A DNA stretch of 64,000 bases. Source: Candidatus Latescibacterota bacterium. GTDB lineage: Bacteria > Latescibacterota > UBA2968 > UBA8231. The stretch is taken from NCBI GenBank assembly GCA_965200315.1, contig OZ241362.1, positions 1,216,001 through 1,280,000 on the forward strand, written 5' to 3'. Below are positions 1-64,000 of the stretch, one piece after another (position 1 is the stretch's first letter; each line of letters starts with the position of its first letter). The notes under the pieces were generated by a model. It was not told the DNA's origin, searched no databases, and was given only the letters and a program-made list of their open reading frames with translations. Made by a program: the position numbers and the translations under genes.

Positions 1-783
1 CAGCGCCGAATGCGGCAGCGACAGCCCCAGCGCCTCGCCCACAACTTGGGTCGTGGCCGCAGTCCCCAAAAACTGACAGCCGCCCCCCGGCGTGGCGCAA
101 GCGCGGCAGCCCAATACCTGAAAGTCGTCAATGTCCATCTCGCCGCGCGCCAGCCGCGACCCGGCGGATTGGATTTTGCCCGCGTCCTCGCCTTCTTCCG
201 GCGGCAGGGTCACCCCGCCGGGCACGACAATGACCGGCAGGTCTGGCGTACCCGCTAGGGCGATGAGGACCGCCGGCAATCCCTTGTCGCAGGTGCCCAC
301 GCCCATCACGCCGCGCCGCGTTGGCAACGAGCGGATCAAGCGGCGCAGGATCATGGCTGCGTCGTTGCGGTACGGCAGGCTATCGAACATGCCCGTCGTA
401 CCCTGCGAGCGGCCATCGCATGGGTCCGAGCAATAAGCGGCAAAGGGGATGCCGCCTCGGCGGTGGATTTCCTCGGCCGCCGCTTCCATCAGCAGGCCGA
501 TTTCCCAGTGGCCAGTGTGGTAGCCCAGCGCAATAGGCCGGCCATCCGGGGCGCGGATGCCGCCCTGCGTACTGACGATGAGAAACTCGCCCCGGCCCAG
601 CTCGTCGGGATTCCAGCCCATCCCCGCATTCTGGCTGTAGCCAAAGATGTGGCCGCTCGGCGCTTCTACTACCTGCTCTATGGTCAGCGGCAGCTTGCCG
701 CTGGGGCCGGGAGCACGGGTGCGGATTTGGTAGATTTCACTATCGGTCTCGCCGACGATGTCTGCAAAGGAATCAGTACTCAT
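1..783 (-). CDS. YjhG/YagF-family D-xylonate dehydratase (IlvD/Edd family), 5' part; runs off the window edge
   Basis: Not in the ORF track because it is open-ended. Manual translation from ATG at 783 gives [14 protein letters not shown]...[12 protein letters not shown]...[25 protein letters not shown]...[11 protein letters not shown], motifs typical of YagF/YjhG. Confidence 0.85.
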
Positions 784-798
784 GTTGCCTCGTTGTCT

Positions 799-1809
799 TC
801 ACCAGCCCTCTTCGCGGACTTGGATTTTCTCTATCAGGGGACGCCACCAAGCTTCGTTGTCGCGGTACCAGTGGACCGTAGCGCGGAAGCTCTGGGCAAA
901 ATCGACTTGCGGTTTCCAACCTAATTGGGTGCGGATTTTGCTCGAATCAAGTAGATAGCGCCGGTCGTGGCCGGGCCGGTCATCGACATAGGTTTTGTGC
1001 GCGGCATCCATTCCCAAGGCGTCGAGGATCAGATCGGCAATGGTTTCGACGTCTTTTTCAATGCCGCTGCCAACGTTGTACGTCTCTCCGATCCCGCCCT
1101 TTTTCAGCACTAGGTCGATGGCCCGGCAGTGGTCGTCGACGTGGAGCCACTCGCGGCGGTTCTGGCTCGATTTGTACAGCGGCATCTTCTGGCCGGTGAG
1201 CAGGCGGACGACGAAGAAGGGAATGACTTTTTCGGGGAATTGGTACGGGCCAAAGTTGTTGGCGCAGTTCGACAGCGTCACGGGCAAGCCAAAGGTATGG
1301 CCATAAGCGCGGACGGCTAGGTCGGCGGCCGCCTTGGCCGCGTTGTACGGGGTGCGCGGTCGATAGGGCGATTCTTCGCTGAAAGACTCGTCCGCGTCGA
1401 GGGCCAAGTCGCCGTACACTTCACAAGTGGAAACGTGGTGGAAGCGCGGCACTTGGGCATCAGCCGCGGCCTGCAACAGCTTTTGCGTACCCACGACATT
1501 GGTCTGGAAAAAGGCCGAGGGGTTGACAATGGCCAAGCTGTTGTGCGATTCCGCGGCAAAGTTGACCACGTAGTCCGGTCGGTGGACCGCGAAGAGATGA
1601 CGGGTCAGATCAGCGTTCTGAATATCGCCGCGCACAAAGGTGTAGCGGTCGCCGTATTTTTCTTTCACGTCCTGTAGGCTGGCCAAGTTGCCGGCGTAGG
1701 TGAGCAGGTCGTAGTTGACAATGCGGTCGTCGGGGTAGGTCGATAGCCAGTAGCGAATGAAATTGGAGCCGATGAAACCGGCCCCGCCGGTGACGAACAG
1801 GGTAGTCAT
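799..1809 (-). CDS. rfbB: dTDP-glucose 4,6-dehydratase
   Basis: GGAGFIG Rossmann motif, LTYAGN, FAAESH, YNAAK (YxxxK), GPYQFPEK, DRPGHDRRY. Confidence 0.93.
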   Translation of the reverse strand: MTTLFVTGGAGFIGSNFIRYWLSTYPDDRIVNYDLLTYAGNLASLQDVKEKYGDRYTFVRGDIQNADLTRHLFAVHRPDYVVNFAAESHNSLAIVNPSAFFQTNVVGTQKLLQAAADAQVPRFHHVSTCEVYGDLALDADESFSEESPYRPRTPYNAAKAAADLAVRAYGHTFGLPVTLSNCANNFGPYQFPEKVIPFFVVRLLTGQKMPLYKSSQNRREWLHVDDHCRAIDLVLKKGGIGETYNVGSGIEKDVETIADLILDALGMDAAHKTYVDDRPGHDRRYLLDSSKIRTQLGWKPQVDFAQSFRATVHWYRDNEAWWRPLIEKIQVREEGW

Positions 1810-1861
1810 GGATTCTTTTGGTTAGGCATTAGATGCGCGGTCTGTCATTTAATTAATATAA

Positions 1862-1881
1862 CATCTAGGCAACTCGCAGCC
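1862..1881 (+). repeat. Left direct repeat (att-like) of the island
   Basis: 17/20 identity to 11580-11599. Confidence 0.55.
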
Positions 1882-1891
1882 GGGATTTTAG

Positions 1892-1935
1892 TTAATACCC
1901 TTATTACTACCCTCACTCAAGCGTTACTACCCTTA
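1892..1935 (+). repeat. Three 12-bp repeats TTA(A/C)TACCCT(T/C)A spanning the fic stop codon
   Basis: ttaataccctta (1892-1903), ttactaccctca (1904-1915), ttactaccctta (1924-1935). Confidence 0.7.
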
Positions 1936-2978
1936 TTCCCGAGAAAACGCCAGCGCGCACCCGGGCCTCGGCCGCTGCAAGCTACATCGCCGGATTTCTT
2001 TAGCTCCGCTAAAAGAGTGCGAATCCATTCGCGGCCGACGCCGGGACAGGCATACTCTATGTCACTCAGGCGGAATTCGCCCGGTTGGGCGCGGATGGCG
2101 GCGAGCACCAGCTCGGACTTGGCACCCCGTGGAGCCTTGATCTGACCGGCGCGTTCCTCCAACCCGACGTAAGCGCGGCGGATGATCGCAAAGAAGAAAT
2201 TGAACCAAGGCGTCAGTTCGTGTTTGCCGTCGTGCCAGCGCTGTGAACTGAGCCGGAGGCATTCGTAGTAGGACTCCCGGGATTCCTCAATAAGGCGTTC
2301 CAAGCTGATGTAGCGACCAACCTCGTAGCCGTGCTGGTAGAGCGCCAACAGGGTGAGCAGCCGGGACACGCGACCGTTGCCGTCCCGGAAAGGATGAATG
2401 CAAAGGAAATCCAAGACGAGAGCGGCGATGGCGATGAGTGGTGGGATATTCTCCTGGTCAATAGCGTGCTGGTAATGCTGACAGAGTTGTTCTACAGCCG
2501 CCGAGGTCTCCGCAGCCTTCACGCAGCGGAACCGGACCACCGGGGCCTGTCCGGGCAGGAACTCCACGATGTCGTTATCGACTCGTTTGAATTGGCCCGC
2601 GTCGCCGCTGGCGGATTGGCAAAGAGCATGTAGGCGTTGCAGGGTATCCGGCGTGATAGAAAGAGCGGCGTAGTCGGAGTGAATTTCGTTCAAGGCGCGG
2701 CGATAGTCCTGAATCTCCTGCTCGGAGCGGTCGCGGGGTTTGGCTTGGCCGAGCACCAGCGGGTAAAGACGGGCTTGAGCGACCGTCACTCCCTCGATGC
2801 GATTAGAGGATTCAGCACTCTGAATGACAGCTATGTCGCGGAGCGCTTTGAGCGCTTGTGGCGACTGGCGCGTGAATAGCTCCTGTTTGCCCCTCGACTC
2901 GGCGATGTCGTTGAGCAACCACACCGTGCTCAGGGGTGTTTCGTGGTCGCGTAGGCGGTTGTTGCGGAAAGAATTCAT
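1917..2978 (-). CDS. Fic family protein (class II-like) with probable C-terminal winged helix
   Basis: Canonical HPFRDGNGRVSR motif; N-terminal autoinhibitory SNRIEG motif. Confidence 0.92.
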   Translation of the reverse strand: MNSFRNNRLRDHETPLSTVWLLNDIAESRGKQELFTRQSPQALKALRDIAVIQSAESSNRIEGVTVAQARLYPLVLGQAKPRDRSEQEIQDYRRALNEIHSDYAALSITPDTLQRLHALCQSASGDAGQFKRVDNDIVEFLPGQAPVVRFRCVKAAETSAAVEQLCQHYQHAIDQENIPPLIAIAALVLDFLCIHPFRDGNGRVSRLLTLLALYQHGYEVGRYISLERLIEESRESYYECLRLSSQRWHDGKHELTPWFNFFFAIIRRAYVGLEERAGQIKAPRGAKSELVLAAIRAQPGEFRLSDIEYACPGVGREWIRTLLAELKKSGDVACSGRGPGARWRFLGNKGSNA

Positions 2979-3084
2979 GGTTTGAGAGGAGATTCAAAGC
3001 GCAAGCAAGTTCTGGCTGAGCCGGGGATATGGACGATGCCGTTGAACTGGTACCCTGAAGATAGCACGGATACCCGAAACACGT

Positions 3085-4050
3085 CTATAAAAAATGTTTA
3101 CCAGCATGATCTGTAAACGAATCAGCGTCGCGGATGTATTGCATGACCGTGGCCGGGTTAGTGTGGCGGGTGACGGCCATGATTTTGTCTAGTCGGGCAT
3201 GATGCACTGCCGCGCTGGTGACAAAACCTGCCCGCAGGGAATGCCCTGCTACTTCTTTGGGGTCCAGTCCGATCCGTGCAGCATAGTGCTTGACAAGGCG
3301 TGGGATATCAGAATGGTGCAGCGGCTTGCCTTGCACATGGCCACCACGCTTCATCGTCTGAAATAGTGGGCCGCACATGATCCCCGACGCATTAAGCCAC
3401 ATCTGAAGACGATGGACAGGACGGATAACACGGCCGTCCAAGATGGCGATTTTTTGCCCCCTCCCCTGTTGATCCGTCTTGGAGTGCCGGATGGTAAGAA
3501 ACATGCGCTGACTCGCTTCCTCTGTAGGTTCAAAGAACTCAACATCCTCTACGGTCAGACCGCATATCTCCGAGCGCCGCAGGGCACCCGCAAAGCCGAG
3601 GGCCAAAATAGCCGCGTCGCGCCGCCCGATGGTCGTATCAGCACATTGAGAAAGCATGGCTTGAATATGGTATTCCCTGAGTGCTTCTACTCGACGACAC
3701 GCGGTACCTTTGAGCCGGGCCAACCCTTTGAGGGTGGCACGGACCACGGGATGATTGGTCGGAGACGACTTTCCGGCGTCGGTATATTTCTTGTTGATGG
3801 CACTCTTATAGAGCGTCACAGTGCCCATAGATAGCACGGTACCGTGCTGGCTCGGCTTTGTCGCTAGATGCACGAGAAAACGCGCTACCATATCCGGGGA
3901 GGCAGATAACGGGTCGTCAAGATGCTCTTTTGTGCAGTAGTTGGTGAACCTAGACCATCCTTTTTCATAGGCAACGCGGGTATTTGTCGCCAATGCGGAG
4001 GAAAGGACATTGGTATGGAAACCTTGCTCAATCATGGCTGAGGATCTCAA
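3085..4050 (-). CDS. Cre-like site-specific tyrosine recombinase (putative invertase/integrase)
   Basis: Catalytic residues intact: GALRRSE (R), HSKTDQ (K), GHSLRAG (HxxR), TRH, MQYIR (Y). Start is probably TTG at 4050 (GGAG RBS) or ATG at 4035. Confidence 0.92.
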   Translation of the reverse strand: MRSSAMIEQGFHTNVLSSALATNTRVAYEKGWSRFTNYCTKEHLDDPLSASPDMVARFLVHLATKPSQHGTVLSMGTVTLYKSAINKKYTDAGKSSPTNHPVVRATLKGLARLKGTACRRVEALREYHIQAMLSQCADTTIGRRDAAILALGFAGALRRSEICGLTVEDVEFFEPTEEASQRMFLTIRHSKTDQQGRGQKIAILDGRVIRPVHRLQMWLNASGIMCGPLFQTMKRGGHVQGKPLHHSDIPRLVKHYAARIGLDPKEVAGHSLRAGFVTSAAVHHARLDKIMAVTRHTNPATVMQYIRDADSFTDHAGKHFL

Positions 4051-4111
4051 TGGTAACTCCTTTGTTAGGGTTTTAGTGTCTTGAAACTTGCAAGATATGA
4101 CCGAACAACAT

Positions 4112-4283
4112 GATATTGCCATTTATCGAGGAGTTCTTACTGGTTACAATGACGCCTTTATCATTGATAACAACACTAAAGAAGCATTGATCGCCGAAGA
4201 TCCACGCTCTGCCGACATCCTCAAGCCTGTGCTGCGCGGACGGGATATAAAACGCTATCGGGCAGAGTGGGCAGGCCTGTGGC
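4112..4283 (+). repeat. Inverted repeat IR1-left (172 bp, imperfect)
   Basis: Pairs with 5534-5705; perfect sub-blocks of 12, 29 and 33 bp. Confidence 0.93.
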
Positions 4284-4425
4284 TAATTGACACACACAAC
4301 GGGTACGGCAGTGTTACGGCTGTCGATGTAGATGAATACCCAGCCATCAAAAATCATTTGGACCAGTTCTATTTCCAACTGAAAAAGCGGCAAGATAAAG
4401 GTAGGACACCGTATAATCTTCGTAA

Positions 4426-4462
4426 TTGCGCTTACCACGAAGTATTTGAAAAGGAAAAGCTG
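4426..4462 (+). repeat. Inverted repeat IR2-left (37 bp, perfect)
   Basis: TTGCGCTTACCACGAAGTATTTGAAAAGGAAAAGCTG is the exact reverse complement of 5328-5364. Confidence 0.95.
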
Positions 4463-4713
4463 GTGTGGATGGATCTGACGGAACAAGGACGGTTTGCGTA
4501 TGACGTGGATGGCCTGTTCTGCTTAAACACGGCATTTATTATGTCAGGTCCATCAATCAAATATTTATGCGCCCTGCTTAATTCTAATCTGATAACTTGG
4601 TTTATGAGAAACACTGCTCTGAGTTCTGGAATGGGTGTTACGAGATGGATTAATGCTTCCGTAGAATCAATCCCCATTCCGAAAATCACTATAGAAGAGC
4701 AACTTTCATTCAT

Positions 4714-4739
4714 CCGGTTGGTTGACCGTATCTTGAAGG
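4714..4739 (+). repeat. Inverted repeat IR3-left (26 bp, 2 mismatches)
   Basis: CCGGTTGGTTGACCGTATCTTGAAGG versus the reverse complement of 5048-5073. Confidence 0.75.
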
Positions 4740-4922
4740 TCAAAATATCTAACCCAACAGCCGATGTCAGCGATCAGGAGACAGAGATAGACCGCCTCAT
4801 CTATGCCCTCTATGGTCTGAAAAAAAAAGAAATCGCAGCGGTATCAGTAAAGGACAAATCATAGGTAAATCAAATTCTAAACGGCACCAAAACATAGTTT
4901 TATGAGCCGTCACGTTGATCGT

Positions 4923-7900
4923 CTAGGGTAGAAGATGCTCCTCTACTGCGAATATCTCCGTCTCCGTCAGTCCGTACAATTCGTAAACCTGCATATTAAT
5001 TTTGGCTTCAGTGGCAGATACATCGGCTTCCGGGTTAGTCGCTTTAGCCTTCAGGATACGGTCAACTAACCGGGCAAAAGGATGCTGCTTTACGGTAGGG
5101 ACTTGGGGAATAGGCAGGCGTTCTACCACAAATTTATCCCATTGGGTGAGTCCCATACCAGTCGTTACTGCGGTGTTCCGGACCTGCCAAGTTATGAGGC
5201 GACTATTCAAAATCGCACAGAGGTATTTGAGAGAATTTCCAGTGACAACAAATGCCTTTTGGTTGCAGAAAATAGTCTCCGAGTCGGAATATGCGAATCT
5301 GCCATTTGGTGCCATGTGCATCCAAAACAGCTTTTCCTTTTCAAATACTTCGTGGTAAGCGCAAGTATCCTGTAATTCGTACCAAGTATGCACAGTCTTT
5401 TTTCTTGATTTAGTGCCATTCGGAAGGGTTCTGCCCGATTGTTCTAATCTCGCTTCGCCAAAAGATAGCAGGTGTCTTTTCACGGCTGGATAGTCATCAA
5501 TGTTGAGTGCGAGAGCAGGAAATGTTGCTATCGGCCACAGGCCTGCCCACTCTGCCCGATAGCGTTGAATATCTCGGCCTCTCAGCACAGGCTTGAGGAT
5601 ATCGGCAGAGCGTGGATCTTCGGCTATCAACGCTTCTTTAGTGTTGTTATCAATGATAAAAGCATCGTTGTAGCCCGTCTTAATTCCGTAGTTAATGGCA
5701 ATATCCCACTCTTTCAGCGGCGTTCCCGCAGATTCCATCTTATCCATAATGCTCTGTTCAATGACCGATAGCGCACTCCACGGCTTTTCACCTTGCGGAC
5801 GCAACGTTCCCCACAGGGATTCGTCGGGTGGAAAGGTTTTATCGGACAAACGATCCATGTCCACGGCCTTGCCGATTTCATTACTCTTGCCATTGCGTAC
5901 TATCAGGACATTGGTATCCACAATGGCTTTTTCAAAAACATCTTTGCCCATTTCCAGCAGGCGCATCGGCGTGTGATGCTCAAAGAAGTAGCGGCGCAAG
6001 GCTTTGCCGTACTCTGCCTTGAGCCAGCTATTAGATGTGATATAGGCCAGCAAGCCTTGGGCTGGTTTGAGCAGCCGGCAGCCGCGCTCGTAGAAAAGCT
6101 GGTAAATGTCGCCAGTGCGGGCGAACGTTGCGTAGCCAGCATCCTTGTAGAGCTTGCCCAGTTCGCCGCTGTTTTTCTGCAATTGAATGTACGGCGGATT
6201 CCCGATCACCACATCAAACCCATCCTCCACTCCAAACATATACTCAGCGTCGAACCAACCCGCTTTCTCATTCTGGTCGTAGGGATCCCACCGCGCAATT
6301 TTACTAGCGTCATCTTCGGGAAGGCCGGCGGAAATCAGTTCCTTTGCCAATGCCTTACGCAACCGTTTGTCCTCATCTCTACAGGCCAGTTTTTTCCGGC
6401 GCGTGGTCGCGTGAAAATGCCGCTCGCGATTTTTCACCAAGTTTGTTTTCAGGGCCTCTATTTGCTGACGGAACAAGTCTAATTGATCCGCTTCCTCGAT
6501 TCCCAACAGCGTGTTCGCCGCCACAAAGCGCGTCTCCAGATTCGGCAGCGGCTTGATGCCAAAGTTCTCGACAGCCGCGTCGGCTTCCTGCTCAATCGCC
6601 AGCGAAATGAAAAAGCGCAGTTTGGCGATCTGGCAAGCGACCGGCTGAATATCCACGCCAAATATGCTGTTCTGAATCAAGTATAGCTTGCGCCCAAAAT
6701 CGCCCGAATACCGCTCGAAAATTTCGCTGATTCCGGTTAGTTCGTCATTGCGTTCCTGTTGATTCCGGGTATCGAAAGCCGCCGCGGCTCGTTGAGTAGC
6801 GCGCTCCTTTTGCAATGCCTGCCAGCGTTTATTCTCAGGGTCAATCCGCTGCAACGCCAAGGTCAGCTTGTGCAGTATGCCTATCGGAAACGCACCGGAA
6901 CCGACCGCCGGATCAAGCACCTTGATCTCCGCAATCGCCCGCACAATGCTCTCGGCTTCGGCTTCTTTAAAAAGTTCATTGGCATCATCAAATGCGTCTT
7001 CATAATCCAACAAATAGCGCAAACGATCTCGCCAGCACACCGCGCCGCCATCGTCGGGCTGCGCTCTTTCCGCCAGCGCTGCCACCAACGCCTCCTCCAC
7101 CATGTAATCCACCACAACGCGGGGTGTATAGTACGATCCAGTCTGCTTGCGCGCTGTCTCGCGGGTCTCTGGATTGTAGGCCGCCAGCAAGTTCTCAAAG
7201 ACCTTGCCGAGCAGTTCCGGGTCCAGAGCAACCTCCTGCTCCGCGGGCGTGTTTTCCTCCACCGTGAATTTGTAGTGGTTGAGCAGGGGAAATAGGCCGG
7301 CGGCGTCAAAAAATAGCCGGTTGGGAATGGACAAAAGCCCGTATTCCTTAGTGCCGGGTTTGATTGCGTTGTCGGAAAAGCAGTCAACGCGCCAGCCGCC
7401 ATAGCGCGTCGCTTCCTCGCTGTCCAAACAATCGAACAAGCCGCCGTTGATGAATGGGGTCTGGGCGAACAGGCCCAGCAGCGCATCAGGATCGCTAATC
7501 TCCCGTTTGTAGCGATACAAAGAAAAATTGCGGTGCGTGGCGTTTTGCGCTTGACTGAACCCACGTTTGTCGAGCTCGGTGTTCAGGGTGGCGAAAAACA
7601 GGTTTTGCAGCACCGCACGATAGTAGGAATCGCCGGTGTCGCGGTTGTAGTTTTTTAGCAGCAGGCGGATTCGTGCCTCGACGAACAGGTCGCCGGCAGT
7701 CAGCCCCTTCTCCTTCATAAACCAGACGAACAGCAGGCGCGTGATGAGGCGAATGACGTGCTCTTCGGCGGGCAGGGTGCGGGCCTGAGCGGTGGGAAAC
7801 CGGGCCTCGCCGACGGCGCGATCAAACCAAGTGAACAGCTCCCGGTAAAACCGTCGGTTGAGCTCTTCGGTGTCCAGTTTGTCTAACCACGCAGCCAGCA

Positions 7901-8543
7901 GGCCATCAAAATTGTGCGGCTTGTCGTGAGCATCCATCCACTCGGCACATTCGGCTAGCGACAGTTCGGCCAAAACATCCAAGTGGGCGCGATGGGGGCT
8001 GCCCGGGTCAATTTCCCGTATCAGCGACACATGGCCTAGCACATCGCGCCTTGGGTCGCGCTGGTGCTCGCGACGATGTACAAAGGCCAAGGTGAGCTTC
8101 TTATCGGCGGTTCTGAACAAAACGACCGAGGGTTGGACCAAGCGCTTGTTGAGCTCGCGGGTGAACTGCGCGTACTGGCCACGTGCGTAGGTTGCTTCCT
8201 TCAGTTCCACGGCGAAGAAGATAAAGCTCTGCTGCCGTCCCTTGTCGAAAAAAGCGGCCGTAAACCCAAACGCCGGCTGATTAGTTGAGGCGATTTCGTC
8301 GCTAGTAAACTGAAAGACAAGCCGCACGGATTGGACGTTTTCGCAGAAGGCCTGCTCCGTTTTGGTGTTTCCTTTCTCGGCGGGGAACTGCGCGATGAAG
8401 TCGGCAACATCGCCTGTCTGCTCAGGCAAGGTGCGCTCGCTGCGGTAGCCAAGAACAGCCAGTACGTCTTGCGTTGCCGCGGCAAAATCGCCCTGCGGCA
8501 TGGCCGCAAGAACGGCGCGTACATCCTCTTTTATGCTGCTCAT
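4923..8543 (-). CDS. Type IIG-like (Eco57I/TaqI_C) restriction-modification enzyme / N6-adenine methyltransferase
   Basis: GSYYTP, motif I VLDPAVGSGAF, motif IV IGNPPY, C-terminal TRD. The start at 8543 overlaps the helicase stop (ATGA) and has an RBS. An endonuclease active site was not confidently identified. Confidence 0.9.
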   Translation of the reverse strand: MSSIKEDVRAVLAAMPQGDFAAATQDVLAVLGYRSERTLPEQTGDVADFIAQFPAEKGNTKTEQAFCENVQSVRLVFQFTSDEIASTNQPAFGFTAAFFDKGRQQSFIFFAVELKEATYARGQYAQFTRELNKRLVQPSVVLFRTADKKLTLAFVHRREHQRDPRRDVLGHVSLIREIDPGSPHRAHLDVLAELSLAECAEWMDAHDKPHNFDGLLAAWLDKLDTEELNRRFYRELFTWFDRAVGEARFPTAQARTLPAEEHVIRLITRLLFVWFMKEKGLTAGDLFVEARIRLLLKNYNRDTGDSYYRAVLQNLFFATLNTELDKRGFSQAQNATHRNFSLYRYKREISDPDALLGLFAQTPFINGGLFDCLDSEEATRYGGWRVDCFSDNAIKPGTKEYGLLSIPNRLFFDAAGLFPLLNHYKFTVEENTPAEQEVALDPELLGKVFENLLAAYNPETRETARKQTGSYYTPRVVVDYMVEEALVAALAERAQPDDGGAVCWRDRLRYLLDYEDAFDDANELFKEAEAESIVRAIAEIKVLDPAVGSGAFPIGILHKLTLALQRIDPENKRWQALQKERATQRAAAAFDTRNQQERNDELTGISEIFERYSGDFGRKLYLIQNSIFGVDIQPVACQIAKLRFFISLAIEQEADAAVENFGIKPLPNLETRFVAANTLLGIEEADQLDLFRQQIEALKTNLVKNRERHFHATTRRKKLACRDEDKRLRKALAKELISAGLPEDDASKIARWDPYDQNEKAGWFDAEYMFGVEDGFDVVIGNPPYIQLQKNSGELGKLYKDAGYATFARTGDIYQLFYERGCRLLKPAQGLLAYITSNSWLKAEYGKALRRYFFEHHTPMRLLEMGKDVFEKAIVDTNVLIVRNGKSNEIGKAVDMDRLSDKTFPPDESLWGTLRPQGEKPWSALSVIEQSIMDKMESAGTPLKEWDIAINYGIKTGYNDAFIIDNNTKEALIAEDPRSADILKPVLRGRDIQRYRAEWAGLWPIATFPALALNIDDYPAVKRHLLSFGEARLEQSGRTLPNGTKSRKKTVHTWYELQDTCAYHEVFEKEKLFWMHMAPNGRFAYSDSETIFCNQKAFVVTGNSLKYLCAILNSRLITWQVRNTAVTTGMGLTQWDKFVVERLPIPQVPTVKQHPFARLVDRILKAKATNPEADVSATEAKINMQVYELYGLTETEIFAVEEHLLP
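5048..5073 (-). repeat. Inverted repeat IR3-right
   Basis: Partner of 4714-4739. Confidence 0.75.
5328..5364 (-). repeat. Inverted repeat IR2-right
   Basis: Partner of 4426-4462. Confidence 0.95.
5534..5705 (-). repeat. Inverted repeat IR1-right
   Basis: Partner of 4112-4283; same length, no indels. Confidence 0.93.
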
Positions 8544-8893
8544 GTTGTCTCTTTCCTCGTGCTCATTGTCAAGAGGGTGCCGACTCTCTGTAAAATTGCA
8601 TCTACTGTCTGCGTGGGCAAAGAGCATATAAACGCTGTATTTCTTGCCCGCCAATCCATACTCTTGACTTGATCTGTTAGAATAACGCCCGGCACATCCT
8701 GCCTCTCGGGCATGGCGACTTCAAAGGGATACCCTTTCACGTGACTGGTAACTGGGCAAAAAATCGCCAAACGGGTCTTGCTGTTATAAGCCCTCGGTGA
8801 GAGTACAACGGCGGGGCGACGGCCACCTTGCTCATGCCCTGCTTGCGGATTGAAGTCAATCCATACGACATCGCCGCGCTGTTTTAGCTCCAT
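8540..8893 (-). other. mazF: MazF/PemK endoribonuclease domain within the helicase ORF
   Basis: RGDVVWIDFNPQAGHEQGGRRPAVVLSP...CPVTSHVKGYPFEV...ILTDQVKSMDWRAR closely parallels E. coli MazF (GHRPAVVLSP, KGYPFEV, DQVKSIAWRAR). Confidence 0.9.
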
Positions 8894-11527
8894 CTGAATC
8901 GACTCAGATGGGTATTCGTTTAACGGATCGTCGTCGCCGCTAGCGGTGGCGTCCGCCAAGGCCATGCGTGCTTGTACGCGGCTTTGCAGGCGCAGATAAA
9001 CCTCGAGGTCCTTGGTAGGCCAATAGTTAATCATCCACACCGACTGGTTGCGGCTGCCGATGCGGTCAATGCGCCCTAAGCGCTGAATGATACGCACTGG
9101 ATTCCAGTGGATGTCGTAGTTGAGTGCGGTATCGCAATCCTGAAGGTTCTGCCCCTCTGAGATGCAATCGGTGGCAATCAGCAAGTCGATTTCGTCGGTG
9201 CTATTGGCCTGCCCGTGTGCCCGTGGCGCGAAGAGGGTCAGAATGGCGTTGAAGTTGTTAGGACCGAAAGCGGTGCGCGTTGCGTCCCCAGAGACCATCG
9301 CCATGTTCAACCCCAATTCGTGCACCAAGTCCGCCAAGTTTTCGTACAGATACTCCGCCGTATCCTTGAAGGTGGTAAACACCAGCAGCTTGCGGTTGAT
9401 CCGGCCATCCTTGTCGGTCGTCGGGTGTTGTGCTCTGTCCCGAATGTGCGCCTTAATCTCTCGCAGCTTACCGTCCCGTTCCGGCGTGATAATACTGACC
9501 CGTTCATAGACCGCCTCCAGAGTCTTCTTATCCTTCAGCAAGTCCTCTTTCCAACGGGGCAAATCCAACTCGCGCAGATGGTAGGGGGTGCGTGCCCGAT
9601 TGATCTGAAATTCCTCGTCATCTTCATCGTCATCCGGGAGGGTATCCGCTCGCTCGTCCAACAGCAGGTTTTGCTCATAGCGGTCTATCTTTTCTAGCAG
9701 GTCGTCAATTTTGCCGATAGTGCGCTTGAGCGTTTCCGTCAGAGAGTGGGCCGAACTTTCTAGGCGTTTCAGAAAGTTGACTCGTATCATACTGATGAGG
9801 AAACGCTCGCGGTCAGCCTGATTAAACCGCAGTTGCTTCTTTTCGTCCGCCAACCGTTGCTTGGCTTCGGGGCTGGTAACATAGCTTGACGGCCGGTAAA
9901 TGGATAAGGCGAACTGCTCAATTTGCGCGGATAATTTTTTGTACGAAAGCTCGTCCTCTAAATCCGTCAGCGGGTAGCAATTCTCCGGCTGTTGCCGCGT
10001 GGGGAACTGACCGATCCGGTCTATTTCTTCGGCGTAGAATTGCTTGATCTGCCGCCGTGAGCGAGCAATGGAAATGCCGCCCAACAGCTTAAAAAAATCA
10101 GCACCCAACGTCTCCAGTAACGTCGTCTTGTCTTTTTTGACACTCTTCTCCGCTTTCGTCTCCCATGCCTTAAACTCCTTTTGCGCCTGACCTAAGAGCG
10201 TGCCGATATGGCCGATGCCCAGACTTTCCCGGAACATGTCCTCGCGCTTTTCGGTCATCAGATAAATTTGATTGCGGAGGTCAATAAGCGAGGTGTTGAC
10301 CGGCGTCGCTGAAAGCATCAGCACCTTCGTTTGGGTTCCAGCCTTGATGACTTCTTCTAACAGCCGCGAGTAGCGGCTGTGGCGAATCCTGCCGTCTTCG
10401 TCGAGACGAGACTTGGAGTCATTGCGAAAATTGTGAGATTCGTCGATGACCACCATGTCAAAATTGCGCCAGTTGAACTGGGCCAGATCAATGTCGCCGG
10501 CTTGCCCACTGCTGCGGGACAAGTCCGTATGCGATAGCAAGGTGTAGCCAAAGCGGTCTTCGAGGAAGGGATTGCCAGTTCGGGCGTTATATGCTGGATA
10601 CAGCGCCCAATTTTCGCGCAACTTTTTGGGGCATAACACCAGCACTCGTTCGTTACGCAATTCAAAGAACTTGATAACCGCTAACGCCGTATAGGTCTTT
10701 CCCAAGCCGACCGCGTCGGCCAAAATACAGCCATTGTGCCGCCGCAGGTGAGCGATCACGCTCTTAGCTCCGTCTTTTTGGAAGTCGTACAGCGCGTTCC
10801 AGACGGCGGTATCGTATAGGTGTGTATCTTTTAGGTGGCTTTCGCCGGCTTTTCTCGCTTCGATGTCTTCCTGGAACAACTCGTAGAGCGTTTTATAGTA
10901 GATCAACTCCGGCGCGTACTCTCTGCCTATCCGCGCCAGCGCGTCCAGCACGTCCTTTTTGACATCCTTGGTCAGCGTCTTGTCCGCCCACAGATCGTCA
11001 AACCATTGTTGTAGTTCGGTACAAGTAGCTGCGTTTTGGGTTGCCAAGTTGATTTCCACGTTGGCACTCGTCCCGCTGCCTAGACCGCCGCGAGTAAAGT
11101 TGGAGCTGCCAACCACCGCTGTGCCGCCATTGGCTGATTCGGTGAGATACATCTTGCCGTGCAGAAAGTTGGATTTGCCAATGGAGCGAATTTTGACGCC
11201 TTTGCTGCTTATCCATGCTGTGCATTGACGAGCAAGGTATTTCTGTTGCAATGCGTACAGAGGCGATAGCCCGTCTTCAGTCAGGTTGAAGGCTTTTTGC
11301 GCTTTCTCGCCGGGGTCTAACTCGCCAACCGATGCCGGATCACCAAAGAGAAAACGCACATCCTTAACACCGTTCAATTCGCTTTGCAGGGCCTCGTACC
11401 CATAAATGGTGAAATACGCCGAGACGAGGCGAAACACCTCAGCGGCTGACAGGTGCGGCCGCAAATAATCGACAACTCGACGCTGGCGATTGTCTAGGAT
11501 GTGTTCGATGTGTTCGTATTCTGCCAT
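8540..11527 (-). CDS. PLD-domain SNF2-type helicase with in-frame C-terminal MazF/PemK domain
   Basis: PLD-like HGKMY...GSSNFT; Walker A ADAVGLGKT; DESH; SATP; QRLGRIDR. The last ~118 aa are MazF-like. Start is probably ATG at 11527. Confidence 0.9.
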   Translation of the reverse strand: MAEYEHIEHILDNRQRRVVDYLRPHLSAAEVFRLVSAYFTIYGYEALQSELNGVKDVRFLFGDPASVGELDPGEKAQKAFNLTEDGLSPLYALQQKYLARQCTAWISSKGVKIRSIGKSNFLHGKMYLTESANGGTAVVGSSNFTRGGLGSGTSANVEINLATQNAATCTELQQWFDDLWADKTLTKDVKKDVLDALARIGREYAPELIYYKTLYELFQEDIEARKAGESHLKDTHLYDTAVWNALYDFQKDGAKSVIAHLRRHNGCILADAVGLGKTYTALAVIKFFELRNERVLVLCPKKLRENWALYPAYNARTGNPFLEDRFGYTLLSHTDLSRSSGQAGDIDLAQFNWRNFDMVVIDESHNFRNDSKSRLDEDGRIRHSRYSRLLEEVIKAGTQTKVLMLSATPVNTSLIDLRNQIYLMTEKREDMFRESLGIGHIGTLLGQAQKEFKAWETKAEKSVKKDKTTLLETLGADFFKLLGGISIARSRRQIKQFYAEEIDRIGQFPTRQQPENCYPLTDLEDELSYKKLSAQIEQFALSIYRPSSYVTSPEAKQRLADEKKQLRFNQADRERFLISMIRVNFLKRLESSAHSLTETLKRTIGKIDDLLEKIDRYEQNLLLDERADTLPDDDEDDEEFQINRARTPYHLRELDLPRWKEDLLKDKKTLEAVYERVSIITPERDGKLREIKAHIRDRAQHPTTDKDGRINRKLLVFTTFKDTAEYLYENLADLVHELGLNMAMVSGDATRTAFGPNNFNAILTLFAPRAHGQANSTDEIDLLIATDCISEGQNLQDCDTALNYDIHWNPVRIIQRLGRIDRIGSRNQSVWMINYWPTKDLEVYLRLQSRVQARMALADATASGDDDPLNEYPSESIQMELKQRGDVVWIDFNPQAGHEQGGRRPAVVLSPRAYNSKTRLAIFCPVTSHVKGYPFEVAMPERQDVPGVILTDQVKSMDWRARNTAFICSLPTQTVDAILQRVGTLLTMSTRKETT

Positions 11528-11579
11528 ATCAGATAGGGAAAGAAGTGAATAGGCTTTCAATTGCTTAGTGATTGTCTAG

Positions 11580-11599
11580 CACCTAGGCAACCCGCAACC
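11580..11599 (+). repeat. Right direct repeat (att-like) of the island
   Basis: 17/20 identity to 1862-1881; lies just past the ubiA/mqnP stop. Confidence 0.55.
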
Positions 11600-11610
11600 A
11601 GCTTTCCACG

Positions 11611-12516
11611 TCAAAAGCGCAGCAATTCCCCCTCGCCAAACACGAGCAAGTCGGCCCAGATCGCGGCAAAGTAGATCAGGCTAACCGTGCTGTTGACCGT
11701 CATAAAAGCCGTGCTCAAGCGCGACAGGTCGTCGGCTCGCACCAGCCGGTGCTCGTACACCAGCAAGCCAGCGACTACTACTACCCCCAACCAGTACAAA
11801 AGGCTCAAGCCGGCCGCACGGCCCACGAGAAGCAACAGCACCACGAACAATAAGTGTAAGGCGCGGGCGATGTACAAAGCGCGGGCAATGCCAAAGCGGA
11901 CCGGGATGGAATGGAGTCCAGCCCGGACGTCAAAGGCGCGATCTTGGCAGGCGTAGATGATGTCAAAACCAGCGACCCAAACCAGCACCCCCAAGCAGAG
12001 CAGCAGGGGGATGGGATCAAAGCTACCAGTGACCGCAATCCAAGCGCCCAGCGGCGCCCCGCCCAAACTCAGCCCCAACACCAAATGAGAGGCCCAAGTG
12101 AAGCGCTTGGTCAGCGAGTAGAACAAGAGCACGGCCAAAACCAACGGCGACAGATAAAAGCACAGCGGGTTGAGCAGGTAAGCTGACAAGACCAACATTA
12201 GGGCGGACAAAACCACAAACAACCCCACGGCCCGAGGCGAGACCACGCCTTGCGGCAGCTCGCGGTTTTGGGTGCGGGGATTGGCCGCGTCGAGGTGGCG
12301 GTCAACGAGGCGATTAAAACCCATCGCCGCGCTACGTGCCCCTACCATAGCCAGCGCGATCCAGCCGATCTGGGCCGGGGTAATGCCCGTGTACGCGGCG
12401 GCCAGCAAGGCACCGCTAAAGGCAAAGGGCAGGGCAAAGACGCTGTGGGAGAATTTGATCATGCGGCCGTACACCGCAATGGCCTGCAAGAGAGCCATCT
12501 CGACCTTCCTCGACAA
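11611..12516 (-). CDS. UbiA-family prenyltransferase (MqnP-like)
   Basis: IKFSHSVFALPFA, NRLVDRHLDAANPRT, FDIIYACQD; multi-TM; in the mqn cluster. Confidence 0.9.
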   Translation of the reverse strand: MSRKVEMALLQAIAVYGRMIKFSHSVFALPFAFSGALLAAAYTGITPAQIGWIALAMVGARSAAMGFNRLVDRHLDAANPRTQNRELPQGVVSPRAVGLFVVLSALMLVLSAYLLNPLCFYLSPLVLAVLLFYSLTKRFTWASHLVLGLSLGGAPLGAWIAVTGSFDPIPLLLCLGVLVWVAGFDIIYACQDRAFDVRAGLHSIPVRFGIARALYIARALHLLFVVLLLLVGRAAGLSLLYWLGVVVVAGLLVYEHRLVRADDLSRLSTAFMTVNSTVSLIYFAAIWADLLVFGEGELLRF

Positions 12517-12527
12517 GGGCGGCCTCG

Positions 12528-13322
12528 TCAGGCCGTTGGATAAAAGCGCAGCCGGGGGACCGCGTCGATCAGGCCGTGGCGGTGAGCCAGTTGGTAGAAC
12601 AGCCGCAAACCGGCTTGGGCGGCCTCGTCCAAATCAAAGCGGATGTGGTGGGTCAGGTAGTGCTCATAGAACTCGGGCGGGCCGCCGCACTCGCGGCTGT
12701 ACGCTGCGGCGATGGACGGCACTTGGCACACCCCCTGACCTTTGGCCCCCTGCAACTGTTGGACTTGGGCCGGTGAGAGTGCCTGCGGGCGACCAGCCCA
12801 AAAGGCAAAGACAAAAGGCAGATCGGTCATGGCCGTCCATTCCCTCCCCAAGTCGAGGCTCTCCACGTCCCCGTCCAAGTGCGGGAAGACCTGATCGCCG
12901 ATGAGCAGGGCCGCGTCGGCGCACTCCAGCATGGCCGCCAAATCGGGCGGAGCTTCGATCAGTTGCGGGGTGAGAGCAAATTTTTCGCGCAGGAGGATGG
13001 ACAGCAAAGCCACTGAAGTGCGGGAACTGGTGTCCAAGGCTATGCGCTCAACTTGCGGCAACGGACGGCGGCAAAAAAGGCGCACCGTCAGCACCGAACC
13101 CTGCGAACCAATGGCTATATCGGGGACGATCCGATAGGGGCGAGGGCTGCGGGCATATTCGATCGCGGGAATAATCCCCACGTCGATAGTGCCAGCTGCC
13201 AGCTCCCTCGCGCAGCGCGAGGGCACCGAATAACTCAGGACAAAAGGCGCGGGATCGCGTTCGAGGGCAACGACGAGGGGCCGCGTGTTGAGGTATGGGA
13301 CCGCGCCCAAGCGCGGCTTCAT
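12528..13322 (-). CDS. mqnA: Chorismate dehydratase
   Basis: VPYLNTRP, SRTSVAL, LLIGD, DLGREW, LPFVFAFW; the ATG at 13322 overlaps the mqnC stop. Confidence 0.9.
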   Translation of the reverse strand: MKPRLGAVPYLNTRPLVVALERDPAPFVLSYSVPSRCARELAAGTIDVGIIPAIEYARSPRPYRIVPDIAIGSQGSVLTVRLFCRRPLPQVERIALDTSSRTSVALLSILLREKFALTPQLIEAPPDLAAMLECADAALLIGDQVFPHLDGDVESLDLGREWTAMTDLPFVFAFWAGRPQALSPAQVQQLQGAKGQGVCQVPSIAAAYSRECGGPPEFYEHYLTHHIRFDLDEAAQAGLRLFYQLAHRHGLIDAVPRLRFYPTA

Positions 13323-14461
13323 GAATGGACGGCCTCTTGCAAAGCGTCGATCCGACAAGGCGCGGCCACCGGCTCGTAGCGGGTGTTGCGCCGCTGCGGC
13401 GCAAAGCCAGCGTCGCGGATTAGCCGTTCCATGGCATCCAAACCCATCTCGTTGGTGTGGCTAGTGCCGGCGGCACTGACGACGTTTTCTTCGAGCATGG
13501 TGCTGCCGAAATCGTTGACTCCGTAGCGCAAGCTGACTTGGGCGATTTTAGGCCCTTGGGTCACCCACGATGCCTGCAAGCTGGGGATATTGTCGAGGAA
13601 GAGCCGCGCTACGGCCACCGTGCGCAGGTGGTCGTACCCGGTCGCTTTGGCACCGTTCCAGCGGGTTGCGTCCGCGCCCAGGTCCGTGTGGTCGGGCTGG
13701 AAGTTCCAAGCAATAAAGGCAGTGAAGCCACCGCGTTCGTCCTGTAGCTGCCGTAGGCGGTTCAAGTGCTCTAGGCGATGCTCGACCGTCTCCACGTGGC
13801 CGTACATCATCGTCGCCGTAGTCGGCATCCCCAGCGCGTGCGCCACGCGATGCACTTCCAGCCACTCCTCGGTGCGGTCCTTGCGAAAGCCGATGATGTC
13901 GCGCACCTCGTCGTTGAGGATCTCGGCACCGGCCCCTGGTATCGAATCCAGCCCCGCGTCGCGCAGGCGGCGAATAGTCTCGCCCAGCGGCAGCCGCGAC
14001 AGGTGCGCGATGTAGATGATTTCTGTGGCCGAAAGACAATGTAGCTGCACCTGCGGATAGCGATCCCTGATTGCCGAGAGCAACTGTTCGTAGTAATCGA
14101 GGCGCAGTTTGGGGTTGAGGCCGCCCTGCATCAGGATTTCGCAGGCCTTAGGCTCGTCGCCGCCAAAGGCCACCAACTCGTCGATTTTGGCAAATATCTG
14201 CTCTCGGGGCAGGACGTAGCCCTCGCCAGAACCCGGCGGCCGGTAGAAGGCGCAAAAGTCGCACTTGACCCAACAGACATTGGTGTAGTTGATGTTGCGC
14301 CCGACGTTGTAGGTGACCACCTGCTCGGGGTGTTTTTGCAGGCGCGCCCAATGCGCCAGCATCCCCAGCTCGGCGAGGTTGTGATGCGCGTACAGACGGC
14401 GCACATCCTCGAGCGCGAGGCGCTCCCCGGCATAGACCTTTTCGGCAATATCGGCGATCAC
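13319..14461 (-). CDS. mqnC: Cyclic dehypoxanthinyl futalosine synthase (radical SAM)
   Basis: NINYTNVCWVKCDFCAF, LMQGG, QASWVTQG, DFGSTMLEENVV. Confidence 0.88.
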   Translation of the reverse strand: MIADIAEKVYAGERLALEDVRRLYAHHNLAELGMLAHWARLQKHPEQVVTYNVGRNINYTNVCWVKCDFCAFYRPPGSGEGYVLPREQIFAKIDELVAFGGDEPKACEILMQGGLNPKLRLDYYEQLLSAIRDRYPQVQLHCLSATEIIYIAHLSRLPLGETIRRLRDAGLDSIPGAGAEILNDEVRDIIGFRKDRTEEWLEVHRVAHALGMPTTATMMYGHVETVEHRLEHLNRLRQLQDERGGFTAFIAWNFQPDHTDLGADATRWNGAKATGYDHLRTVAVARLFLDNIPSLQASWVTQGPKIAQVSLRYGVNDFGSTMLEENVVSAAGTSHTNEMGLDAMERLIRDAGFAPQRRNTRYEPVAAPCRIDALQEAVHS

Positions 14462-14466
14462 GGGTA

Positions 14467-15591
14467 CTATCCGGCTGCCGCCAACAGAGTCGGGGTATCG
14501 GCGACGACATGGTAGAGGGAATCGCGCTCCAAAGGCTGTCGCCCGGCCTCGACGATGCGCTGCACGAGCTCGGCCTGCGTCAGCCGCTGCTGAGTGTCGG
14601 CAAAGCTCTTGCGGGTGATTTCGTAGTCCATGACCGTGCCGTCAATGTCGTCGGCCCCATACCAGAGCGCGGTCTGCGAAATCTCGATGGTGTTCATAAT
14701 CCAGAAGGTTTTGACGTGGGGGAAGTTGTCGAGCATCAGCCGCCCCACCGCGATCTCCTTGAGGTCTAGGCAACCCGTCGGCCCGGGTACGTGCTCTAGC
14801 TCGGTGCGCTCAGGGTGAAAAGAGAGCGGGATGTAGCAGAGAAAACCGCCGGTCTCGTCCTGTACTTCGCGCAGCCGCACGAGGTGATAGACCTTCTCCT
14901 CAGTGTTTTCAATGTGGCCGTAGAGCATGGTGGCGTTGGAGGGGAGGCCGGCTCGATGCGCCGTCTGCGCGATTTCCAGCCATTCCTCAGAATCCGCCTT
15001 GGTCCAGAAAAGATCGCCTTGGACCCGATCGCTGAAGACCTCGGCCCCGCCGCCGGGCAGCGACTCCAGCCCCGCCGCCTTCATATCGGCAAAAATTTCC
15101 GCTAGCGGCTTTTGGGCGATGCGCTGAATCTGGGCGATCTCGATCATGGTGAAGGCCTTCAGATGCGCGGCCGGGCGGGCTTGCTTCATCGCCCGCAAGA
15201 CATCGAGATAGTATTGGTAGGGCAGCTTGGGATTGACGCCGCCAACCATGTGGATCTCGGTGATCGGGGCTTGCGCGTACTCGGCGACCCGCGCGGCGAC
15301 CTGCTCGGGAGCCAACACGTAGCCGCGCTCGTCTTTGGGCTTGACGTAGAAGGAACAGAACTTGCAGAGCTTGTTGCAGATGTTGGTGTAGTTGATGTGC
15401 TGGTTGCGCACATAGTACGCAGTGTCGCCGCTTTTGCGCTCGCGGACGATATTGGCCAGATAGCCCAAGATGGGCAGCTCATCGCAGGCGTATAGGCGCA
15501 GACCGTCGCCTGAGCTCAAGCGCTGCCCGGCCAGCACTTTGTCGTGGATATCTGCGAGACCGGCGCGGGCGATAAGGTCGTCGTAAATCAC
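14467..15591 (-). CDS. mqnE: Aminofutalosine synthase (radical SAM)
   Basis: HINYTNICNKLCKFCSF, EIHMVGG, PGGGAEVF, NATMLYGHIE, GADDIDGTV. Confidence 0.88.
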   Translation of the reverse strand: MIYDDLIARAGLADIHDKVLAGQRLSSGDGLRLYACDELPILGYLANIVRERKSGDTAYYVRNQHINYTNICNKLCKFCSFYVKPKDERGYVLAPEQVAARVAEYAQAPITEIHMVGGVNPKLPYQYYLDVLRAMKQARPAAHLKAFTMIEIAQIQRIAQKPLAEIFADMKAAGLESLPGGGAEVFSDRVQGDLFWTKADSEEWLEIAQTAHRAGLPSNATMLYGHIENTEEKVYHLVRLREVQDETGGFLCYIPLSFHPERTELEHVPGPTGCLDLKEIAVGRLMLDNFPHVKTFWIMNTIEISQTALWYGADDIDGTVMDYEITRKSFADTQQRLTQAELVQRIVEAGRQPLERDSLYHVVADTPTLLAAAG

Positions 15592-15631
15592 TTATTTCTC
15601 CAGCGTTTAGTACATAATACCTATGGGTATC

Positions 15632-16360
15632 TCATTCGTCAACCGGCCCTTTGACTCCTTGGTACAGCGCGGCAATCCCCAAGGTCATGGGCGTGTAGCG
15701 CACCTGGCTGAACCCGGCCGCGACGAGCAATTCGACAAAGGCCAGCCCCTGGGGAAAGGTCCCCACCGAGCGCGGCAGATAGGCGTAGGCCCGGCGCTGG
15801 CCGGAGAGTAGGCCGCCTACTAAGGGCAGCACTTTGTGGAAATAAAACAAGTACAATTGCCGGAACAGCGGCGCAGTAGGCTCGCAGAAGTCGAGCACCA
15901 AAAGCTCGCCGCCGGGCTTGAGCACCCGATGCGCCTCGGCCAAGCCACTGGGAATGTGGCCAAAATTGCGCACCCCAAAAGCCCCGGTCACCATGTCGAA
16001 GGTATGGTCCTGAAACGGCAGTTGCTCGGCGTCGCCGACCAACAGCTCCACGCCTGCGGGCAGCTCCTTGGCCGCCACCTTAGCCGCCCCCAGCCGCAGC
16101 ATCTCAATAGCCATGTCAATACCGACGACCTGCTGCGGCCCTAAGCGAGCGGCCGCGAGGGCAAAATCACCAGTACCAGTCGCCAAATCCAAGACGCGCT
16201 GCGGGCGCTTGTGCCGGGCTGCGCGGAGGGCGCGCCGCCGCCAGTACACATCTACGCCGCCGCTGAGCAGGTGGTTGAGCAAGTCGTAGCGCCGGGCAAT
16301 GGCGTTAAACATGTCTCGGTTGCGCCTCTTGTGTTCGGCGACGTTTTGCTTATTCTCCAT
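15632..16360 (-). CDS. ubiE: Demethylmenaquinone methyltransferase (UbiE/MenG)
   Basis: MFNAIARRYDLLNHLLS, LDLATGTGD, FGVRN, AYAYLPRSV. Confidence 0.92.
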   Translation of the reverse strand: MENKQNVAEHKRRNRDMFNAIARRYDLLNHLLSGGVDVYWRRRALRAARHKRPQRVLDLATGTGDFALAAARLGPQQVVGIDMAIEMLRLGAAKVAAKELPAGVELLVGDAEQLPFQDHTFDMVTGAFGVRNFGHIPSGLAEAHRVLKPGGELLVLDFCEPTAPLFRQLYLFYFHKVLPLVGGLLSGQRRAYAYLPRSVGTFPQGLAFVELLVAAGFSQVRYTPMTLGIAALYQGVKGPVDE

Positions 16361-16404
16361 GAAGGAAAAGCTAGTCTCCTTGCCATCACTGTCAACAAGA
16401 GATT

Positions 16405-17769
16405 ATGCCCCAGCTCCAGGCCAACATCCTCATCGCCGACCAATCGCTCTTTATCCGCGAAGGCCTGCAAGAGGCATTGCAAAAACCCGGCTATGCCATT
16501 GAGACTGCCGCGGATGGCACCCAAGTGCGCCGGATGCTAAAAGCCGGCAATTTTCACTTGGCTATTCTCGACTTGCAGATCCCCGGCCCCGCTGGGATGC
16601 AACTTTTGCAGGAGGTCGGCCAGCGCCACCCCGACACTCTGTGCATCATACTCACCGCCCGTGACAACGTCCACACTGCGGTCGAAGCCATGCGCAAAGG
16701 CGCGTACGACGTAGTGACCAAACCCGTTGATCTAGACCACTTGCGCGTCGTAGTCGCCCGCGCCCTCGATCGCTTCGAGCTCGTCGTCGAAAACCGCAAG
16801 CTCCACCACCGCCTCGAAAAAGAAGCACCCTTCCGCCGCCTCGTGCGCCGCAGCCCGGCCATGCAAGCCGCCGCCGCCACGATCAAACAAGTGGCCGAAA
16901 CAGACGTGCCGGTGCTCTTGCGCGGCGAGACCGGCGTGGGCAAGGATCTGGTAGCGCGCGCCATCCACGAGCGCAGCAGGCGACGCGACGCCCCCTTTGT
17001 GGCCGTCAACTGCGGTGGCTTCACAGAAGAGCTTTTTACCAGCGAACTGTTCGGCCACAAGCGAGGAGCCTTTACCAGCGCCCACGCCGACCGGCCCGGC
17101 CGTTTCACCCTCGCCGAGGGCGGGACCCTCTTCCTCGACGAAATCGGCGAGGTCTCGCACAAAAATCAGGTCGAGCTTCTGCGCGTCCTAGAGTCCCACG
17201 AGTTTCAACCGCTTGGGGACCCGCAGGTCCACCGCGCCGATGTGCGCATCATCGCCGCGACCAACCGCGACCTCGAAGACGCGGTCGCAACAGGTCGCTT
17301 CCGCGAAGACCTGTACTACCGCCTCAACGTGATCCCCATCGACATTCCCCCCTTGCGCCAGCGGCGGAAAGACATCCCGGTGTTAGTCGAAATGTGCCTC
17401 GACGAAACCTGCCGCGCACAAAACAAACCCCCCAAGAAGATCAGCCCGGAGGCCATGGAGGGCCTCATCGCCTATGATTGGCCGGGCAATGTGCGCCAGT
17501 TGCGCAACCTGTTGCAACGGCTCGTGGTCACCACCCCGGCTACAGTCATCCTCCCCGAACACCTGCCCGGCCCACTCGGAGAGCTAGCCGATGGCCCCGG
17601 GCAGGTCTCAATGGTCCTCGGCTCTTCCCTGCAAGAGGTCGAAGCCGAATACATCCGCCAGACCCTCCAACGCCTCACGAGCAACCGCCGCGAGGCGGCC
17701 ACCATCTTGGGCATTAGCGTCCGTTCCCTCCAGTACAAGCTCAAGCAGTACAACATCACCAATAAGTAA
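16405..17769 (+). CDS. Sigma-54-dependent response regulator (REC-AAA+-HTH, NtrC/AtoC family)
   Basis: Receiver domain (ILDL, KP), GETGVGK, GAFTSA loop, FLDEIGE, WPGNVRQL, Fis-type HTH. Confidence 0.92.
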   Translation: MPQLQANILIADQSLFIREGLQEALQKPGYAIETAADGTQVRRMLKAGNFHLAILDLQIPGPAGMQLLQEVGQRHPDTLCIILTARDNVHTAVEAMRKGAYDVVTKPVDLDHLRVVVARALDRFELVVENRKLHHRLEKEAPFRRLVRRSPAMQAAAATIKQVAETDVPVLLRGETGVGKDLVARAIHERSRRRDAPFVAVNCGGFTEELFTSELFGHKRGAFTSAHADRPGRFTLAEGGTLFLDEIGEVSHKNQVELLRVLESHEFQPLGDPQVHRADVRIIAATNRDLEDAVATGRFREDLYYRLNVIPIDIPPLRQRRKDIPVLVEMCLDETCRAQNKPPKKISPEAMEGLIAYDWPGNVRQLRNLLQRLVVTTPATVILPEHLPGPLGELADGPGQVSMVLGSSLQEVEAEYIRQTLQRLTSNRREAATILGISVRSLQYKLKQYNITNK

Positions 17770-17792
17770 ATTAGCCAACGCTAGGCGACTCC

Positions 17793-18198
17793 TGCAAATT
17801 TTGCACTTTTGCGCCTGTGCGGTATCTCGACCTGCTCCTCGCCCAGTAGTGTCTTTCTCATAAGTAACATATTCACAATGATTTAACTATAAGAGATTAA
17901 ATGTGGCATTAGATTTGCTTATCTATATGTGAGTCGAAAGGAACCCGGGTCGCCTTCCGCACGACCAGAAGAGTTTCACAACCTTCATCGACCGTAACTA
18001 TCTGTTAATACAGAGCAAACAATTTTGTCAGCTCGAGCATTGAGCAACGCGGGGACGCGTTGCAACCGCGAACTGAAACAATGAGAATGCAAATTTTGCA
18101 CTTTGAGCACATAGAGTCTGACGCTCCTAACTAGCGCAATTCAAGCACCTTGCAGGACATCAGCTCAAAACTATTGCAACTAAGTGCAAAAATTTGCA
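17793..18198. promoter_or_regulatory. Three palindromic TGCA-N5/6-TGCA boxes (putative enhancer-binding-protein sites)
   Basis: TGCAAATTTTGCA at 17793-17805 and 18088-18100; TGCAAAAATTTGCA at 18185-18198. Confidence 0.7.
17904..17918 (+). promoter_or_regulatory. Sigma-54 (-24/-12) promoter
   Basis: TGGCATTAGATTTGC (GG-N10-GC), ~100 bp downstream of a TGCA box and an AT-rich tract. Confidence 0.75.
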
Positions 18199-18233
18199 CC
18201 TGCTGACCCCATTACCCAAGGAAGGTTTCGCAC

Positions 18234-19106
18234 ATGGCTTACGCGATCCAAGAAATCCTAAATGACGAGGACAACACCCTGCGCCTCTACTTCGACGACA
18301 TCGCCGATTCTAGGCCGCTGAGCCGCCAGCGGGAAGTCGAGCTATCGGCCCAGATCCGAGGCGGCGACATGGCCGCTCGCGACGAGTTGGTTCAAGCTAA
18401 TCTGCGCTTCGTCATCGATGTGGCCAAAAACTACCAAAATCGCGGTCTCTCGCTAGAGGACCTAATCAGCGCGGGCAACGTGGGTTTGCTGACCGCTGCC
18501 GAGCGCTTCGACGGCGCCAAGGGATACAAGTTCATCTCGTACGCCGTGTGGTGGATCAAGCAGTCCATCTTGCAGACCATCGCCGAGCACGCCCGCACCG
18601 TGCGCCTGCCGCTGAACAAGCTCAGCCTGCTCAAGGACATTTCGCGGACCGCACGCAAGCTGGGCCAAGGCCGCGAGAGCGAGCCGGAGATCGAGGAAAT
18701 CGCCGCTGAGTTGGGCCTGCCCACCGAAGAGATTCTCGACACCATGCTCAGCGCCCGCTCGGTGCGTTCGCTCGACGAGTCTTTCGAGGACGACGACGAT
18801 CGCAGCTTGCTCAGTCTCCTCGCCGACAACAATCAGGCGACGCCCGACAGCGATGTCTTGCAAAGCTCAGCTCGCGCCCACCTAGAGGAAGCCCTCGGCG
18901 GCCTTGAAGACCGCGAGTTGCGCATCATTCGCCTCTACTTCGGTCTCGATGGCAGCCAAGCGCTGACCTTGGAGCAGATCGGCGGATTGATGGGCCTGAC
19001 CCGGGAGCGCGTGCGCCAGCTCAAGGAGCGCGCCCTGGGCAAGCTCCGCCACCCGACTCGCTACCAATCGCTCCTCGCGTTGGTAGATGAGACGGAGTTT
19101 TACTAG
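18234..19106 (+). CDS. RNA polymerase sigma-70 factor, short RpoD/RpoS-like form (no region 1.1)
   Basis: ANLRFVIDVAK, KFISYAVWWIKQ, RTVRLP, TLEQIG...TRERVRQ. Confidence 0.93.
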   Translation: MAYAIQEILNDEDNTLRLYFDDIADSRPLSRQREVELSAQIRGGDMAARDELVQANLRFVIDVAKNYQNRGLSLEDLISAGNVGLLTAAERFDGAKGYKFISYAVWWIKQSILQTIAEHARTVRLPLNKLSLLKDISRTARKLGQGRESEPEIEEIAAELGLPTEEILDTMLSARSVRSLDESFEDDDDRSLLSLLADNNQATPDSDVLQSSARAHLEEALGGLEDRELRIIRLYFGLDGSQALTLEQIGGLMGLTRERVRQLKERALGKLRHPTRYQSLLALVDETEFY

Positions 19107-19118
19107 GATTGCAACTGA

Positions 19119-19147
19119 GTCCGCTGCCCTAGGCGCAGGCAGCGGAC
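19119..19147 (+). terminator. GC-rich hairpin after the sigma factor gene
   Basis: GTCCGCTGCC-N9-GGCAGCGGAC perfect stem; no U-tract. Confidence 0.45.
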
Positions 19148-19384
19148 CGCCAATTCGGTAGGATAGTTGCAGGCACCCCCGGCACACCGATCTGTTAGAA
19201 CAGCGGCGTCAGGCCGAAGCGGGGCGGGATTCCACTCTGAAGGTAAAAGCTCAGTCTGCTCAAGGACGCGTGGGACCAGCGGCGGGCCCACATAAGCGGG
19301 CAGAACCAAAAATTGTGGTTCCGGCAAGAAACACCGTGTATGCCTCGCCGCCGAGCAATCCACCATAAACCCCATAGAAGAAAA

Positions 19385-19747
19385 ATGGACGCCATCCGCG
19401 AACGGGAGATACACGACTACCTCGTCCGGGCGGTCGTGCATGTTACGGTGTACCAGTACGGCTCACCGATCGGCCGTGTTAATGATAGGGAATCCTCCGA
19501 AAATGACGGCGGCTTCTTTAACCAGATGCGCACACGGCACGACCAATTGCAGCAGTTGCAACGGCAGTTGCGCGAGGAGCCGCAGCACTCGTGTCGGATC
19601 GAGCATGAGACGCGCACCCAGCGCGAGGAGGCACATATAGAGTACCTCCTAGACGAGGAGCGATTTTTGCGTCGCCCTCGGGCTCGGCCAGCCTCAAGAC
19701 GCCGCCCCGCCCGGCTATTCAGCCTTCGCCTTCCCGCAGCTTCTTGA
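19385..19747 (+). CDS. Hypothetical protein
   Basis: ATG preceded by a purine-rich stretch; Gln/Glu-rich helical segment; overlaps the convergent gene by 29 bp. Confidence 0.45.
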   Translation: MDAIREREIHDYLVRAVVHVTVYQYGSPIGRVNDRESSENDGGFFNQMRTRHDQLQQLQRQLREEPQHSCRIEHETRTQREEAHIEYLLDEERFLRRPRARPASRRRPARLFSLRLPAAS

Positions 19748-20492
19748 GTTCGTCGCGCAAGAGCGCGGCTTTTTCAAAGTCTTCGCTATCAACCGCTTCT
19801 TGTAGCCAGCGCTCTAACTGCTCTTTTTGGCTCAGCGGCTTCTTCTGCAAAATTTCCTGCTCTAACTCATCGAGCGCGGCTTCTGAACGCTCGCGCTCGA
19901 GGTAGAACTCCTCGGCCTCTACCTCGGGCCACGTGCCAATCCGCATGCGAGTCCGCTGCACGATAGCCAACGCATCGTCATAGTTCTGGTCGCCGATGGA
20001 GATCATGGCCCGGGCCACGCCATTGATGCGCAAGATATAAGGCCACCACCTCTCTAGATTGTCGCGATCCTCTTCGCGCTCGGCATAGCGGTTGACAAAG
20101 CGAAAAAGTGTCATATTGCGCTCGGTATCGCGCACGACCCGTCGGTAGTCGTTCAGTTGGATCAGAAAGGCGTAGCGCTTGTACAAGCGGGTCCCCTCGT
20201 CGAAAAGCTCGCGGCAAGCCGCTTCATCGAGCGCAAAACCCTCGTCGCTGGCTCTGTGCTCGCGACGGTATTTTTCCAATTCGCCCTGGTAGTAATCGAG
20301 GGCAAAGTCCCGCCCGTGAGGCCGGCGACCGTCGGGTCGGCCATCGAGATTTAGCTGCAAAATGCCCTGAAAGGCCCCTTGATCGACCCGGATCTGGATC
20401 TTCGCAACCCCGTCCTTTCCCGATATTTTCCGCACATTCGCCTCTGGGTCGAAGGACCATTCGTTTAATAGGTCGGTCATATCTCGACTCAT
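19719..20492 (-). CDS. UvrB/UvrC (UVR) motif-containing protein
   Basis: C-terminal LQEAVDSEDFEKAALLRDELK; GRPDGRRPHG motif; GAGG RBS before ATG 20492. Confidence 0.8.
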   Translation of the reverse strand: MSRDMTDLLNEWSFDPEANVRKISGKDGVAKIQIRVDQGAFQGILQLNLDGRPDGRRPHGRDFALDYYQGELEKYRREHRASDEGFALDEAACRELFDEGTRLYKRYAFLIQLNDYRRVVRDTERNMTLFRFVNRYAEREEDRDNLERWWPYILRINGVARAMISIGDQNYDDALAIVQRTRMRIGTWPEVEAEEFYLERERSEAALDELEQEILQKKPLSQKEQLERWLQEAVDSEDFEKAALLRDELKKLREGEG

Positions 20493-20760
20493 GCCAACCT
20501 CGCACAACCGCTGTTTACTGATATTGCAGAGATTCTCATCGCAGAATTATAACCGAGTTGATGCGTTCCGGCAATGACCTTCCCCGCAGCCTCGGGGCAG
20601 CGGCCTCTCTGTCCCCTAGCCGGCGATGGCATAGTTTATGCTACAATAATGTACGACGCATTCTCGACACTTGGCTTTAATGACGCCCTCTTATGGCGTG
20701 AGGCCCTGTATTTTTGGTCGATTTACCGTTTTTACCACGAATATGTGGTCCTTTGATATT

Positions 20761-20803
20761 TACAAAAATGTTATTTTCATCCATACTAATGACAAAAATG
20801 TCG
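20761..20803. promoter_or_regulatory. Two ACA-N4-TGT boxes upstream of the NifA-like regulator
   Basis: TACAAAAATGTTA (20761) and GACAAAAATGTCG (20791); similar boxes at 22377 and 22404. Confidence 0.6.
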
Positions 20804-20821
20804 TAAAATAGGATAGTTCAC

Positions 20822-22366
20822 ATGTCCATCTCACCGACCACCAATGCACAACAACAAATTTCCATCCTACACGAAATCGGGCAAATACTAGGCTCGACGA
20901 CCAAGTTTGAGGAGGCACTCAACGTCATTCTCAAGCTCATGTGCGACCAACTCGATATGAGTTTGGGGACGGTCAGCCTCTTGAGCCAAGAAGCCTCCGA
21001 AGTCTCCATTGACGTAGCCTATGGACTCTCGCAATCGGAAATCAAGCGCGGCCGCTACGACGTCGGGGAAGGCATCACCGGCAAGGTCGTAGAATCAGGC
21101 AAACCCGTGATTGTGCCGCGCATTAGCAGCGAGCCGCTCTTCCTCAACCGCACTGGTGCTCGCGGTAGTGCGGCCAAGAACCAGACCTCGTTCATTTGCG
21201 TGCCCATCCTCCAGCAGCAGCAGGTAGTAGGAACCATTAGCGTTGATATTCCTTATAAAGACAACGAAAGCCTGCAAGATACCGTGCGCCTGCTGTCCAT
21301 CATATCCGTCATGATCGGTCAATCGGTCGCCGCCCGCCAACGCGCCCGCGTCGAACAAACCGAGCTTCTCGACGAAAATTTGCGCCTACAAAACGAGCTC
21401 CGCGAGCGCTTCCACCCGGCCAACCTCATCGGCAACTCCCGCCCCATGCAGGAGGTTTGCCAGCTCATCGGCCAAGTGGCGCCCCGCGACGCCACGGTCC
21501 TGTTGCGCGGCGCCAGCGGCACGGGGAAGGAACTGGCCGCAGATGCCATACATTACAACAGCTTACGTGCCGACAAACCCTTTGTCAAAGTACACGTCGC
21601 GGCCCTGCCAGAGACCTTGGTCGAATCCGAACTATTCGGCCACGAGCGCGGCGCTTACACCGGGGCCTCAACGAGCAAAGCCGGCCGATTTGAACGAGCA
21701 CGCGGCGGGACGATTTTCCTCGACGAAATCGGCGAACTCAGCTTAGGCGCACAGGTCAAACTACTCCGCGTACTGCAAAACCGCGAAGTCGAGCGCCTCG
21801 GGGGCCGCGGCCCTGTGCCGATTGATGTCCGCGTCGTCGCGGCAACCCACATAGATCTAGAAAAAGCCATCGCCGAGGGGACTTTCCGCGAGGATCTCTT
21901 CTACCGGCTCAACGTCTTTCCCATCTTCATTCCGCCCTTGCGCGAGCGCAAATCCGACATTACCCAACTCGCCGACCACTTTCTCGAAAAGTACTCTCGC
22001 CAGCTCGGCGTGGAGATGCACCGCATTTCTACACCTGCCATTGACATGATGACGAGCTACCACTGGCCGGGCAACGTGCGCGAGTTGGAAAACTGCATTG
22101 AACGGGCGATCATTCTCAGCAACGACGGCGTCATCCACGGCCACCACCTACCCCCCTCCCTGCAAACGGCCGACGCTACCGGAACGCCGGTTACCGGCTC
22201 CTTTAAGACGATGATGCAGGCTTATGAACGAGAAATCATCATCGAGGCCCTCAAGAACGCCCGCGGCAATATGGCCAAGGCCGCCCGCGCCCTCGGTACT
22301 ACGACCCGCATTTTCTCTTATAAGATTCAAAAACTAGACATCTGCCCGAAAAATTACAAAAAATGA
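20822..22366 (+). CDS. GAF-AAA+-HTH sigma-54 activator (NifA-like architecture)
   Basis: GAF domain (GEGITGKV, EPLFLNRT), GASGTGKE, GAYTGA, WPGNVRELEN, HTH. Confidence 0.92.
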   Translation: MSISPTTNAQQQISILHEIGQILGSTTKFEEALNVILKLMCDQLDMSLGTVSLLSQEASEVSIDVAYGLSQSEIKRGRYDVGEGITGKVVESGKPVIVPRISSEPLFLNRTGARGSAAKNQTSFICVPILQQQQVVGTISVDIPYKDNESLQDTVRLLSIISVMIGQSVAARQRARVEQTELLDENLRLQNELRERFHPANLIGNSRPMQEVCQLIGQVAPRDATVLLRGASGTGKELAADAIHYNSLRADKPFVKVHVAALPETLVESELFGHERGAYTGASTSKAGRFERARGGTIFLDEIGELSLGAQVKLLRVLQNREVERLGGRGPVPIDVRVVAATHIDLEKAIAEGTFREDLFYRLNVFPIFIPPLRERKSDITQLADHFLEKYSRQLGVEMHRISTPAIDMMTSYHWPGNVRELENCIERAIILSNDGVIHGHHLPPSLQTADATGTPVTGSFKTMMQAYEREIIIEALKNARGNMAKAARALGTTTRIFSYKIQKLDICPKNYKK

Positions 22367-22376
22367 GCAATAAAAA

Positions 22377-22416
22377 TACAAAATTGTTATTTATTGATAC
22401 TGTTTCAATTTTGTCG
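22377..22416. promoter_or_regulatory. Putative upstream activator sequences for the amtB promoter
   Basis: TACAAAATTGTTA and TTCAATTTTGTCG, ~100-135 bp upstream of the -24/-12 element. Confidence 0.55.
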
Positions 22417-22509
22417 TTGTGATCGTCTCGTTTTTCTCTTTATTGTAATTTTTTTTAACTCCCTAATTTACAATAAGCTACAATTATGAAGTATCTGCGC
22501 CCAATTCAC

Positions 22510-22525
22510 TTGGCACGTTTCTTGC
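22510..22525 (+). promoter_or_regulatory. Sigma-54 (-24/-12) promoter of the amtB operon
   Basis: TTGGCACGTTTCTTGC is a near-perfect consensus. Confidence 0.88.
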
Positions 22526-22603
22526 CTTGTAACAATTCGACGTTCGCATCCAAGAGGCGTCGATTAGATGCCTCCTCATACCTTACAAGGGAAGGGATTG
22601 CCC

Positions 22604-23950
22604 ATGTCTGTTTTTCTCAACCGTCCTGCGCTCCTATGGATCTGTGCCGCGGTCCTTGGGGCGACTACTCAGGCTTCGGCGGGAGATTTCAAAACCGTAG
22701 AAGCTTTCCAAGCCATGCCCTTGGCCTATCCCAAATTCATGGTAGATAACCTGTGGATTCTCATCGCCGCAGCCTTGGTTTTCATCATGCACTTGGGTTT
22801 TGCCACGCTCGAATCCGGCCTGACCCGGCAGAAGAACACGGTCAATATACTCTTCAAGAACCTCTTTATCATCTCGGCCGGTATCCTCACCTACGCCTTG
22901 TGTGGCTTCAACATCATGTATCCAGGCGATGATTGGCTCATCGCCGATGTGTTGGCCCTCAAGGGCTGGATCGGCTTTGACGACGATGTGGCCAACTTGA
23001 CCAATCAGTACGCAGATTACACCTACTGGTCGGACTTTATCTTCCAAGCCATGTTCGCCGCCACCGCCGCCACCATCGTCTCCGGTGCCGTCGCCGAGCG
23101 CATTAAGCTGTCGGGTTTCATGCTTTACGCTGTGATCTTGGTGGCTTTTGGCTACACCATCGCCGGCTCTTGGAAGTGGGGTGCCGGCTGGCTCGACGAC
23201 ATGGGTTTCTACGACTTCGCCGGCTCGTCGGTAGTGCATGCCTTTGGCGGTTTCTCGGCCCTCGCCGCCGTCTTGGTGCTAGGGGCGCGCAAGGGCAAGT
23301 ACCACAACGGGGAGATCAGGCCCATCCTCGGGCACAGCATGCCCCTGTCAACTATCGGCGTCTTCCTGCTGTGGCTCGGCTGGTTTGGCTTCAACGGCGG
23401 CTCGGTGCTCAGCGCCGACCCGGCTGCTGTGTCGCTGGTCTTCGTCACCACGACCCTCGCCGCTGCGGCCGGTTGTATGGCTTCGATTCTCACCTCTTAT
23501 ATTTACCTTAAAAAGCCCGACATCACCATGGCGCTCAACGGTATCCTCGCCGGCCTAGTTGGCATCACAGCTAGTGCCGACGTGGTCACATGGGCTGGAG
23601 CCCTCTCGATTGGGCTAATCGCCGGAATCATCGTCGTCTTCTCGATTGTCTTTATCGACCGCATCAAGATCGACGATCCGGTCGGTGCCATCTCCGTCCA
23701 CGGCATCTGCGGTGTCTGGGGCACAGTCGCGGTCGGGCTGTTCAGCACCAACGCCGACCACAGCGTGGGCACCCAGATATTGGGCACGCTATCGTACGCC
23801 ATCTTCGCCTTTGTCTTCTCCTTTGCCCTCGCGAGTCTTGTCAAGGCGACACTCGGGCTCCGCGTCGATGAGGAGGAAGAAGACGAGGGTCTCGACCTAA
23901 GCGAGCACGGCCAGCCCGCGTACGCGGATTTCCAGCACATCAACAACTAA
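22604..23950 (+). CDS. amtB: Ammonium transporter
   Basis: FQAMFAATAATIVSGAVAER, DFAGSSVVH, WFGFNGGS, DDPVGAISVHG, EGLDLSEHG. Confidence 0.95.
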   Translation: MSVFLNRPALLWICAAVLGATTQASAGDFKTVEAFQAMPLAYPKFMVDNLWILIAAALVFIMHLGFATLESGLTRQKNTVNILFKNLFIISAGILTYALCGFNIMYPGDDWLIADVLALKGWIGFDDDVANLTNQYADYTYWSDFIFQAMFAATAATIVSGAVAERIKLSGFMLYAVILVAFGYTIAGSWKWGAGWLDDMGFYDFAGSSVVHAFGGFSALAAVLVLGARKGKYHNGEIRPILGHSMPLSTIGVFLLWLGWFGFNGGSVLSADPAAVSLVFVTTTLAAAAGCMASILTSYIYLKKPDITMALNGILAGLVGITASADVVTWAGALSIGLIAGIIVVFSIVFIDRIKIDDPVGAISVHGICGVWGTVAVGLFSTNADHSVGTQILGTLSYAIFAFVFSFALASLVKATLGLRVDEEEEDEGLDLSEHGQPAYADFQHINN

Positions 23951-23969
23951 GTGAGGGAGGCAACCAACA

Positions 23970-24308
23970 ATGTATAAAATTGAAGCATTCCTCCGGCCAT
24001 CGGCCCTTGAGGCCGTGCAGAAGGCCCTAGGCGAACGGGGAATCGCCGGCATGTCCGTAACCGAAGTGCGAGGCTTTGGCCGCCAGCGCGGCCACCGCGA
24101 GGTCTATCGCGGTGCCGAGTACCGCATTGATTTCGTCCCCAAGATCAAAATCGAGGTCATCGTCAAAGACGCCGACCACGAGCAGGCGATCAACACCATC
24201 GTCGAGGCGGCCAAGTCCGGCAAAGTCGGCGACGGCAAGGTCTTCGCTTCGCCAATCCAAGAAGCCGTGCGCATCCGCACCGGCGAGACGGGCGAAAGCG
24301 CCCTTTAA
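23970..24308 (+). CDS. glnK: P-II nitrogen regulatory protein
   Basis: GFGRQRGH.EVYRGAEY, GKVGDGKVF, RIRTGE; adjacent to amtB. Confidence 0.93.
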   Translation: MYKIEAFLRPSALEAVQKALGERGIAGMSVTEVRGFGRQRGHREVYRGAEYRIDFVPKIKIEVIVKDADHEQAINTIVEAAKSGKVGDGKVFASPIQEAVRIRTGETGESAL

Positions 24309-24408
24309 CTTAGCAAGGGGCCGGTGTGGCCTTTGGCTGCACTGGCCCCTATTTCTTACCTTACCAGCAATTGACGCAGCACATCCCAACCCACCTAAGG
24401 AGCCATCG

Positions 24409-25056
24409 ATGAAACGCTTGCTTTTTACCGCACCCCTTCTCTTTGCGCTGACCTTATCCGCCGTTCCGGCCGATGCCGGGGTTGGATTTGGTGCCGACGT
24501 AGTCAACCGCTACGTGTGGCGCGGCACGGACTTCGGCAATGCCGTCAGCGTCCAGCCGGGCATGTCCATCAGCTTCGGCAACGTCGAAATCGGCGCTTGG
24601 TCCTCATGGGCGATCTCCGACGGCGGTGCCAACGAAAACGACCTCTACGTCAGCTTCTCGTCCGGCCCCATCGGCATCACCCTGACCGACTACTACTTTC
24701 CGGGCCTGACCGAAGACGACATGTTCTTCAGCTACAACGACGAAGACGGGGTACACATTCTCGAAATCAGCGCATCCCTCGCCCCCGACGGCGTACCTCT
24801 GAGCGCCATAGTTGCTTACAACGTATCCGGCGACGCCGACGATTCGTTCTGGGCGGAAGCGACCTACGACTTGGGCGAGATGGAAGAGACCGCCGTCAGC
24901 GTCACCGTCGGCCTCGGCAACGGGGTTTACACCACAGATACCGATCCGGCCTTGGTCAGCGTCGGCCTCAACATGGGCAAAGGCGACTACTTCGCTTCGT
25001 ATATCCTCAACCCAGACAAAGAATCCACCTTCCTCGTCTTTGGTAGGAGCTTCTAA
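24409..25056 (+). CDS. Putative outer-membrane beta-barrel (TorF-like porin)
   Basis: Signal peptide, RYVWRG, ENDLY, TDYYFP, C-terminal Phe; AAGGAG RBS. Confidence 0.75.
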   Translation: MKRLLFTAPLLFALTLSAVPADAGVGFGADVVNRYVWRGTDFGNAVSVQPGMSISFGNVEIGAWSSWAISDGGANENDLYVSFSSGPIGITLTDYYFPGLTEDDMFFSYNDEDGVHILEISASLAPDGVPLSAIVAYNVSGDADDSFWAEATYDLGEMEETAVSVTVGLGNGVYTTDTDPALVSVGLNMGKGDYFASYILNPDKESTFLVFGRSF

Positions 25057-25173
25057 AGCCTGGTCGGCATATCGCGCAACTAACGATGAACCGGACCAGA
25101 AGCAGGGGGCGCGTACTGCGGGGAACGCGCCCCTGACCCCATATCAACCACTACTTTGAGAAAGGACGCTCTC

Positions 25174-26631
25174 ATGGCGAAAGCCAAACCCAAAGCCAAA
25201 CCAAAGTCATCCGGCCCCAGCGCGGTGGAGTCGGCGCTGGCCTTAGCCGGCGACCAGTGCGCGCAGATGGTCGATTTCAAGTTCGTCGATCTGCCCGGCA
25301 CCTGGCAGCACTTCACCATGCCCATACGCCACTTAGACGCCGCCGTGTTCCAAGACGGCCTCGGCTTCGACGGCTCCTCCATTCGCGGCTGGCAGGCCAT
25401 CGACGAATCGGACATGCTCGTCCTGCCCGACCCCACCACCGCCTTGATGGACCCGTTCACCGCCGTGCCGACCCTGTCGTTGGTCTGCTCCATTGAAGAC
25501 CCCATCACCCGCCAGCCCTATGCGCGTGACCCCCGCGGCGTCGCCCAGCGCGCCCAAGCCTACCTGTTGCGCACCCAACTGGCCGACACGGCCTTTTTCG
25601 GACCGGAAGCGGAGTTTTTCGTCTTCGACAACATCCGCTTCGACCAGCAAGCCCATTTGGGGTTCTACGAGATCGACTCGGTGGAAGGCCGCTGGAACAG
25701 CGGCTCGGACGAAGGCCCCAACTTAGGCTACAAGCCCGACTACAAGGGCGGCTACTTCCCCGTGCCGCCGGCCGACTCCCAGCAAGACCTGCGCACCCAA
25801 ATGGTGCAGACGATGCTCGCCTGCGGCATCGACGTGGAGCTTCACCACCACGAGGTGGGCACCGCCGGCCAAGGCGAGATCGACATTCGCTTTTGTCCGC
25901 TGCTTATTTGCGGCGACCGGATGATGCTGTACAAATACATCGTCAAGAACGTGGCGCGGCAGCACGGCAAGACGGCCACGTTCATGCCCAAGCCGCTGTT
26001 TGAAGACAACGGCACGGGTATGCACACCCACCAGAGCCTGTGGCAGGGCGACCAACCGCTGTTTGCTGGCAGCGGCTATGCGGGGCTGAGCCCGATGGCG
26101 TTGCACTACATCGGCGGGCTGTTGCAGCACGCGCCGGCGCTGTTGGCGTTCACCAATCCGACGACGAACTCCTACAAGCGGCTGGTGCCGGGCTACGAAG
26201 CGCCGGTGAACTTGGCCTATTCGCAGCGCAACCGCAGTGCGTCGGTGCGCATTCCGATGTATTCGCCTTCGCCCAAGAGCAAGCGGGTGGAGTTCCGCTG
26301 TCCCGACCCGTCGTGCAACATCTACTTGGCGTTGTCGGCGATGCTGATGGCAGGGTTGGACGGGATTGAGCGTCAGTTGGATCCGGGCGAGCCGTTGGAC
26401 AAGAATCTGTATGATTTGTCGGCCGAGGAGCGAGCGGACGTGCCGCAGACGGCGGCCTCGTTGGAGGCGTCGTTGGAAAACTTGGAGCAGGATCGGGACT
26501 TTCTGTTGCAGGGCGATGTGTTCTCCGACGACCTCCTCGATGCCTGGATCGACTACAAGCGCACCGAGGAGGTCGACCCCATCCGATTGCGGCCACATCC
26601 CTACGAATTCGCACTATACTACGACGTGTAA
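25174..26631 (+). CDS. glnA: Glutamine synthetase type I
   Basis: [42 protein letters not shown] adenylylation loop, [11 protein letters not shown]. Confidence 0.96.
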
Positions 26632-26655
26632 ATAAAGGTTAGCTACAAACTTACA

Positions 26656-26697
26656 CAAAGGGGCGGTGCCAGTTTGGCATCGCCCCTTTGCACTTTT
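26656..26697 (+). terminator. Rho-independent terminator after glnA
   Basis: CAAAGGGGCGGTGCCA-gtt-TGGCATCGCCCCTTTG followed by cactttt. Confidence 0.8.
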
Positions 26698-26750
26698 GGT
26701 ACGCCCGCGCGATTTTCGTATATTCAGCCCCTAAATAATAAGGAGAACGT

Positions 26751-27545
26751 ATGCACTTCTTGACGATTCTCATGCTCGCCATCCTCCCACTCGCCGCACA
26801 CGCCGAAATAGGTCTGGAGGCGCACTACACGGTTCAACGTGCCCTTGAACCGGTCGTCGTCGATGGCACATTGGACGAATTCTCGTGGGAGCGGGCGCAC
26901 CAAATCAACCGCTTTGAGCGCATCCTCAACGATTACGACGAGGTGCTCTTTGCCACGAGGGCGAAGATGCTGTGGGATAGCGATTACTTTTACTTTGCCT
27001 TCGTGTGTCAAGATGCGGACCTGTGGGCCATTTACGAAGAGGAAGACGATCCACTGTGGGGAGAGGAAGTCGTGGAGGTATTTATCGACCCCGACGGCGA
27101 CGGCAAACGCTACCTAGAGCTGGAGGTCAACCCGCTCAATGTGGTCGTTGATTTGCTGATCTACTCGGTGTCACCCGAGTGGCACTCGTCCAAAGACTGG
27201 GACATCGCCGGGCTCAAAACAGCGGTCCGAGCTTACGGCACCGCGAACGACTCGCTCGCGCTCGACTGGGGCTGGACCGCGGAAATCGCCATTCCCTGGG
27301 CCGCTTTAGCCGATAGCGTCACAGGCGGTGGGCTCCCGACAGCCGGCGATGTCTGGCGGCTCAATCTCTACCGCATCGAACGCAAGGGCGGACGCAATCT
27401 AAAAAGCCGTCTAAACGATCTCCCAGCCTCAGACCCACTCCATCAGCACTATCACGAGCAGACCGAATACACGGCTTGGAGCGAGACCTACCAGCGCGGC
27501 TTTCACCATCCCGCCCGCTTTGGGGCGGTACAATTTGCGGAATGA
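26751..27545 (+). CDS. Secreted CBM9-like/DOMON carbohydrate-binding protein
   Basis: Signal peptide; VDGTLDE.SW, EVFIDPDGDG..YLELEVNP, WTAEIAIPW, WRLNLYR, FHHP.RFG. Confidence 0.8.
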   Translation: MHFLTILMLAILPLAAHAEIGLEAHYTVQRALEPVVVDGTLDEFSWERAHQINRFERILNDYDEVLFATRAKMLWDSDYFYFAFVCQDADLWAIYEEEDDPLWGEEVVEVFIDPDGDGKRYLELEVNPLNVVVDLLIYSVSPEWHSSKDWDIAGLKTAVRAYGTANDSLALDWGWTAEIAIPWAALADSVTGGGLPTAGDVWRLNLYRIERKGGRNLKSRLNDLPASDPLHQHYHEQTEYTAWSETYQRGFHHPARFGAVQFAE

Positions 27546-28649
27546 ACCGCGCCCATCGCAAAGCTCGCGGCGCGTACTACACGCCGCCTGATGTCGCCGC
27601 TGCCCTAGTGAGTTGGGTCGTCCGCGATAGATGCGAACACCTATTAGATCCTTCGTGTGGCGATGGCCGGTTTCTTTCCCTGCATCCCCACAGTACTGGA
27701 GTCGATTGCGATGAGGCGGCGATTGCCGCGGCGGCGCAAGCGGCACCGGAGGCGCGAGTCCACTGCGCGGACTTCTTTGACTGGGCTGCGACTACACCTC
27801 CGCGCTTTGACTGCGCGCTTTGCCAGCGTGGAGTGCTTCGACTTTCGGCCAACGCCTCCTAAGAGCATCGTACAGGTCTCGGTGTCCGAGTGGCAAAGTT
27901 GGCGTTGTCGGCTGCGTCCCATGTTGTTGCCCGAGCGGATTCGCTCTGTGTACCAAGCACTCTTGCACTCGCACGACAGCTTGATACTCGGCGAGTGCGC
28001 CACCGTGGGCATTGGCTACGTCTCGGGGGCCAATGACTTTTTCCACTTGCGACCATCTCAGGCGAAGCACATCGGGGTGCCAGATACGCACCTCCGTCCC
28101 ACTGTCCGCCGGGGACGCGACCTCCAAGGATCGGCGATCACTGCCGAGACGGTCGCTCGCTGGCGCCAGTGCGACGCGCCGCACTTTCTTCTTGCGCTCG
28201 ATGCCCGCGCTCCAGTACCCGAACCCGTCCGCCAACACCTCGACTCGGACGCCGGACGAGCCGTGCGCCAGCGTTACAAGTGCCGCGTTCGCAAGCCATG
28301 GTACGTCGTGCCGAATGTGGTCGTACCAGACCTTTTCTTAACGTATATGAGCAGCGCAATGCCCGTACTGGTGGCCAATCGCGCCGAATGCACCTGCACC
28401 AACACCGTTCACGCCGTCCGACTTTTCGACGGTATTTCCCCCGTCCGGCTCCAGTCCCTCTGGAATACGACACTCACCGAGCTGAGCTGCGAAATTGAGG
28501 GACATCCCCTCGGTGGCGGCGTACTCAAGTTAGAGCCTCGCAAGGCTCTGCGCGTCGTCGTAAGCCGAACGGAACACCTGCCGTCGGCCACCGAAACCAT
28601 CTTGCGTGAAGGCACCGACATTCTTCGCTCATGGCGCCATCATGGCTAG
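27542..28649 (+). pseudogene. N6-adenine DNA methyltransferase with internal deletion and frameshift
   Basis: The N-part has GAYYTP, LDPSCGDGRF and DFF but breaks at 'RFDCA' (~27815), where NPP(F/Y) is expected. The C-part is in another frame (IGYVSGANDFF, YKCRVRKPWY, GHPLGGGVLKLEP). Confidence 0.82.
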
Positions 28650-29523
28650 AGACGAAAAGCGCTGTCAGTGGTTGACGCTCGCACAGGCTCTCAAAGCCTT
28701 TGCGAAACCTAGTGGAAAAACGCAAAGCCAAGCCCACATCAGGCCCCTACACTGGTACGTGGCGTACCGATTGGTTATCGAAGGAGGGTTCCTTCCAGAG
28801 GAAGTCACCCCACGCCCGCCCTTTGAAATTCAGAAACTAGGCAGCCGTGATACGAGGATTCTCCTTACACACAAACCGGGCACGGGCGGGACCGGCGAGT
28901 TGACTATCCTCGGTGGACTGAAGACCAAGGATGTAGATGTCGCCGTGACTAAATCGCAGATCGGTCCTTGTGTCGCCGTCTCGGTCAAGGGCCCCCTCAA
29001 TGCCTTCCGCAATTTGACCAATCGCCTGGAGGAGGCTATCGGCGACTACACGAACCTCCACATTTCGTATCCCAACCTCGTCTATGGCTTTCCGCACGTG
29101 CTACGAGCCAATCGGGAAGGCCCAGATGCGTCCATTCTTCAAGCTGATCGGGAGGGCAAGGTCGCTGCCAATGACATCTCCCTAGGCCCCGACGGCAAGC
29201 CAACGGAGACCATTATCCGCTACCACGATGTGCTGCTGGGCCTAGCTGGTCGCGACGGGATCCGCGACGACATCACGCGCTATGAGTCGCTTGCATTGGC
29301 ACTAATCAGTCCCGATACGCTTTCGATTTTGGACACATGGCCAGAAAGCGACAGCCCGCTGCGAATTGAGCAGTTTTTTGAACGAATCTACCGCAGCTAT
29401 GACCCGCGCTATGTGTTTGCCGCACCCAAACTTGCACGGCGGATGGCCCGAGCGGTTTGGCATCCTGACTCGCCCGCCCTAGCCGAGCCGATTGCCGGGG
29501 AGCTCGCGGTACGCGTCGGCTAA
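28642..29523 (+). CDS. Putative type II restriction endonuclease (PD-(D/E)xK, PaeR7I/XhoI-like)
   Basis: GGLKTKDVDV...AVSVK...FRNLTNRLEEAIGD; overlaps the methylase stop codon. Confidence 0.68.
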   Translation: MARDEKRCQWLTLAQALKAFAKPSGKTQSQAHIRPLHWYVAYRLVIEGGFLPEEVTPRPPFEIQKLGSRDTRILLTHKPGTGGTGELTILGGLKTKDVDVAVTKSQIGPCVAVSVKGPLNAFRNLTNRLEEAIGDYTNLHISYPNLVYGFPHVLRANREGPDASILQADREGKVAANDISLGPDGKPTETIIRYHDVLLGLAGRDGIRDDITRYESLALALISPDTLSILDTWPESDSPLRIEQFFERIYRSYDPRYVFAAPKLARRMARAVWHPDSPALAEPIAGELAVRVG

Positions 29524-29549
29524 GTATAGAAAGGAGACTCGAGTACGCG

Positions 29550-30137
29550 ATGAGAAACCTACTCACCCTCGGCCTTTTGTTCACTCTGCCGCCCCTCGCC
29601 GCAGCCGACATGGAAGGCATGGTATTGATCGACGATGCCTTCCACATCGACATGTACGAGTACCCCAACCAGCGCGGCACCCTGCCCAAAGTCAATGTCA
29701 CTTGGGGCGAAGCGGAATCGCTCTGCGCAGCGCAAGGCAAGCGGCTGTGTACCGAACAGGAATGGCAGAAAGCCTGCTCCGGGCCGCAGAACTTCGCGTA
29801 CTCCTATGGCGAGAATTTCGAGCCGGGACGCTGCAATACGCGCTTTGCCGTCGCTGGGGTCTGGCAGCGCGGGCCGGGCCTAGCACCCAGCGGCGCGTAT
29901 GCGGGCTGCACCAACGCCTACGGGGTCTATGACATGATCGGCAATGCTTGGGAGTGGACCGCATCTTGGTATTCGCGCTCCGATCGCTGGCGGGTCGTGC
30001 GCGGCGGCTCCTTCTTCCACAACGTCAACCTAGCCCGGGCCGACGCCCGCTACGGGCGGTTCCTCGACCCCGACTACCGACTCGATTTAGTGGGTTTCCG
30101 CTGCTGTCTCTCGGCGGCTCCACCCCAAACGCCGTAA
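29550..30137 (+). CDS. FGE-sulfatase (SUMF1/EgtB/PvdO) domain secreted protein
   Basis: IDMYEYPN, KRLCTEQEWQKAC, DMIGNAWEW, VRGGS, GFRCC. Confidence 0.88.
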   Translation: MRNLLTLGLLFTLPPLAAADMEGMVLIDDAFHIDMYEYPNQRGTLPKVNVTWGEAESLCAAQGKRLCTEQEWQKACSGPQNFAYSYGENFEPGRCNTRFAVAGVWQRGPGLAPSGAYAGCTNAYGVYDMIGNAWEWTASWYSRSDRWRVVRGGSFFHNVNLARADARYGRFLDPDYRLDLVGFRCCLSAAPPQTP

Positions 30138-30143
30138 CGCGCC

Positions 30144-30704
30144 ATGGCCATTCGCAAAGTGTCGCGGATGGGACATCCGGTGCTGCGCCAACGCGCCGCC
30201 GAGATCGCCCCTGCCCAGATGCAAAGCCCCCCGATGCAGTGCTTAATCGACGACATGATCGAGACCATGATCGACTACGAGGGCATTGGCTTGGCTGCGC
30301 CGCAAGTGTTTGAACCCCTGAGGCTGATCGTCCTGGGCGACCCTGCGGCTGAGCTCAGGTCGAAGCCCGCAGCCGCCCCCCAAGACGAGGCCACCATCCC
30401 GCTGACCGTGCTCTTCAATCCGCAGTTTACCGCCCAGTCGCCGGAGTGCCTAGATGCTTGGGAAGGCTGCTTGAGCATCCCCCAATTGCGCGGCGTCGTC
30501 CCGCGATCGGCCGCCGTTGAGGTCCGGGGCTACGACCGCACGGGGCGGGCGGTGGAGCTGGAAGCAGAAGGGCTTTTCGCTCGCGTCCTCCAGCACGAAA
30601 TCGACCATCTCGACGGCGTGCTCTTCCCAGACCGCATGGCCGATCTACAGACCCTTACTTTCCTAGAAGAATACCAGCGCTATTGGCTCGAGGCCGAAGC
30701 GTGA
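30144..30704 (+). CDS. def: Peptide deformylase
   Basis: GIGLAAPQ, EGCLS, QHEIDHLDG. Confidence 0.95.
   Translation: MAIRKVSRMGHPVLRQRAAEIAPAQMQSPPMQCLIDDMIETMIDYEGIGLAAPQVFEPLRLIVLGDPAAELRSKPAAAPQDEATIPLTVLFNPQFTAQSPECLDAWEGCLSIPQLRGVVPRSAAVEVRGYDRTGRAVELEAEGLFARVLQHEIDHLDGVLFPDRMADLQTLTFLEEYQRYWLEAEA
30344..30367 (+). repeat. 24-bp palindromic element inserted in frame in def
   Basis: TGCGGCTGAGCTCAGGTCGAAGCC; 22/24 identical to the reverse complement of 52823-52846. Confidence 0.8.
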
Positions 30705-30782
30705 GGCCGCCAGACCGACTTGACAACCGCCTCAGACCTCGTACTATGTTTTCGTTCAATCCCAATCCACTCAGATAGACTC

Positions 30783-33700
30783 ATGGATCCCCGCTTCTCA
30801 CTTGAACAAGGCACGGGCATTTACACTGGCAACGAGCTAATCGTTAAAGGTGCCTTAGAAAGCCAAGTCGGCGTCATTACCGGGTACCCCGGCTCGCCCT
30901 TGGCCGAGCTTTTCGAGACCCTTGAAAACAACAAGGAGCTCTTTAACGAACACGGCATCGTCGCGCAGATCGCCAACAACGAAGCACTCGCCGCCGCTCG
31001 TCTCAATGGCTCGCAGATGGAAGGCATTCGCGCCTTGGCCGTGATGAAGAGCGTCGGCCTGCACGTAGCGGCTGACGGGTTGGCGCTCGGCAACATGGTC
31101 GGAGCCTCACCCAACGGGGGGGTCCTAATCGCCGTGGGCGACGACACTTGGTCGGAAGGGACCCAAGTACCGGCTGACTCGCGCTTTTTGTCTCAACATC
31201 TCTACATCCCAGTCCTCGAACCCGCGACCTTTCAGGAGATCAAGGACTGGGTTGGGCAGGGCTTTGAACTGTCGCGGCACTCGCGTCTTTATCTGACCTA
31301 TCTGGTCACCTCCAACCAAGCCGACGGCGGCGGCAGCGTCGCGGTCTATCCCAACCGCTTTGCCACCCTCAATCGCAAGCAGCGCATCGCGCTAGATACC
31401 AGCACTATTTGCTCTGACGAGCGCGTCATCATCCCGCCGGCCACCGCGCACAAAGAGCGCGAAGTCATCTACCAGCGCTATCCCCTCCTGTGGCAGCTAG
31501 CGCGGGAGGCGGGCATCAACCAAATCCTCTATCCGCCGAGCGCCGGCCCCAAGCCGCTGGGCTTTATCACCTCTGGCTTGGCGTATAGCTATCTCGAACA
31601 CGCCTTGCACATCCTCGGGCTGACCGGGCACTTTCCCGTCCTCAAGCTGGGCATTACTTACCCGGTTGATCCCCACATGATCGCGCGCTTTGCCGATTGC
31701 GCACATACCTTCTGCGTGGTCGAGGAAAAGCGACCCTTTATTGAGCCGCAGATCGCCGCTGAGTTGGCGCGGCAAAAAGACCTCGGCCCCGCGCTGTGGG
31801 GCAAGCGCTTCCCGGGCAATACCCCGGGCTTTCCCGATATCCAGGGCCTGCACCCCTCGCTCATCGTCCAAGCCCTATCTCGCCTCTTCGTTGCGCTGGA
31901 CGCCGAGCTACCCATCGACCGCGAGAAACTACAGGCCGAACTCAACACCTTAGCACCTGTGAACTCCACCACGGCCGTGCCACCGCGCTCGCCTTCCTTC
32001 TGCCCGGGGTGCCCGCACCGCGACTCGGCCAGCGTCCTCAAAAAAGCCGCAGCCGACTTGGCCACGCCGTCTGAGGGCCAAGCCCCGGTAGATTTGGTCT
32101 TCCACGGCGACATTGGCTGCTATTCCATGCTCAAATACGCGCCGTTTTCCGAGCTGATGCACAATCTTTCCGGTATGGGCTTGGGCGGCGGCACCGGCGC
32201 GGGCATCGATCCCTTCATCGACAACAAACAGGTCGTCTTCATGGGGGATTCGACTTTTTTTCACACCGGCATGATTGCCATCTCCGACTCCATCAAAAAC
32301 GGCCAAGACATTACCTACATCATCCTCGACAACAAGACCACCGCCATGACCGGGCATCAGCCCACGCCAGGCGTGGACGTCGATGTGTTGGGTAAACCGA
32401 CCTTTGCCCAAGACATCGAAAAAGCCGTCGCCGGCCTAGCGGGCGACTCGCCGACCTTTATCGCCCGCATGGATCCATCCCAACGCCAAAATTACGACGC
32501 CCTCGTCCGCAAAACCTTACTCCGCGACGGGGTCAAAATCATCATCGCCGACAAGGAATGCGGCATTACCTACCACCGCCGCGAGCGGGCGCACCAGCGT
32601 ACGGTCGCCAAAGAACAGGGCTTCCTGCCGGTCGAAAAGCACATCAACATCAGCGAAGAAGTCTGCGAGTACTGCCTCGAATGCACCCAAGCCACCGGCT
32701 GTAGCGGCCTGACGGTCGCGGCCGACACCGAGTACGGCCCCAAGATTGCCATTGACCCTTCCTCTTGCGTTGCCGACGAAGCTTGCACCCGAGTCGAGGT
32801 CGGCGATGGCGACAAAACCTGTCCTTCCTTTGAAGAGATTGCCGTCCATCGCAAAGCCCCTCCCACCGTCTCGACCCCGCCCATTGACGCCAGCGAGTTG
32901 CCCGCGCCCCAACGCCGCCCTCTAACCGACATCTGGTACACCTATATAGCCGGGGTCGGCGGCATGGGCGTCAACGTGGTGGCCTCCGTGCTGGCCCAAG
33001 CCGGGGTGCGGCAGGGCTACGAAGTGCGGCTGACCAACAAGAAGGGGCTGGCCATCCGCAACGGCTCGGTCTATTCGCATTTGAGCTACGCGCCCAAGGG
33101 CACCCCGGTTTCCCCGCTAATTCCCTGCGGCAAGGCCGACTTGCTCCTCGGGCTCGACGTACTCGAAGCGGCGCGGGGCCTCGAACCCCAAGGCCGCTAC
33201 CGCATCGCCCACTCAGAGCGCACCGCCGCCATCGTCAACACCGCCAAGACCCCCACGATCGAGACCCTCATCGGCCAAGCGGACTTCTCGGCCGAAGCCC
33301 AAGCCGACCTCATCCGCCAACACACTCGTCCAGACGAGCACTTTGGCGCGAATCTCTTCGGCATATGCGAGCACTACTTGGGCAACAAACTCTACGCCAA
33401 CATCATGATGCTTGGCGTAGCCTTCCAGCGCGGGTTGCTCTCTCTAGAGCTAGACACCTTGCTCTGGGCCATAGGCCAAGCCGTGCGCCGCGACCTAGAG
33501 ACGAACCTAAAAGCCTTTAACATGGGCCGATACCTAGCGCTGGATCCAAACCATTTTCCGCTCGAAGAAAAATCACTTAGCTACCCCGAGCTCGTCGCCG
33601 ACAAAACCGCGCTGCTGGCCAAAAAGAAGGGCAAGCGCGTCGCGGCGGCCTACCGAGACCGCATCCGCGATACGCCCGTCGCCACAGCGCGGCGGCACTT

Positions 33701-34337
33701 CGCGCTGCGAGTGTACGACCTGATCCAATACGAAAACCTCGATTATGCTGACCGCTATATCCACCAAGTGCTTGCCGTGCAGGCCAAAGACGGGGCCGAG
33801 TTCGATTTCGCAGCCACCCGCACGGTCATCTATCAGCTCGCCAAAGTCCTCGCCATCAAGGACGAAATCTACGTGGCCTATCTCCTCACCTGCGAGGAAA
33901 AGTACCGCCGCGACCACATCCGCTACAACATCGACCCCAGCCGCGGCGACCGCATCCGCTATCGCCACCTGAACCGGCCGCATCTGCGCTTTTTGGGCCG
34001 CGACTTCCGCCCGGATCTCAAGCTAGGCGACAGGTCGCTGAAATGGGTCGCCCGCATGAAGTTCCTCCGCCGGCTCTGCTCCTCGTGGTGGCACCGCGAA
34101 GAGCGCGACTTCGCCGCTTGGTACGAAAACCTGATCGCCGATTTTTCCCCGCGCTCCGCAGACGAGTACCACACTTGGGTGCAAGTCCTGTCCCTGCCCG
34201 AGGAGGTGAGCGGCTACCGCGGCGTCCGGCAGCCCAAAATGGCGGCAGCCAAAAAGCGGGCCGATGAGTTGCTAGCCGGCCGCGATACCGCCCCGGACCC
34301 GGCGCTGTTGCAGATTTCCGCATCCACTGGAAGCTGA
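30783..34337 (+). CDS. Indolepyruvate:ferredoxin oxidoreductase family protein (fused alpha/beta)
   Basis: TGYPGSP, FCPGCPHR, GDIGC, MGDSTFFH.G, TAMTGHQ, ferredoxin-like Cys cluster, AGVGGMG. Confidence 0.88.
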   Translation: MDPRFSLEQGTGIYTGNELIVKGALESQVGVITGYPGSPLAELFETLENNKELFNEHGIVAQIANNEALAAARLNGSQMEGIRALAVMKSVGLHVAADGLALGNMVGASPNGGVLIAVGDDTWSEGTQVPADSRFLSQHLYIPVLEPATFQEIKDWVGQGFELSRHSRLYLTYLVTSNQADGGGSVAVYPNRFATLNRKQRIALDTSTICSDERVIIPPATAHKEREVIYQRYPLLWQLAREAGINQILYPPSAGPKPLGFITSGLAYSYLEHALHILGLTGHFPVLKLGITYPVDPHMIARFADCAHTFCVVEEKRPFIEPQIAAELARQKDLGPALWGKRFPGNTPGFPDIQGLHPSLIVQALSRLFVALDAELPIDREKLQAELNTLAPVNSTTAVPPRSPSFCPGCPHRDSASVLKKAAADLATPSEGQAPVDLVFHGDIGCYSMLKYAPFSELMHNLSGMGLGGGTGAGIDPFIDNKQVVFMGDSTFFHTGMIAISDSIKNGQDITYIILDNKTTAMTGHQPTPGVDVDVLGKPTFAQDIEKAVAGLAGDSPTFIARMDPSQRQNYDALVRKTLLRDGVKIIIADKECGITYHRRERAHQRTVAKEQGFLPVEKHINISEEVCEYCLECTQATGCSGLTVAADTEYGPKIAIDPSSCVADEACTRVEVGDGDKTCPSFEEIAVHRKAPPTVSTPPIDASELPAPQRRPLTDIWYTYIAGVGGMGVNVVASVLAQAGVRQGYEVRLTNKKGLAIRNGSVYSHLSYAPKGTPVSPLIPCGKADLLLGLDVLEAARGLEPQGRYRIAHSERTAAIVNTAKTPTIETLIGQADFSAEAQADLIRQHTRPDEHFGANLFGICEHYLGNKLYANIMMLGVAFQRGLLSLELDTLLWAIGQAVRRDLETNLKAFNMGRYLALDPNHFPLEEKSLSYPELVADKTALLAKKKGKRVAAAYRDRIRDTPVATARRHFALRVYDLIQYENLDYADRYIHQVLAVQAKDGAEFDFAATRTVIYQLAKVLAIKDEIYVAYLLTCEEKYRRDHIRYNIDPSRGDRIRYRHLNRPHLRFLGRDFRPDLKLGDRSLKWVARMKFLRRLCSSWWHREERDFAAWYENLIADFSPRSADEYHTWVQVLSLPEEVSGYRGVRQPKMAAAKKRADELLAGRDTAPDPALLQISASTGS

Positions 34338-34341
34338 CCTC

Positions 34342-34809
34342 GTGATTCGCCCCTATCGCCCAGCGGACTTGCCCGCGCTCAAGCACATCACGGCCGTCTG
34401 CTTCCCTAGCGTATCCATCGACCACAACATCGAGCAGCGCTTCGGGCTAATCGGCGGGCGCGACTGGCAATTTCGCAAGCTGCGCCACATTGACGACGAT
34501 GTGGCCGGAGAGCGGGCCAGTGGCGTCTTTGTGTGGGAGGAAGACGGCGAGGTCGTCGGCTACATCACCACTCGCATCGACCGCGAGAGCAAAATCGGCG
34601 GGGTCCCCAACCTCGCCGTCCTGCCACACTGCCAGGGCAAAGGCATGGGCCGCCAGCTCCTAGAACACGGCTTAGCGCACCTGCGCGCCGCTGGCATGGA
34701 GTGCGCCAAGATCGAGACGCTGGCGCAAAACCCCATCGGCGCACACCTGTATCCCAGCCTCGGCTTTGAGGAAGTCGCCCGCCAGATCCACTATTGCACC
34801 CGCCTCTAA
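34342..34809 (+). CDS. GNAT family N-acetyltransferase
   Basis: LAVLPHCQGKGMG acetyl-CoA motif; LYPSLGF. Confidence 0.88.
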   Translation: MIRPYRPADLPALKHITAVCFPSVSIDHNIEQRFGLIGGRDWQFRKLRHIDDDVAGERASGVFVWEEDGEVVGYITTRIDRESKIGGVPNLAVLPHCQGKGMGRQLLEHGLAHLRAAGMECAKIETLAQNPIGAHLYPSLGFEEVARQIHYCTRL

Positions 34810-34821
34810 GTTGGTAGTGCC

Positions 34822-35502
34822 ATGACGCCGAAAGAAGCCGCTGGCCGCCGTGCCGCCGAGTACATTGAAGCTGGTATGATCGTGGGCTTGGGCACTGGCT
34901 CGACTACTGAATGGGCCATCCGCGCCCTCGGAGAACGCGTCGCGGCCGGGCTAGCGGTTAAGGCCATCCCCACCTCGGAAGCCACGGCCACCTTGGCCCG
35001 CTCCCTCGACATTGAACTGACGACGCTCGCCGAGGTGTCCAGCGTCGATTTGACCATTGACGGGGCCGACGAGATAGATCCCAACATCGACTTAATCAAG
35101 GGCCTAGGCGGCGCGCTCTTGCGCGAGAAAGTCGTCGCCTCCATCACCGCGCATCAAATCATTGTCGCCGATCCATCCAAGCTAGTTGACCAGCTCGGCA
35201 CCAAGGCCCCGCTGCCGGTCGAAGTCGTCCCTTGGTCTCATCCCCTGATCGCGCGGTGCCTCCAAGAGCGGGGCCTCGCCCCAGCCTTGCGCTTGCGCGC
35301 CCCAGACATCCCGTATGTCACCGACAACGGCAACTTTGTCATCGACGCTCGCTTTCCCGAGGGGATCGACGACGCCCGCACCACCGAGCGCTGGCTCAAC
35401 GCCTTGCCCGGGGTCGTGGAAAATGGGCTTTTCCTCGCAATGACCCATCTCGTGATCGTCGGCCAAGACGACGGCTCCTGCCACCTGCTCAACAAAAGCT
35501 GA
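34822..35502 (+). CDS. rpiA: Ribose-5-phosphate isomerase A
   Basis: GLGTGST, DGADE, IKGLGGALLREK, TDNGN, GVVENGLF. Confidence 0.95.
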   Translation: MTPKEAAGRRAAEYIEAGMIVGLGTGSTTEWAIRALGERVAAGLAVKAIPTSEATATLARSLDIELTTLAEVSSVDLTIDGADEIDPNIDLIKGLGGALLREKVVASITAHQIIVADPSKLVDQLGTKAPLPVEVVPWSHPLIARCLQERGLAPALRLRAPDIPYVTDNGNFVIDARFPEGIDDARTTERWLNALPGVVENGLFLAMTHLVIVGQDDGSCHLLNKS

Positions 35503-35509
35503 GGTTCCC

Positions 35510-36634
35510 ATGCAACATTCCGCCCCACGCTCGCGCCGCTCCTTTCTGCAAAGCGCACCGCTACTGGCGGCCGGCAGCTTGGCCGCCTGTGGCCAAGCCG
35601 AACAGCAAGCGGCCCCCGCGGTCCAATCCCAACAGCGCTTCAAGTGGAAGATGGTCACCACGTGGCCCAAGGACTTTCCAGCCTTGGGCACCGGGGCAAA
35701 CAATCTCGCCCGCAGCATTGCGGCCCTGTCCGATGGACGCCTGCAAGTCAAGGTGTACGGTGCCGGGGAGTTGGTGCCGGCCTCGGGCGTATTCGACGCG
35801 GTCTCCGGCGGCACGGCCGAGATGGGCCACGGAGCCGCTTACTACTGGAAGGGCAAGCACGAGGCGACCCAGTTTTTCTCGGCCGTCCCCTTTGGGCTAA
35901 ACGCGGCCGAGATCAACGGCTGGCTGCGCTATGGCGGCGGCCAGAGCCTGTGGGACGAACTCTACGCCCCCTTCAACCTCCGTGCCTTTCCCGTCGGCAA
36001 CACCGGTGTGCAGATGGGCGGTTGGTTCAACCGGGAAATCAACACCCTAGCCGACTTCTCTGGTTTGGTCATGCGGATGCCGGGCTTGGGCGGCGAGGTC
36101 TTGCGCCGCCTCAAAGTCACGGTCAAAGCCCTGCCCGGCGGCGAGATTTTCCAAGCCCTCAAGACCGGCGCCATCGACGCCACTGAATGGGTCGGCCCGT
36201 ACAACGATCTCGCCTTTGGGCTACACCAAGCCGCCCAATACTACTACTGGCCGGGCTGGCACGAGCCGGGAACCGCGCTAGAGTGCATGGTCAACAAACA
36301 AGCCTTGGAGGCCCTTCCCGCAGACCTCCAAGCCGTCGTCGCATACGCCTGCCAAGCAGCCAACGACGACATGCTCAGCGAATTTACCGCGCGCAACAGC
36401 CACGCCCTCAAGACCTTGGTTGACGAACACGGCGTCCAACTTCGGCGTTTTCCCGACGAACTCTTGGCGCAAATCGGCAAAGTATCCGCTGAAGTAGTCG
36501 CCGAGATCGCGGGCCAAGACCCCCTTTCCAGCCGGGTCTATAGCTCGTTTGACGCCTTCCGCAAAAACACTATCGCGTACACGCGCATCTCCGAGCAAGC
36601 CTATACCGAGGCCCGCGCCCTGACCTTTGGCTGA
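35510..36634 (+). CDS. dctP: TRAP transporter substrate-binding protein (TakP-like), Tat/lipoprotein signal
   Basis: SRRSFL signal, LAAC, WKMVTTWP, GNTGVQMGGW, IDATEWVGP. Confidence 0.9.
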   Translation: MQHSAPRSRRSFLQSAPLLAAGSLAACGQAEQQAAPAVQSQQRFKWKMVTTWPKDFPALGTGANNLARSIAALSDGRLQVKVYGAGELVPASGVFDAVSGGTAEMGHGAAYYWKGKHEATQFFSAVPFGLNAAEINGWLRYGGGQSLWDELYAPFNLRAFPVGNTGVQMGGWFNREINTLADFSGLVMRMPGLGGEVLRRLKVTVKALPGGEIFQALKTGAIDATEWVGPYNDLAFGLHQAAQYYYWPGWHEPGTALECMVNKQALEALPADLQAVVAYACQAANDDMLSEFTARNSHALKTLVDEHGVQLRRFPDELLAQIGKVSAEVVAEIAGQDPLSSRVYSSFDAFRKNTIAYTRISEQAYTEARALTFG

Positions 36635-37118
36635 CGCTCGCATGGAACGTCTCAACCGCTTCATCGCCCACACCGTACCTTGGCTGACGCTGGGCATGGT
36701 CTTGGTGACTTTTATCGTCGTGGTCTTGCGCTACCTCTTTGGGCGCGGCTGGGTCTGGATGCAGGAAATAGCCCTGTACATGCACGCCTTTACCTTCCTC
36801 CTCGCGGCCAGCTACACCCTCGCGCACGACGAGCACGTCCGCGTCGATATCCTCTACCGGCCCTTGGGCGTCCGGCGCAAGGCCCTAGTCAATCTCTTGG
36901 GCTGCGCGCTGCTGCTGATTCCCTGCTGCGCGCTGCTGTTCTACCAGTCGCTGCCCTTTGTCGCCGACTCTTGGGCCGTGCTCGAAGGCTCCCAAGACGG
37001 CGGCGGCTTGGAGGCGGTCTATCTGCTCAAAACCGCCATTCCCCTGTGCTTCGCGCTGCTGTTTTTGCAAGCCCTAGCCATCATTCACCACAGCGTACAA
37101 ACCCTTCGCACCCAATGA
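36627..37118 (+). CDS. dctQ: TRAP transporter small permease
   Basis: Four TM segments; HVRVDILY. Confidence 0.9.
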   Translation: MADARMERLNRFIAHTVPWLTLGMVLVTFIVVVLRYLFGRGWVWMQEIALYMHAFTFLLAASYTLAHDEHVRVDILYRPLGVRRKALVNLLGCALLLIPCCALLFYQSLPFVADSWAVLEGSQDGGGLEAVYLLKTAIPLCFALLFLQALAIIHHSVQTLRTQ

Positions 37119-38509
37119 GCGAATTCGCGCCGCTGGCCATGTTCCTCTGCACCTTCGCGGTGCTGCTCTCCGGCTTCCCAGTGGCCTTTTGCCTCGCGGG
37201 TACGGCCCTCGGCTTTGCCGGCCTCGGCGTCCTCACCGGCCACTTTGACGCGGCCTTTCTCTCGGCTTTGCCGGCCCGCATCTACGGCATCATGGCCAAC
37301 GAGACCCTGATGGCCGTGCCGCTGTTCGTCTTTATGGGGGTCGTGCTAGAGCGCTCAAAAATCGCCGAGGACCTGCTCGAAACCATGGCCCAACTCTGCG
37401 GCAGCTTGTGCGGGGGGCTGGGGATTTCGGTCTGCCTCGTCGGCGGCCTGTTGGCCGCTTCCACCGGCATCGTCGGCGCGACGGTCGTCACCATGGGGCT
37501 TATTTCGCTGCCGGCCATGCTCAAACGCGCATACTCCCCAGCGGTTGCCACGGGCATCATCTGCGCTTCGGGGACGCTCGGTCAGATCATTCCGCCCAGC
37601 ATTGTGCTCGTCATCCTCGGCGACGTGGTCTCCTCGGCGCACCAGCAGGCCCAGCTCAAAATGGGCAATTTCGCCCCGATCTCGGTGTCAGTCGGCGACC
37701 TCTTTATGGGCGCACTCGTGCCCGGCTGCGTACTGATGGGCCTCTACATCCTCTATATAGTCGGCCTCGGCCTCCTCAAGCCATCCACCATGCCAGCCGT
37801 GCCAGCCGCACAGCGCGCACAGATTCTCAGCGCGGCCTTCCTCGGGCGTCTCGGCGCAGCGCTCGTGCCGCCCCTAGTCCTCATCTGCGGGGTGCTCGGC
37901 TCCATTCTCTTCGGAGTGGCTACGCCGACCGAGGCGGCTTCGGTTGGCGCGGTGGGTGCCATGCTCTTGTCGCTGGCCAAAGGACATTTCAATCGCGCCA
38001 TGCTCAAAGAAGTCATGCGCACCACCACCACAATCAACGCCATGGTCTTTACCATCCTCATCGGCGCAAGCGTGTTTTCGCTGGTCTTTCGCGGCTACGG
38101 GGGCGACGAAGCGGTTGAGAGCTTTCTGACCCATGAGGCGACCGGCGGCGTGGTCGGCTCTTTCGCGCTGGTGATGGCCGTGATGTTTTTGCTCGGCTTC
38201 TTTCTCGACTTCTTCGAGATCATCTTCGTCGTCGTCCCCATCGTCGGCCCGATCCTCCTCGCGATGGGCTTGGATCCCGTGTGGTTGGGCGTGATGATCG
38301 CCCTGAACTTGCAGACCTCTTTTCTCACGCCCCCGTTTGGCTTCTCGCTCTTTTACCTGCGCGGCGTCGCCCCTCCTCAGATTAGCACGCCGCAGATCTA
38401 CCGAGGAGCTGTGCCCTTTATCGCCATTCAGGTGCTGCTGTTAGTGGGGCTGTGGTTCGTGCCGGAGCTGGCAACTGAACTGCCGGCGCACGTGTTTGGA
38501 CGAGGGTAG
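37115..38509 (+). CDS. dctM: TRAP transporter large permease
   Basis: AVPLFVFMG, GTLGQIIPPS, QTSFLTPPFG; the ATG at 37115 overlaps the dctQ stop. Confidence 0.92.
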   Translation: MSEFAPLAMFLCTFAVLLSGFPVAFCLAGTALGFAGLGVLTGHFDAAFLSALPARIYGIMANETLMAVPLFVFMGVVLERSKIAEDLLETMAQLCGSLCGGLGISVCLVGGLLAASTGIVGATVVTMGLISLPAMLKRAYSPAVATGIICASGTLGQIIPPSIVLVILGDVVSSAHQQAQLKMGNFAPISVSVGDLFMGALVPGCVLMGLYILYIVGLGLLKPSTMPAVPAAQRAQILSAAFLGRLGAALVPPLVLICGVLGSILFGVATPTEAASVGAVGAMLLSLAKGHFNRAMLKEVMRTTTTINAMVFTILIGASVFSLVFRGYGGDEAVESFLTHEATGGVVGSFALVMAVMFLLGFFLDFFEIIFVVVPIVGPILLAMGLDPVWLGVMIALNLQTSFLTPPFGFSLFYLRGVAPPQISTPQIYRGAVPFIAIQVLLLVGLWFVPELATELPAHVFGRG

Positions 38510-38585
38510 ATTAGGGCTTGCAGGCGATGTTGATGCCCAAGAGTAGTATCAAGGTGTTTGCTGGGATTTGCATCGCCAGCATCAG

Positions 38586-38688
38586 CGACCATCTGGTCGA
38601 ATTTTTGGCTTTAGTCTAATGAATCATATATGGCACAAAAACAGTATGTTATGGAATTTTGACAATGCGCCCGTCGACCAAATGGTCG
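38586..38688. promoter_or_regulatory. Two palindromic operator-like boxes CGACCA-NN-TGGTCG flanking a degenerate sigma-54-like site
   Basis: Boxes at 38586-38599 and 38675-38688, both followed by AATT; TGGCAC at 38631 has GT rather than GC at -12. Confidence 0.5.
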
Positions 38689-38757
38689 AATTCGCCGCCC
38701 TGAGCTCCGCGGCACTTTTACACAACGAGAGGTTTTCGCCCTCTGTAAGACGACATT

Positions 38758-39160
38758 TTGCAAAGAAAATGCTCCAACGTGGCACAGAATTTCAACGGCG
38801 ATGGCGTAAACGACATCACCGGCGAAAAGTACGGCCCGCACGGGCTCAAGGGCTATCGCTTTGGCCGCATCTTTGAAGAGCGCCGGCACCGGGTCAAGCA
38901 ATTCCGCGACGCCGATGGCGACGGCATGCACGACCCGCTCAAGCGGCTGCACCAGCGGCTGAGCACTCTAAAACGGCGGATGGATTTTTTCCTCGACGAG
39001 GACGGCGACGGCATTGACGACGCCCGCCTTTTGCGCCGCCTCTTGCGGCATCCGGACGAGCGCGTGCACGACCTCGCCAAAAAACGCCTCCAGCGCCGTC
39101 GCGTACCCCTAGAGCTAAAAAAGGCGAGCACAAAAAGCGCAAAATCCAAAAGGAGCATAA
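38758..39160 (+). pseudogene. Remnant of a protein with DxDGDG (EF-hand-like) repeats
   Basis: NFNGDGVND, DADGDGMHD, DEDGDGIDD; no convincing start; the frame runs on into the next gene. Confidence 0.5.
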
Positions 39161-39739
39161 ATGAGGTCCCTACTGGCCTGTCTAGTCGCGCTGATTTCCA
39201 CAGCCGACGCCCAAGTCGCCCTCAACGCCGATCTGTACACTACCTATACGGACAATGTTTTTCTCACGGCCAGCCAGCGCAGCGATCTGATCCAGTCAGC
39301 CTATATCGACTTCGACTACCAACTCGACGCCGACTTGAGCTTGTACTACGCGGGCAACGCCAACGTATTCAGCGAAAACGCCGAGCTTTTCAACCATTTG
39401 CACAGCTTGGGCGCGGCGGGTCTGTTCTTTGCCGGTGCCGCACTGAGCCTGCGCTTGGACCGCCCGCTCTACAACTACCACGACTTTGCCGCTGGCCGGG
39501 CCTTTGCCAGCTTTGAGCCGTATCTACACTCAGCGCTGATCTGCCGCCTAGACTACACCCTCAACTACCAAAACTTTCTCAACGCCACCGACTACAACTA
39601 CCGAGAACAGCATCTCAACGCCGAGCTAACCCACCACCTGCCTACCCGCACCACCTTACTGCTAAACGGCGAGCTGGGCCTTAAGTCCTACCTACAAGAA
39701 ACCACCCAGCCCAGCCGCAACCCGCTTATATGGACTTGA
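39161..39739 (+). pseudogene. Truncated secreted/outer-membrane beta-barrel protein
   Basis: AAGGAG RBS, signal peptide, YTDNVF and Tyr-rich beta strands; ends abruptly with no terminal aromatic strand. Confidence 0.55.
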
Positions 39740-40007
39740 TCGAGGGCGTTGTCTAGCAGCCGTTCCCCGCCCAACTCTTCCATGTCGCCTTCGGCGCGGA
39801 GCACATTCTCCTCGGCGCGAGAAACCGCTTCGGCCAGCGACCGCCCCCCGCGTTCGAGGGTCCCAAGGTCGATTGCTGCGACTGCCGCAGGCCGTAGAGC
39901 GCAAAAGCCCCCAACACCAAGGCCAGCACCACAAATAGCAACGCCAGATAACCCGGCCGGAGCGCTGCTAACTTCCGCGCCGGGAATCGCCGCTTAGGCT
40001 CGGCCAT
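39740..40007 (-). pseudogene. Frameshifted N-terminal remnant of a membrane sensor (probable histidine kinase)
   Basis: MAEPKRR...TM helix, then after a frameshift TLERGGRSLAEAVSRAEENVLRAEGDMEELGGERLLDNA, then truncation. Confidence 0.5.
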
Positions 40008-40110
40008 CCCGTCTTCTGTACTCCTCGGCTTGTGAAGTGGAAACGCCACCGCAGGGGATGGCTCGCCGCACTTCTTACTATCTGCGAGGCCAAGTGGGTA
40101 GCCCGCTAGC

Positions 40111-42210
40111 TCAGAGACGCTCTTGGTCCAATTCCCTCGCCATAGTCAGCATCCCGACGTAGGCGTCGTAGCGATCCTGAATGTTGCCCACGTAATGCAC
40201 GGGCTGGCCACAGCGACAAAAGCCGTAGCGCGCCCACTTGTGGTACGCCGGCTTGGCCAGCAGCCGCATCGCCTGTTCCACGTGCCCAAACCAGCGGTCG
40301 GGATTCCATCCTTTCTCGCGGGCTAGGCGGCGTGCATCGAGCACGTGCCCGTACCCGACATTGTAGGCGGCCAGCGCAAGACGCACCCGTTCATCCATGG
40401 GGATTTTCGCATCGAAGCGGTTGACTAGTTGGGACATGTACTTCACCCCCGCGTGGATATTCTCTTCGGGATCGTGCAGATCGGTAAATCCCAACTCGCG
40501 CCCGGTAATCGGCATTATTTGCATCAGCCCGCGCGCGCCGGCCCAGCTCGTGGCCTGTGGATCGAATTTGGACTCTTGGTATATCTGCGCGGTAATCAAC
40601 CGCCAGTCTTGGCCGTACTGGCGAGCGTATTTTTTCACCAACTCGTCATAAGGCGACAGGCGGCCGCTCAAATCGACCCGCAGCGAATCCTTGGCCTTGG
40701 CGATGGTGCGCTTGTTTTTGAAATACCGCTTCTTCATCATGTTAAAAAACAAGCCGCCTTTTTCCTCTTGTACATACTGATTGAGCGCGGCGAGCAAGGC
40801 CGGGTTGTCCTTGCGTACCGCCCACCCCAAAACCGTCGGCTTGATGCTGAAGGCCACCTTGAGTTGGCGTCCGTACGCGAGTTCCACATCGAGGAGATTG
40901 GAATCGCACAGCGTAATGTCGTAGCGCCCTTCCTCGACAGCGGCGAGGATGTCTTCGGTCTCAAAGGAGTCAGGCAATAAGGCGACCTGCAAATTCTCTA
41001 TGGAATCCTTTACAGCCATCAGGGTTGTGTAAAAAGAAGAGCTTTGGCGCACATGGACCGTGCGCCCGGCCAAATCTTGGAGGCCGGTAATCGAGTTATC
41101 ATCCGCCCGCACTACCACTAGTTCGTCCACTTCGTTATAGGGCCGGGTAAACGCCGCCTGCGCCCGTCGTTCCTCGGTAATGGTCATGGCCGCGGCCACG
41201 ATGTCGCCTCTGCCTTCGTTCAAATACGTCAGCAGATCGGCGTGGCTGTCCGGGATGACAATATCGAGCCGCAAATCGTGCCGGGCCGCAAATTCCTTTA
41301 TAAGCTCGTGTTCAAAGCCCACCTGCCGCCCGCGATGTATGAAGTAGGTCATCGCGTTATTGCGGGTGATCATGCGCAGCCGCCGCCGCGCTTTTAATCC
41401 GGGCAGGTCGTCGGTAAAAGCCTGCTGGGACTGGCGCGTAAACTGCTGGGCGAGCAGATATTCATCAACCTCAGTCTTGAGCTGCACATCGTCGGGCCGC
41501 ATCATCAAGGCAATCGGGCGGTTTTCGGCCAGCACCAACGGCGTAGCCATGCTGTCGTAGTAGCTTGCCACCGCTTGCCACAAGTGCTCGTCGGCTACGG
41601 TCGCTTGGTACTCGCCGCGCACGATGCCTTCAATGAGGTACTCAAGGCCGAGTTTTTCCGACGCGGCGTGGATGTGCAACGACGGCACCTGTTGCTGAAT
41701 ATCCAACAGGGTTTGGTAGTGCGAGCTAGAGTGCCGGACGCCGATTTTCATACCAGCCAAGTCCTCAAGCGCCGCCGGCAGGCTGTCGCTGGCCGCTGTA
41801 ATCAGGTACTCATCCACGTAGAGATACGGCACGGAAAACGCCGCTTGCTGCTGCCGCGCTGGCGTAATCGTCAGGCTAGCAGCGACGATGTCGCCTTCGC
41901 CTTCGAGCAGTTTCTGTACCATCTGGGTATAACTTTCGACCTTTACCAGCACCAGTTCCAGCTTGAACGCATCGGCCAAGCCACGGGCGAGGTCGTAGTT
42001 GATCGTCACGGGTTCCGCGTCTTTGGGTAGATGGTCAATCGGCTCTGGGGGGACGATGACTCGCAACTTGCCGTGAGATTGCAATACCGGCAGATCGCCA
42101 CTGTATTTGGGCACCGCCGGGGCCGGCTTTGGCGTCGCCGGTTGGCCGCATTGAGCCAAGATAGAAAGGGCCATAAGCCCTGTGGGAAGAAGCGTTCGGA
42201 TGCTAGACAA
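40111..42210 (-). CDS. mltF: MltF-like lytic transglycosylase lipoprotein with two SBP_bac_3 domains
   Basis: Lipobox LAQC after TTG at 42210 (GGAGG RBS); duplicated binding domain; SLT motifs YQES, GLMQ, AYNVG. Confidence 0.85.
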   Translation of the reverse strand: MSSIRTLLPTGLMALSILAQCGQPATPKPAPAVPKYSGDLPVLQSHGKLRVIVPPEPIDHLPKDAEPVTINYDLARGLADAFKLELVLVKVESYTQMVQKLLEGEGDIVAASLTITPARQQQAAFSVPYLYVDEYLITAASDSLPAALEDLAGMKIGVRHSSSHYQTLLDIQQQVPSLHIHAASEKLGLEYLIEGIVRGEYQATVADEHLWQAVASYYDSMATPLVLAENRPIALMMRPDDVQLKTEVDEYLLAQQFTRQSQQAFTDDLPGLKARRRLRMITRNNAMTYFIHRGRQVGFEHELIKEFAARHDLRLDIVIPDSHADLLTYLNEGRGDIVAAAMTITEERRAQAAFTRPYNEVDELVVVRADDNSITGLQDLAGRTVHVRQSSSFYTTLMAVKDSIENLQVALLPDSFETEDILAAVEEGRYDITLCDSNLLDVELAYGRQLKVAFSIKPTVLGWAVRKDNPALLAALNQYVQEEKGGLFFNMMKKRYFKNKRTIAKAKDSLRVDLSGRLSPYDELVKKYARQYGQDWRLITAQIYQESKFDPQATSWAGARGLMQIMPITGRELGFTDLHDPEENIHAGVKYMSQLVNRFDAKIPMDERVRLALAAYNVGYGHVLDARRLAREKGWNPDRWFGHVEQAMRLLAKPAYHKWARYGFCRCGQPVHYVGNIQDRYDAYVGMLTMARELDQERL

Positions 42211-42533
42211 CGCGACGCACCTCCTTTGAAATAGGCACACGCCCCTGCCGGGACATTCTTTGCGCTGATGTGTATCAGCACCAACTCCCTTATTGGACGC
42301 TTGCTCAAGATGTGGTATTCCCGAGGGGTGTTCATTGCCTCCAATACGCTCGGCTGAATTGCTCCAGCACTTTCCTCGGCACTCACTAGCTGAGCCTTGC
42401 CAATGTAGAAATGGTCGGCGTTTTTCGTCAAGCCGAAACGCCCCCCCTGCACGGCTTGACGCTGCTCCCCCCAAGGCCCTTTATACTGCTGCACTTGCTT
42501 CCACTGTGGCCCGCTCAAGGAGGTTCCATCGTC

Positions 42534-43553
42534 GTGCTGACCCATGAACTCACCGTCGTCGAGCCGGGGCAGATCGAGGTAGTCCAGACCGAGCTCGACG
42601 ACCGCCTGCACCCCCATGAGGTATTGATAGAGACCGAATACTCCATCGTCAGTGCCGGCACCGAAGGCGCGGGCTTTACCGGCTTGGTCAAGCAGATGCC
42701 TTTTGGCGACGCCGGCCAGTATCCCCGCCACACCGGCTACGGCAACCTCGGCCAAGTGCTGAGAGTCGGCGCGGCGGTCTCCGGCGTACGAGCGGGCGAC
42801 CGCGTACTCTCCTTTGCCCGCCACGCTTCCATCGTCAAGGCGGATGCACAGCGCCTCGTGCTGCCCGTATCTCGTGAAGCTCCCGGCCAGCACCTCGTGT
42901 TTACGCGCATGGCCGGCGTCAGCATCTCCGCCTTGCGCTCTTCAAGCGTCCAGCCCGGCGACACCGTGCTGGTGGTCGGCGGCGGGCTGGTGGGCAACTT
43001 CGCCGCCCAACTCTTCCGCTTGGCCGGTGCCGACGTCATGCTCGCAGACTTGTCCGAGCTGCGCCTGCGGCAGGCCCAAGCCTGCGGCATCGAGCACGCG
43101 GTCAATCCCGGCCGCGACGAGCTAAAATCAGTAGTGAGCGACTGGACCGGCGGCGCGGGTGCTCGCATCGGCGTCGAGGCCATTGGCATCAGCGAAGTCA
43201 TCGCCCAGACCGCGATGTGCATTGCCCGCCACGGCGAACTCATTCTCTTAGGCAGTCCGCGTGCCCCCGCCCACTTTGACGTGACGCCCATGCTGCTGCA
43301 CATCCACCTAGAGGCGATCCGCATGATCGGTGCCCTCGAGTGGCGCTGGCCGCAGCACGCCACCGAGCGCTGCCGCGATCTCGACGCCAATTACCGCCAA
43401 ATCGCCGCGTGGATCGCCAGCGGCCAGCTCGTCGTCGAGCCCCTGCTCACCCACCTAGCGTCCCCGGCAGACTGCCAACAGATGTACGAAGGGCTTACCG
43501 CTAATAAAGAGGAATACTTAGGCGCGGTCTTCGACTGGTCGCGCTTGAGTTAG
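42534..43553 (+). CDS. MDR (zinc-binding alcohol dehydrogenase-like) oxidoreductase
   Basis: SIVSAGTE, GY.N.G, VGGGLVG; AAGGAGG RBS before GTG 42534. Confidence 0.85.
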   Translation: MLTHELTVVEPGQIEVVQTELDDRLHPHEVLIETEYSIVSAGTEGAGFTGLVKQMPFGDAGQYPRHTGYGNLGQVLRVGAAVSGVRAGDRVLSFARHASIVKADAQRLVLPVSREAPGQHLVFTRMAGVSISALRSSSVQPGDTVLVVGGGLVGNFAAQLFRLAGADVMLADLSELRLRQAQACGIEHAVNPGRDELKSVVSDWTGGAGARIGVEAIGISEVIAQTAMCIARHGELILLGSPRAPAHFDVTPMLLHIHLEAIRMIGALEWRWPQHATERCRDLDANYRQIAAWIASGQLVVEPLLTHLASPADCQQMYEGLTANKEEYLGAVFDWSRLS

Positions 43554-43557
43554 TTCC

Positions 43558-45048
43558 ATGTCAACTCACTATCTCGCGCTGGACATCGGCTCGACGACCG
43601 TCGTCGCCCTCGTCATCGACCTCGACACCAACGCGGTCGTCGGCACCGCCAGCACGGCCAATTTGTCCGAAGTAACTTCCTCAGCAGACAAGCGAATCAG
43701 CCGCTCGGAGTGGGACCTCGACGCAATGACTGAGCTAGCTATCGGCAACGCGGCCGCGCTCGTGGCCCGCACCAACGCCCGGCCAGCAGCCATCGGCGTC
43801 ACCGGGCAGCAACAGGGCCTTCAGCTTCTCGACGCTGCGCTCAATACCGTAGGTCCTTATTTCTCTTGGCAAGACCAGCGCGCCCAAGCCCCCCTACCGG
43901 GCCAGCAGCATACCTACTTAGACGTTATGGCCCGGCTCGGGGGTGCCACGGCCGCCGGGGGCGAGCTGCCCGCCTTTGCCAACACCGGCTGCCCTCTCGT
44001 AGCGGGCCACGCGGCACCGCACCTGTTTTGGCTGCAAGCCAATAATCAGCTTCCCAGCGGCACAAGCGGCACCACGGCCCCTGAGTTTGTGGTGTCGCGG
44101 CTGGTGGGCAAACGACCGGTTGTCGATCCTACGGACGCGCTCGGCTGGGGCGTTTATGACGTGCCCAAGCGCGCTTGGGCGGACGAGCTTATCGCCGCGC
44201 TCGGCCTGAGCCCGTCGCTGTTTCCCGCGCTCGCCGAATCCTGTACCCTAGCCGGTCCCCTGACCGCGGCGATGGCCCAAAAGCTCGGCGTACCAGCGGG
44301 CCTGCCCGTCGCCGTGGCGTCCGGCGATCACCAGTGTAGCTTTGCTGGCACAGTCGCCGATTACGCCAACACCGTAGCCGTCAATGTCGGCACCGGCGGG
44401 CAAGCCGCCCTGCACATCGAAGCTCCACTGCCGCACGGCTCGCTCGAACTCCGTCCCTATATCCAGCGCGGCTATCTGCTGGCCGGCGTGGGAGCTGTCG
44501 GTGGACGCACGTTCAGGACGCTGCGCGACTTCTTCGCCGACGCCCTGTACGCCCTCGCCGGGATCCAACCCGACCGCGAGGCCCTCTACGAGCGGCTCGT
44601 AGCATTAGCCGCCAAGGTGCCCGCCGGGGCCGAGGGCGTGTGCGCCGACCCGCTGTTTGCCGGGTCGCGCCGCAGGCCCCGCGCCAAAGCCGCCTTCCGC
44701 GAGTTGACCGCTGCAACGCTGACGGCCGGGCATCTAACGCGCGCACTGTTGGAAGGCATGGCCGTCGAACTAGCCGACTCGTACCGCGAGGCCATCCAAC
44801 TGGGCGGCGGCGCACGTTCCAAGCTGGTTGGCTCAGGCAACGGCATCAAGCTAAATCCCGTGCTGCGGGCAGCATTGGAAGCCGAGTTCGCCATGCCGCT
44901 GCACGTGGGCCCGCATGGCGAAGAAGCGGCCGTCGGTGCCGCGCTGTGTGCCGCGGTGGCCGATGGCGCGTTTGGCTCCATTGCCGAGGCCAGTGCAGCG
45001 TTTGCCAGTGGTCCCCCTTCCACGTCGGCAGTGTCAAGCGTCAAATGA
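43558..45048 (+). CDS. FGGY-family carbohydrate kinase (sedoheptulokinase-like)
   Basis: LDIGSTT, IGVTGQQQG, SWQDQR, GDHQCS, NVGTGGQ, GSGNG. Confidence 0.87.
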   Translation: MSTHYLALDIGSTTVVALVIDLDTNAVVGTASTANLSEVTSSADKRISRSEWDLDAMTELAIGNAAALVARTNARPAAIGVTGQQQGLQLLDAALNTVGPYFSWQDQRAQAPLPGQQHTYLDVMARLGGATAAGGELPAFANTGCPLVAGHAAPHLFWLQANNQLPSGTSGTTAPEFVVSRLVGKRPVVDPTDALGWGVYDVPKRAWADELIAALGLSPSLFPALAESCTLAGPLTAAMAQKLGVPAGLPVAVASGDHQCSFAGTVADYANTVAVNVGTGGQAALHIEAPLPHGSLELRPYIQRGYLLAGVGAVGGRTFRTLRDFFADALYALAGIQPDREALYERLVALAAKVPAGAEGVCADPLFAGSRRRPRAKAAFRELTAATLTAGHLTRALLEGMAVELADSYREAIQLGGGARSKLVGSGNGIKLNPVLRAALEAEFAMPLHVGPHGEEAAVGAALCAAVADGAFGSIAEASAAFASGPPSTSAVSSVK

Positions 45049-45103
45049 GATTTTCTGATGGTCTGGCACTATCCCCTTATACAAGAGCGAAATTATATGA
45101 TGT

Positions 45104-45367
45104 ATGTCTCGACCAAGAAGACCATACCGTCCTTTGCGGGCCGAAGACCTGCCTGAGCGTTTTCGTCCTCTCAAGAACTGGCATGGAGAAATGGTCGTGG
45201 TGGAGTACGGACCCTATAAAGGTCGGAGAGGCTATCCCGATGAACAGGGCAATATATGGGTGCCCACACGCCCGGGTGAATCGCACGAATCGCACGGAGG
45301 TCCTCACTTCGACGTCCAGTTGGACGGAGGACGTGCCGGCTATATCAATGTCTATCCAGACAAATAA
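45104..45367 (+). CDS. Stand-alone polymorphic-toxin-type (Ntox37-like) domain protein
   Basis: F.P.KNW.G...G.PD..GN.WVPT...HGGPHFDVQ...GYINVYP pattern, recognised from memory. Confidence 0.68.
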   Translation: MSRPRRPYRPLRAEDLPERFRPLKNWHGEMVVVEYGPYKGRRGYPDEQGNIWVPTRPGESHESHGGPHFDVQLDGGRAGYINVYPDK

Positions 45368-45381
45368 AAAACGAGGATAAC

Positions 45382-45648
45382 ATGAAACATATCGAGATTG
45401 TCGATGGGGCCCTGAATAGTCGCTTTGAGCTATACGCTGTGACCGATCGGATCTTTGATTTGCTATTCCCTGAAGAAGAGGACGAGATATACCTCGAAGA
45501 TCTGAGCAAAGAGCTGCAAGAGAATGCAGCGTTCTGGGACCAAGTTTATGCTCGAGAAGTGGATCGACGTACCGTTAAGGGAATCCACGGCATCCTCCAT
45601 ACGCATCCCAAAGCGAAAATCTCCATTCTAGAACAAACCGCTAGCTGA
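45382..45648 (+). CDS. Small acidic protein, putative immunity/antitoxin
   Basis: GAGG RBS; 14 bp downstream of the toxin-like ORF; MKHIEIVDGALNS...GIHGIL. Confidence 0.6.
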   Translation: MKHIEIVDGALNSRFELYAVTDRIFDLLFPEEEDEIYLEDLSKELQENAAFWDQVYAREVDRRTVKGIHGILHTHPKAKISILEQTAS

Positions 45649-45691
45649 AGTGGATAAATCGGCTATGGACCAATCAAAACAGGAGTCATCA

Positions 45692-48553
45692 ATGAGACGA
45701 GTTTTGCTGCTGTTCGCTGTGCTGCCAGTGCTATTACACGCCTGCGTCAGCACGGCACCGACGACCATGCAACAGGCGGCGATGGAGGCGACGACCGAGA
45801 AGTTAGAGGATCCGCAACTACCCATTGACTCGCTGGTGACCGTCGGCCAGCTAGACAACGGCCTGCGCTACGTCATTCGCAAAAACCAGAAGCCCGAAAA
45901 TCGGGTCGAGCTGCGGCTGGTGGTCGATGTAGGCTCGGTGCTGGAAGACGAAGATCAGCGGGGGTTGGCGCACTTTGTCGAGCACCAGGCCTTCAATGGC
46001 ACCAAAAACTTCGCCAAGCAGGAGTTGGTGGACTACCTAGAGCTAATCGGCATGCGCTTTGGGCCGGATCTGAATGCCTACACCAGCTTCGACGAGACGG
46101 TGTACATGCTGACCGTGCCGACCGACAGCGCCGAGGTGGTGGAAACCGCCTTCCAAATTTTGGAGGACTGGGCTCACCAGATCAGCTTTGAGGCCGAGGA
46201 AATAGACAAGGAACGGGGCGTGGTCATCGAAGAGTGGCGGCTGGGGCGCGGCGCTCAGCAGCGCATGTTCGACGAGCAAATACCCATTCTTCTGAAGGAT
46301 TCGCGCTACGCCGTGCGTCTGCCCATCGGCGAGAAGGCCGTGCTCGACACCTTTCAGCACGAGGCTCTGCGCCGCTTTTACCGCACTTGGTATCGGCCCG
46401 ACCTAATGGGTTTTGTGGCCGTCGGCGACATGGAGCCAGCCGCCATAGAGGCACTGGTACAGGAGTATTTTGCGCACATCCCCGCGGCAGAAAATCCCCC
46501 TGAGCGCACGGTGTTCCCCGTGCCTGACCACGAGGAGACGCTCTTCGCCATCGCCTCTGACCCAGAGGCCACCTACAACAGCGTCAGCATCTACTACAAA
46601 ATGGACGTGCGGCCCCAAGGGACGGTGAGCACCTACCGCCGCTCGCTGATTGAGGCCCTGTATCACCAGATGTTCAACCAGCGCCTGCACGAACTGACCA
46701 AGCTCCCCGAGCCGCCCTTTTTGGGAGCCTATTCGGGCCAAGGGCGCTGGCTGCGCTCCAAGGAGTTTTTCATCCTCGGCGCGGGCGTACCAAACAACGG
46801 TTTCGACGCCGGGCTTGAAGCCCTGCTGATTGAAGCAGCGAGAATGCGCGAGCACGGCTTTACCGCCTCCGAGCTGGAGCGCGAGAAAAAGGAAATGCTG
46901 CGCAGCATGGAGCAATCCTACCGCGAGCGCGACAAGCAGCAGTCGAGCGGTTTTGCCGCCGAATACGTGCGCCACCTGCTGACCGACGAAGCCATCCCCG
47001 GCATTGCCAAGGAATACGAACTCTACCAAGAACTGGTCCCCGGCATTGCATTGGCGGAGGTCAATGCGCTGGCCAGCGAGTGGACGAGCGAAAAAAACCG
47101 CGTGATCGCCGTGGAGGCACCCGAGCAAGAGGGCATCGCCGTGCCCAGCGAGCAAGACCTGCTGGCGATCTTCGCCGAGGTGGCGCAGCAAGAAAGCGCG
47201 CCGTACGCCGACGAGGTACCCGACGAGCCGCTCGTGGCGCAAGTGCCCACTCCGGCTGCAATCGTCGAACGCAGCCAAATCCCCGAGATCGGCGCGACTT
47301 GGTGGACGCTCTCCAACGGCATCCGCGTATGCCTGAAGCCGACGGACTTCAAAAACGATGAGATCCTCTTCCGGGCCTACAGCCCCGGCGGGCACTCGCT
47401 GGTCCCCGACGCCGACTACGTGGCGGCCTCGACTGCGACCTCGGTGGTGAGCGAGGGCGGCGTGGGGCCGTTTGACAAGATCGAACTAGAGAAGAAGCTG
47501 GCCGGCAAAGTGGTGAGGGTATCGCCGTGGATCAGCAGCTTGCGGGAGGGCATTTCTGGCTCGGCCTCGCCCGAAGATATCCAGACCATGTTCGAGCTGA
47601 TCTACGCCTTCTTCACCGCGCCGCGACAGGATAGCACCGCCTTCCAAGCCTACCAGACGCGCATGAGAGGCTCCATCCAGAACCGCAGCGCGCACCCCGA
47701 GACGGCGTTCAGCGACACCATTGTGGTCACCATGGCTCAGTATCACCACCGGGCGCGTCCCTGGTCGCTGGAGCTGCTCGACGAGATGGACTTGGCCACG
47801 TCGATGGCTGTGTACCAAGATCGCTTTGCCGATGCCGGCGACTTCTCGTTTTTCTTTGTCGGCAATTTCACCCTCGAAGAGATGGAGCCGCTGGTGCGCA
47901 CCTATTTGGGCGGCCTGCCGACCACCGGCCGAGAGGAGACGTGGCGCGATGTCGGCATTGAAGCCCCGGAAGGCGTGATCGACAAAGCGGTCTATCGCGG
48001 CATTGAACCCAAGAGCCGATCACAGATGATTTTCACCGGCCCCTTTGAATACGATGGCTGGAAAAACAACCTCGAACTCAGGGCCATGACCTCTGTGCTA
48101 CAGATCAAGCTGCGCGAGGTGTTGCGCGAGGACTTGGGCGGCACCTATGGGGTATGGGTCAGCAGCAGCGGCTCTCACTACCCGGACGAGAAGTACAGCA
48201 TCTCCATCACCTTCGGCAGCGATCCCGAGCGCGTCGAGGAACTGACGCAGGTGATCTTTGGGCAGATCGACAGCCTAAAAACCGTCGGCACCACCGACCT
48301 CTACGTCGATAAGGTCAAGGAAATGCGCAAGCGCCAGCGCGAGACAGACCTCAAGGAGAACAGCTTCTGGGTCGGGTCTCTGGAGTCGCTCGACTTCAAC
48401 GGGGTCGATCCGCGGCGGCTGATTCAGTATCCGGCGCTGGTCGATTCGCTGACTGTGGAGGCGGTCCAGCAGGCGGCGCAGAACTATTTCAACATGGACC
48501 GCTACGTGCGGGTGGTGCTCTATCCAGAGGAAGGCGAACCGGAGGAAGAGTAG
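45692..48553 (+). CDS. M16 (insulinase/PqqL-like) zinc peptidase lipoprotein
   Basis: HFVEH inverted zinc motif, NAYTSFDETVY, LREDLGGTY; lipobox LHAC. Confidence 0.92.
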   Translation: MRRVLLLFAVLPVLLHACVSTAPTTMQQAAMEATTEKLEDPQLPIDSLVTVGQLDNGLRYVIRKNQKPENRVELRLVVDVGSVLEDEDQRGLAHFVEHQAFNGTKNFAKQELVDYLELIGMRFGPDLNAYTSFDETVYMLTVPTDSAEVVETAFQILEDWAHQISFEAEEIDKERGVVIEEWRLGRGAQQRMFDEQIPILLKDSRYAVRLPIGEKAVLDTFQHEALRRFYRTWYRPDLMGFVAVGDMEPAAIEALVQEYFAHIPAAENPPERTVFPVPDHEETLFAIASDPEATYNSVSIYYKMDVRPQGTVSTYRRSLIEALYHQMFNQRLHELTKLPEPPFLGAYSGQGRWLRSKEFFILGAGVPNNGFDAGLEALLIEAARMREHGFTASELEREKKEMLRSMEQSYRERDKQQSSGFAAEYVRHLLTDEAIPGIAKEYELYQELVPGIALAEVNALASEWTSEKNRVIAVEAPEQEGIAVPSEQDLLAIFAEVAQQESAPYADEVPDEPLVAQVPTPAAIVERSQIPEIGATWWTLSNGIRVCLKPTDFKNDEILFRAYSPGGHSLVPDADYVAASTATSVVSEGGVGPFDKIELEKKLAGKVVRVSPWISSLREGISGSASPEDIQTMFELIYAFFTAPRQDSTAFQAYQTRMRGSIQNRSAHPETAFSDTIVVTMAQYHHRARPWSLELLDEMDLATSMAVYQDRFADAGDFSFFFVGNFTLEEMEPLVRTYLGGLPTTGREETWRDVGIEAPEGVIDKAVYRGIEPKSRSQMIFTGPFEYDGWKNNLELRAMTSVLQIKLREVLREDLGGTYGVWVSSSGSHYPDEKYSISITFGSDPERVEELTQVIFGQIDSLKTVGTTDLYVDKVKEMRKRQRETDLKENSFWVGSLESLDFNGVDPRRLIQYPALVDSLTVEAVQQAAQNYFNMDRYVRVVLYPEEGEPEEE

Positions 48554-48555
48554 GG

Positions 48556-49530
48556 CTACGATCGAGATTCTAAACTGCGAATAGACTCAATGCGTCTATC
48601 CAAATTTATGATAGATCGTCCCATTATTTGGTAGCGATCTATTCCCATACGAGTCAAGAACGATGCAGGAATACTTAATAGGCCACCATCAAGAAATGCT
48701 ACAAGTGCGCCAGCCCCAATAGCGGCTCCAGATTTTACGGCTCTCGATAATCCATCCTGCATCGCAATATCAAAAGTTTTTCGCCCCATCAGGACCTTGC
48801 GTCCTTCTCCTACTGCAATTAAAACAAAAGGTAAACCGGGTAAAACAGTTTCAAGCAATTCTTCTATTGGTCCGTCAAGAAGATCTTCCATAGGAGCACT
48901 TATAGTCTCCTCTAGTGCTTCATCTGAAAAGCCACTAGAGAATATATTTTGCGTCGTATCCCCCCCAGCATTAAACACTTCGTCCGTTGTTAGCACGTCA
49001 ATATCTGGATAACGTTCTAATGCTTCTTTGACATAAGAGAGAGACTCAGTGGCTTTTAATTGGAGTCCTTGGGCAACCGAGCCATCACTGTTAATTATTT
49101 GCAGATCCCATCCCGGCTGTGTTGCGCTTTCCGCTAGCAGAGCTGTCTGTCCTGGTTCCAAGTGAATATCACCCACCCATTCACCTGCATTCAGTTCATC
49201 TCGAACGAGAACTTCAAAATACTTCCCTTTCCAAGCCGAGAGAAACCCTTCGACCTCATCAGGTGAGCGATCCGCTAGAGATGAAAGATCAACATTTGGA
49301 TAAGCTAAGCTGAACGCCTCAGCCATCTGTGGGGTAACTTGAGACATATCAATCTGATCGGTAAGGAATAGCGCACTCACGGCCGTAGCTGCTGCGGCTG
49401 TGTCAATAAGTGCCTGTTCACGCTTTTTGACGTAGTGCTGATAAAGTTCCACTATAGCATCTCTAACCGATTGATCTGATCCGCGATTGTTTCGATACCG
49501 ATTGGCAAGAGACCTTAACTTATTATCCAT
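48556..49530 (-). CDS. Hypothetical protein with PD-(D/E)xK-like motif and hydrophobic C-terminus (low GC)
   Basis: KGKYFE...QPGWDL...LQLKAT; GAAIGAGALV glycine-zipper-like segment. Confidence 0.7.
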   Translation of the reverse strand: MDNKLRSLANRYRNNRGSDQSVRDAIVELYQHYVKKREQALIDTAAAATAVSALFLTDQIDMSQVTPQMAEAFSLAYPNVDLSSLADRSPDEVEGFLSAWKGKYFEVLVRDELNAGEWVGDIHLEPGQTALLAESATQPGWDLQIINSDGSVAQGLQLKATESLSYVKEALERYPDIDVLTTDEVFNAGGDTTQNIFSSGFSDEALEETISAPMEDLLDGPIEELLETVLPGLPFVLIAVGEGRKVLMGRKTFDIAMQDGLSRAVKSGAAIGAGALVAFLDGGLLSIPASFLTRMGIDRYQIMGRSIINLDRRIESIRSLESRS

Positions 49531-49808
49531 ATAACTACCCCCACACCGATAACGAAAACATATGAGAGGATACAGAGGATTCGTAACTGTTGAACTTGCC
49601 CATGCAGCTTTTTTACCTGAGATTTGAGCTGAATTTGCTCATGCAAATTTTCTTCCTGAGAATTGAATTGTTGCTCGTGCTTTTCAAGTAGGGTATTCTG
49701 TCTCTCTAACTCTTTGTGTAAGCCGAGTAGAACTTCCCCATATACTTCGCTGTACTCCCCTATCTTCTTTTCTACAGCTTTACCACTGATTTTTTCCAAG
49801 AATTTCAT
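49515..49808 (-). CDS. Small coiled-coil protein with C-terminal TM helix (low GC)
   Basis: Gln/Glu/Leu heptads followed by ILCILSYVFVIGVGVVIWII; overlaps the downstream gene. Confidence 0.7.
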   Translation of the reverse strand: MKFLEKISGKAVEKKIGEYSEVYGEVLLGLHKELERQNTLLEKHEQQFNSQEENLHEQIQLKSQVKKLHGQVQQLRILCILSYVFVIGVGVVIWIIS

Positions 49809-50052
49809 AGAGCTATCTCCTATTTCAGATTCCAGCAATTTTTTCTAGCGCACACCGCCTCAATGTGTTTAGACCACTGCTGGTATTGATAAGGCTTCTG
49901 GCATTGGCCCATGAATATGAGAAATTCATCTGCTAATTGCCGACGATTGACCCACGTTTCCTTCCCATCCTTATTATAAACAGAAAAAATTACAGGATCG
50001 CACAAGCGCTGGAGCAAAGCCTGTCCGAGTAATCCAGTCGACAATTAGCTCT

Positions 50053-51018
50053 CTAACCTCCGCCGCGCCCGCCATACAAATCCCGCACCCGGCTCACCAC
50101 CACGGCCAACAAGATAATTGACCCCAAAAACGCCTGCTCGTAATAGACGTTGGCTTCCAGCATCACCAAGCCGTTTTTGATGAGGACGATGATGACCGCT
50201 CCCAGCAGCAGGCCCAGTGCCGAGATGCGCCCACCAGCCAGCCCCGTCCCGCCGACAATGGCCACTGCAAAGCTGGTGATCAGCCAGTCCTTACCCGTCG
50301 CCGGTTGCGCCGAGCCCATCCGCGAGACCCACAACACCGCGGCCAGCGCCCCCACGCCGCCCGACAGCACGTGTGACAGCAAAATCATCCGGTCGGTATG
50401 GCTCCCCGCCAGCCGAGCCGCCTCTTGATTCCCCCCGGTCGCCAACAGCCGCCGCCCGAAAACCGTGTGCCGGAATACGTAGTGCGTCGCCAGCAGCACC
50501 AGCCCCATCGTCCAGAACAAATTCGACAGCCCCAAAAACTTCTGCCGCCCCAAAAAGGTGAATGCCCGAGGAATGTCTGTATAGGCGTAGCCTTCGGAAA
50601 ACCCATGCACTAGCCCTGTAAAGACAAAAAGCGTGGCCAGCGTAGCGATAAAGGAATTGATCTGCAACCGCGTGATGATGACTCCGTTGACCCACCCGGC
50701 CGCGCCGCCAATCCCGAGTGCCACCAGCGCCGCTAACCACCCCGGCAAACCCAACACCTGAATGCAATATCCAGTGGCGATGGTCGCCAAGCCGCCGATG
50801 GCTCCCACGGACAGATTCATCCCCCCGGCAACCAGCACCACCGCCTGAGCCAGCGCCACCAACACCGAGAACGCAACAATCCGCGAGATATTGAAGAGGT
50901 TGTACGCCGACAGGAAGCTCTCCGAGCTGAGCGCACATCCCACAAACAGCAACCCCGCCGACAAGGCGATCCCGGCGTCGTTGTGCCGCATGAGTCTGCG
51001 TAAGCGTTCCATAGTCAA
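50053..51018 (-). CDS. Sugar ABC transporter permease (RbsC-like)
   Basis: MNLSVG, GGNQEAARLAG, AIVGGTGL.GG. Confidence 0.92.
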   Translation of the reverse strand: MTMERLRRLMRHNDAGIALSAGLLFVGCALSSESFLSAYNLFNISRIVAFSVLVALAQAVVLVAGGMNLSVGAIGGLATIATGYCIQVLGLPGWLAALVALGIGGAAGWVNGVIITRLQINSFIATLATLFVFTGLVHGFSEGYAYTDIPRAFTFLGRQKFLGLSNLFWTMGLVLLATHYVFRHTVFGRRLLATGGNQEAARLAGSHTDRMILLSHVLSGGVGALAAVLWVSRMGSAQPATGKDWLITSFAVAIVGGTGLAGGRISALGLLLGAVIIVLIKNGLVMLEANVYYEQAFLGSIILLAVVVSRVRDLYGGRGGG

Positions 51019-52511
51019 TTCAGATGGCGGCCGATTTCGCGGCTCGTCGCGTCGTAGTCGCCCGTGCTGGCGATCTCGCCGACGATCTGCTTGTCCTTAA
51101 AGACGAGGATCCGCCCGGCCAAGCCGATGATCTCCGGCATGTCCGACGAGATCAAAATGATCGCCTTGCCCTCTTTGGCAGCCAAGTCCCACAGCAAGCG
51201 GTGGATCTGCGCCTTGGCTTGGATATCCACCCCAACGGTCGGCTCATCGACAATCAGGATGTCGCACCCGGCCGCCAGCCACTTGCCCAAGCTGACTTTC
51301 TGCTGATTGCCGCCGCTGAGGTGGTTTACCTCCTGCTCCAAGCCCGGCGTGCGAATATCCAGCGCCGCGACCATGGCCTGCGCGGCTTGGGTCTCCGCCC
51401 GGTCGTCGATCCGGCGGGTGAACTTGCCGACGATCCGTTCCCATATAGTAACGCCGAGATTGGTGCGCACGGCTGAGTCCAGCAGCAGGCCCTCTTCTTT
51501 GCGGTTTTCGGTTACGTAGCCCATGCGGTATTTGTACAGGCTGTCGGCCACCGAGCCGATTCGCGCTTTGGCCCCGTGGATATAGACGGCCCCGCGCTCG
51601 GCCTGCTCGGCTCCCACCACCAGCCGCGCCAGTTCGGTGCGCCCGGCTCCCACCAAGCCGTACCATCCCAGAATTTCGCCAGCGTAGAGCGAAAAGCTCG
51701 CTCCGTGCGCCCGGCCCGGCGCGTACATTCCCTCGGCCCGGAGCACCTCCCGCATCCGGTCCACCGCTGGAATACCAAACGAAGCCGTCTCCGGCCGCCG
51801 GCCAATCATCATCTCGATCAGCTCGGCGCGTGGCAGCCCGGCCAACGCCCTCGTGCCCACGTGTCGCCCGTCGCGCAGCACACTGACCTGATCGGCGATC
51901 TGATAAACCTCGTCGAACTTGTGCGAGACAAAGACAATGGCCACGCCCGCCTCCTGTAACTGGCGCAAAATGCCAAACAGGCGGGCTGCTTCGTGCTCGG
52001 TAAGCGACGACGTCGGCTCGTCTAATAGCAACACCCGCGCTTCGGCCGACAGCACCCGGGCGATCTGCACGAGTTGCTTGTGCGCCGCGCTTAAATCGCC
52101 AATGGGCACTTGCGGGTCCATGTCCAGCCCAACCCGCGCCATGGCCCCCCGCGCATAGTCGTCGAGCCGCGGCCATTCGAGGCGGCCCCACCGGCTGAAG
52201 GCTTCTAACTTGTCGAGCGCGATGTTCTCAGCGACGCTGGCCTCGGCCACTACCTGAATCTCTTGGTGGACGAGGCCAATGCCTCGGTCGAGACAGTCGC
52301 GGCAGTTGCGCACGCGCAGCGGCGTACCGTCAAAGAGCATCCGCCCAGCGTCGGGCTGGTATATCCCAGTGACAATTTTGAGTAGGGTGCTCTTGCCCGC
52401 GCCGTTTTCCCCAACTAGGGCGTGGATCTGGCCCGGCTGGAATGCAAGCGACACATCGTCGAGTGCCCGGACGCCGGGGAAACGCTTGCTGATGGATTGC
52501 AGTTCGAGCAC
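51015..52511 (-). CDS. Sugar ABC transporter ATP-binding protein (RbsA-like)
   Basis: GENGAGKST, LDEPT, LSGGNQQK, DEPTVGVD. Confidence 0.94.
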   Translation of the reverse strand: MLELQSISKRFPGVRALDDVSLAFQPGQIHALVGENGAGKSTLLKIVTGIYQPDAGRMLFDGTPLRVRNCRDCLDRGIGLVHQEIQVVAEASVAENIALDKLEAFSRWGRLEWPRLDDYARGAMARVGLDMDPQVPIGDLSAAHKQLVQIARVLSAEARVLLLDEPTSSLTEHEAARLFGILRQLQEAGVAIVFVSHKFDEVYQIADQVSVLRDGRHVGTRALAGLPRAELIEMMIGRRPETASFGIPAVDRMREVLRAEGMYAPGRAHGASFSLYAGEILGWYGLVGAGRTELARLVVGAEQAERGAVYIHGAKARIGSVADSLYKYRMGYVTENRKEEGLLLDSAVRTNLGVTIWERIVGKFTRRIDDRAETQAAQAMVAALDIRTPGLEQEVNHLSGGNQQKVSLGKWLAAGCDILIVDEPTVGVDIQAKAQIHRLLWDLAAKEGKAIILISSDMPEIIGLAGRILVFKDKQIVGEIASTGDYDATSREIGRHLN

Positions 52512-52514
52512 AAA

Positions 52515-53543
52515 TCAGCGGGGCGGGCTGAGGTACTTGGTCTCCAATTCGCCCATAATCCGCACGGTTATGGCCCTGACCTCGTCCTCAAAGGTATCGA
52601 CGTTGTCCTTGGTCACCAGCACCGTGCCCGAGTTGATGAAGTAGCGGTCGGGATTGGCTTGCCAGCCGTCGAGCAGATAGCTCAGCAGCGCGCACGTGAT
52701 GTAGCCGTGGCCGTAGGGATTCTGCGAGATGGTCGCGTCAATGGCCCCTTGGCGGATCGCGTCGAGCACCACCGAGTCCGTGTCGATGCCGACAAAGTGG
52801 ATGCGCTTGTTGTCCGGGGTTTGGCTTCGACCTGAGCTCAGCTGAAGGTTCCACTCCGACAGGATGGTCGCCGCAGCCACGGTCGGCGTGTACCCAGTGC
52901 AAATTACGCCGTCTATCTCCTCAATCCGCGCCGAGAGCGCGTCTTGGATTTTGGCGGTGCTAGTCTCAATCGATTCCATGCCGGCGATTTCTTGGACGAT
53001 CTGGACCGCTGGATATTTGGCCACCGCCGCTTCGACGCCTTCTTTGCGCAGGATGGTATTGGGGTCTTCGACCAGTTCGAGCACGTTGAGGATGTTGCCC
53101 TTGCCGCCCATAAAGCCAATCAGTGCCTCGGTGGCCTCCATGGCCGCTTGTTTGACATCGGTAGCCACGCAAAACGAAGCGGGCGTTGGCCGCGTCGTCG
53201 GTGCTCCATAACTGACGACATAGGCCCCGTTTTGCACCAACTCTTCGTACAGTCCGTTGGCGGCACTGGCGTCGGCTGGGTAAATCGAAAATCCCTTGTA
53301 ACCCTGAGCGGCCAGCGGCTCGACGTTGGCGTTTTCGTTGTCTTGGGTCCAGTTTTGGCCGATCTGACGCTTGATCTTGATCCCGGTGTCGCGCTCATAG
53401 CCGATTACCCCTTTTTGCACCTCTTCGACGTAGGGGTGGACCATCAGGGCGTACCAGACGATTCTTTTATCCGTAGGCTCGTCGCCTTGGCCGCCGCACC
53501 CAGCGACGACAAGCGCAGCGGCCCAAATCAGTAGCAGGCGCAT
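52515..53543 (-). CDS. Sugar ABC transporter substrate-binding lipoprotein
   Basis: Lipobox VAGC; FVGID, ATISQNPYGHG periplasmic-binding-protein motifs. Confidence 0.9.
   Translation of the reverse strand: MRLLLIWAAALVVAGCGGQGDEPTDKRIVWYALMVHPYVEEVQKGVIGYERDTGIKIKRQIGQNWTQDNENANVEPLAAQGYKGFSIYPADASAANGLYEELVQNGAYVVSYGAPTTRPTPASFCVATDVKQAAMEATEALIGFMGGKGNILNVLELVEDPNTILRKEGVEAAVAKYPAVQIVQEIAGMESIETSTAKIQDALSARIEEIDGVICTGYTPTVAAATILSEWNLQLSSGRSQTPDNKRIHFVGIDTDSVVLDAIRQGAIDATISQNPYGHGYITCALLSYLLDGWQANPDRYFINSGTVLVTKDNVDTFEDEVRAITVRIMGELETKYLSPPR
52823..52846 (-). repeat. 24-bp palindromic element inserted in frame in the sugar-binding protein gene
   Basis: Coding strand TTCAGCTGAGCTCAGGTCGAAGCC; matches 30344-30367. 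Confidence 0.8.
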
Positions 53544-53565
53544 GCAGACCCTCCACTGCCTGTGC

Positions 53566-56142
53566 TCAGTACGCCACAGAGACCGTCTTGAGCACCTGCG
53601 AGTCTCTGACCTGCGCTCCCTCGATATCCGTATCCACGCTCAACTGCACCAAATACAGACCCGGTGGCACCATGCGCCCGCCGTCGTCCCGGCCATCCCA
53701 CTCGATTTCATAGGTCCCGGTGCTAAATGGGCGCTCTTGCGCGAGACGCCGTATTTGGCGTCCTCCCAAATCGTATATCTCAGCGGCTACCGGACTATCG
53801 TCGCCGACTCGCACGACGTTGAAGGTAAAGACCGTGCGGTCGTTGATCCCGTCGCCGTTGGGCGAAAAGGCACCCGGCAGCACCTCCACATCCGTGAGCA
53901 GAGCGTTGTGCTCCACAGTAGCGATAATCGTCGTGGTGTTGCCGACAACCTGCGTTAGGGCCTCCCCCGGGTCGATCCGCTGCCAGGCACCGCCGCCGTC
54001 TGCGCTGCTATTGCGCAGGGCTGCCTGCAACACCGCGCCAGTGACAAAAAGGGCCGTCTCAAAATCCAGCCGCAGCACTTCCGTCGATCCATTGGGCTGT
54101 ATCGCATCAAAGCGCACGTGCAGCGAGTCTCGACCCGTAGGGATGACCTCAATCCCGGTCAGTGAGCTTGGGCTCGCCTCGCCATCGAAATCGACCACCC
54201 GACCGCCGTAAAGACCCACCATATCCAACTCCATATTCGACGGTGCCAACAACAATAGCTCGTCAAAACCTGGATCACGGCGGTCAAACTCCGGCCGCAC
54301 ATAAAACGAAAACGGCCGTTGCATCCCTAGTTCATTCACCTCGAACGGGCCAATCTCTCCGAGCAGACGCTGGGCCACGGGATTGGCGAAGTTGAGATGG
54401 ACCGAGCGCAGCGTTGGGCTTATCTCCGGGTCTTCCGACAGCAAGGTCGCCTGCAGGGTCAGGAACTCCCTCGGCGACGGCGAGGTAATCGGACTGCCTG
54501 CCAGATTCTCGTAGGGCGCACTCCAACTGCTCCAATCGCTGCCGGGCACCTGCTCGGCGACGATATCGCCCTTGAACAGCGACAGCAGCTTGTTGTACTC
54601 GCTTTCGGTCACTTCCGTGCCATCTTTTTTGAAATAGTGCAGGATTTCGCCCAATTCATTGCCCGTGCGCGTCTGAATTAGCACTTGGGTGCCGGGGGGC
54701 GTGTCGGCATCCCATTCAATCGACAGCAGGTTGCGGCTACCGCCCAAGCGAATCAGGTCTGACCGCAGCGAGACTTGCGGCTGGAAGCCTTCGCCGTAAA
54801 GCTGCAACTCGGATATATCGGCCGTGCGGGCCCCAATGGCATTCAAGGTCCACTGAAAGCGGCCAAACCGCGCCTTGATCGGCTCGAACGCCTCGCCTTC
54901 AAACCGCGACCAAGGCCGCGACCCCAGCGACGCCTTGGTGGTCCACTGAAGGCTGCCGTCGGGTGCGAGGGTCCCATCGGAAAAATCCATCCGATAGCTG
55001 GGGAACAAGCCGCCGTTGTAAATCAGGCGGAAGGTATCGACCCAATAAAAGGAGCCCAAGTCGAAGACTAGCTCCAACTCGGGATCAGCCACCGCAGTGG
55101 AAACCCCGTAAAAGATGCGGTTGAAGGTCGCCAAGTCGCCATCGACGAACTTGGTCAAGGCCAGCGGCTGCTTCGCATTGGTAGAGATGACTCCGCCGCG
55201 GGCGAGGATGCCGGCGGTTAGCTCGTCCCCTTCGTTCCATACTTCCAGTTCGGCCAAGCGGGGCAATTCCCGGCGATAGTAGCGAATGCTGCCCCGGCGC
55301 TCCTCGGCCAGTATGTCGTACAGGTCTTGGTCGACGGGGACTTCGCGGCCATCGGGCTGGCGCTTGAAGTGCTGGAGCGCACCGCGCGTCTCTGCATTGA
55401 GGGTTTCGTATTCATCGGCCGAGACTTCCGTGCCGAGCAGCCCGTCGGTATCCGTGACTAAAATCTGCACAAAGCGCACGGCCGCGGCCTGCACGGCGGG
55501 CTGTTCATTCGTTAGATCGACCGTAAAGACCCGCTGGCTCTTGTTTTTGCTCAAGGTCCGCAACACAGTCTTAAAGGCCGGGTTTTCGCTGTTTTGCAAG
55601 CGCGCCGGCTTCAGCCCGTCGGAGATGAGCACCTCGAAGAGGAGAAAGGGATCGCCCATGCCCTCCTCGACAAAGCGCACCACGAGTTCCTTGGCAAAAA
55701 CCACGCGGCCCAAGTCAATAACAAACCACCACTGCGAAGCTAAGTCCCTGTCGGCCGAAGGCGAATCGGGCTGCCAATAGGTGGTGATGTCGCCATCGAG
55801 CAGGTTGATCACATCGGCGACATTGGAGCCACCCTTGACGGCATCGGCGAGGACGATCTCGTCGGTTTCTTTGCCGCCGAGGGAGGCCGGCGGATTAAAG
55901 CGCAAATAATCGACAATGTCGAACACGGCATTGGTATTTTTCTCAATGCGCCGGGCGCACACTTCTTCGTCCGGAGAAATCGTCAAGGTCCCTGGGGCAA
56001 ATTCCCAGTTCTGCCAGTGGTCGCGGCCATTGATCACGACCTGATTGCCGCTGACCCGGTGGCCGGCCTGTTGGGCGTACACGGCGGCCCCGGCCAGTGC
56101 GATAGCTAGCCCAATGAAAAGGGCGCGTCCGAAAATAGTCAT
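53566..56142 (-). CDS. Secreted protein with discoidin-like segments and C-terminal FlgD-Ig-like domain
   Basis: Signal peptide; NLLDGDITTYW, IDLG; FSPNGDGIND...IYDLGGR...WDGRDD...PPGLY. Confidence 0.8.
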   Translation of the reverse strand: MTIFGRALFIGLAIALAGAAVYAQQAGHRVSGNQVVINGRDHWQNWEFAPGTLTISPDEEVCARRIEKNTNAVFDIVDYLRFNPPASLGGKETDEIVLADAVKGGSNVADVINLLDGDITTYWQPDSPSADRDLASQWWFVIDLGRVVFAKELVVRFVEEGMGDPFLLFEVLISDGLKPARLQNSENPAFKTVLRTLSKNKSQRVFTVDLTNEQPAVQAAAVRFVQILVTDTDGLLGTEVSADEYETLNAETRGALQHFKRQPDGREVPVDQDLYDILAEERRGSIRYYRRELPRLAELEVWNEGDELTAGILARGGVISTNAKQPLALTKFVDGDLATFNRIFYGVSTAVADPELELVFDLGSFYWVDTFRLIYNGGLFPSYRMDFSDGTLAPDGSLQWTTKASLGSRPWSRFEGEAFEPIKARFGRFQWTLNAIGARTADISELQLYGEGFQPQVSLRSDLIRLGGSRNLLSIEWDADTPPGTQVLIQTRTGNELGEILHYFKKDGTEVTESEYNKLLSLFKGDIVAEQVPGSDWSSWSAPYENLAGSPITSPSPREFLTLQATLLSEDPEISPTLRSVHLNFANPVAQRLLGEIGPFEVNELGMQRPFSFYVRPEFDRRDPGFDELLLLAPSNMELDMVGLYGGRVVDFDGEASPSSLTGIEVIPTGRDSLHVRFDAIQPNGSTEVLRLDFETALFVTGAVLQAALRNSSADGGGAWQRIDPGEALTQVVGNTTTIIATVEHNALLTDVEVLPGAFSPNGDGINDRTVFTFNVVRVGDDSPVAAEIYDLGGRQIRRLAQERPFSTGTYEIEWDGRDDGGRMVPPGLYLVQLSVDTDIEGAQVRDSQVLKTVSVAY

Positions 56143-56169
56143 ATCGTTTCCCGTTGTGTTCTAAGAGGC

Positions 56170-58083
56170 TTAGTAAACAAGCGAGATGACAGCTTGCCGA
56201 AAGGCTAGCCCCCTGTCGGTCTCGACGCTCACGCGCAGAATGTACAACCCCGGCGGCACCTGCTGACCGCGCTCATCCCGCCCGTCCCACGCCCCTACGT
56301 ACCGGCCGCTGGACGTCCAATCCGAACCCACCACGCCCAACAGGCGGCCCGACAAATCGTACACCGATGACTCTACCTGCACCGGCCCCACCAAATTCAG
56401 CACATTGCACTCGATCCGCACTGCGTCGTTGATGCCGTCGCCGTTGGGGCTAAACACCGACGGCATCAGCACCAAGTCACCGATAGTCTGCGCCCCCAAG
56501 CGGGTCAACCCCACGCTCAACCCATCGCTCTCGGAGCGTGCGTCCGCGTCCCCAGACTCTAGGCTTTGCGGGACCTCTTGAGGCTGCTCGCTGTTGGAGA
56601 TCCGCCCAGAAAATACCGTGCCGAACTTAAAGATCGCGGTCTGGAAATCCACCTCGATCAACTCCTCGGTGCGCTGCGCGTCAATCTCTGGTAGCTGCAC
56701 CGCAAAACCGGTCTCGTCCAGCCGCACCACCTCAAATGCCACCGGCTTACCCGAAATCCGCACCTCATCTATACTCTGTGCTTGAACCGGCGTGTCAATG
56801 TCCAGCCGATCAAAGCCCAAATCGTCGCTGGCCAAGGCCGCCCGCAACTTGTAGGTGAAGGCCGTAACCTCACCCGGAAGCACGGCCGCAGGTGATATCT
56901 CGGCGACGGCTTGTTGCGCCACCGGCGGGATCGACACGGCAAACTGCACCCAATCCAACTGCCCACTGGTCTCTCGGCTCGACGAGAAGTCCGCCCGCAA
57001 CTGCACGTAGCGCTGGGGGCCATCTCCGACCATCACCCCCTGCCTAGCTGTGAAGTCGTAACCTCCCCAGAACGCCCAATTTTCCGTGTCGTGGGTAGTG
57101 CCAGCCCTCTCGCCGAGCGCTAGCTTATTGTACGACGCCAGCGTCAAGGGACGTCCCTTGGCGTCGAAGCGGGTGCGCTCGCCGCCGCGAAAGGTGGTCC
57201 GCCAATAGATATTCGGATCCGCGTCCAGCCCGCTGCGCATACTCAGAGCCACGCTGACTCCCTCGTCCTCGTGCCCGGCCCATGTTAGCTCCCCCAAGCT
57301 CGCCAAGGCCCCTAAGTCGATAACATTGGACACGTAGTCCGCAAAGGGCGCAAAGCCGCTGCCGTAGATTTCCAACTCGGCAATCTCCCAGATGCCGCGC
57401 GTGTTTTCCGCCGCCGAGAAGAGCACCCTTCGCACGGGCTCTGTCGGCAGGGGCAACTCGATGACGGCTTCGGTATTTTCGGTTATATCGTAGATAATGT
57501 CGAAGTCCAGCTCGTCTCCCCAGCGGCCAATGCGGAGCCCGCGTGAACCATCCTTGAGGGGGTCGCCATCGTTGATGCCGATCCTGAAGGTTTCTACAAA
57601 GCGGTCCGTCAGGTGTTTGGTGCGCGGGAAAAAGCGAATCCTCTCTAGCAGAAGGGGTGCGCCAAAATCAAAGGTCAGGTACTTGTGCGGTGGTCCGTGC
57701 GAGGCAAAGTGACCATCTCCAAGGTAAATGGTGTTCGGATCTTGGTCGAACATAAAAAGATCGTCCGCCTGAGGTGGCCCCCAGCCGATCCACACCAAGT
57801 TCAGAATCTGGCCACCTTGCTCTTCGATGATCGGCACGAGATTGACCGACGAATCGAACCGTTGGGGGCGCACGAAATCTGGATCGAACTCCAGCAACTC
57901 CTCGCTGCCGTGCTGCGCTGCGTCAATATCGCTCCAACTGATTTGCACGAATTCGTACGGAGTATCCAACTCCGGGGGCGGCAGACTCTCGCCGCCGATC
58001 CGATAGATCGTTAGCCCACTCGCCGGGCCGACCGCGCAGATCCACAGGATCGACCATACACACGCCGTTAAACGCCCAGCCAT
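56170..58083 (-). CDS. Secreted protein with C-terminal FlgD-Ig-like domain (paralogue)
   Basis: AAGGAG RBS and ATG at 58083; FSPNGDGIND, WDGRDE, PPGLY. Confidence 0.8.
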   Translation of the reverse strand: MAGRLTACVWSILWICAVGPASGLTIYRIGGESLPPPELDTPYEFVQISWSDIDAAQHGSEELLEFDPDFVRPQRFDSSVNLVPIIEEQGGQILNLVWIGWGPPQADDLFMFDQDPNTIYLGDGHFASHGPPHKYLTFDFGAPLLLERIRFFPRTKHLTDRFVETFRIGINDGDPLKDGSRGLRIGRWGDELDFDIIYDITENTEAVIELPLPTEPVRRVLFSAAENTRGIWEIAELEIYGSGFAPFADYVSNVIDLGALASLGELTWAGHEDEGVSVALSMRSGLDADPNIYWRTTFRGGERTRFDAKGRPLTLASYNKLALGERAGTTHDTENWAFWGGYDFTARQGVMVGDGPQRYVQLRADFSSSRETSGQLDWVQFAVSIPPVAQQAVAEISPAAVLPGEVTAFTYKLRAALASDDLGFDRLDIDTPVQAQSIDEVRISGKPVAFEVVRLDETGFAVQLPEIDAQRTEELIEVDFQTAIFKFGTVFSGRISNSEQPQEVPQSLESGDADARSESDGLSVGLTRLGAQTIGDLVLMPSVFSPNGDGINDAVRIECNVLNLVGPVQVESSVYDLSGRLLGVVGSDWTSSGRYVGAWDGRDERGQQVPPGLYILRVSVETDRGLAFRQAVISLVY

Positions 58084-58094
58084 AACTCGGCTCC

Positions 58095-60023
58095 TTAGTA
58101 TACTAGAGAGACGACGGCCTGCCGCTGCGTCGTCCCCTGATCCGTCTCCACGCGCAAACCCACTACATACAGACCCGGCGGCAACAATACCCCACGCGCA
58201 TCCCGACCATCCCACACCCCCACATACCGACCACTGCCCAACCAAGACTCATCCACCAAACCCAAACGACGACCCGACACGTCATACACCCAACACACAA
58301 CGGACGACAAACCCGACAAATTCAGCACGTCGCAGCCGATCTCTACCACATCGTTAATCCCATCCCCGTTGGGACTAAACACCCCAGGCTCCACCGCCAA
58401 CGCCCCCAAAGGGCCTGTGCCCAACCCGGTCAAGTCCACCCGCAACCGCTCACTCGAAGGCACCCCATCCGCATCCCCCCAAGCCAACGATTGCGGCACC
58501 TCGGCCGGATGCTGACTGTTGAAAATGCGCCCGGTAAACACCGTGCCAAACTGGAACACCGACGCGTGGAAGTCCACCTCTAACACCTCTTGGGTGCGCT
58601 GTGCATCCACTAAAAAAGGCACGGCCAACACCACGCCCGTGTCATCGCTGTGGACGACGTCGAAGGCTACCGGCTGCCCCGACAGGCGCACCCCATCCAC
58701 GCTCTGCACCCGCGCTGGCGTGTCGATGGCTAACCGATCAAAACCCAAGTCATCGCTGGCGACCGACGCCTTGACCTTATAGGTGAACGCAGCTACAGCC
58801 CCTGGCGACACCACCGACGGCAGGATCTCGGCGATGGCTTGTTGCGCCACCGGCGGGATCGATACGGCTAACTCCACCCAATCGAGCCGACCCTTGGCAT
58901 GCTGCCCCGAGGTGAAGTCGGCGCGCACCTGCACGAACTGACGCGGACCGGCTCCGGCGATGGTCCCTTCGCCAGCGGCAAAGTCTTGGGCACTACTCCA
59001 GAAGGTCCATCCGGCGGTGTCGTGGGTGAAGCCCGCCTGCGCACCAAGCGCCAGCTTGGTGTACGACGCCAAGTTCAGCGGGCGGCCCTTGGCGTCGAAG
59101 CGGGTGCGCTCGCCGCCGCGAAAGGTGTAGCGCCAGTAGGTGTTGGGATCGTCGTCGTGGCCGCTGCGCGTGCTCAACGCCAGCGTGGCCCCTGCGTCCT
59201 GTTGGCCAGCCCACCTCAGGCTACCGAGGCTGGCGGGAGCGCCCAAGTCAATCACATTCGACACATAGCTGGCAAATGGCGCAAAGCCATTGCCGTAAAT
59301 CTCTAACTCGGCGATCTCCCATATACCGGTAGTGTTCTCGGGTGCTTCAAATAGCAACTGTTGCACCGGCACGGTCGGCAAGGGCATATCAATGACGGAC
59401 TCGACGTTCTCAAAGACATCGTACGGAAGGTCGAAGTCAAAGAAGCTACCCCGGATGCCCTGCGTGAATTCCCGCGTACCTTTCTTGAGCGGATCGCCGT
59501 CGCTGATGCCGATGATGAAGCGTTGCACAAACCGGTCGGCCAAAAACCGCTCGCGGGGGAAGAAGCGAACGCGCTCGAGGAAAAAGCGGCCCCCCAAGTC
59601 GAAAATCAGCGACTTCTGGCGAATGACGCCGTAATCCCCACCCCAATCGCCATCGCCCAAAAACGCCGTCGTGGGGTCGCCATCGAACATGGCCAAGTCG
59701 TTGCCGCTAGCCGGCCCCCAGCCGATCCAATTCAGGGACAGCACCTGTCCGCCGCGCTCTTCGAGCATCGGCACCAAGTTGACCGTGGGATCCAAGTGCA
59801 ATGGCTCGACAAAGCCGGTATCTATTTGTACTAGTTCGGCCAAGCCGTGCCTTTTGGGGTCCACGTCGGCCCAAGGCAACTGCACGAACTCATAGGGAAC
59901 CTCCAAATCGGGCGGGGGCAAATCCTCCCCGCCGAGGCGGATCACGGTCAGGGCCGCAACAGAAGTTGGCCCACTCCAAAGACACCATCCCAATGCGAGG
60001 AGAATCCCAATGCGCTGTAGCAT
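58095..60023 (-). CDS. Secreted protein with C-terminal FlgD-Ig-like domain (close paralogue of 56170-58083)
   Basis: Colinear similarity over the full length; FSPNGDGIND, WDGRDA, PPGLY. Confidence 0.8.
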   Translation of the reverse strand: MLQRIGILLALGWCLWSGPTSVAALTVIRLGGEDLPPPDLEVPYEFVQLPWADVDPKRHGLAELVQIDTGFVEPLHLDPTVNLVPMLEERGGQVLSLNWIGWGPASGNDLAMFDGDPTTAFLGDGDWGGDYGVIRQKSLIFDLGGRFFLERVRFFPRERFLADRFVQRFIIGISDGDPLKKGTREFTQGIRGSFFDFDLPYDVFENVESVIDMPLPTVPVQQLLFEAPENTTGIWEIAELEIYGNGFAPFASYVSNVIDLGAPASLGSLRWAGQQDAGATLALSTRSGHDDDPNTYWRYTFRGGERTRFDAKGRPLNLASYTKLALGAQAGFTHDTAGWTFWSSAQDFAAGEGTIAGAGPRQFVQVRADFTSGQHAKGRLDWVELAVSIPPVAQQAIAEILPSVVSPGAVAAFTYKVKASVASDDLGFDRLAIDTPARVQSVDGVRLSGQPVAFDVVHSDDTGVVLAVPFLVDAQRTQEVLEVDFHASVFQFGTVFTGRIFNSQHPAEVPQSLAWGDADGVPSSERLRVDLTGLGTGPLGALAVEPGVFSPNGDGINDVVEIGCDVLNLSGLSSVVCWVYDVSGRRLGLVDESWLGSGRYVGVWDGRDARGVLLPPGLYVVGLRVETDQGTTQRQAVVSLVY

Positions 60024-60063
60024 ACCGGCCTTGTAACTTGACTGAGGGAACGAAAAATATGAC

Positions 60064-60101
60064 AAAAAAGGACGGGTAGATCAATGAAGACCTACCCGTC
60101 C
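60064..60101 (-). terminator. Rho-independent terminator
   Basis: Minus strand GGACGGGTAG-N12-CTACCCGTCC-TTTTTT. Confidence 0.8.
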
Positions 60102-60134
60102 CACTACAGATGTTTACTGCTTTAGGCGGATGAA

Positions 60135-61097
60135 TTATCTAGCGACGGAAGCCTTGATATGGCCCCAGCTATCGTTCTCGACCGAGGTCGGGAGATTAGC
60201 GAGCGCGGCTTCGTCGAGAGGCAGCAAGACAAAGTCGGAAAACGAGCTGGCGTTGCCAAAGATATCGGACTGGCCGCCTAACGTCCACTTGGCCGTCCAC
60301 GGGTTTCTGTCTTCGGCATCTTCTGGGCCGTTGTCGTTGTCGACGATCTGCAAACCAGCACCGACAATTTCCAGCTCGACGAAGTCGTGCTGGGTGCTCA
60401 ACTCAGGACCCTGCCAGTTGAAATCGTCCCAGCCAATGGTGTACCACTCGGCTTGGAAATTGGCCTCAGCACCGTGGACGCCGTCGAGATTAAAGGAATC
60501 CGCGCAGCACTGATAAGGCTCGTCGCCGTGCCAAGTCGAGCTGGACATCCAAAACCAACTCCAGCCATTCGGATCGCTGCCAGACGTGATGGCCGGCCAG
60601 CGGTAATGCGAAGTCTGGGTCTGGCCGCCGGTGAAGAGCTTGCTCTCTTCTTCGGTCAAGTCGCCAGCAATGCCAGCACCGCCAGCGTGGAACCAGCCGC
60701 CGGAGTGGTCGGAATCCAGACCGATCTCAATCGAGTCGTCTTGGCCGCAGCAGCCAATGCCGCCAGCATCGCGATCCCAAACGTCGTCAAAGCGGTCAAA
60801 GACGTAGTAGATGCGATCCAATTCGTCGTTCCAGCCCATGGCAAAGCGGAAGAACAAATTGGAGCGGTCCTTTTCGCGCCCGACGTCGCCTTCACCGACG
60901 ATGATGTCGGCATTATCGCTGTCAATCCACACCTCGGCGGGCAGGACTTCCCACTCAGAGATGTCGCCATCGAGGACGGGCAGTTTATCGGTTGGCCACT
61001 GGAAGGCACCATAGACAGTCCCTTCGGGAATGTGGGCGAAGGCAGACGAACTCACCAAGCCCATAACAGCAGCCAGCACCGCAATTTTCTTGCTCAT
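60135..61097 (-). CDS. Secreted acidic protein (CBM9/DOMON-like) with C-terminal PTSVENDSWGHIK motif
   Basis: Signal peptide (AFA|H); PVLDGDISEW, DSIEIGLDSDHSGG; own terminator. Confidence 0.75.
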   Translation of the reverse strand: MSKKIAVLAAVMGLVSSSAFAHIPEGTVYGAFQWPTDKLPVLDGDISEWEVLPAEVWIDSDNADIIVGEGDVGREKDRSNLFFRFAMGWNDELDRIYYVFDRFDDVWDRDAGGIGCCGQDDSIEIGLDSDHSGGWFHAGGAGIAGDLTEEESKLFTGGQTQTSHYRWPAITSGSDPNGWSWFWMSSSTWHGDEPYQCCADSFNLDGVHGAEANFQAEWYTIGWDDFNWQGPELSTQHDFVELEIVGAGLQIVDNDNGPEDAEDRNPWTAKWTLGGQSDIFGNASSFSDFVLLPLDEAALANLPTSVENDSWGHIKASVAR

Positions 61098-61222
61098 GCT
61101 ACAACCCCCTGTGTTGGTTGAGTGAATGGTGAAAGATGCTCCATAACAATTAAAGAGCATGATATGAAAGCGTTAAAACAAATAATGACTTACCTATTTT
61201 GTCAAGCGTTTTCTCGCTCGTC

Positions 61223-62977
61223 TCACGAGTCGCCTTTGAGCGGCGTCCCGGTGGCCCAAGGCATGGCACTGAGGCTCAAATCCTTCCGCTGTGCGGCGGC
61301 CTGCAAGTGGTGCGCCCGGTTCCAGTGCCTTTTGGCGAGGGGTTGGTTGCCCATTTTTTTGTACGTCTGCGCGAGGGCCAAGTGCGCACGGCCGTAGTCT
61401 GAGTCTAATGCCACCGCACGCTCAAACGCGCCAATCGCCTCCCCGAACCGCTCCATTTTTGCGTACTCCACCCCTAAATTAAAATGGGCCTGCGCCAGCT
61501 CGGGCTCCAGGGCGATGGCCCGTTGGTGCAGGCCAATGGCGGCCTTCATATCGCCTTTGAGCGAATGGGCGATCCCCAAGTGCGTATAGGCTTGGGCATA
61601 GATAGAATCCGCGGCAATGGCCTGTTGGTGAGCGACGATGCCGCGGTCGAAATCCCCTTCCCGACTATAGGCCACCCCCAAGTCGTCGTGGGCTTTGGCC
61701 ACGCTCGGGGCCAGCCGGGCCAAGTATTCCTTGGCATGTACGTCCGACAGCGAATAGCGGGCATCGGTCCAAGCCAAGAACAGGATGGGCACCCCGAAGT
61801 ACAGCACCTGCTTGCCGGTCTCAAATCCGTAGGAGAGCACCGTCCACTGCGCCCGCGCATTCTGCCAGCGCGTCGCCAGCGCGTTCCAGCCACGTCGCGG
61901 CAGCGTCTCCACGCGCATCCCCGCTGGGGAATCCTCGTCTATCAAGTTCTGCCGTATCTCCTTTTTGCCGACCTTCCACATGAACCCATCGTAGTAGTAG
62001 TGCATAAAGGCCGAGGTGGCGATAAGCACCTTGACTATATCGTAGATCAGGAAATTCTGGGTCGCCCGCGCTAGGGCTTCTATGCCGCCGTAAGCCAATA
62101 TCAGCACTAGGTAAAACAAGACGATCCGCAAGCGCCCATCGGCGAATAGGAAGCGAAAGAAGGACCGCCCCAAGTCGCGTGAGCGCCGGAGCACTCCGTG
62201 ATTGTAGATCCACACGATGGCAAAGTACTGAATGTCGTGTGCCAGCGCGGTGATCGCGTAGCCCAAGATGACGTCTTCGAGAACGATGTACGCGTAGTAG
62301 ACCGTGGCGAACGTAGTGGCTGAAATCGCCAGCTTAGGCCAGACGATGGGCGCACCGCGCCGCCTTTCGACGACCATGTTGGCGACATAGACCACTGACA
62401 AGGCCAGAGCCAAGTACAACATGGCGTCTCGCAGCGAGAAGACGTATTCGGGTTTGACCCAAGTATACAGCCCAAAGCCATAGCGGTGGCAGCGTTCTAA
62501 AAAATTGATCAAATAGTGAGGGCTGGCCGCTATCACGTATCCGAACCACACGGCTGTCAGCCACCAGTCCAGCCGCGCACTCAACGGCGAGGGCCGACGT
62601 CGCTTGAACTCGTAGATTCGCATGAAGCCGTAGTGCTGCATGAAGAAGTGCCACATGTCCCATAGGGCCAAGAAAATGAAAAACCCGAGGTGGCCGTTGA
62701 ATACGCTCCAACTGACAAAGGCGGCGATTACCAGCGGCGCGACGATGAAGCGGGCCTTGTAGCGGCCAAACAGCTCCCGCTCGCCATAAGCGCGCATTAG
62801 CCCGGGCAGGTGGTGCCCCACCGCAAAAAAGGCCAGCACAAACAGGGCAATGTCAGCAGAGGTGAAGTAGTTGGCGGCCAACAGCAGTGCCGCTAGTGAG
62901 AGCAGCGGAGTGCCAATAAAAAACAAGAAATCCCAGTGGCGGCTGATAATCCAGCCCTGTGGGGCGGCGGTCGTCAT
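61223..62977 (-). CDS. His-box integral membrane protein fused to C-terminal TPRs
   Basis: GHH, WHFFMQHYG, AHDIQY and MHYYYDG in a multi-TM domain; TPRs (AHDDLG, AYTHLG, AHFNLG). Confidence 0.8.
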   Translation of the reverse strand: MTTAAPQGWIISRHWDFLFFIGTPLLSLAALLLAANYFTSADIALFVLAFFAVGHHLPGLMRAYGERELFGRYKARFIVAPLVIAAFVSWSVFNGHLGFFIFLALWDMWHFFMQHYGFMRIYEFKRRRPSPLSARLDWWLTAVWFGYVIAASPHYLINFLERCHRYGFGLYTWVKPEYVFSLRDAMLYLALALSVVYVANMVVERRRGAPIVWPKLAISATTFATVYYAYIVLEDVILGYAITALAHDIQYFAIVWIYNHGVLRRSRDLGRSFFRFLFADGRLRIVLFYLVLILAYGGIEALARATQNFLIYDIVKVLIATSAFMHYYYDGFMWKVGKKEIRQNLIDEDSPAGMRVETLPRRGWNALATRWQNARAQWTVLSYGFETGKQVLYFGVPILFLAWTDARYSLSDVHAKEYLARLAPSVAKAHDDLGVAYSREGDFDRGIVAHQQAIAADSIYAQAYTHLGIAHSLKGDMKAAIGLHQRAIALEPELAQAHFNLGVEYAKMERFGEAIGAFERAVALDSDYGRAHLALAQTYKKMGNQPLAKRHWNRAHHLQAAAQRKDLSLSAMPWATGTPLKGDS

Positions 62978-62988
62978 CGCTTTCGGCC

Positions 62989-64000
62989 CTACAATCCAGC
63001 AAATACCGAAAGGAATACTAGACCCGAAGTCTTCCGCTCCCCATCCCCGTCTTTGACCTCCAACGAGCGGCGATCAAAGCGCACACCTATCTGAGTGGTC
63101 AACTCGTATCCGGAATAGGCGCGAGTGCTCGTCAGTTGACAGGCCAAGACCGTGCCGCGAAAGTCGCCGGTCCGCTCTCCGGCCGCTAGTGGCCCCTCTT
63201 CGCCTTCGAGATCGTAGAAAAAGCGCCCCTCAACCCCTAGCTGCACATAAGATCGGTGGAGAATTGGAAAATTTGCCAGCACCATGTAGAGCACATCGTA
63301 GCTGCGCTCCTGAGGCGCACTACGGCTGAAGGGCACTCGGCGCATAAATTCGCTCTTAATGCGCGGAGAAATGGCGATCGATTTCCACGAGAAAGCATAG
63401 GAGACCTTGTCTATCAACCCGACAAAACTGGACGTCTCGCGGCCATTGCGGCCCTCGGATCCCAAGGGATCAAAGGCTACCACCGGCGCACCCTCGTCGT
63501 CCAAGAGCACGCGGCCCTCCTCGTCCCGGACCAATATCACCTCGGCCTCCCGCTGCTTCCACACGTCCATCTTAAATCGGTGGTGGGTGCTCCAACCCCT
63601 AGGGCTGTCGTACTCCCAGTCCGAGTACAGCGTGTTGATCCACGTATTCTCGGCCGCCAGCAGATCGGGCACGGGCACATTACTGCCCGTTGTTTCGCTG
63701 AATTGGCCGAACTCCGCTCTGGGCACAATCCACTGCACGAGGTGATCTTCGATAGTGTCTTCGGCCCTCCGCACCATGTCGAAGAGCCTCCAGCGACCCA
63801 GCGTGGGGAAGTTCTTGATAAAGGTAAAAATCCCGTAGAAGGTATCGTTGTCGCGCGCGGCTTGGTGCATGGCTTGGCGCAGGCGGCCGGCCGTGAGTCG
63901 GATTTCGGGATTGACTTGGACGCTGGTGTAAAAATTGTAGCCCCAGTGATCCTTCTTATAGGGATAGTCTGGCTCGTCGTCGTTTTCAAAGCGATCAACC
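62989..64000 (-). CDS. 3' part of a large hypothetical (probably secreted/outer-membrane) protein
   Basis: The frame is open from the window edge (VDRFENDDEPDYPYKKDHWGYN...) and ends in the beta-strand-like VFLSVFAGL. Confidence 0.7.
   Translation of the reverse strand, partial: VDRFENDDEPDYPYKKDHWGYNFYTSVQVNPEIRLTAGRLRQAMHQAARDNDTFYGIFTFIKNFPTLGRWRLFDMVRRAEDTIEDHLVQWIVPRAEFGQFSETTGSNVPVPDLLAAENTWINTLYSDWEYDSPRGWSTHHRFKMDVWKQREAEVILVRDEEGRVLLDDEGAPVVAFDPLGSEGRNGRETSSFVGLIDKVSYAFSWKSIAISPRIKSEFMRRVPFSRSAPQERSYDVLYMVLANFPILHRSYVQLGVEGRFFYDLEGEEGPLAAGERTGDFRGTVLACQLTSTRAYSGYELTTQIGVRFDRRSLEVKDGDGERKTSGLVFLSVFAGL

Follow-up and report, generated by a model that had tools for sequence, protein, structure and literature searches.

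Programmed inversions have been confirmed by long reads in Cj0031-like Type II RM genes that lie beside a PLD+SNF coding sequence (Milman, Yelin, Kishony 2023, PMC9881135). One example given in that paper is the Bacteroides ovatus locus CP083813.1:5322008-5329826, with coexisting long-read variants and RNA-seq support, and some of the programmed-inversion loci described there carry more than two variants. In S. pneumoniae Spn556II/SpnD39III, inversion at a 15-bp repeat is reported to require the neighbouring tyrosine recombinase PsrA (PMC4948785). Here we describe a locus found in a 64,000-nucleotide stretch of a Candidatus Latescibacterota genome (the window, meaning the whole stretch that was analysed), which is probably a specificity shufflon acting on the TRD of a methyltransferase.

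Anatomy of the locus

Judged by its domains, the methyltransferase is an Eco57I/Cj0031-like N6-adenine enzyme whose C-terminal TRD would choose the DNA motif; the Cj0031 label follows PMC9881135. As in Type IIG enzymes, one chain combines a TaqI_C-type TRD with a gamma-class N6-adenine methyltransferase domain carrying NPPY, and GNPPY is invariant in our alignment A1. The PADLOC model REase_MTase_IIG matches the product at 1.3e-137, with only residues 654-1238 covered. The start codon overlaps the stop codon of the upstream gene (ATGA), a start on which our start check and the database gene call P0005 agree, and through this overlap the methyltransferase would be translationally coupled to the PLD-SNF2 nuclease-helicase gene, its presumed restriction/motor partner (PADLOC "HKD+Snf2", 1.5e-100). 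A search for a fused endonuclease in the N-terminal 414 aa returned DUF4391 alone, at E = 0.007, which fails the cut-off; the PLD-SNF2 partner is the likelier source of the nuclease. The other neighbours are epimerase, Fic and UbiA genes. The database protein cluster of this methyltransferase holds 1 member on 1 contig, and no same-species variant was found through it.

Table 1. Coordinates of the features of the locus, as positions within the window.
Feature	Position	Strand	Basis and remarks
Tyrosine recombinase	3085-4122	-	Pfam Phage_integrase 3.3e-14; NCBIfam Xer-like matches below cut-off
Silent promoterless TRD cassette, modules y-A-alpha-t2	4112-4864	+	Pfam TaqI_C 2.3e-17
Edge block E, perfect 12 nt GATATTGCCATT	silent arm 4112-4123; expressed-gene arm 5694-5705	.	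gapped alignment
V1, silent allele y (IYRGVL)	4124-4156	+	33 nt, 58% nt identity to expressed V1
V1, expressed allele n (INYGIK)	5661-5693
IR1	silent arm 4157-4283; expressed-gene arm 5534-5660	.	gapped alignment
V2, silent allele A	4284-4425	+	46% nt identity to expressed allele
V2, expressed allele B	5365-5533
IR2, perfect 37 nt, codons CAYHEVFEKEKL	silent arm 4426-4462; expressed-gene arm 5328-5364	.
V3 (alpha) and tail (t2), silent cassette, with stop codon	4463-4864	+
Spacer between the two convergent stop codons, 58 nt	4865-4922	.	holds an imperfect hairpin
V3 (beta) and tail (t1), expressed gene, with stop codon	4923-5327	-
Expressed N6-adenine methyltransferase, C-terminal TRD, 1206 aa	4923-8543	-	Pfam Eco57I 8.8e-35, TaqI_C 4.1e-12
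PLD nuclease-SNF2 helicase gene, MazF-like C-terminal domain in frame	8540-11560	-	Pfam PLDc_2, SNF2-rel_dom, Helicase_C, PemK_toxin

The locus has the parts of a shufflon: a full-length expressed gene, an inverted, partial and promoterless copy of its variable end, and a site-specific recombinase gene with a Phage_integrase domain. The silent cassette is convergent with the 3' end of the expressed gene and holds the TRD alone, without the methyltransferase domain, matching the C-terminal 250 residues only of the PADLOC Type IIG models (2.2e-66); in other loci the silent-cassette homology is immediately preceded by stops. A repeat search returned two inverted repeats, I1 (4112-4294 / 5523-5705, 183 nt, 85%) and I2 (4423-4501 / 5289-5367, 79 nt, 78%), and the perfect runs within them emerged when the silent cassette was aligned, with gaps, to the reverse-complemented 3' end of the expressed gene. 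IR1 is a 127-nt block about 98% identical between its copies; its core is a 29-nt perfect run (4157-4185 / 5632-5660, codons FIIDNNTKE), followed by perfect runs of 23 nt (4193-4215 / 5602-5624), 18 nt (4217-4234 / 5583-5600) and 33 nt (4251-4283 / 5534-5566). A sequence-only reading of this DNA had listed the 12-bp edge block, the 29- and 33-bp runs of IR1 and the perfect 37-bp IR2 as separating three variable segments. All of these blocks were found where it had placed them, and the segments between them diverge as it described, V3 and tail together being 53-57% identical in nucleotides between the copies. We found one more perfect run, of 12 nt (4721-4732 / 5055-5066), that was absent from its list.

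All blocks stand in the same codon phase in both TRD copies. Among codons for the same residue in the window's pair, 48 are identical and 7 different inside the blocks, vs 32 and 53 in the variable segments (Fisher p = 3.4e-9), so these in-frame inverted repeats are more alike than protein conservation demands. The sequence-only reading had taken perfect blocks amid divergent synonymous sites as a sign of ongoing exchange; the codon contrast holds, and the exchange is supported mostly by the cross-locus comparison given below. In the window alone, the 12-bp block E is unconvincing because it spans only four conserved codons. Its significance comes solely from covariation across loci, and it is the candidate outermost crossover site. 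The fold of the spacer hairpin is not significant (z-score -0.63), and a promoter and terminator scan of 3900-5900 returned fewer sites than in shuffled sequence, with none at the recombinase start or the spacer.

The open frame of the recombinase extends to an ATG at 4122, inside the 12-bp block. We rejected this start because in loci L033, L025 and L037 the stretch from the edge block to the conserved N-terminus is interrupted by in-frame stops; the true start is probably the TTG at 4050 (AAGGAG 6 nt upstream) or the ATG at 4035. The recombinase is presumed to be the invertase of the locus.

Block-confined homogenisation, inversions between genomes and natural mosaics

When 61 related genomes were searched for TRDs, 8 of them, counting the window's own, proved to carry an active and a silent TRD in convergent orientation; a recombinase search found 16 loci, 9 with both cassettes and 2 with a TRD fragment at the contig end. 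Since 2 of these 9 duplicate loci from the TRD search, 14 distinct two-cassette loci were obtained in total, mostly from sponge-symbiont MAGs, and in all of them the cassette comes with the same recombinase family. A recombinase homologue (57-89% identity) adjoins the silent cassette in 6/6 loci whose contig continues, and is absent from 4/4 single-TRD loci (13-14 kb examined in each). Every two-cassette locus has one A-like and one B-like (or C) V2 allele.

We then scanned about 230 codon columns over 12-14 loci, in an unbiased manner, for codons that are identical within a locus and different between loci, and only E, the IR1 core and IR2 stood out. The Ala/Ser/Glu codon of E is identical within the locus in 12/12 loci while five different codons are used between them. 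IR1 core codons agree within 11-12 of 12 loci though they differ between loci (for the DNxTK codons, identity is 0.98 within vs 0.67 between), and IR2 codons agree within 10-13 of 14. When partners were permuted, the observed agreement was not reached in any of 20,000 shuffles for E (12/12 observed, mean 2.8), IR1 (12/12, mean 2.2) or IR2 (8/14, mean 1.2), and control columns were not significant. The perfect runs themselves vary: E in the other loci is 7-13 nt, no longer than the longest chance runs (6-11 nt) in the same cassette pairs, and IR2 is weak or absent in 4/14 loci (runs of 4-13 nt). The V3/tail boundary is reassorted between loci with no within-locus homogenisation (0/14 loci), so that reassortment by itself does not prove site-specific inversion.

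Aligning homologous loci had been proposed as a way to the conserved crossover core. The alignment did deliver covariation at E, the IR1 core and IR2, but no convincing core motif shared by the three sites. The motif GCSNTTANC occurs 15 times in the window vs 17.9 expected; it was derived from the sites themselves, which makes the test circular and uninformative, and it was dropped. The same recombinase family lies beside other inverted gene pairs in three Binatia loci, where a search for the IR1 and IR2 cores gave one weak pair of matches only.

Inversions at IR1 and at E separate sequenced genomes. The L026 and L040 loci align in the same orientation through the methyltransferase body (76%) and the recombinase (83%), while the 1550 nt between their IR1 copies are inverted at 87.7% identity, giving a clean IR1-bounded 1.55-kb inversion. 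In L033, whose flanks are 89-92% identical to the window, the two TRDs have swapped positions: the expressed one corresponds to the silent cassette of the window from the first base of the 12-bp block (4112) onward, and the silent one to the window's expressed TRD. Orthologous loci L033, L035 and L038 (flanks 88-95% identical) each have a different arrangement, and inversion at the repeats explains these arrangements.

At the blocks, the closer match passes from one cassette to the other. Measured against the window's expressed and silent cassettes, for example, the expressed L025 cassette is 85 and 58% identical in V1, 48 and 84% in V2, and 87 and 55% in V3. The chimeric TRDs of up to eight states that the sequence-only reading had predicted are borne out in nature: each of the 8 coarse V1 x V2 x V3 combinations is represented, 6 of them in expressed position, in a set made up of 4 single-TRD genes and the 26 cassettes (of 28 from 14 loci) whose three segments could all be classed. 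Simulated inversions of the window likewise left the frame open in all eight arrangements, which encode 1196-1206 aa and 8 distinct module sets. The anchors could parse only 49 of 120 full-length database proteins; in these, alpha, beta, gamma and delta V3 are each found with either V1 class on a B-type V2. The expressed TRD was the query, which biases this set towards B-type V2.

No strand-change joints were found in the raw reads of sequencing runs X8 (128 reads, about 6x) or X9 (28 reads, about 1.5x), depths so low that switching below roughly 1 in 3 reads would be missed; Logan contigs of runs X7 and X4 break at the repeats and so are incapable of showing joints. Six reads of X8 run from the window's silent V2 across IR2 into a third V3 allele, and in X4 the module contigs have unequal depths. 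Inversion can produce neither, so allele import or strain mixtures are needed, and some of the mosaicism is therefore inter-genomic recombination.

A probable specificity shufflon, its predicted base readout and its alternatives

It is proposed that two TRDs standing tail to tail, the promoterless one beside the recombinase gene, would exchange parts through three shared in-frame inverted blocks. Inversion at E would swap V1, V2 and V3 together, at IR1 V2 and V3, and at IR2 V3 alone, with the spacer flipping at every event; three nested block pairs and two cassettes would thus give 2x2x2 = 8 expressed TRDs. We infer that the neighbouring recombinase catalyses the flips and that switching takes place within the window's population.

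The base-contacting residues of the CamA TRD are given in the CamA-DNA structure paper (PMC8187626). Our 13-sequence profile matches CamA over the whole TRD, and in this remote profile alignment the 13 residues are distributed as 2 in V1 (the Gln346/Ile349 loop), 3 at the end of V2 (Arg425, Gln438, Trp439), 7 in V3 (Tyr455, Lys456, Ser472, Ala473, Ser514, Ile517, Tyr521) and 1 in IR2, with none in E, IR1 or the tail. The earlier expectation that the variable segments are the base-contacting loops is thus supported for 12 of the 13, and 11 of these 12 positions differ between the window's two cassettes. An AlphaFold2 model built on alignment A1 (mean pLDDT 60.1, pTM 0.50, most of the TRD below 50) was too poor to serve as a check on this mapping. 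By homology to the CamA-DNA complex, the distal motif bases would be read by V2, a middle one by V1 and those adjoining the target adenine by V3; we infer that the mosaics differ in motif, and each would methylate, and direct restriction to, a different one.

Could the same data arise without programmed switching, the silent cassette serving as a reservoir for homologous recombination or gene conversion together with imported alleles, and the recombinase serving island mobility? The third V3 allele and the unequal module depths in the sponge runs would be expected under such a scheme, as would the reads without inversion joints, the V3/tail reassortment without a conserved repeat, the frequent horizontal transfer indicated by the low GC of the island (0.44-0.48 vs 0.60-0.64) and by close homologues in MAGs labelled as several phyla, and the silent V3 segments of L023 and L024, which are 60% identical between neighbours of 83-93% and point to module replacement. 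A reservoir, however, does not account for a recombinase that is tied to the silent cassette and missing from single-TRD loci, that keeps a fixed distance from the cassette in every locus, and whose family accompanies the inverted gene pairs in Binatia. The homogenised E blocks of 7-13 nt are also shorter than general recombination normally needs, and the difference between L026 and L040 is a clean reciprocal inversion. We regard this explanation as unlikely.

Less likely still is a switch of two states only, flipping at the long IR1, in which the 12-bp block and IR2 would be conserved protein motifs. IR1 is indeed the longest repeat in the window and the site of the sole clean single inversion between two genomes, and the conservation of TGCGCTTACCACG in IR2 holds across loci, not just inside each. 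Yet E and IR2 codons that vary between loci covary within them, with EVFEKE, EVFDKE, EVFRQD, EVFKKE and EDFTKE each present in both copies of its own locus; V2/V3 fail the four-gamete test, as do V1/V2; and the swap between the window and L033 begins at E. That the silent cassette is a decaying duplication remnant without present role seems the most improbable of all. Decay can be seen in L040, both of whose cassettes are frameshifted near their 3' ends, and in L047, which has lost the cassettes and the methyltransferase, but the silent frame is open throughout in the window and in 10/11 other loci with a complete silent cassette (L040 being the exception, and L028, whose cassette runs off the contig end, being left out of the count). 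Moreover, module types that are silent in one genome turn up in the expressed position in others, and the blocks are kept nucleotide-perfect.

A bolder version of the shufflon reading, which we hold only tentatively and consider somewhat doubtful, is that the TRD consists of three independently exchangeable reading modules forming a 2x2x2 motif code, and that shufflon and recombinase circulate together among sponge symbionts. A fourth boundary in the window, a 12-bp LVDRI block separating the tail, might then add more states, and horizontal transfer among unrelated symbionts would make this a shared, rapidly re-sorting defence module. The locus is a compact natural experiment in rebuilding a TaqI-like recognition domain from parts. 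Should every module read a separate portion of the motif, the natural mosaics would form a look-up table for predicting or engineering specificities that would serve Type IIG, BREX and CamA-like methyltransferases alike; the material at hand comprises the 14 two-cassette loci and 6354 related proteins at E <= 1e-20 among 8000 scored candidates. For sponge microbiomes, our data suggest that unrelated symbionts share and reshuffle one defence specificity switch, a subject on which our literature search for RM inversions in sponge symbionts found nothing relevant.

Comparison with known systems

Two defence systems with overlapping parts were considered and rejected as identities for the locus. 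Class 1 DISARM (DrmD SNF2, DrmMI methylase, DrmC PLD, DrmA and the DUF1998 protein DrmB) shares the combination of SNF2, PLD and an Eco57I-type methylase, but DrmD scores 140.7 bits vs a cut-off of 610, DrmMI is sub-threshold, and no DrmA- or DrmB-like gene lies at 1-12.5 kb. For BREX, the PglX models reach 91.8 bits vs a cut-off of 500, and PglZ, BrxC and the remaining core genes are absent from 1-12.5 kb. The BREX type 1 PglX of Lacticaseibacillus rhamnosus nevertheless resembles our locus in that nested inversions rewrite part of the recognition region with a recombinase beside it; as described in PMC9881135, the C-terminus of PglX stays constant, whereas that of the window's enzyme would flip too.

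The solved gamma-class N6-adenine methyltransferases with TaqI-like TRDs, CamA of C. difficile (7lni/8cxz) and M.BseCI (7qw5), can be aligned with the window's enzyme across the whole TRD as well as at the catalytic motif (E = 6e-28), and the loops with which CamA reads bases fall at V1, the end of V2 and V3. In contrast to it, both are solitary proteins of about 580 aa, without the 640-residue N-terminal part, the helicase partner or the cassette. Type I hsdS shufflons, as presented in PMC4948785, share with our locus an expressed specificity gene with silent partial copies, combinatorial alleles, and several inverted repeat pairs of very unequal lengths. They exchange whole TRDs of a separate two-TRD S subunit, while in the window the exchanged units would be sub-modules of a single TRD fused to the methyltransferase.

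The closest counterpart is the B. ovatus locus, likened here by its description in PMC9881135. In both, a PLD+SNF2 coding sequence lies immediately upstream of a large Eco57I-type methyltransferase/RM gene, and an inverted, partial copy is the partner with which inversion rewrites the 3' end of the gene in B. ovatus and would do so in the window. Coexisting variants were seen in B. ovatus, while our arrangements are known from genome comparison. Since Milman et al. (2023) already showed programmed inversions in the same gene context, the locus does not define a new category; relative to the parts of their paper on which this comparison draws, what is new here are the three nested sites within one TRD, the covariation across loci and the mapping of the variable segments onto base-contact loops.

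Repeat blocks and their identity within loci

A repeat search of the window returned two inverted repeats, I1 and I2, and an alignment of positions 4080-4870 against 4917-5740 in reverse complement gave the perfect runs shared by the silent cassette, a promoterless inverted target-recognition domain (TRD), and the expressed cassette at the 3' end of the methyltransferase gene. Between them, the two approaches recovered every repeat at the position claimed in the sequence-only reading, and the alignment added a 12-nt run absent from that reading. Outside the blocks, nucleotide identity between the window's two cassettes is 58% in the variable segment V1, 46% in V2 and 53-57% in V3 and the tail. 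Among codons for the same residue, 48 are identical and 7 different inside the blocks vs 32 identical and 53 different in the variable segments (Fisher p = 3.4e-9). This synonymous-codon contrast indicates that the blocks are kept alike at the DNA level, beyond the protein level, in agreement with the proposal of nucleotide-perfect blocks amid divergent synonymous sites.

Repeats and genes located in the window
Feature	Position	Strand	Details
Inverted repeat I1	4112-4294 / 5523-5705		183 nt, 85%; repeat search
Inverted repeat I2	4423-4501 / 5289-5367		79 nt, 78%; repeat search
Perfect run, 12 nt (edge block E)	4112-4123 / 5694-5705		GATATTGCCATT; cassette alignment
Perfect run, 29 nt	4157-4185 / 5632-5660		Cassette alignment
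Perfect run, 23 nt	4193-4215 / 5602-5624		Cassette alignment
Perfect run, 18 nt	4217-4234 / 5583-5600		Cassette alignment
Perfect run, 33 nt	4251-4283 / 5534-5566		Cassette alignment
Perfect run, 37 nt	4426-4462 / 5328-5364		Cassette alignment
Further perfect run, 12 nt	4721-4732 / 5055-5066		Cassette alignment
Block at LVDRI codons	4713-4738 / 5049-5074		26 nt with 2 mismatches, 12 nt perfect within
Fic-domain gene	1917-2978	minus	PADLOC SoFic 4.2e-37
Tyrosine recombinase ORF	3085-4122	minus	Domain search
Silent cassette ORF, TRD alone	4088-4864	plus	TaqI_C 2.3e-17
Eco57I/TaqI_C methyltransferase ORF	4923-8654	minus	Eco57I 8.8e-35, TaqI_C 4.1e-12
PLD nuclease and SNF2 helicase gene, upstream of methyltransferase	8540-11560	minus	PADLOC 'HKD+Snf2' 1.5e-100
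MazF/PemK-like toxin domain	8540-8850	minus	Pfam 1.2e-26; PHROG MazF-like 1.7e-27

In a codon alignment of all cassettes, we counted for each column the loci whose two partner cassettes use the identical codon. Only three places combine full or nearly full identity within loci with several codons between loci, namely the edge block E, the core of IR1, and IR2. In the edge block, the partners share their Ala/Ser/Glu codon in 12/12 loci, with GCC, GCG, GCA, TCC and GAG occurring across loci. The IR1 core FIIDNxTK is identical in 10-12 of 12 loci (inner codons IDNxT, 11-12), its variants DNNTK, DNQTK, DEKTK and DNDTK each being perfect within their own locus, and the IR2 codons CAYHxxF are identical in 10-13 of 14. 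Columns of V1, V2 and V3 mostly reach 0-5 loci, and the higher-scoring ones are the invariant Trp and a few residues conserved between loci too (Gly, Lys, Met). The observed values were not reached in any of 20,000 partner shuffles (edge, 12/12 vs mean 2.8; IR1, 12/12 vs 2.2; IR2, 8/14 vs 1.2), and seven control columns or blocks were not significant in the same shuffling. Aligning homologous loci for a conserved crossover core, a check suggested with the sequence-only reading, thus brings out these three blocks.

Taken on its own, the 12-bp block amounts to four codons that are conserved, and the same cassette pairs contain runs of 6-11 nt at other places. The perfect run at the edge measures 7-13 nt in every locus except L023, where it reaches 22 nt and V1 is also alike. 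We retain the 12-bp block as a candidate extra crossover site on the strength of this comparison across loci.

Another block, the fourth, covers the LVDRI codons and marks the boundary between V3 and a dimorphic C-terminal tail; every locus has one t1 and one t2 tail, reassorted relative to V3 between loci. Its perfect run is found in the window only, with within-locus covariation in 0/14 loci.

Genes of the locus and the recombinase link

The real start of the methyltransferase is the ATG at 8543, whose bases are partly shared with the upstream gene's stop codon (ATGA), and the database gene call (P0005) is likewise 1206 aa. The match to the PADLOC Type IIG models is restricted to methyltransferase residues 654-1238, and the silent cassette ORF aligns with the last 250 residues of these models; in the N-terminal 414 residues of the methyltransferase, no domain scored above threshold (DUF4391, E = 0.007). 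Because other loci have in-frame stops between the 12-bp block and the recombinase's conserved N-terminus, we place the recombinase start at TTG 4050 (behind AAGGAG) or ATG 4035; the same stops rule out the ATG inside the 12-bp block, whose position is a coincidence. The GC content of the island is low, 0.44-0.48 at 4-6 kb vs 0.60-0.64 in the flanks. Within the same low-GC stretch, the Fic-domain gene adjoins the recombinase and could represent another defence gene of the island.

The helicase gene carries the MazF/PemK-like domain in frame at its C-terminus, with an internal ATG immediately ahead of it and no antitoxin gene evident; helicase homologues of other loci stop at residue 895, without this domain. 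Five loci (L024, 1864-2634; L030, 11202-11972; also L023, L025 and L026) have a separate gene between helicase and methyltransferase, absent from the window, which is homologous to methyltransferase residues 37-294 and gives weak DUF4391 matches (2-5e-4, below the cut-off). The window's own genome holds a second gene of the methyltransferase family (L003, C1:5114526-5115227; 1270-aa frame, TRD 51% identical), for which an own-genome search yielded no silent partner.

With the silent cassette as query, 61 related genomes were searched; 8 of them, counting the window's own, carry an active and a silent TRD in convergent orientation. A recombinase homologue (57-89% identity) adjoins the silent cassette in 6/6 loci with a continuing contig, a count that leaves aside L028, whose contig ends within the cassette; the recombinase is absent from the stretches examined in 4/4 single-TRD loci. 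A recombinase-based search returned 16 loci, 1 from a metagenome and 15 from genomes, with record titles naming Latescibacterota, Arenicellales, Rhodothermales, Gemmatimonadota, Caldilineaceae, Dehalococcoidia, Binatia, Poriferihabitaceae and a Betaproteobacterium; this labelling comes from the submitters and is inconsistent in part, as L038 is labelled Gemmatimonadetes, yet its flanks are 92-94% identical to the window. Both cassettes are present in 9 of the 16 (two being loci already covered above), a TRD fragment stands at the contig end in 2, one is a fragment, 3 (Binatia) have no cassette, and in one a broken recombinase adjoins the helicase. Distinct two-cassette loci number 14 in total.

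The three Binatia loci (L044, 2499-5840; L045, 513-3747; L046, 2208-5984) encode recombinases 65-68% identical to the window's and carry, within 2-3 kb of them, inverted duplicate genes of about 1.5 kb with nested repeats 92-99% alike, possibly a different cargo that this recombinase family inverts; the two L044 copies scanned gave no Pfam match. At L047 (3049-6611), a PLD-SNF2 helicase gene (79% identity to the window's) is directly followed by a recombinase gene that carries an internal deletion. L047 has neither the methyltransferase nor either cassette, inverted repeats are absent as well, and it looks like a collapsed locus. In L040 (4418-6029, Latescibacterota), both cassettes lose frame near the 3' end, and the switch may therefore be dead.

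Module combinations in genomes and reads

V1 occurs as type 'n' (INYGIK), type 'y' (IYRGVL) and some intermediate forms, V2 as types A and B, and V3 as several types; within each locus, one V2 is A-like and the other B-like (or C). The 14 two-cassette loci hold 28 cassettes, of which 26 were classed in V1, V2 and V3 alike. Together with 4 single-TRD genes, these 26 show every one of the 8 coarse V1 x V2 x V3 combinations, 6 of them in expressed position, under a coarse V3 classification by single linkage at 55% identity. Both V1 classes are paired with four V3 types among the 49 relatives parsed from 120 full-length database relatives.

Comparisons between genomes place the changes at the blocks. 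In L025, the expressed cassette matches the window's expressed cassette in V1 (85%) and V3 (87%) and its silent cassette in V2 (84%), nucleotide identities switching at the blocks. L026 and L040 align collinearly through the methyltransferase body (76%) and the recombinase (83%), with the 1550 nt between the IR1 copies inverted (87.7% identity). L033, with flanks 89-92% identical to the window, has the window's silent-type modules in expressed position, matching from 4112, and expressed-type modules in silent position; L033, L035 and L038 (flanks 88-95% identical) each show a different arrangement. All eight simulated window arrangements keep open frames of 1196-1206 aa. The prediction of up to 8 chimeric TRDs is matched by the coarse natural combinations. 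In L023 (6118-6139 / 7689-7710), both cassettes have a 'y' V1 with the 22-nt perfect run, and its close relative L024 is n/y; this looks like non-reciprocal conversion of V1 alone.

The stretch is present in seven public runs, from sponge metagenomes and a coded 'organism A', of which we examined two raw-read runs (X8, 128 reads, ~6x; X9, 28 reads, 1.5x) and two contig sets. No strand-change joints were reported in X8 or X9 at this coverage, and Logan contigs are interrupted at the repeats of 33 and 37 nt. Six X8 reads pass from the window's silent V2 via IR2 into a third V3 sequence. In the X4 Logan contigs over 4100-5710, depths are ~11 for expressed V3, 33 for silent V3 and 45 for expressed V2, which fits a mixture of strains or arrangements; one X4 contig ends exactly at 4123. 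The third V3 and the unequal depths point to module polymorphism beyond what inversion alone can create.

Predicted DNA readout and relation to known systems

A profile of 13 methyltransferase-plus-TRD sequences matches CamA, the C. difficile N6-adenine methyltransferase (E = 6e-28, whole TRD), and M.BseCI (7e-28), and matches PglX/BrxX in the methyltransferase part only. The CamA-DNA paper (PMC8187626) names 13 TRD residues at bases, which we located in an alignment whose numbering was checked on the NPPY motif. Gln346 and Ile349 correspond to residues 2 and 5 of V1; V2 takes in Arg425 and, at its extreme end, Gln438 and Trp439; Arg441 aligns with the Ala of CAYH, in IR2; Tyr455 and Lys456 are the first variable residues after IR2; and Ser472, Ala473, Ser514, Ile517 and Tyr521 lie deeper within V3. 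In this remote profile alignment, 12 of the 13 thus fall in V1-V3, as anticipated for segments containing the base-contacting loops, E, IR1 and the tail receive none, and 11 of the 12 positions differ between the window's two cassettes. In CamA, V2-equivalent residues read bases 1-3, V1-equivalent residues base 3 and V3-equivalent residues bases 4-6, and by this remote homology V1-V3 would act as base-reading modules. Exchanging V2 is accordingly predicted to alter the distal motif bases, exchanging V1 a middle base, and exchanging V3 those adjoining the methylated adenine. The AlphaFold model (mean pLDDT 60, TRD mostly <50) is too poor for checking the loop mapping.

The comparative evidence supports a nested-repeat TRD switch, from which we infer that switching may occur within a population. 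This kind of switch is already known, and the window locus is a further instance: in Milman et al. 2023 (PMC9881135), Type II restriction-modification genes homologous to Cj0031 undergo programmed inversions confirmed by long reads, and nested inversions are reported for BREX PglX. Among the Cj0031-like inversions described there, a Bacteroides ovatus locus has a PLD+SNF CDS immediately upstream, the same gene context as in the window. A precedent for a short recombinase-dependent repeat is pneumococcal hsdS, for which PMC4948785 describes a 15-bp repeat dependent on its tyrosine recombinase.

Follow-up and report, generated by a model that had tools for sequence, protein, structure and literature searches.

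The window, by which we mean the whole 64,000-nucleotide stretch of DNA that was analysed, carries on its minus strand a large ORF in which a PLD-SNF2 helicase is continued in frame by a MazF toxin domain, followed directly by the gene of a partner methyltransferase; the coordinates of these and the adjoining features are collected in Table 1. Extended to an upstream TTG the chimeric ORF would span 8540..11560(-) and is open for 1006 codons, with ATG 11527 the likely start since the related proteins begin at MAEYEH. Matches to the Pfam profiles PLDc_2 (residues 110-191), SNF2-rel_dom/ResIII (residues 257-421), Helicase_C (residues 722-835) and PemK_toxin (PF02452, residues 894-996, E-value 1.2e-26) bear out an earlier note on this DNA, which had placed helicase and MazF in one uninterrupted frame; the overlap of the stop codon (TGA, 8542-8540) with the start of the methyltransferase gene (ATG, 8543-8541) as ATGA was likewise as described there. 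At the DNA level the ORF is a mosaic, with helicase sequence from 9400 to 8883 (87-91 % identity to relatives), mazF sequence from 8882 to 8566 and the methyltransferase leader from about 8569, such that its last codons are leader sequence in common with the methyltransferase leader of genome G067. An internal ATG at 8893, suggested as a source of free MazF, is the helicase's own conserved methionine (IQMEL, in 6/6 aligned relatives) and not a mazF start, and a promoter and terminator scan of 8400-11800 returned one promoter-like site where 2.0 were expected, which is no argument for an internal promoter before that ATG.

Table 1. Features of the helicase::MazF locus (positions are those of the window)
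Feature	Position	Strand	Remarks
Tyrosine recombinase	3085..4122	minus	beside spare recognition domain
Silent spare target-recognition domain (TaqI_C)	4088..4864	plus	convergent with methyltransferase 3' end
Inverted repeat	4112-4294/5523-5705		183 nt, 85 %
Inverted repeat	4423-4501/5289-5367		79 nt, 78 %
Partner methyltransferase gene	4923..8543	minus	1206 aa from ATG 8543
Chimeric helicase::MazF ORF	8540..11527	minus	995 codons from ATG 11527
End of chimeric ORF (..MSTRKETT + stop)	8540..8568	minus	from methyltransferase leader, not mazF
mazF-derived segment	8566..8882	minus	about codons 10-113 of ~116-codon gene
Deletion junction	8882..8883	.	inside codon AAA (8884-8882); contigs of public runs branch here
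Helicase-derived part	8883..11527	minus	homology to relatives' helicases, 87-91 % DNA identity, ending at 8883
Helicase_C domain	about 9056-9397	minus	Pfam
SNF2/ResIII domain	about 10298-10792	minus	Pfam
PLD domain	about 10988-11233	minus	Pfam

The partner protein combines a DUF4391-like N-terminus with an Eco57I-type adenine methyltransferase and a TaqI_C target-recognition domain. The PADLOC IIG model matches it at 1.3e-137, the best stretch covering only residues 654-1238; the N-terminus resembles DUF4391 and not a known nuclease, and tblastn aligned it over 260 aa (56 % identity) with the portion of a protein of genome G012 that bears DUF4391. No literature on DUF4391 in company with a helicase and a methyltransferase was found, and the DUF4391 papers among the matches listed concern, by their titles, other subjects only. 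The helicase part is matched by the PADLOC HKD+Snf2 model (C3a139) at E 1.5e-100, and the locus as a whole resembles a PLD-SNF2/DUF4391-methyltransferase module in having PLD, SNF2 and Helicase_C in one protein and the partner downstream on the same strand, but it departs from that module in lacking a tail of ~190 aa, in place of which it has MazF. Such a partner lies downstream on the same strand in 60/75 related loci with the helicase tail, directly adjacent in 37 of the 60 and separated by a cargo slot in 23, and toxin-antitoxin cassettes are the cargo in 4/23 of these occupied slots.

The earlier comparison with class 1 DISARM (DrmD, DrmMI, DrmA, DrmB, DrmC) amounts to a resemblance only: an SNF2 helicase, a PLD nuclease and an N6-adenine methylase are present together, and DrmD models match the C-terminal half of the window helicase (PADLOC, 1.2e-35). 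The helicase scores 140.7 bits against a DrmD cut-off of 610, however, PLD and SNF2 are here in one protein, and no DUF1998 match (PF09369; DrmA/DrmB) lies near the island at 1.22 Mb, the three in the genome being at 1.95, 4.66 and 5.21 Mb. Type ISP enzymes such as LlaGI likewise bring nuclease, motor, methylase and recognition domains into one machine, but they are single polypeptides and their nuclease is of the Mrr type.

The MazF part is 72-81 % identical to free MazF proteins, and its DNA is 80-82 % identical to free-standing mazF genes elsewhere in the chromosomes of nine genomes of the same genus. Solved MazF structures align with it from end to end (E 2.9e-34), and it matches the PemK_toxin profile at 93.4 bits (cut-off 23.1) over positions 1-108 of 109, so that the word 'essentially complete' used of it previously is apt for the profile but not for the gene, whose first nine and last three codons are missing by comparison with free homologues. 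It scores 115.9 bits, below the cut-off of 120, with the NCBIfam endoribonuclease MazF equivalog NF007386, a shortfall that fits the loss of N-terminal residues. In its full-length profile match and its best solved relatives, which are MazF endoribonucleases, the domain is like that of a chromosomal type II mazEF locus, and in the parent allele mazE and mazF seem to overlap in the usual way; the assembled allele differs in having no antitoxin and no start or stop codon of its own for mazF, in the replacement of nine N-terminal and three C-terminal MazF residues, and in the position of MazF as the C-terminus behind a helicase of ~880 aa. The domain departs from the majority residue at 0/50 columns that are at least 90 % conserved among 120 homologues, where other MazF homologues average 1.26 departures. 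Degeneration is rejected on this count, and mutational inactivation is thus not why the domain is tolerated; an impression of six unusual residues, gained from an alignment of 10 sequences, was not upheld against the 120.

No antitoxin had been seen in the island, and the observation extends to the entire assembly, a single contig of 5.36 Mb. A tblastn search of the assembled genome with two cognate MazE proteins gave a best E-value of 0.058, while in 4/4 control loci MazE was picked up by these queries at E <= 1.5e-38. There are only two PF04014 matches, both far away beside PIN-toxin genes; these AbrB/MazE-family genes were considered as antitoxins acting in trans and were rejected, as both pair with PIN toxins, and a second PemK gene is no better source, its upstream partner being its own and unrelated. 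In 74/80 metagenomic loci that encode close relatives of this MazF, a MazE gene lies immediately upstream.

The fusion is unique in the collections searched, no other helicase-PemK fusion having come to light. PF02452 occurs in 0/120 of the best helicase homologues, which are typically 1085 aa long, and no long protein (553-1761 aa) in 5.8 billion clusters matches residues 890-1006. In 60 related genomes the helicase matches all end near residue 896, and those to MazF are all free ORFs of ~117 aa. The 1085-aa helicases of the relatives end in a conserved C-terminal tail of ~190 aa that the window's helicase lacks; in a genome-collection scan with the whole protein, from which records of the window's own genus were apparently left out, the tail is kept in 78/80 related loci, and 0/80 loci, all from other species, have a MazF domain on the helicase. 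This helicase's tail is absent from the whole assembly, in a search whose positive controls worked, the only match belonging to a 47 % paralogue at 36 % identity. The tail is predicted to fold as a compact domain (pLDDT 78, pTM 0.74); Foldseek gave no clear match for the model in the PDB (best E 0.76) and the best Z in a wide VIA-align comparison was 4.0 (3.5 for the C-terminal region of RapA), results that indicate neither a new fold nor a function. Nor did we find a report of a MazF-SNF2 fusion protein, judging by titles and the beginnings of abstracts.

Unfused alleles do exist among the relatives: in G044, a more distant genome, the order is helicase (1079 aa), mazE (96 aa), mazF and methyltransferase (1229 aa), each a separate gene. 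The earlier note had also called for a check of reads near 8890, and Logan contigs, which we used for this, have the fused junction beside a longer path. In four public runs from two studies (X1, X2, X5 and X7, the last two from RNA libraries) they branch exactly at 8882|8883 into the fusion and a path with 1117 extra bases. In X1 the fused-junction contig of 60 nt has a depth of 108.2, the flanks 132 and 153.4, and the alternative contig of 1177 nt a depth of 53.6; as the latter has 30 nt in common with each flank, the extra sequence amounts to 1117 bases. The fused and alternative depths are 12.5 and 14.2 in X2 (flanks 29.1 and 27.9) and 8.0 and 8.4 in X5, and both X5 and X7 have contigs that leave the window sequence at 8882. 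The share of the fused form in these depths is about two thirds for X1 and about a half for both X2 and X5. Its junction words occur in the RNA libraries, where DNA carry-over is possible. At their visible end the extra bases code for the close of mazE and for the nine mazF codons that the fusion lacks at the start of its toxin part. These 30 nt, a loose end in the contigs, agree but for two mismatches with the mazE-stop/mazF-start boundary in G044 (0/200 shuffles match), and they do not occur in the assembled genome even when three mismatches are allowed. From their number and the arrangement in relatives, the remaining 1087 bases would encode the helicase tail and mazE. When metagenomes were scanned with the MazF part, the undeleted allele was not recovered; of the 80 loci returned (best identity 69 %), 0/80 have a relative of the helicase or of the methyltransferase. 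Nor did a protein search with this part find anything near-identical (best identity 81 %).

By its sequence and by the contig graph, then, the chimeric gene is a deletion allele in which the helicase is joined in frame to mazF, and the symbiont population contains fused and intact alleles side by side, in a ratio of about 2:1 to 1:1. The flanks of the two forms show no differing letter over 2 kb in X1, and the deletion is therefore young; SNP haplotypes are present within the same 2 kb in X2, X5 and X7. The assembly displays one of two coexisting alleles, and the notion of a 'helicase-gated RNase' should not rest on it alone. Of the two readings offered previously, the recent deletion of helicase tail and mazE is favoured by the uniqueness of the fusion, the tail of the relatives, the G044 arrangement and the 1117-base path, whereas the helicase-gated RNase has nothing in its favour but the in-frame junction, itself a one in three chance. 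The possibility had also been raised that the fusion is unique and inactive while relatives carry the genes apart; of this, the uniqueness and the separate arrangement are borne out.

We think it probable that the deletion allele is young and tolerated, a product of the decay of toxin-antitoxin cargo and not an evolved helicase-controlled RNase. In the parent locus, a two-gene restriction-like module, a PLD-SNF2 motor-nuclease preceded a DUF4391-methyltransferase-recognition protein, and a mazE-mazF cassette occupied the variable slot between them. A 1117-bp deletion without microhomology removed mazE together with the conserved C-terminal domain of the helicase, the spacer between helicase and mazE, and the beginning of mazF (its start and nine codons), placing helicase codon 893 (counted from TTG 11560) in frame with mazF codon 10. 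It presumably also took the mazEF promoter, ribosome-binding site and start codon, and the toxin domain would therefore be made only as the tail of a large protein. That protein is probably weakly expressed, and low dose together with tethering most likely keeps the MazF domain sublethal; the helicase, having lost a domain kept by nearly all its relatives, is probably a decay product too. The locus would then be a toxin-antitoxin cassette caught while breaking inside a defence operon, with broken and intact alleles together in natural populations, and offers a natural test both of the tolerance of cells to free MazF and of whether a single step is enough to fuse a domain to a defence motor.

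Toxin-antitoxin loci are described in PMC13617665 as eroding by truncations and small deletions, and the loss of this cassette by a small deletion is in keeping with that. There the toxin is usually inactivated first, whereas here the antitoxin is gone and the toxin is open, conserved and lodged in a neighbouring gene; retention of an intact toxin after loss of the antitoxin is rare in that study (8 cases, against 185 toxin-only and 186 both-gene pseudogenizations), which speaks against decay. A lost antitoxin with an open and conserved toxin domain is nearly forbidden in the standard view of toxin-antitoxin decay. We note further that the MazF domain looks, from its residues, fully competent, that the fused allele is commoner than expected for a harmful mutation and was the one chosen by the assembly, and that the junction is in frame with its words present in RNA libraries, all of which run counter to decay.

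A different view is that the allele is under selection, the MazF domain staying silent until foreign DNA is engaged by the motor-nuclease, whereupon it arrests the cell as an abortive back-up to restriction; if such gating were true, restriction and an abortive-infection switch would reside in one protein. Among known systems, PrrC is an RNase physically linked to the restriction enzyme EcoprrI that acts as its back-up, but this anticodon nuclease, of the HEPN type, is a protein apart that has an ATPase of its own, and not a MazF fused to a motor. The intact conserved columns and in-frame junction, the share of depth (about half to two thirds, in three samples from two studies), the fused words in RNA, the want of MazE in the genome, so that some control must exist if the MazF domain is active, and the ATGA overlap, by which the chimeric ORF and the methyltransferase gene are linked in translation, would all suit this view. 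However, an in-frame junction has a one in three chance of arising, the fusion is unique, the deletion also removed a domain kept in 78/80 relatives, and the X1 flanks, being without divergence, leave no time for adaptation; we consider it unlikely. Slightly less likely still is that both alleles are in the same cells, on several chromosome copies, with the MazE of the intact copies neutralizing the fused MazF, such that the deletion cannot fix and its frequency stays intermediate. Ratios of 108:54, 12.5:14.2 and 8.0:8.4, the identical flanks in X1 and an intact MazF domain in a haplotype without MazE would be explained in this way, but mixed strains give the same ratios, as the SNP haplotypes of three runs remind us, contig depths cannot tell cells apart, and there is no sign of polyploidy in these data. 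We similarly doubt the broader proposal that deletion in a wild sponge-symbiont population has made a MazF RNase that has no antitoxin and is tethered to a DNA motor of the restriction type, and that its intermediate frequency is due to motor gating or to balance with a MazE-supplying intact allele.

That the fusion is an assembly chimera, present in no real molecule, is scarcely credible: no single Logan contig bridges the junction by a strict rule of 31 letters on both sides, but the 60-nt contig 8853-8912 of X1 and X2 (depths 108.2 and 12.5) consists only of words spanning 8882|8883, the X5 contig 8853-9502 begins with such words, the branch depths sum roughly to those of the flanks (161.8 against 132/153.4 in X1, 26.7 against 29.1/27.9 in X2) and the runs come from two studies. 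Equally hard to credit is an ancestral fusion with the 1117 bases as a later insertion, as the visible end extends the mazF frame by the nine codons missing from the fusion and carries the stop of mazE, just as in G044 and in free cassettes, and relatives carry the tail (78/80 loci) while none has the fusion.

At the far end of the methyltransferase gene, the tyrosine recombinase and the spare TaqI_C domain look like a specificity shufflon.

The earlier note described a PLD-SNF2 helicase joined in frame to MazF, with a stop overlapping the next start, and both the ORF map and the Pfam matches bear this out. The ATG at 11527 corresponds in alignment to the initial methionine of the relatives, and the stop overlaps the ATG of a gene for an Eco57I-type adenine methyltransferase with a TaqI_C recognition domain, the N-terminal ~260 residues of which are similar to a DUF4391-bearing protein of a relative. 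An internal ATG at 8893, proposed as a start for free MazF, belongs to the helicase by both the alignment of relatives and the DNA comparison. The helicase–methyltransferase module had been likened to DISARM class I; it is not DISARM but belongs to a widespread two-gene restriction-like family, PADLOC C3a139, which is apparently unnamed. The MazF part falls within the ordinary chromosomal mazEF family.

Features of the chimeric gene, its DNA pieces and the neighbouring repeats
Feature	Position	Strand	Remarks
Chimeric ORF	8540..11560	-	1006 codons open
PLDc_2	residues 110-191 of chimeric ORF	-	Pfam
SNF2/ResIII	residues 257-421 of chimeric ORF	-	Pfam
Helicase_C	residues 722-835 of chimeric ORF	-	Pfam
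PemK_toxin	residues 894-996 of chimeric ORF	-	Pfam, E 1.2e-26, 93.4 bits, profile positions 1-108 of 109
Helicase piece	9400-8883	-	87-91% DNA identity
mazF piece	8882-8566	-	80-82% DNA identity to free mazF genes of 9 same-genus genomes
Methyltransferase leader and gene	from ~8569 on	-	75-79% DNA identity
Inverted repeat pair	4112-4294/5523-5705		183 nt, 85%
Inverted repeat pair	4423-4501/5289-5367		79 nt, 78%
Tyrosine recombinase	3085-4122	-	beside inverted repeats

The SNF2-MazF architecture is new, and the collections searched gave no second example of it. PF02452 is absent from the best 120 of 7999 scored helicase homologues (up to 92% identical), which are mostly ~1085 aa long and in every case align to just 75-88% of the query, and residues 890-1006 alone gave no match among proteins of 553-1761 aa. 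Across 60 related genomes every helicase match stops at about residue 896, and MazF is matched only by free ORFs of ~117 aa at other chromosomal sites; the search for further helicase–PemK fusions in homologues and related genomes yielded none. In the alignment the relatives' helicase runs past the sequence IQMEL into a conserved tail of ~190 aa that the window lacks. No literature on an SNF2-MazF fusion was found, judging by titles and the beginnings of abstracts.

When window positions 9400-8000 were compared with 75 other genomes of the order, the DNA proved to be a mosaic. The free mazF genes of the nine same-genus genomes lie megabases away from the helicase genes of those genomes, and relative to these free cassettes the mazF piece is short of 9 codons at its 5' end and of 3 at its 3' end. 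The final eight codons and stop of the chimeric ORF come from the methyltransferase leader, which is common to the related genome G067. We note a hairpin with a 9-bp stem at 8889-8912 (CCATCTGA..TCAGATGG on the coding strand), 6 nt off the deletion breakpoint, that could have promoted the break; the G067 helicase has a weaker form of it.

A 1117-bp deletion gave rise to the chimeric gene, and both alleles coexist. This was seen in Logan contigs over 8000-10000 from four public runs, two of DNA type (from two studies) and two metatranscriptomes; these are contigs rather than raw reads and report presence only, not transcript ends or levels, and the RNA libraries may hold DNA. In run X1 one contig ends at 8882 and another begins at 8883 (depths 132 and 153.4; all depths are contig means), and they are connected both by a 60-nt contig (8853-8912, depth 108.2) and by one of 1177 nt (depth 53.6), whose first 30 nt are 8853-8882 and last 30 nt 8883-8912. 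Run X2 has the same pair at depths of 12.5 (60 nt) and 14.2 (1177 nt), with flanks at 29.1 and 27.9. We read these pairs as a bubble, formed by the fused path and a path with 1117 extra bases. Both paths are also present in X5 (depths 8.0 and 8.4), and in X7 a contig with 10 differing letters departs from the window at 8882. No single contig crosses the junction under a strict rule of 31 letters on each side. Since the 60-nt length is twice k-1, graph logic suggests a junction free of microhomology, and 1117 mod 3 = 1 is consistent with mazF having been put in frame with the helicase by the deletion. In X1 the flanks of both forms are identical, with no differing letter over 2 kb, and the deletion is thus young. 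X2, X5 and X7 do show SNP haplotypes in this 2-kb stretch, where SNPs lie at 9803-9859 and 8037-8436.

Of the 1117 extra bases, 30 were seen; the rest would comprise a helicase tail of ~189 codons, a spacer, mazE and the beginning of mazF. A 30-nt loose end in X5 and X7, absent from the assembled genome, matches the mazE-stop/mazF-start boundary (7326-7355) of G044, a genome of the same class and another family, with 2 mismatches; no shuffle matched. Translated by hand in the mazF frame, it shows the last codons of mazE (E-V-W-stop) and then V-K-S-T-E-Y-V-P ahead of Q-R-G-D, as at the N-terminus of free MazF proteins. The gene order in G044 is helicase (1079 aa), mazE (96 aa, PF04014), mazF and methyltransferase (1229 aa). 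Its helicase-linked mazF (locus L017, 7001-7351) is interrupted by a single in-frame TGA (codon 56) beside an intact mazE, which is the usual toxin-first decay.

The claim that no cognate MazE accompanies the fusion holds for the assembled haplotype. PF04014 has two matches in the assembled genome, both VapB-like genes beside PIN toxins, and the second PemK gene is paired with an unrelated partner of its own. When the MazE proteins of G044 and the related genome G012 were used in tblastn, the best E-value was 0.058; the same queries find MazE in all four control loci (E <= 1.5e-38). The status of the fusion as a segregating, antitoxin-free allele is new. To judge from its sequence, the MazF domain is not visibly degenerate: of 50 columns conserved to >= 90% across 120 homologues, it carries the majority residue in every one (the other homologues: mean 1.26 departures, maximum 5), and it matches solved MazF endoribonucleases with E 2.9e-34. 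Structure prediction gives the lost helicase tail as a compact alpha/beta domain (pLDDT 78, pTM 0.74; 73-sequence alignment), for which no clear structural relative was found.

Two readings had been offered, a recent deletion and a helicase-gated RNase. The former is upheld by the mosaic DNA, the contig bubble and G044, while the latter, in which MazF is tethered to the helicase, is suggested by the assembly alone and is unlikely. The fusion would most likely represent toxin–antitoxin erosion and defence-operon cargo. The deletion, within a helicase–mazEF–methyltransferase operon, would have taken the promoter, ribosome-binding site and start codon of the cassette, so that MazF would be translated solely as the C-terminal end of a large protein. 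Its dose would then probably be small enough for the cell to tolerate, and the defence module has probably been impaired. What speaks against such a low-dose, tolerated tail is that the MazF domain is intact, that the fused allele has a high share and that antitoxin-first loss is rare (8 cases vs 185 toxin-only and 186 both-gene pseudogenisations in the study PMC13617665). A balance between the alleles inside polyploid cells, to which the depths of both paths might be referred, is rather improbable. An assembly error is scarcely credible beside the fused path in the runs, and a later insertion of the 1117 bases is just as hard to credit beside the loose end, which continues the mazF frame as in G044, and the tail kept by the relatives. 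As a natural experiment the fused/intact locus holds moderate interest.

The wider family was surveyed in 80 loci from other species (by record titles, Poribacteria, Latescibacterota, Chloroflexota, Binatia and others). The helicase tail is kept in 78/80, which suggests that the helicase needs it; a methyltransferase relative is present in 62/80 and MazF in none. In 60 loci this relative lies downstream on the same strand, within 250 nt in 37 and beyond a gene-filled gap in 23. The gap genes encode Schlafen/AlbA_2-HATPase proteins, YhcG nucleases and IS200 transposases, and toxin–antitoxin parts occupy 4 of the 23 gaps (a PIN pair; a HigA-like antidote; DUF4258 with an MqsA-like antitoxin; an AbrB/MazE-type gene), the loci with such parts being L127, L150, L189 and L195. 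Across L117-L196 and the further locus L035 the cargo between the two genes is interchangeable (Schlafen/AlbA_2-HATPase_c_4, ParA-like ATPases, YhcG PDDEXK nucleases, IS200 transposases). In G012 this slot (L018, 3949-5595) holds a 548-aa ORF with a DUF4391-like N-half and a full sigma-70 factor, scoring 186 bits against the MzaA anti-phage sigma model, under the cut-off of 800. The window's own genome has a cargo-free paralogous module (G000:C1:5108385-5115317, ~5.108-5.115 Mb), with a tail-bearing helicase (47% identical) and, ~37 nt on, a methyltransferase (61% identical).

Split or stop-containing helicase copies occur in the related genomes G023 (two ORFs, 424 and 682 aa), G041, G046, G047 and G052 (one TAG each in the last two), and module decay seems common in this clade. 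Helicases 60-75% identical are recorded (L117-L136 titles) from Poribacteria, Latescibacterota, Chloroflexota, Binatia, Dehalococcoidia and Spongiisociaceae; this suggests that the module has passed between phyla living in a common habitat.

A silent TaqI_C recognition-domain fragment (4088-4864, + strand) points towards the methyltransferase gene's 3' end, and the region 3085-5705, with its recombinase and inverted repeats, looks like a specificity-switching shufflon. A gene for a Fic/DOC-family protein (1917-2978) adjoins the recombinase immediately outside the island.
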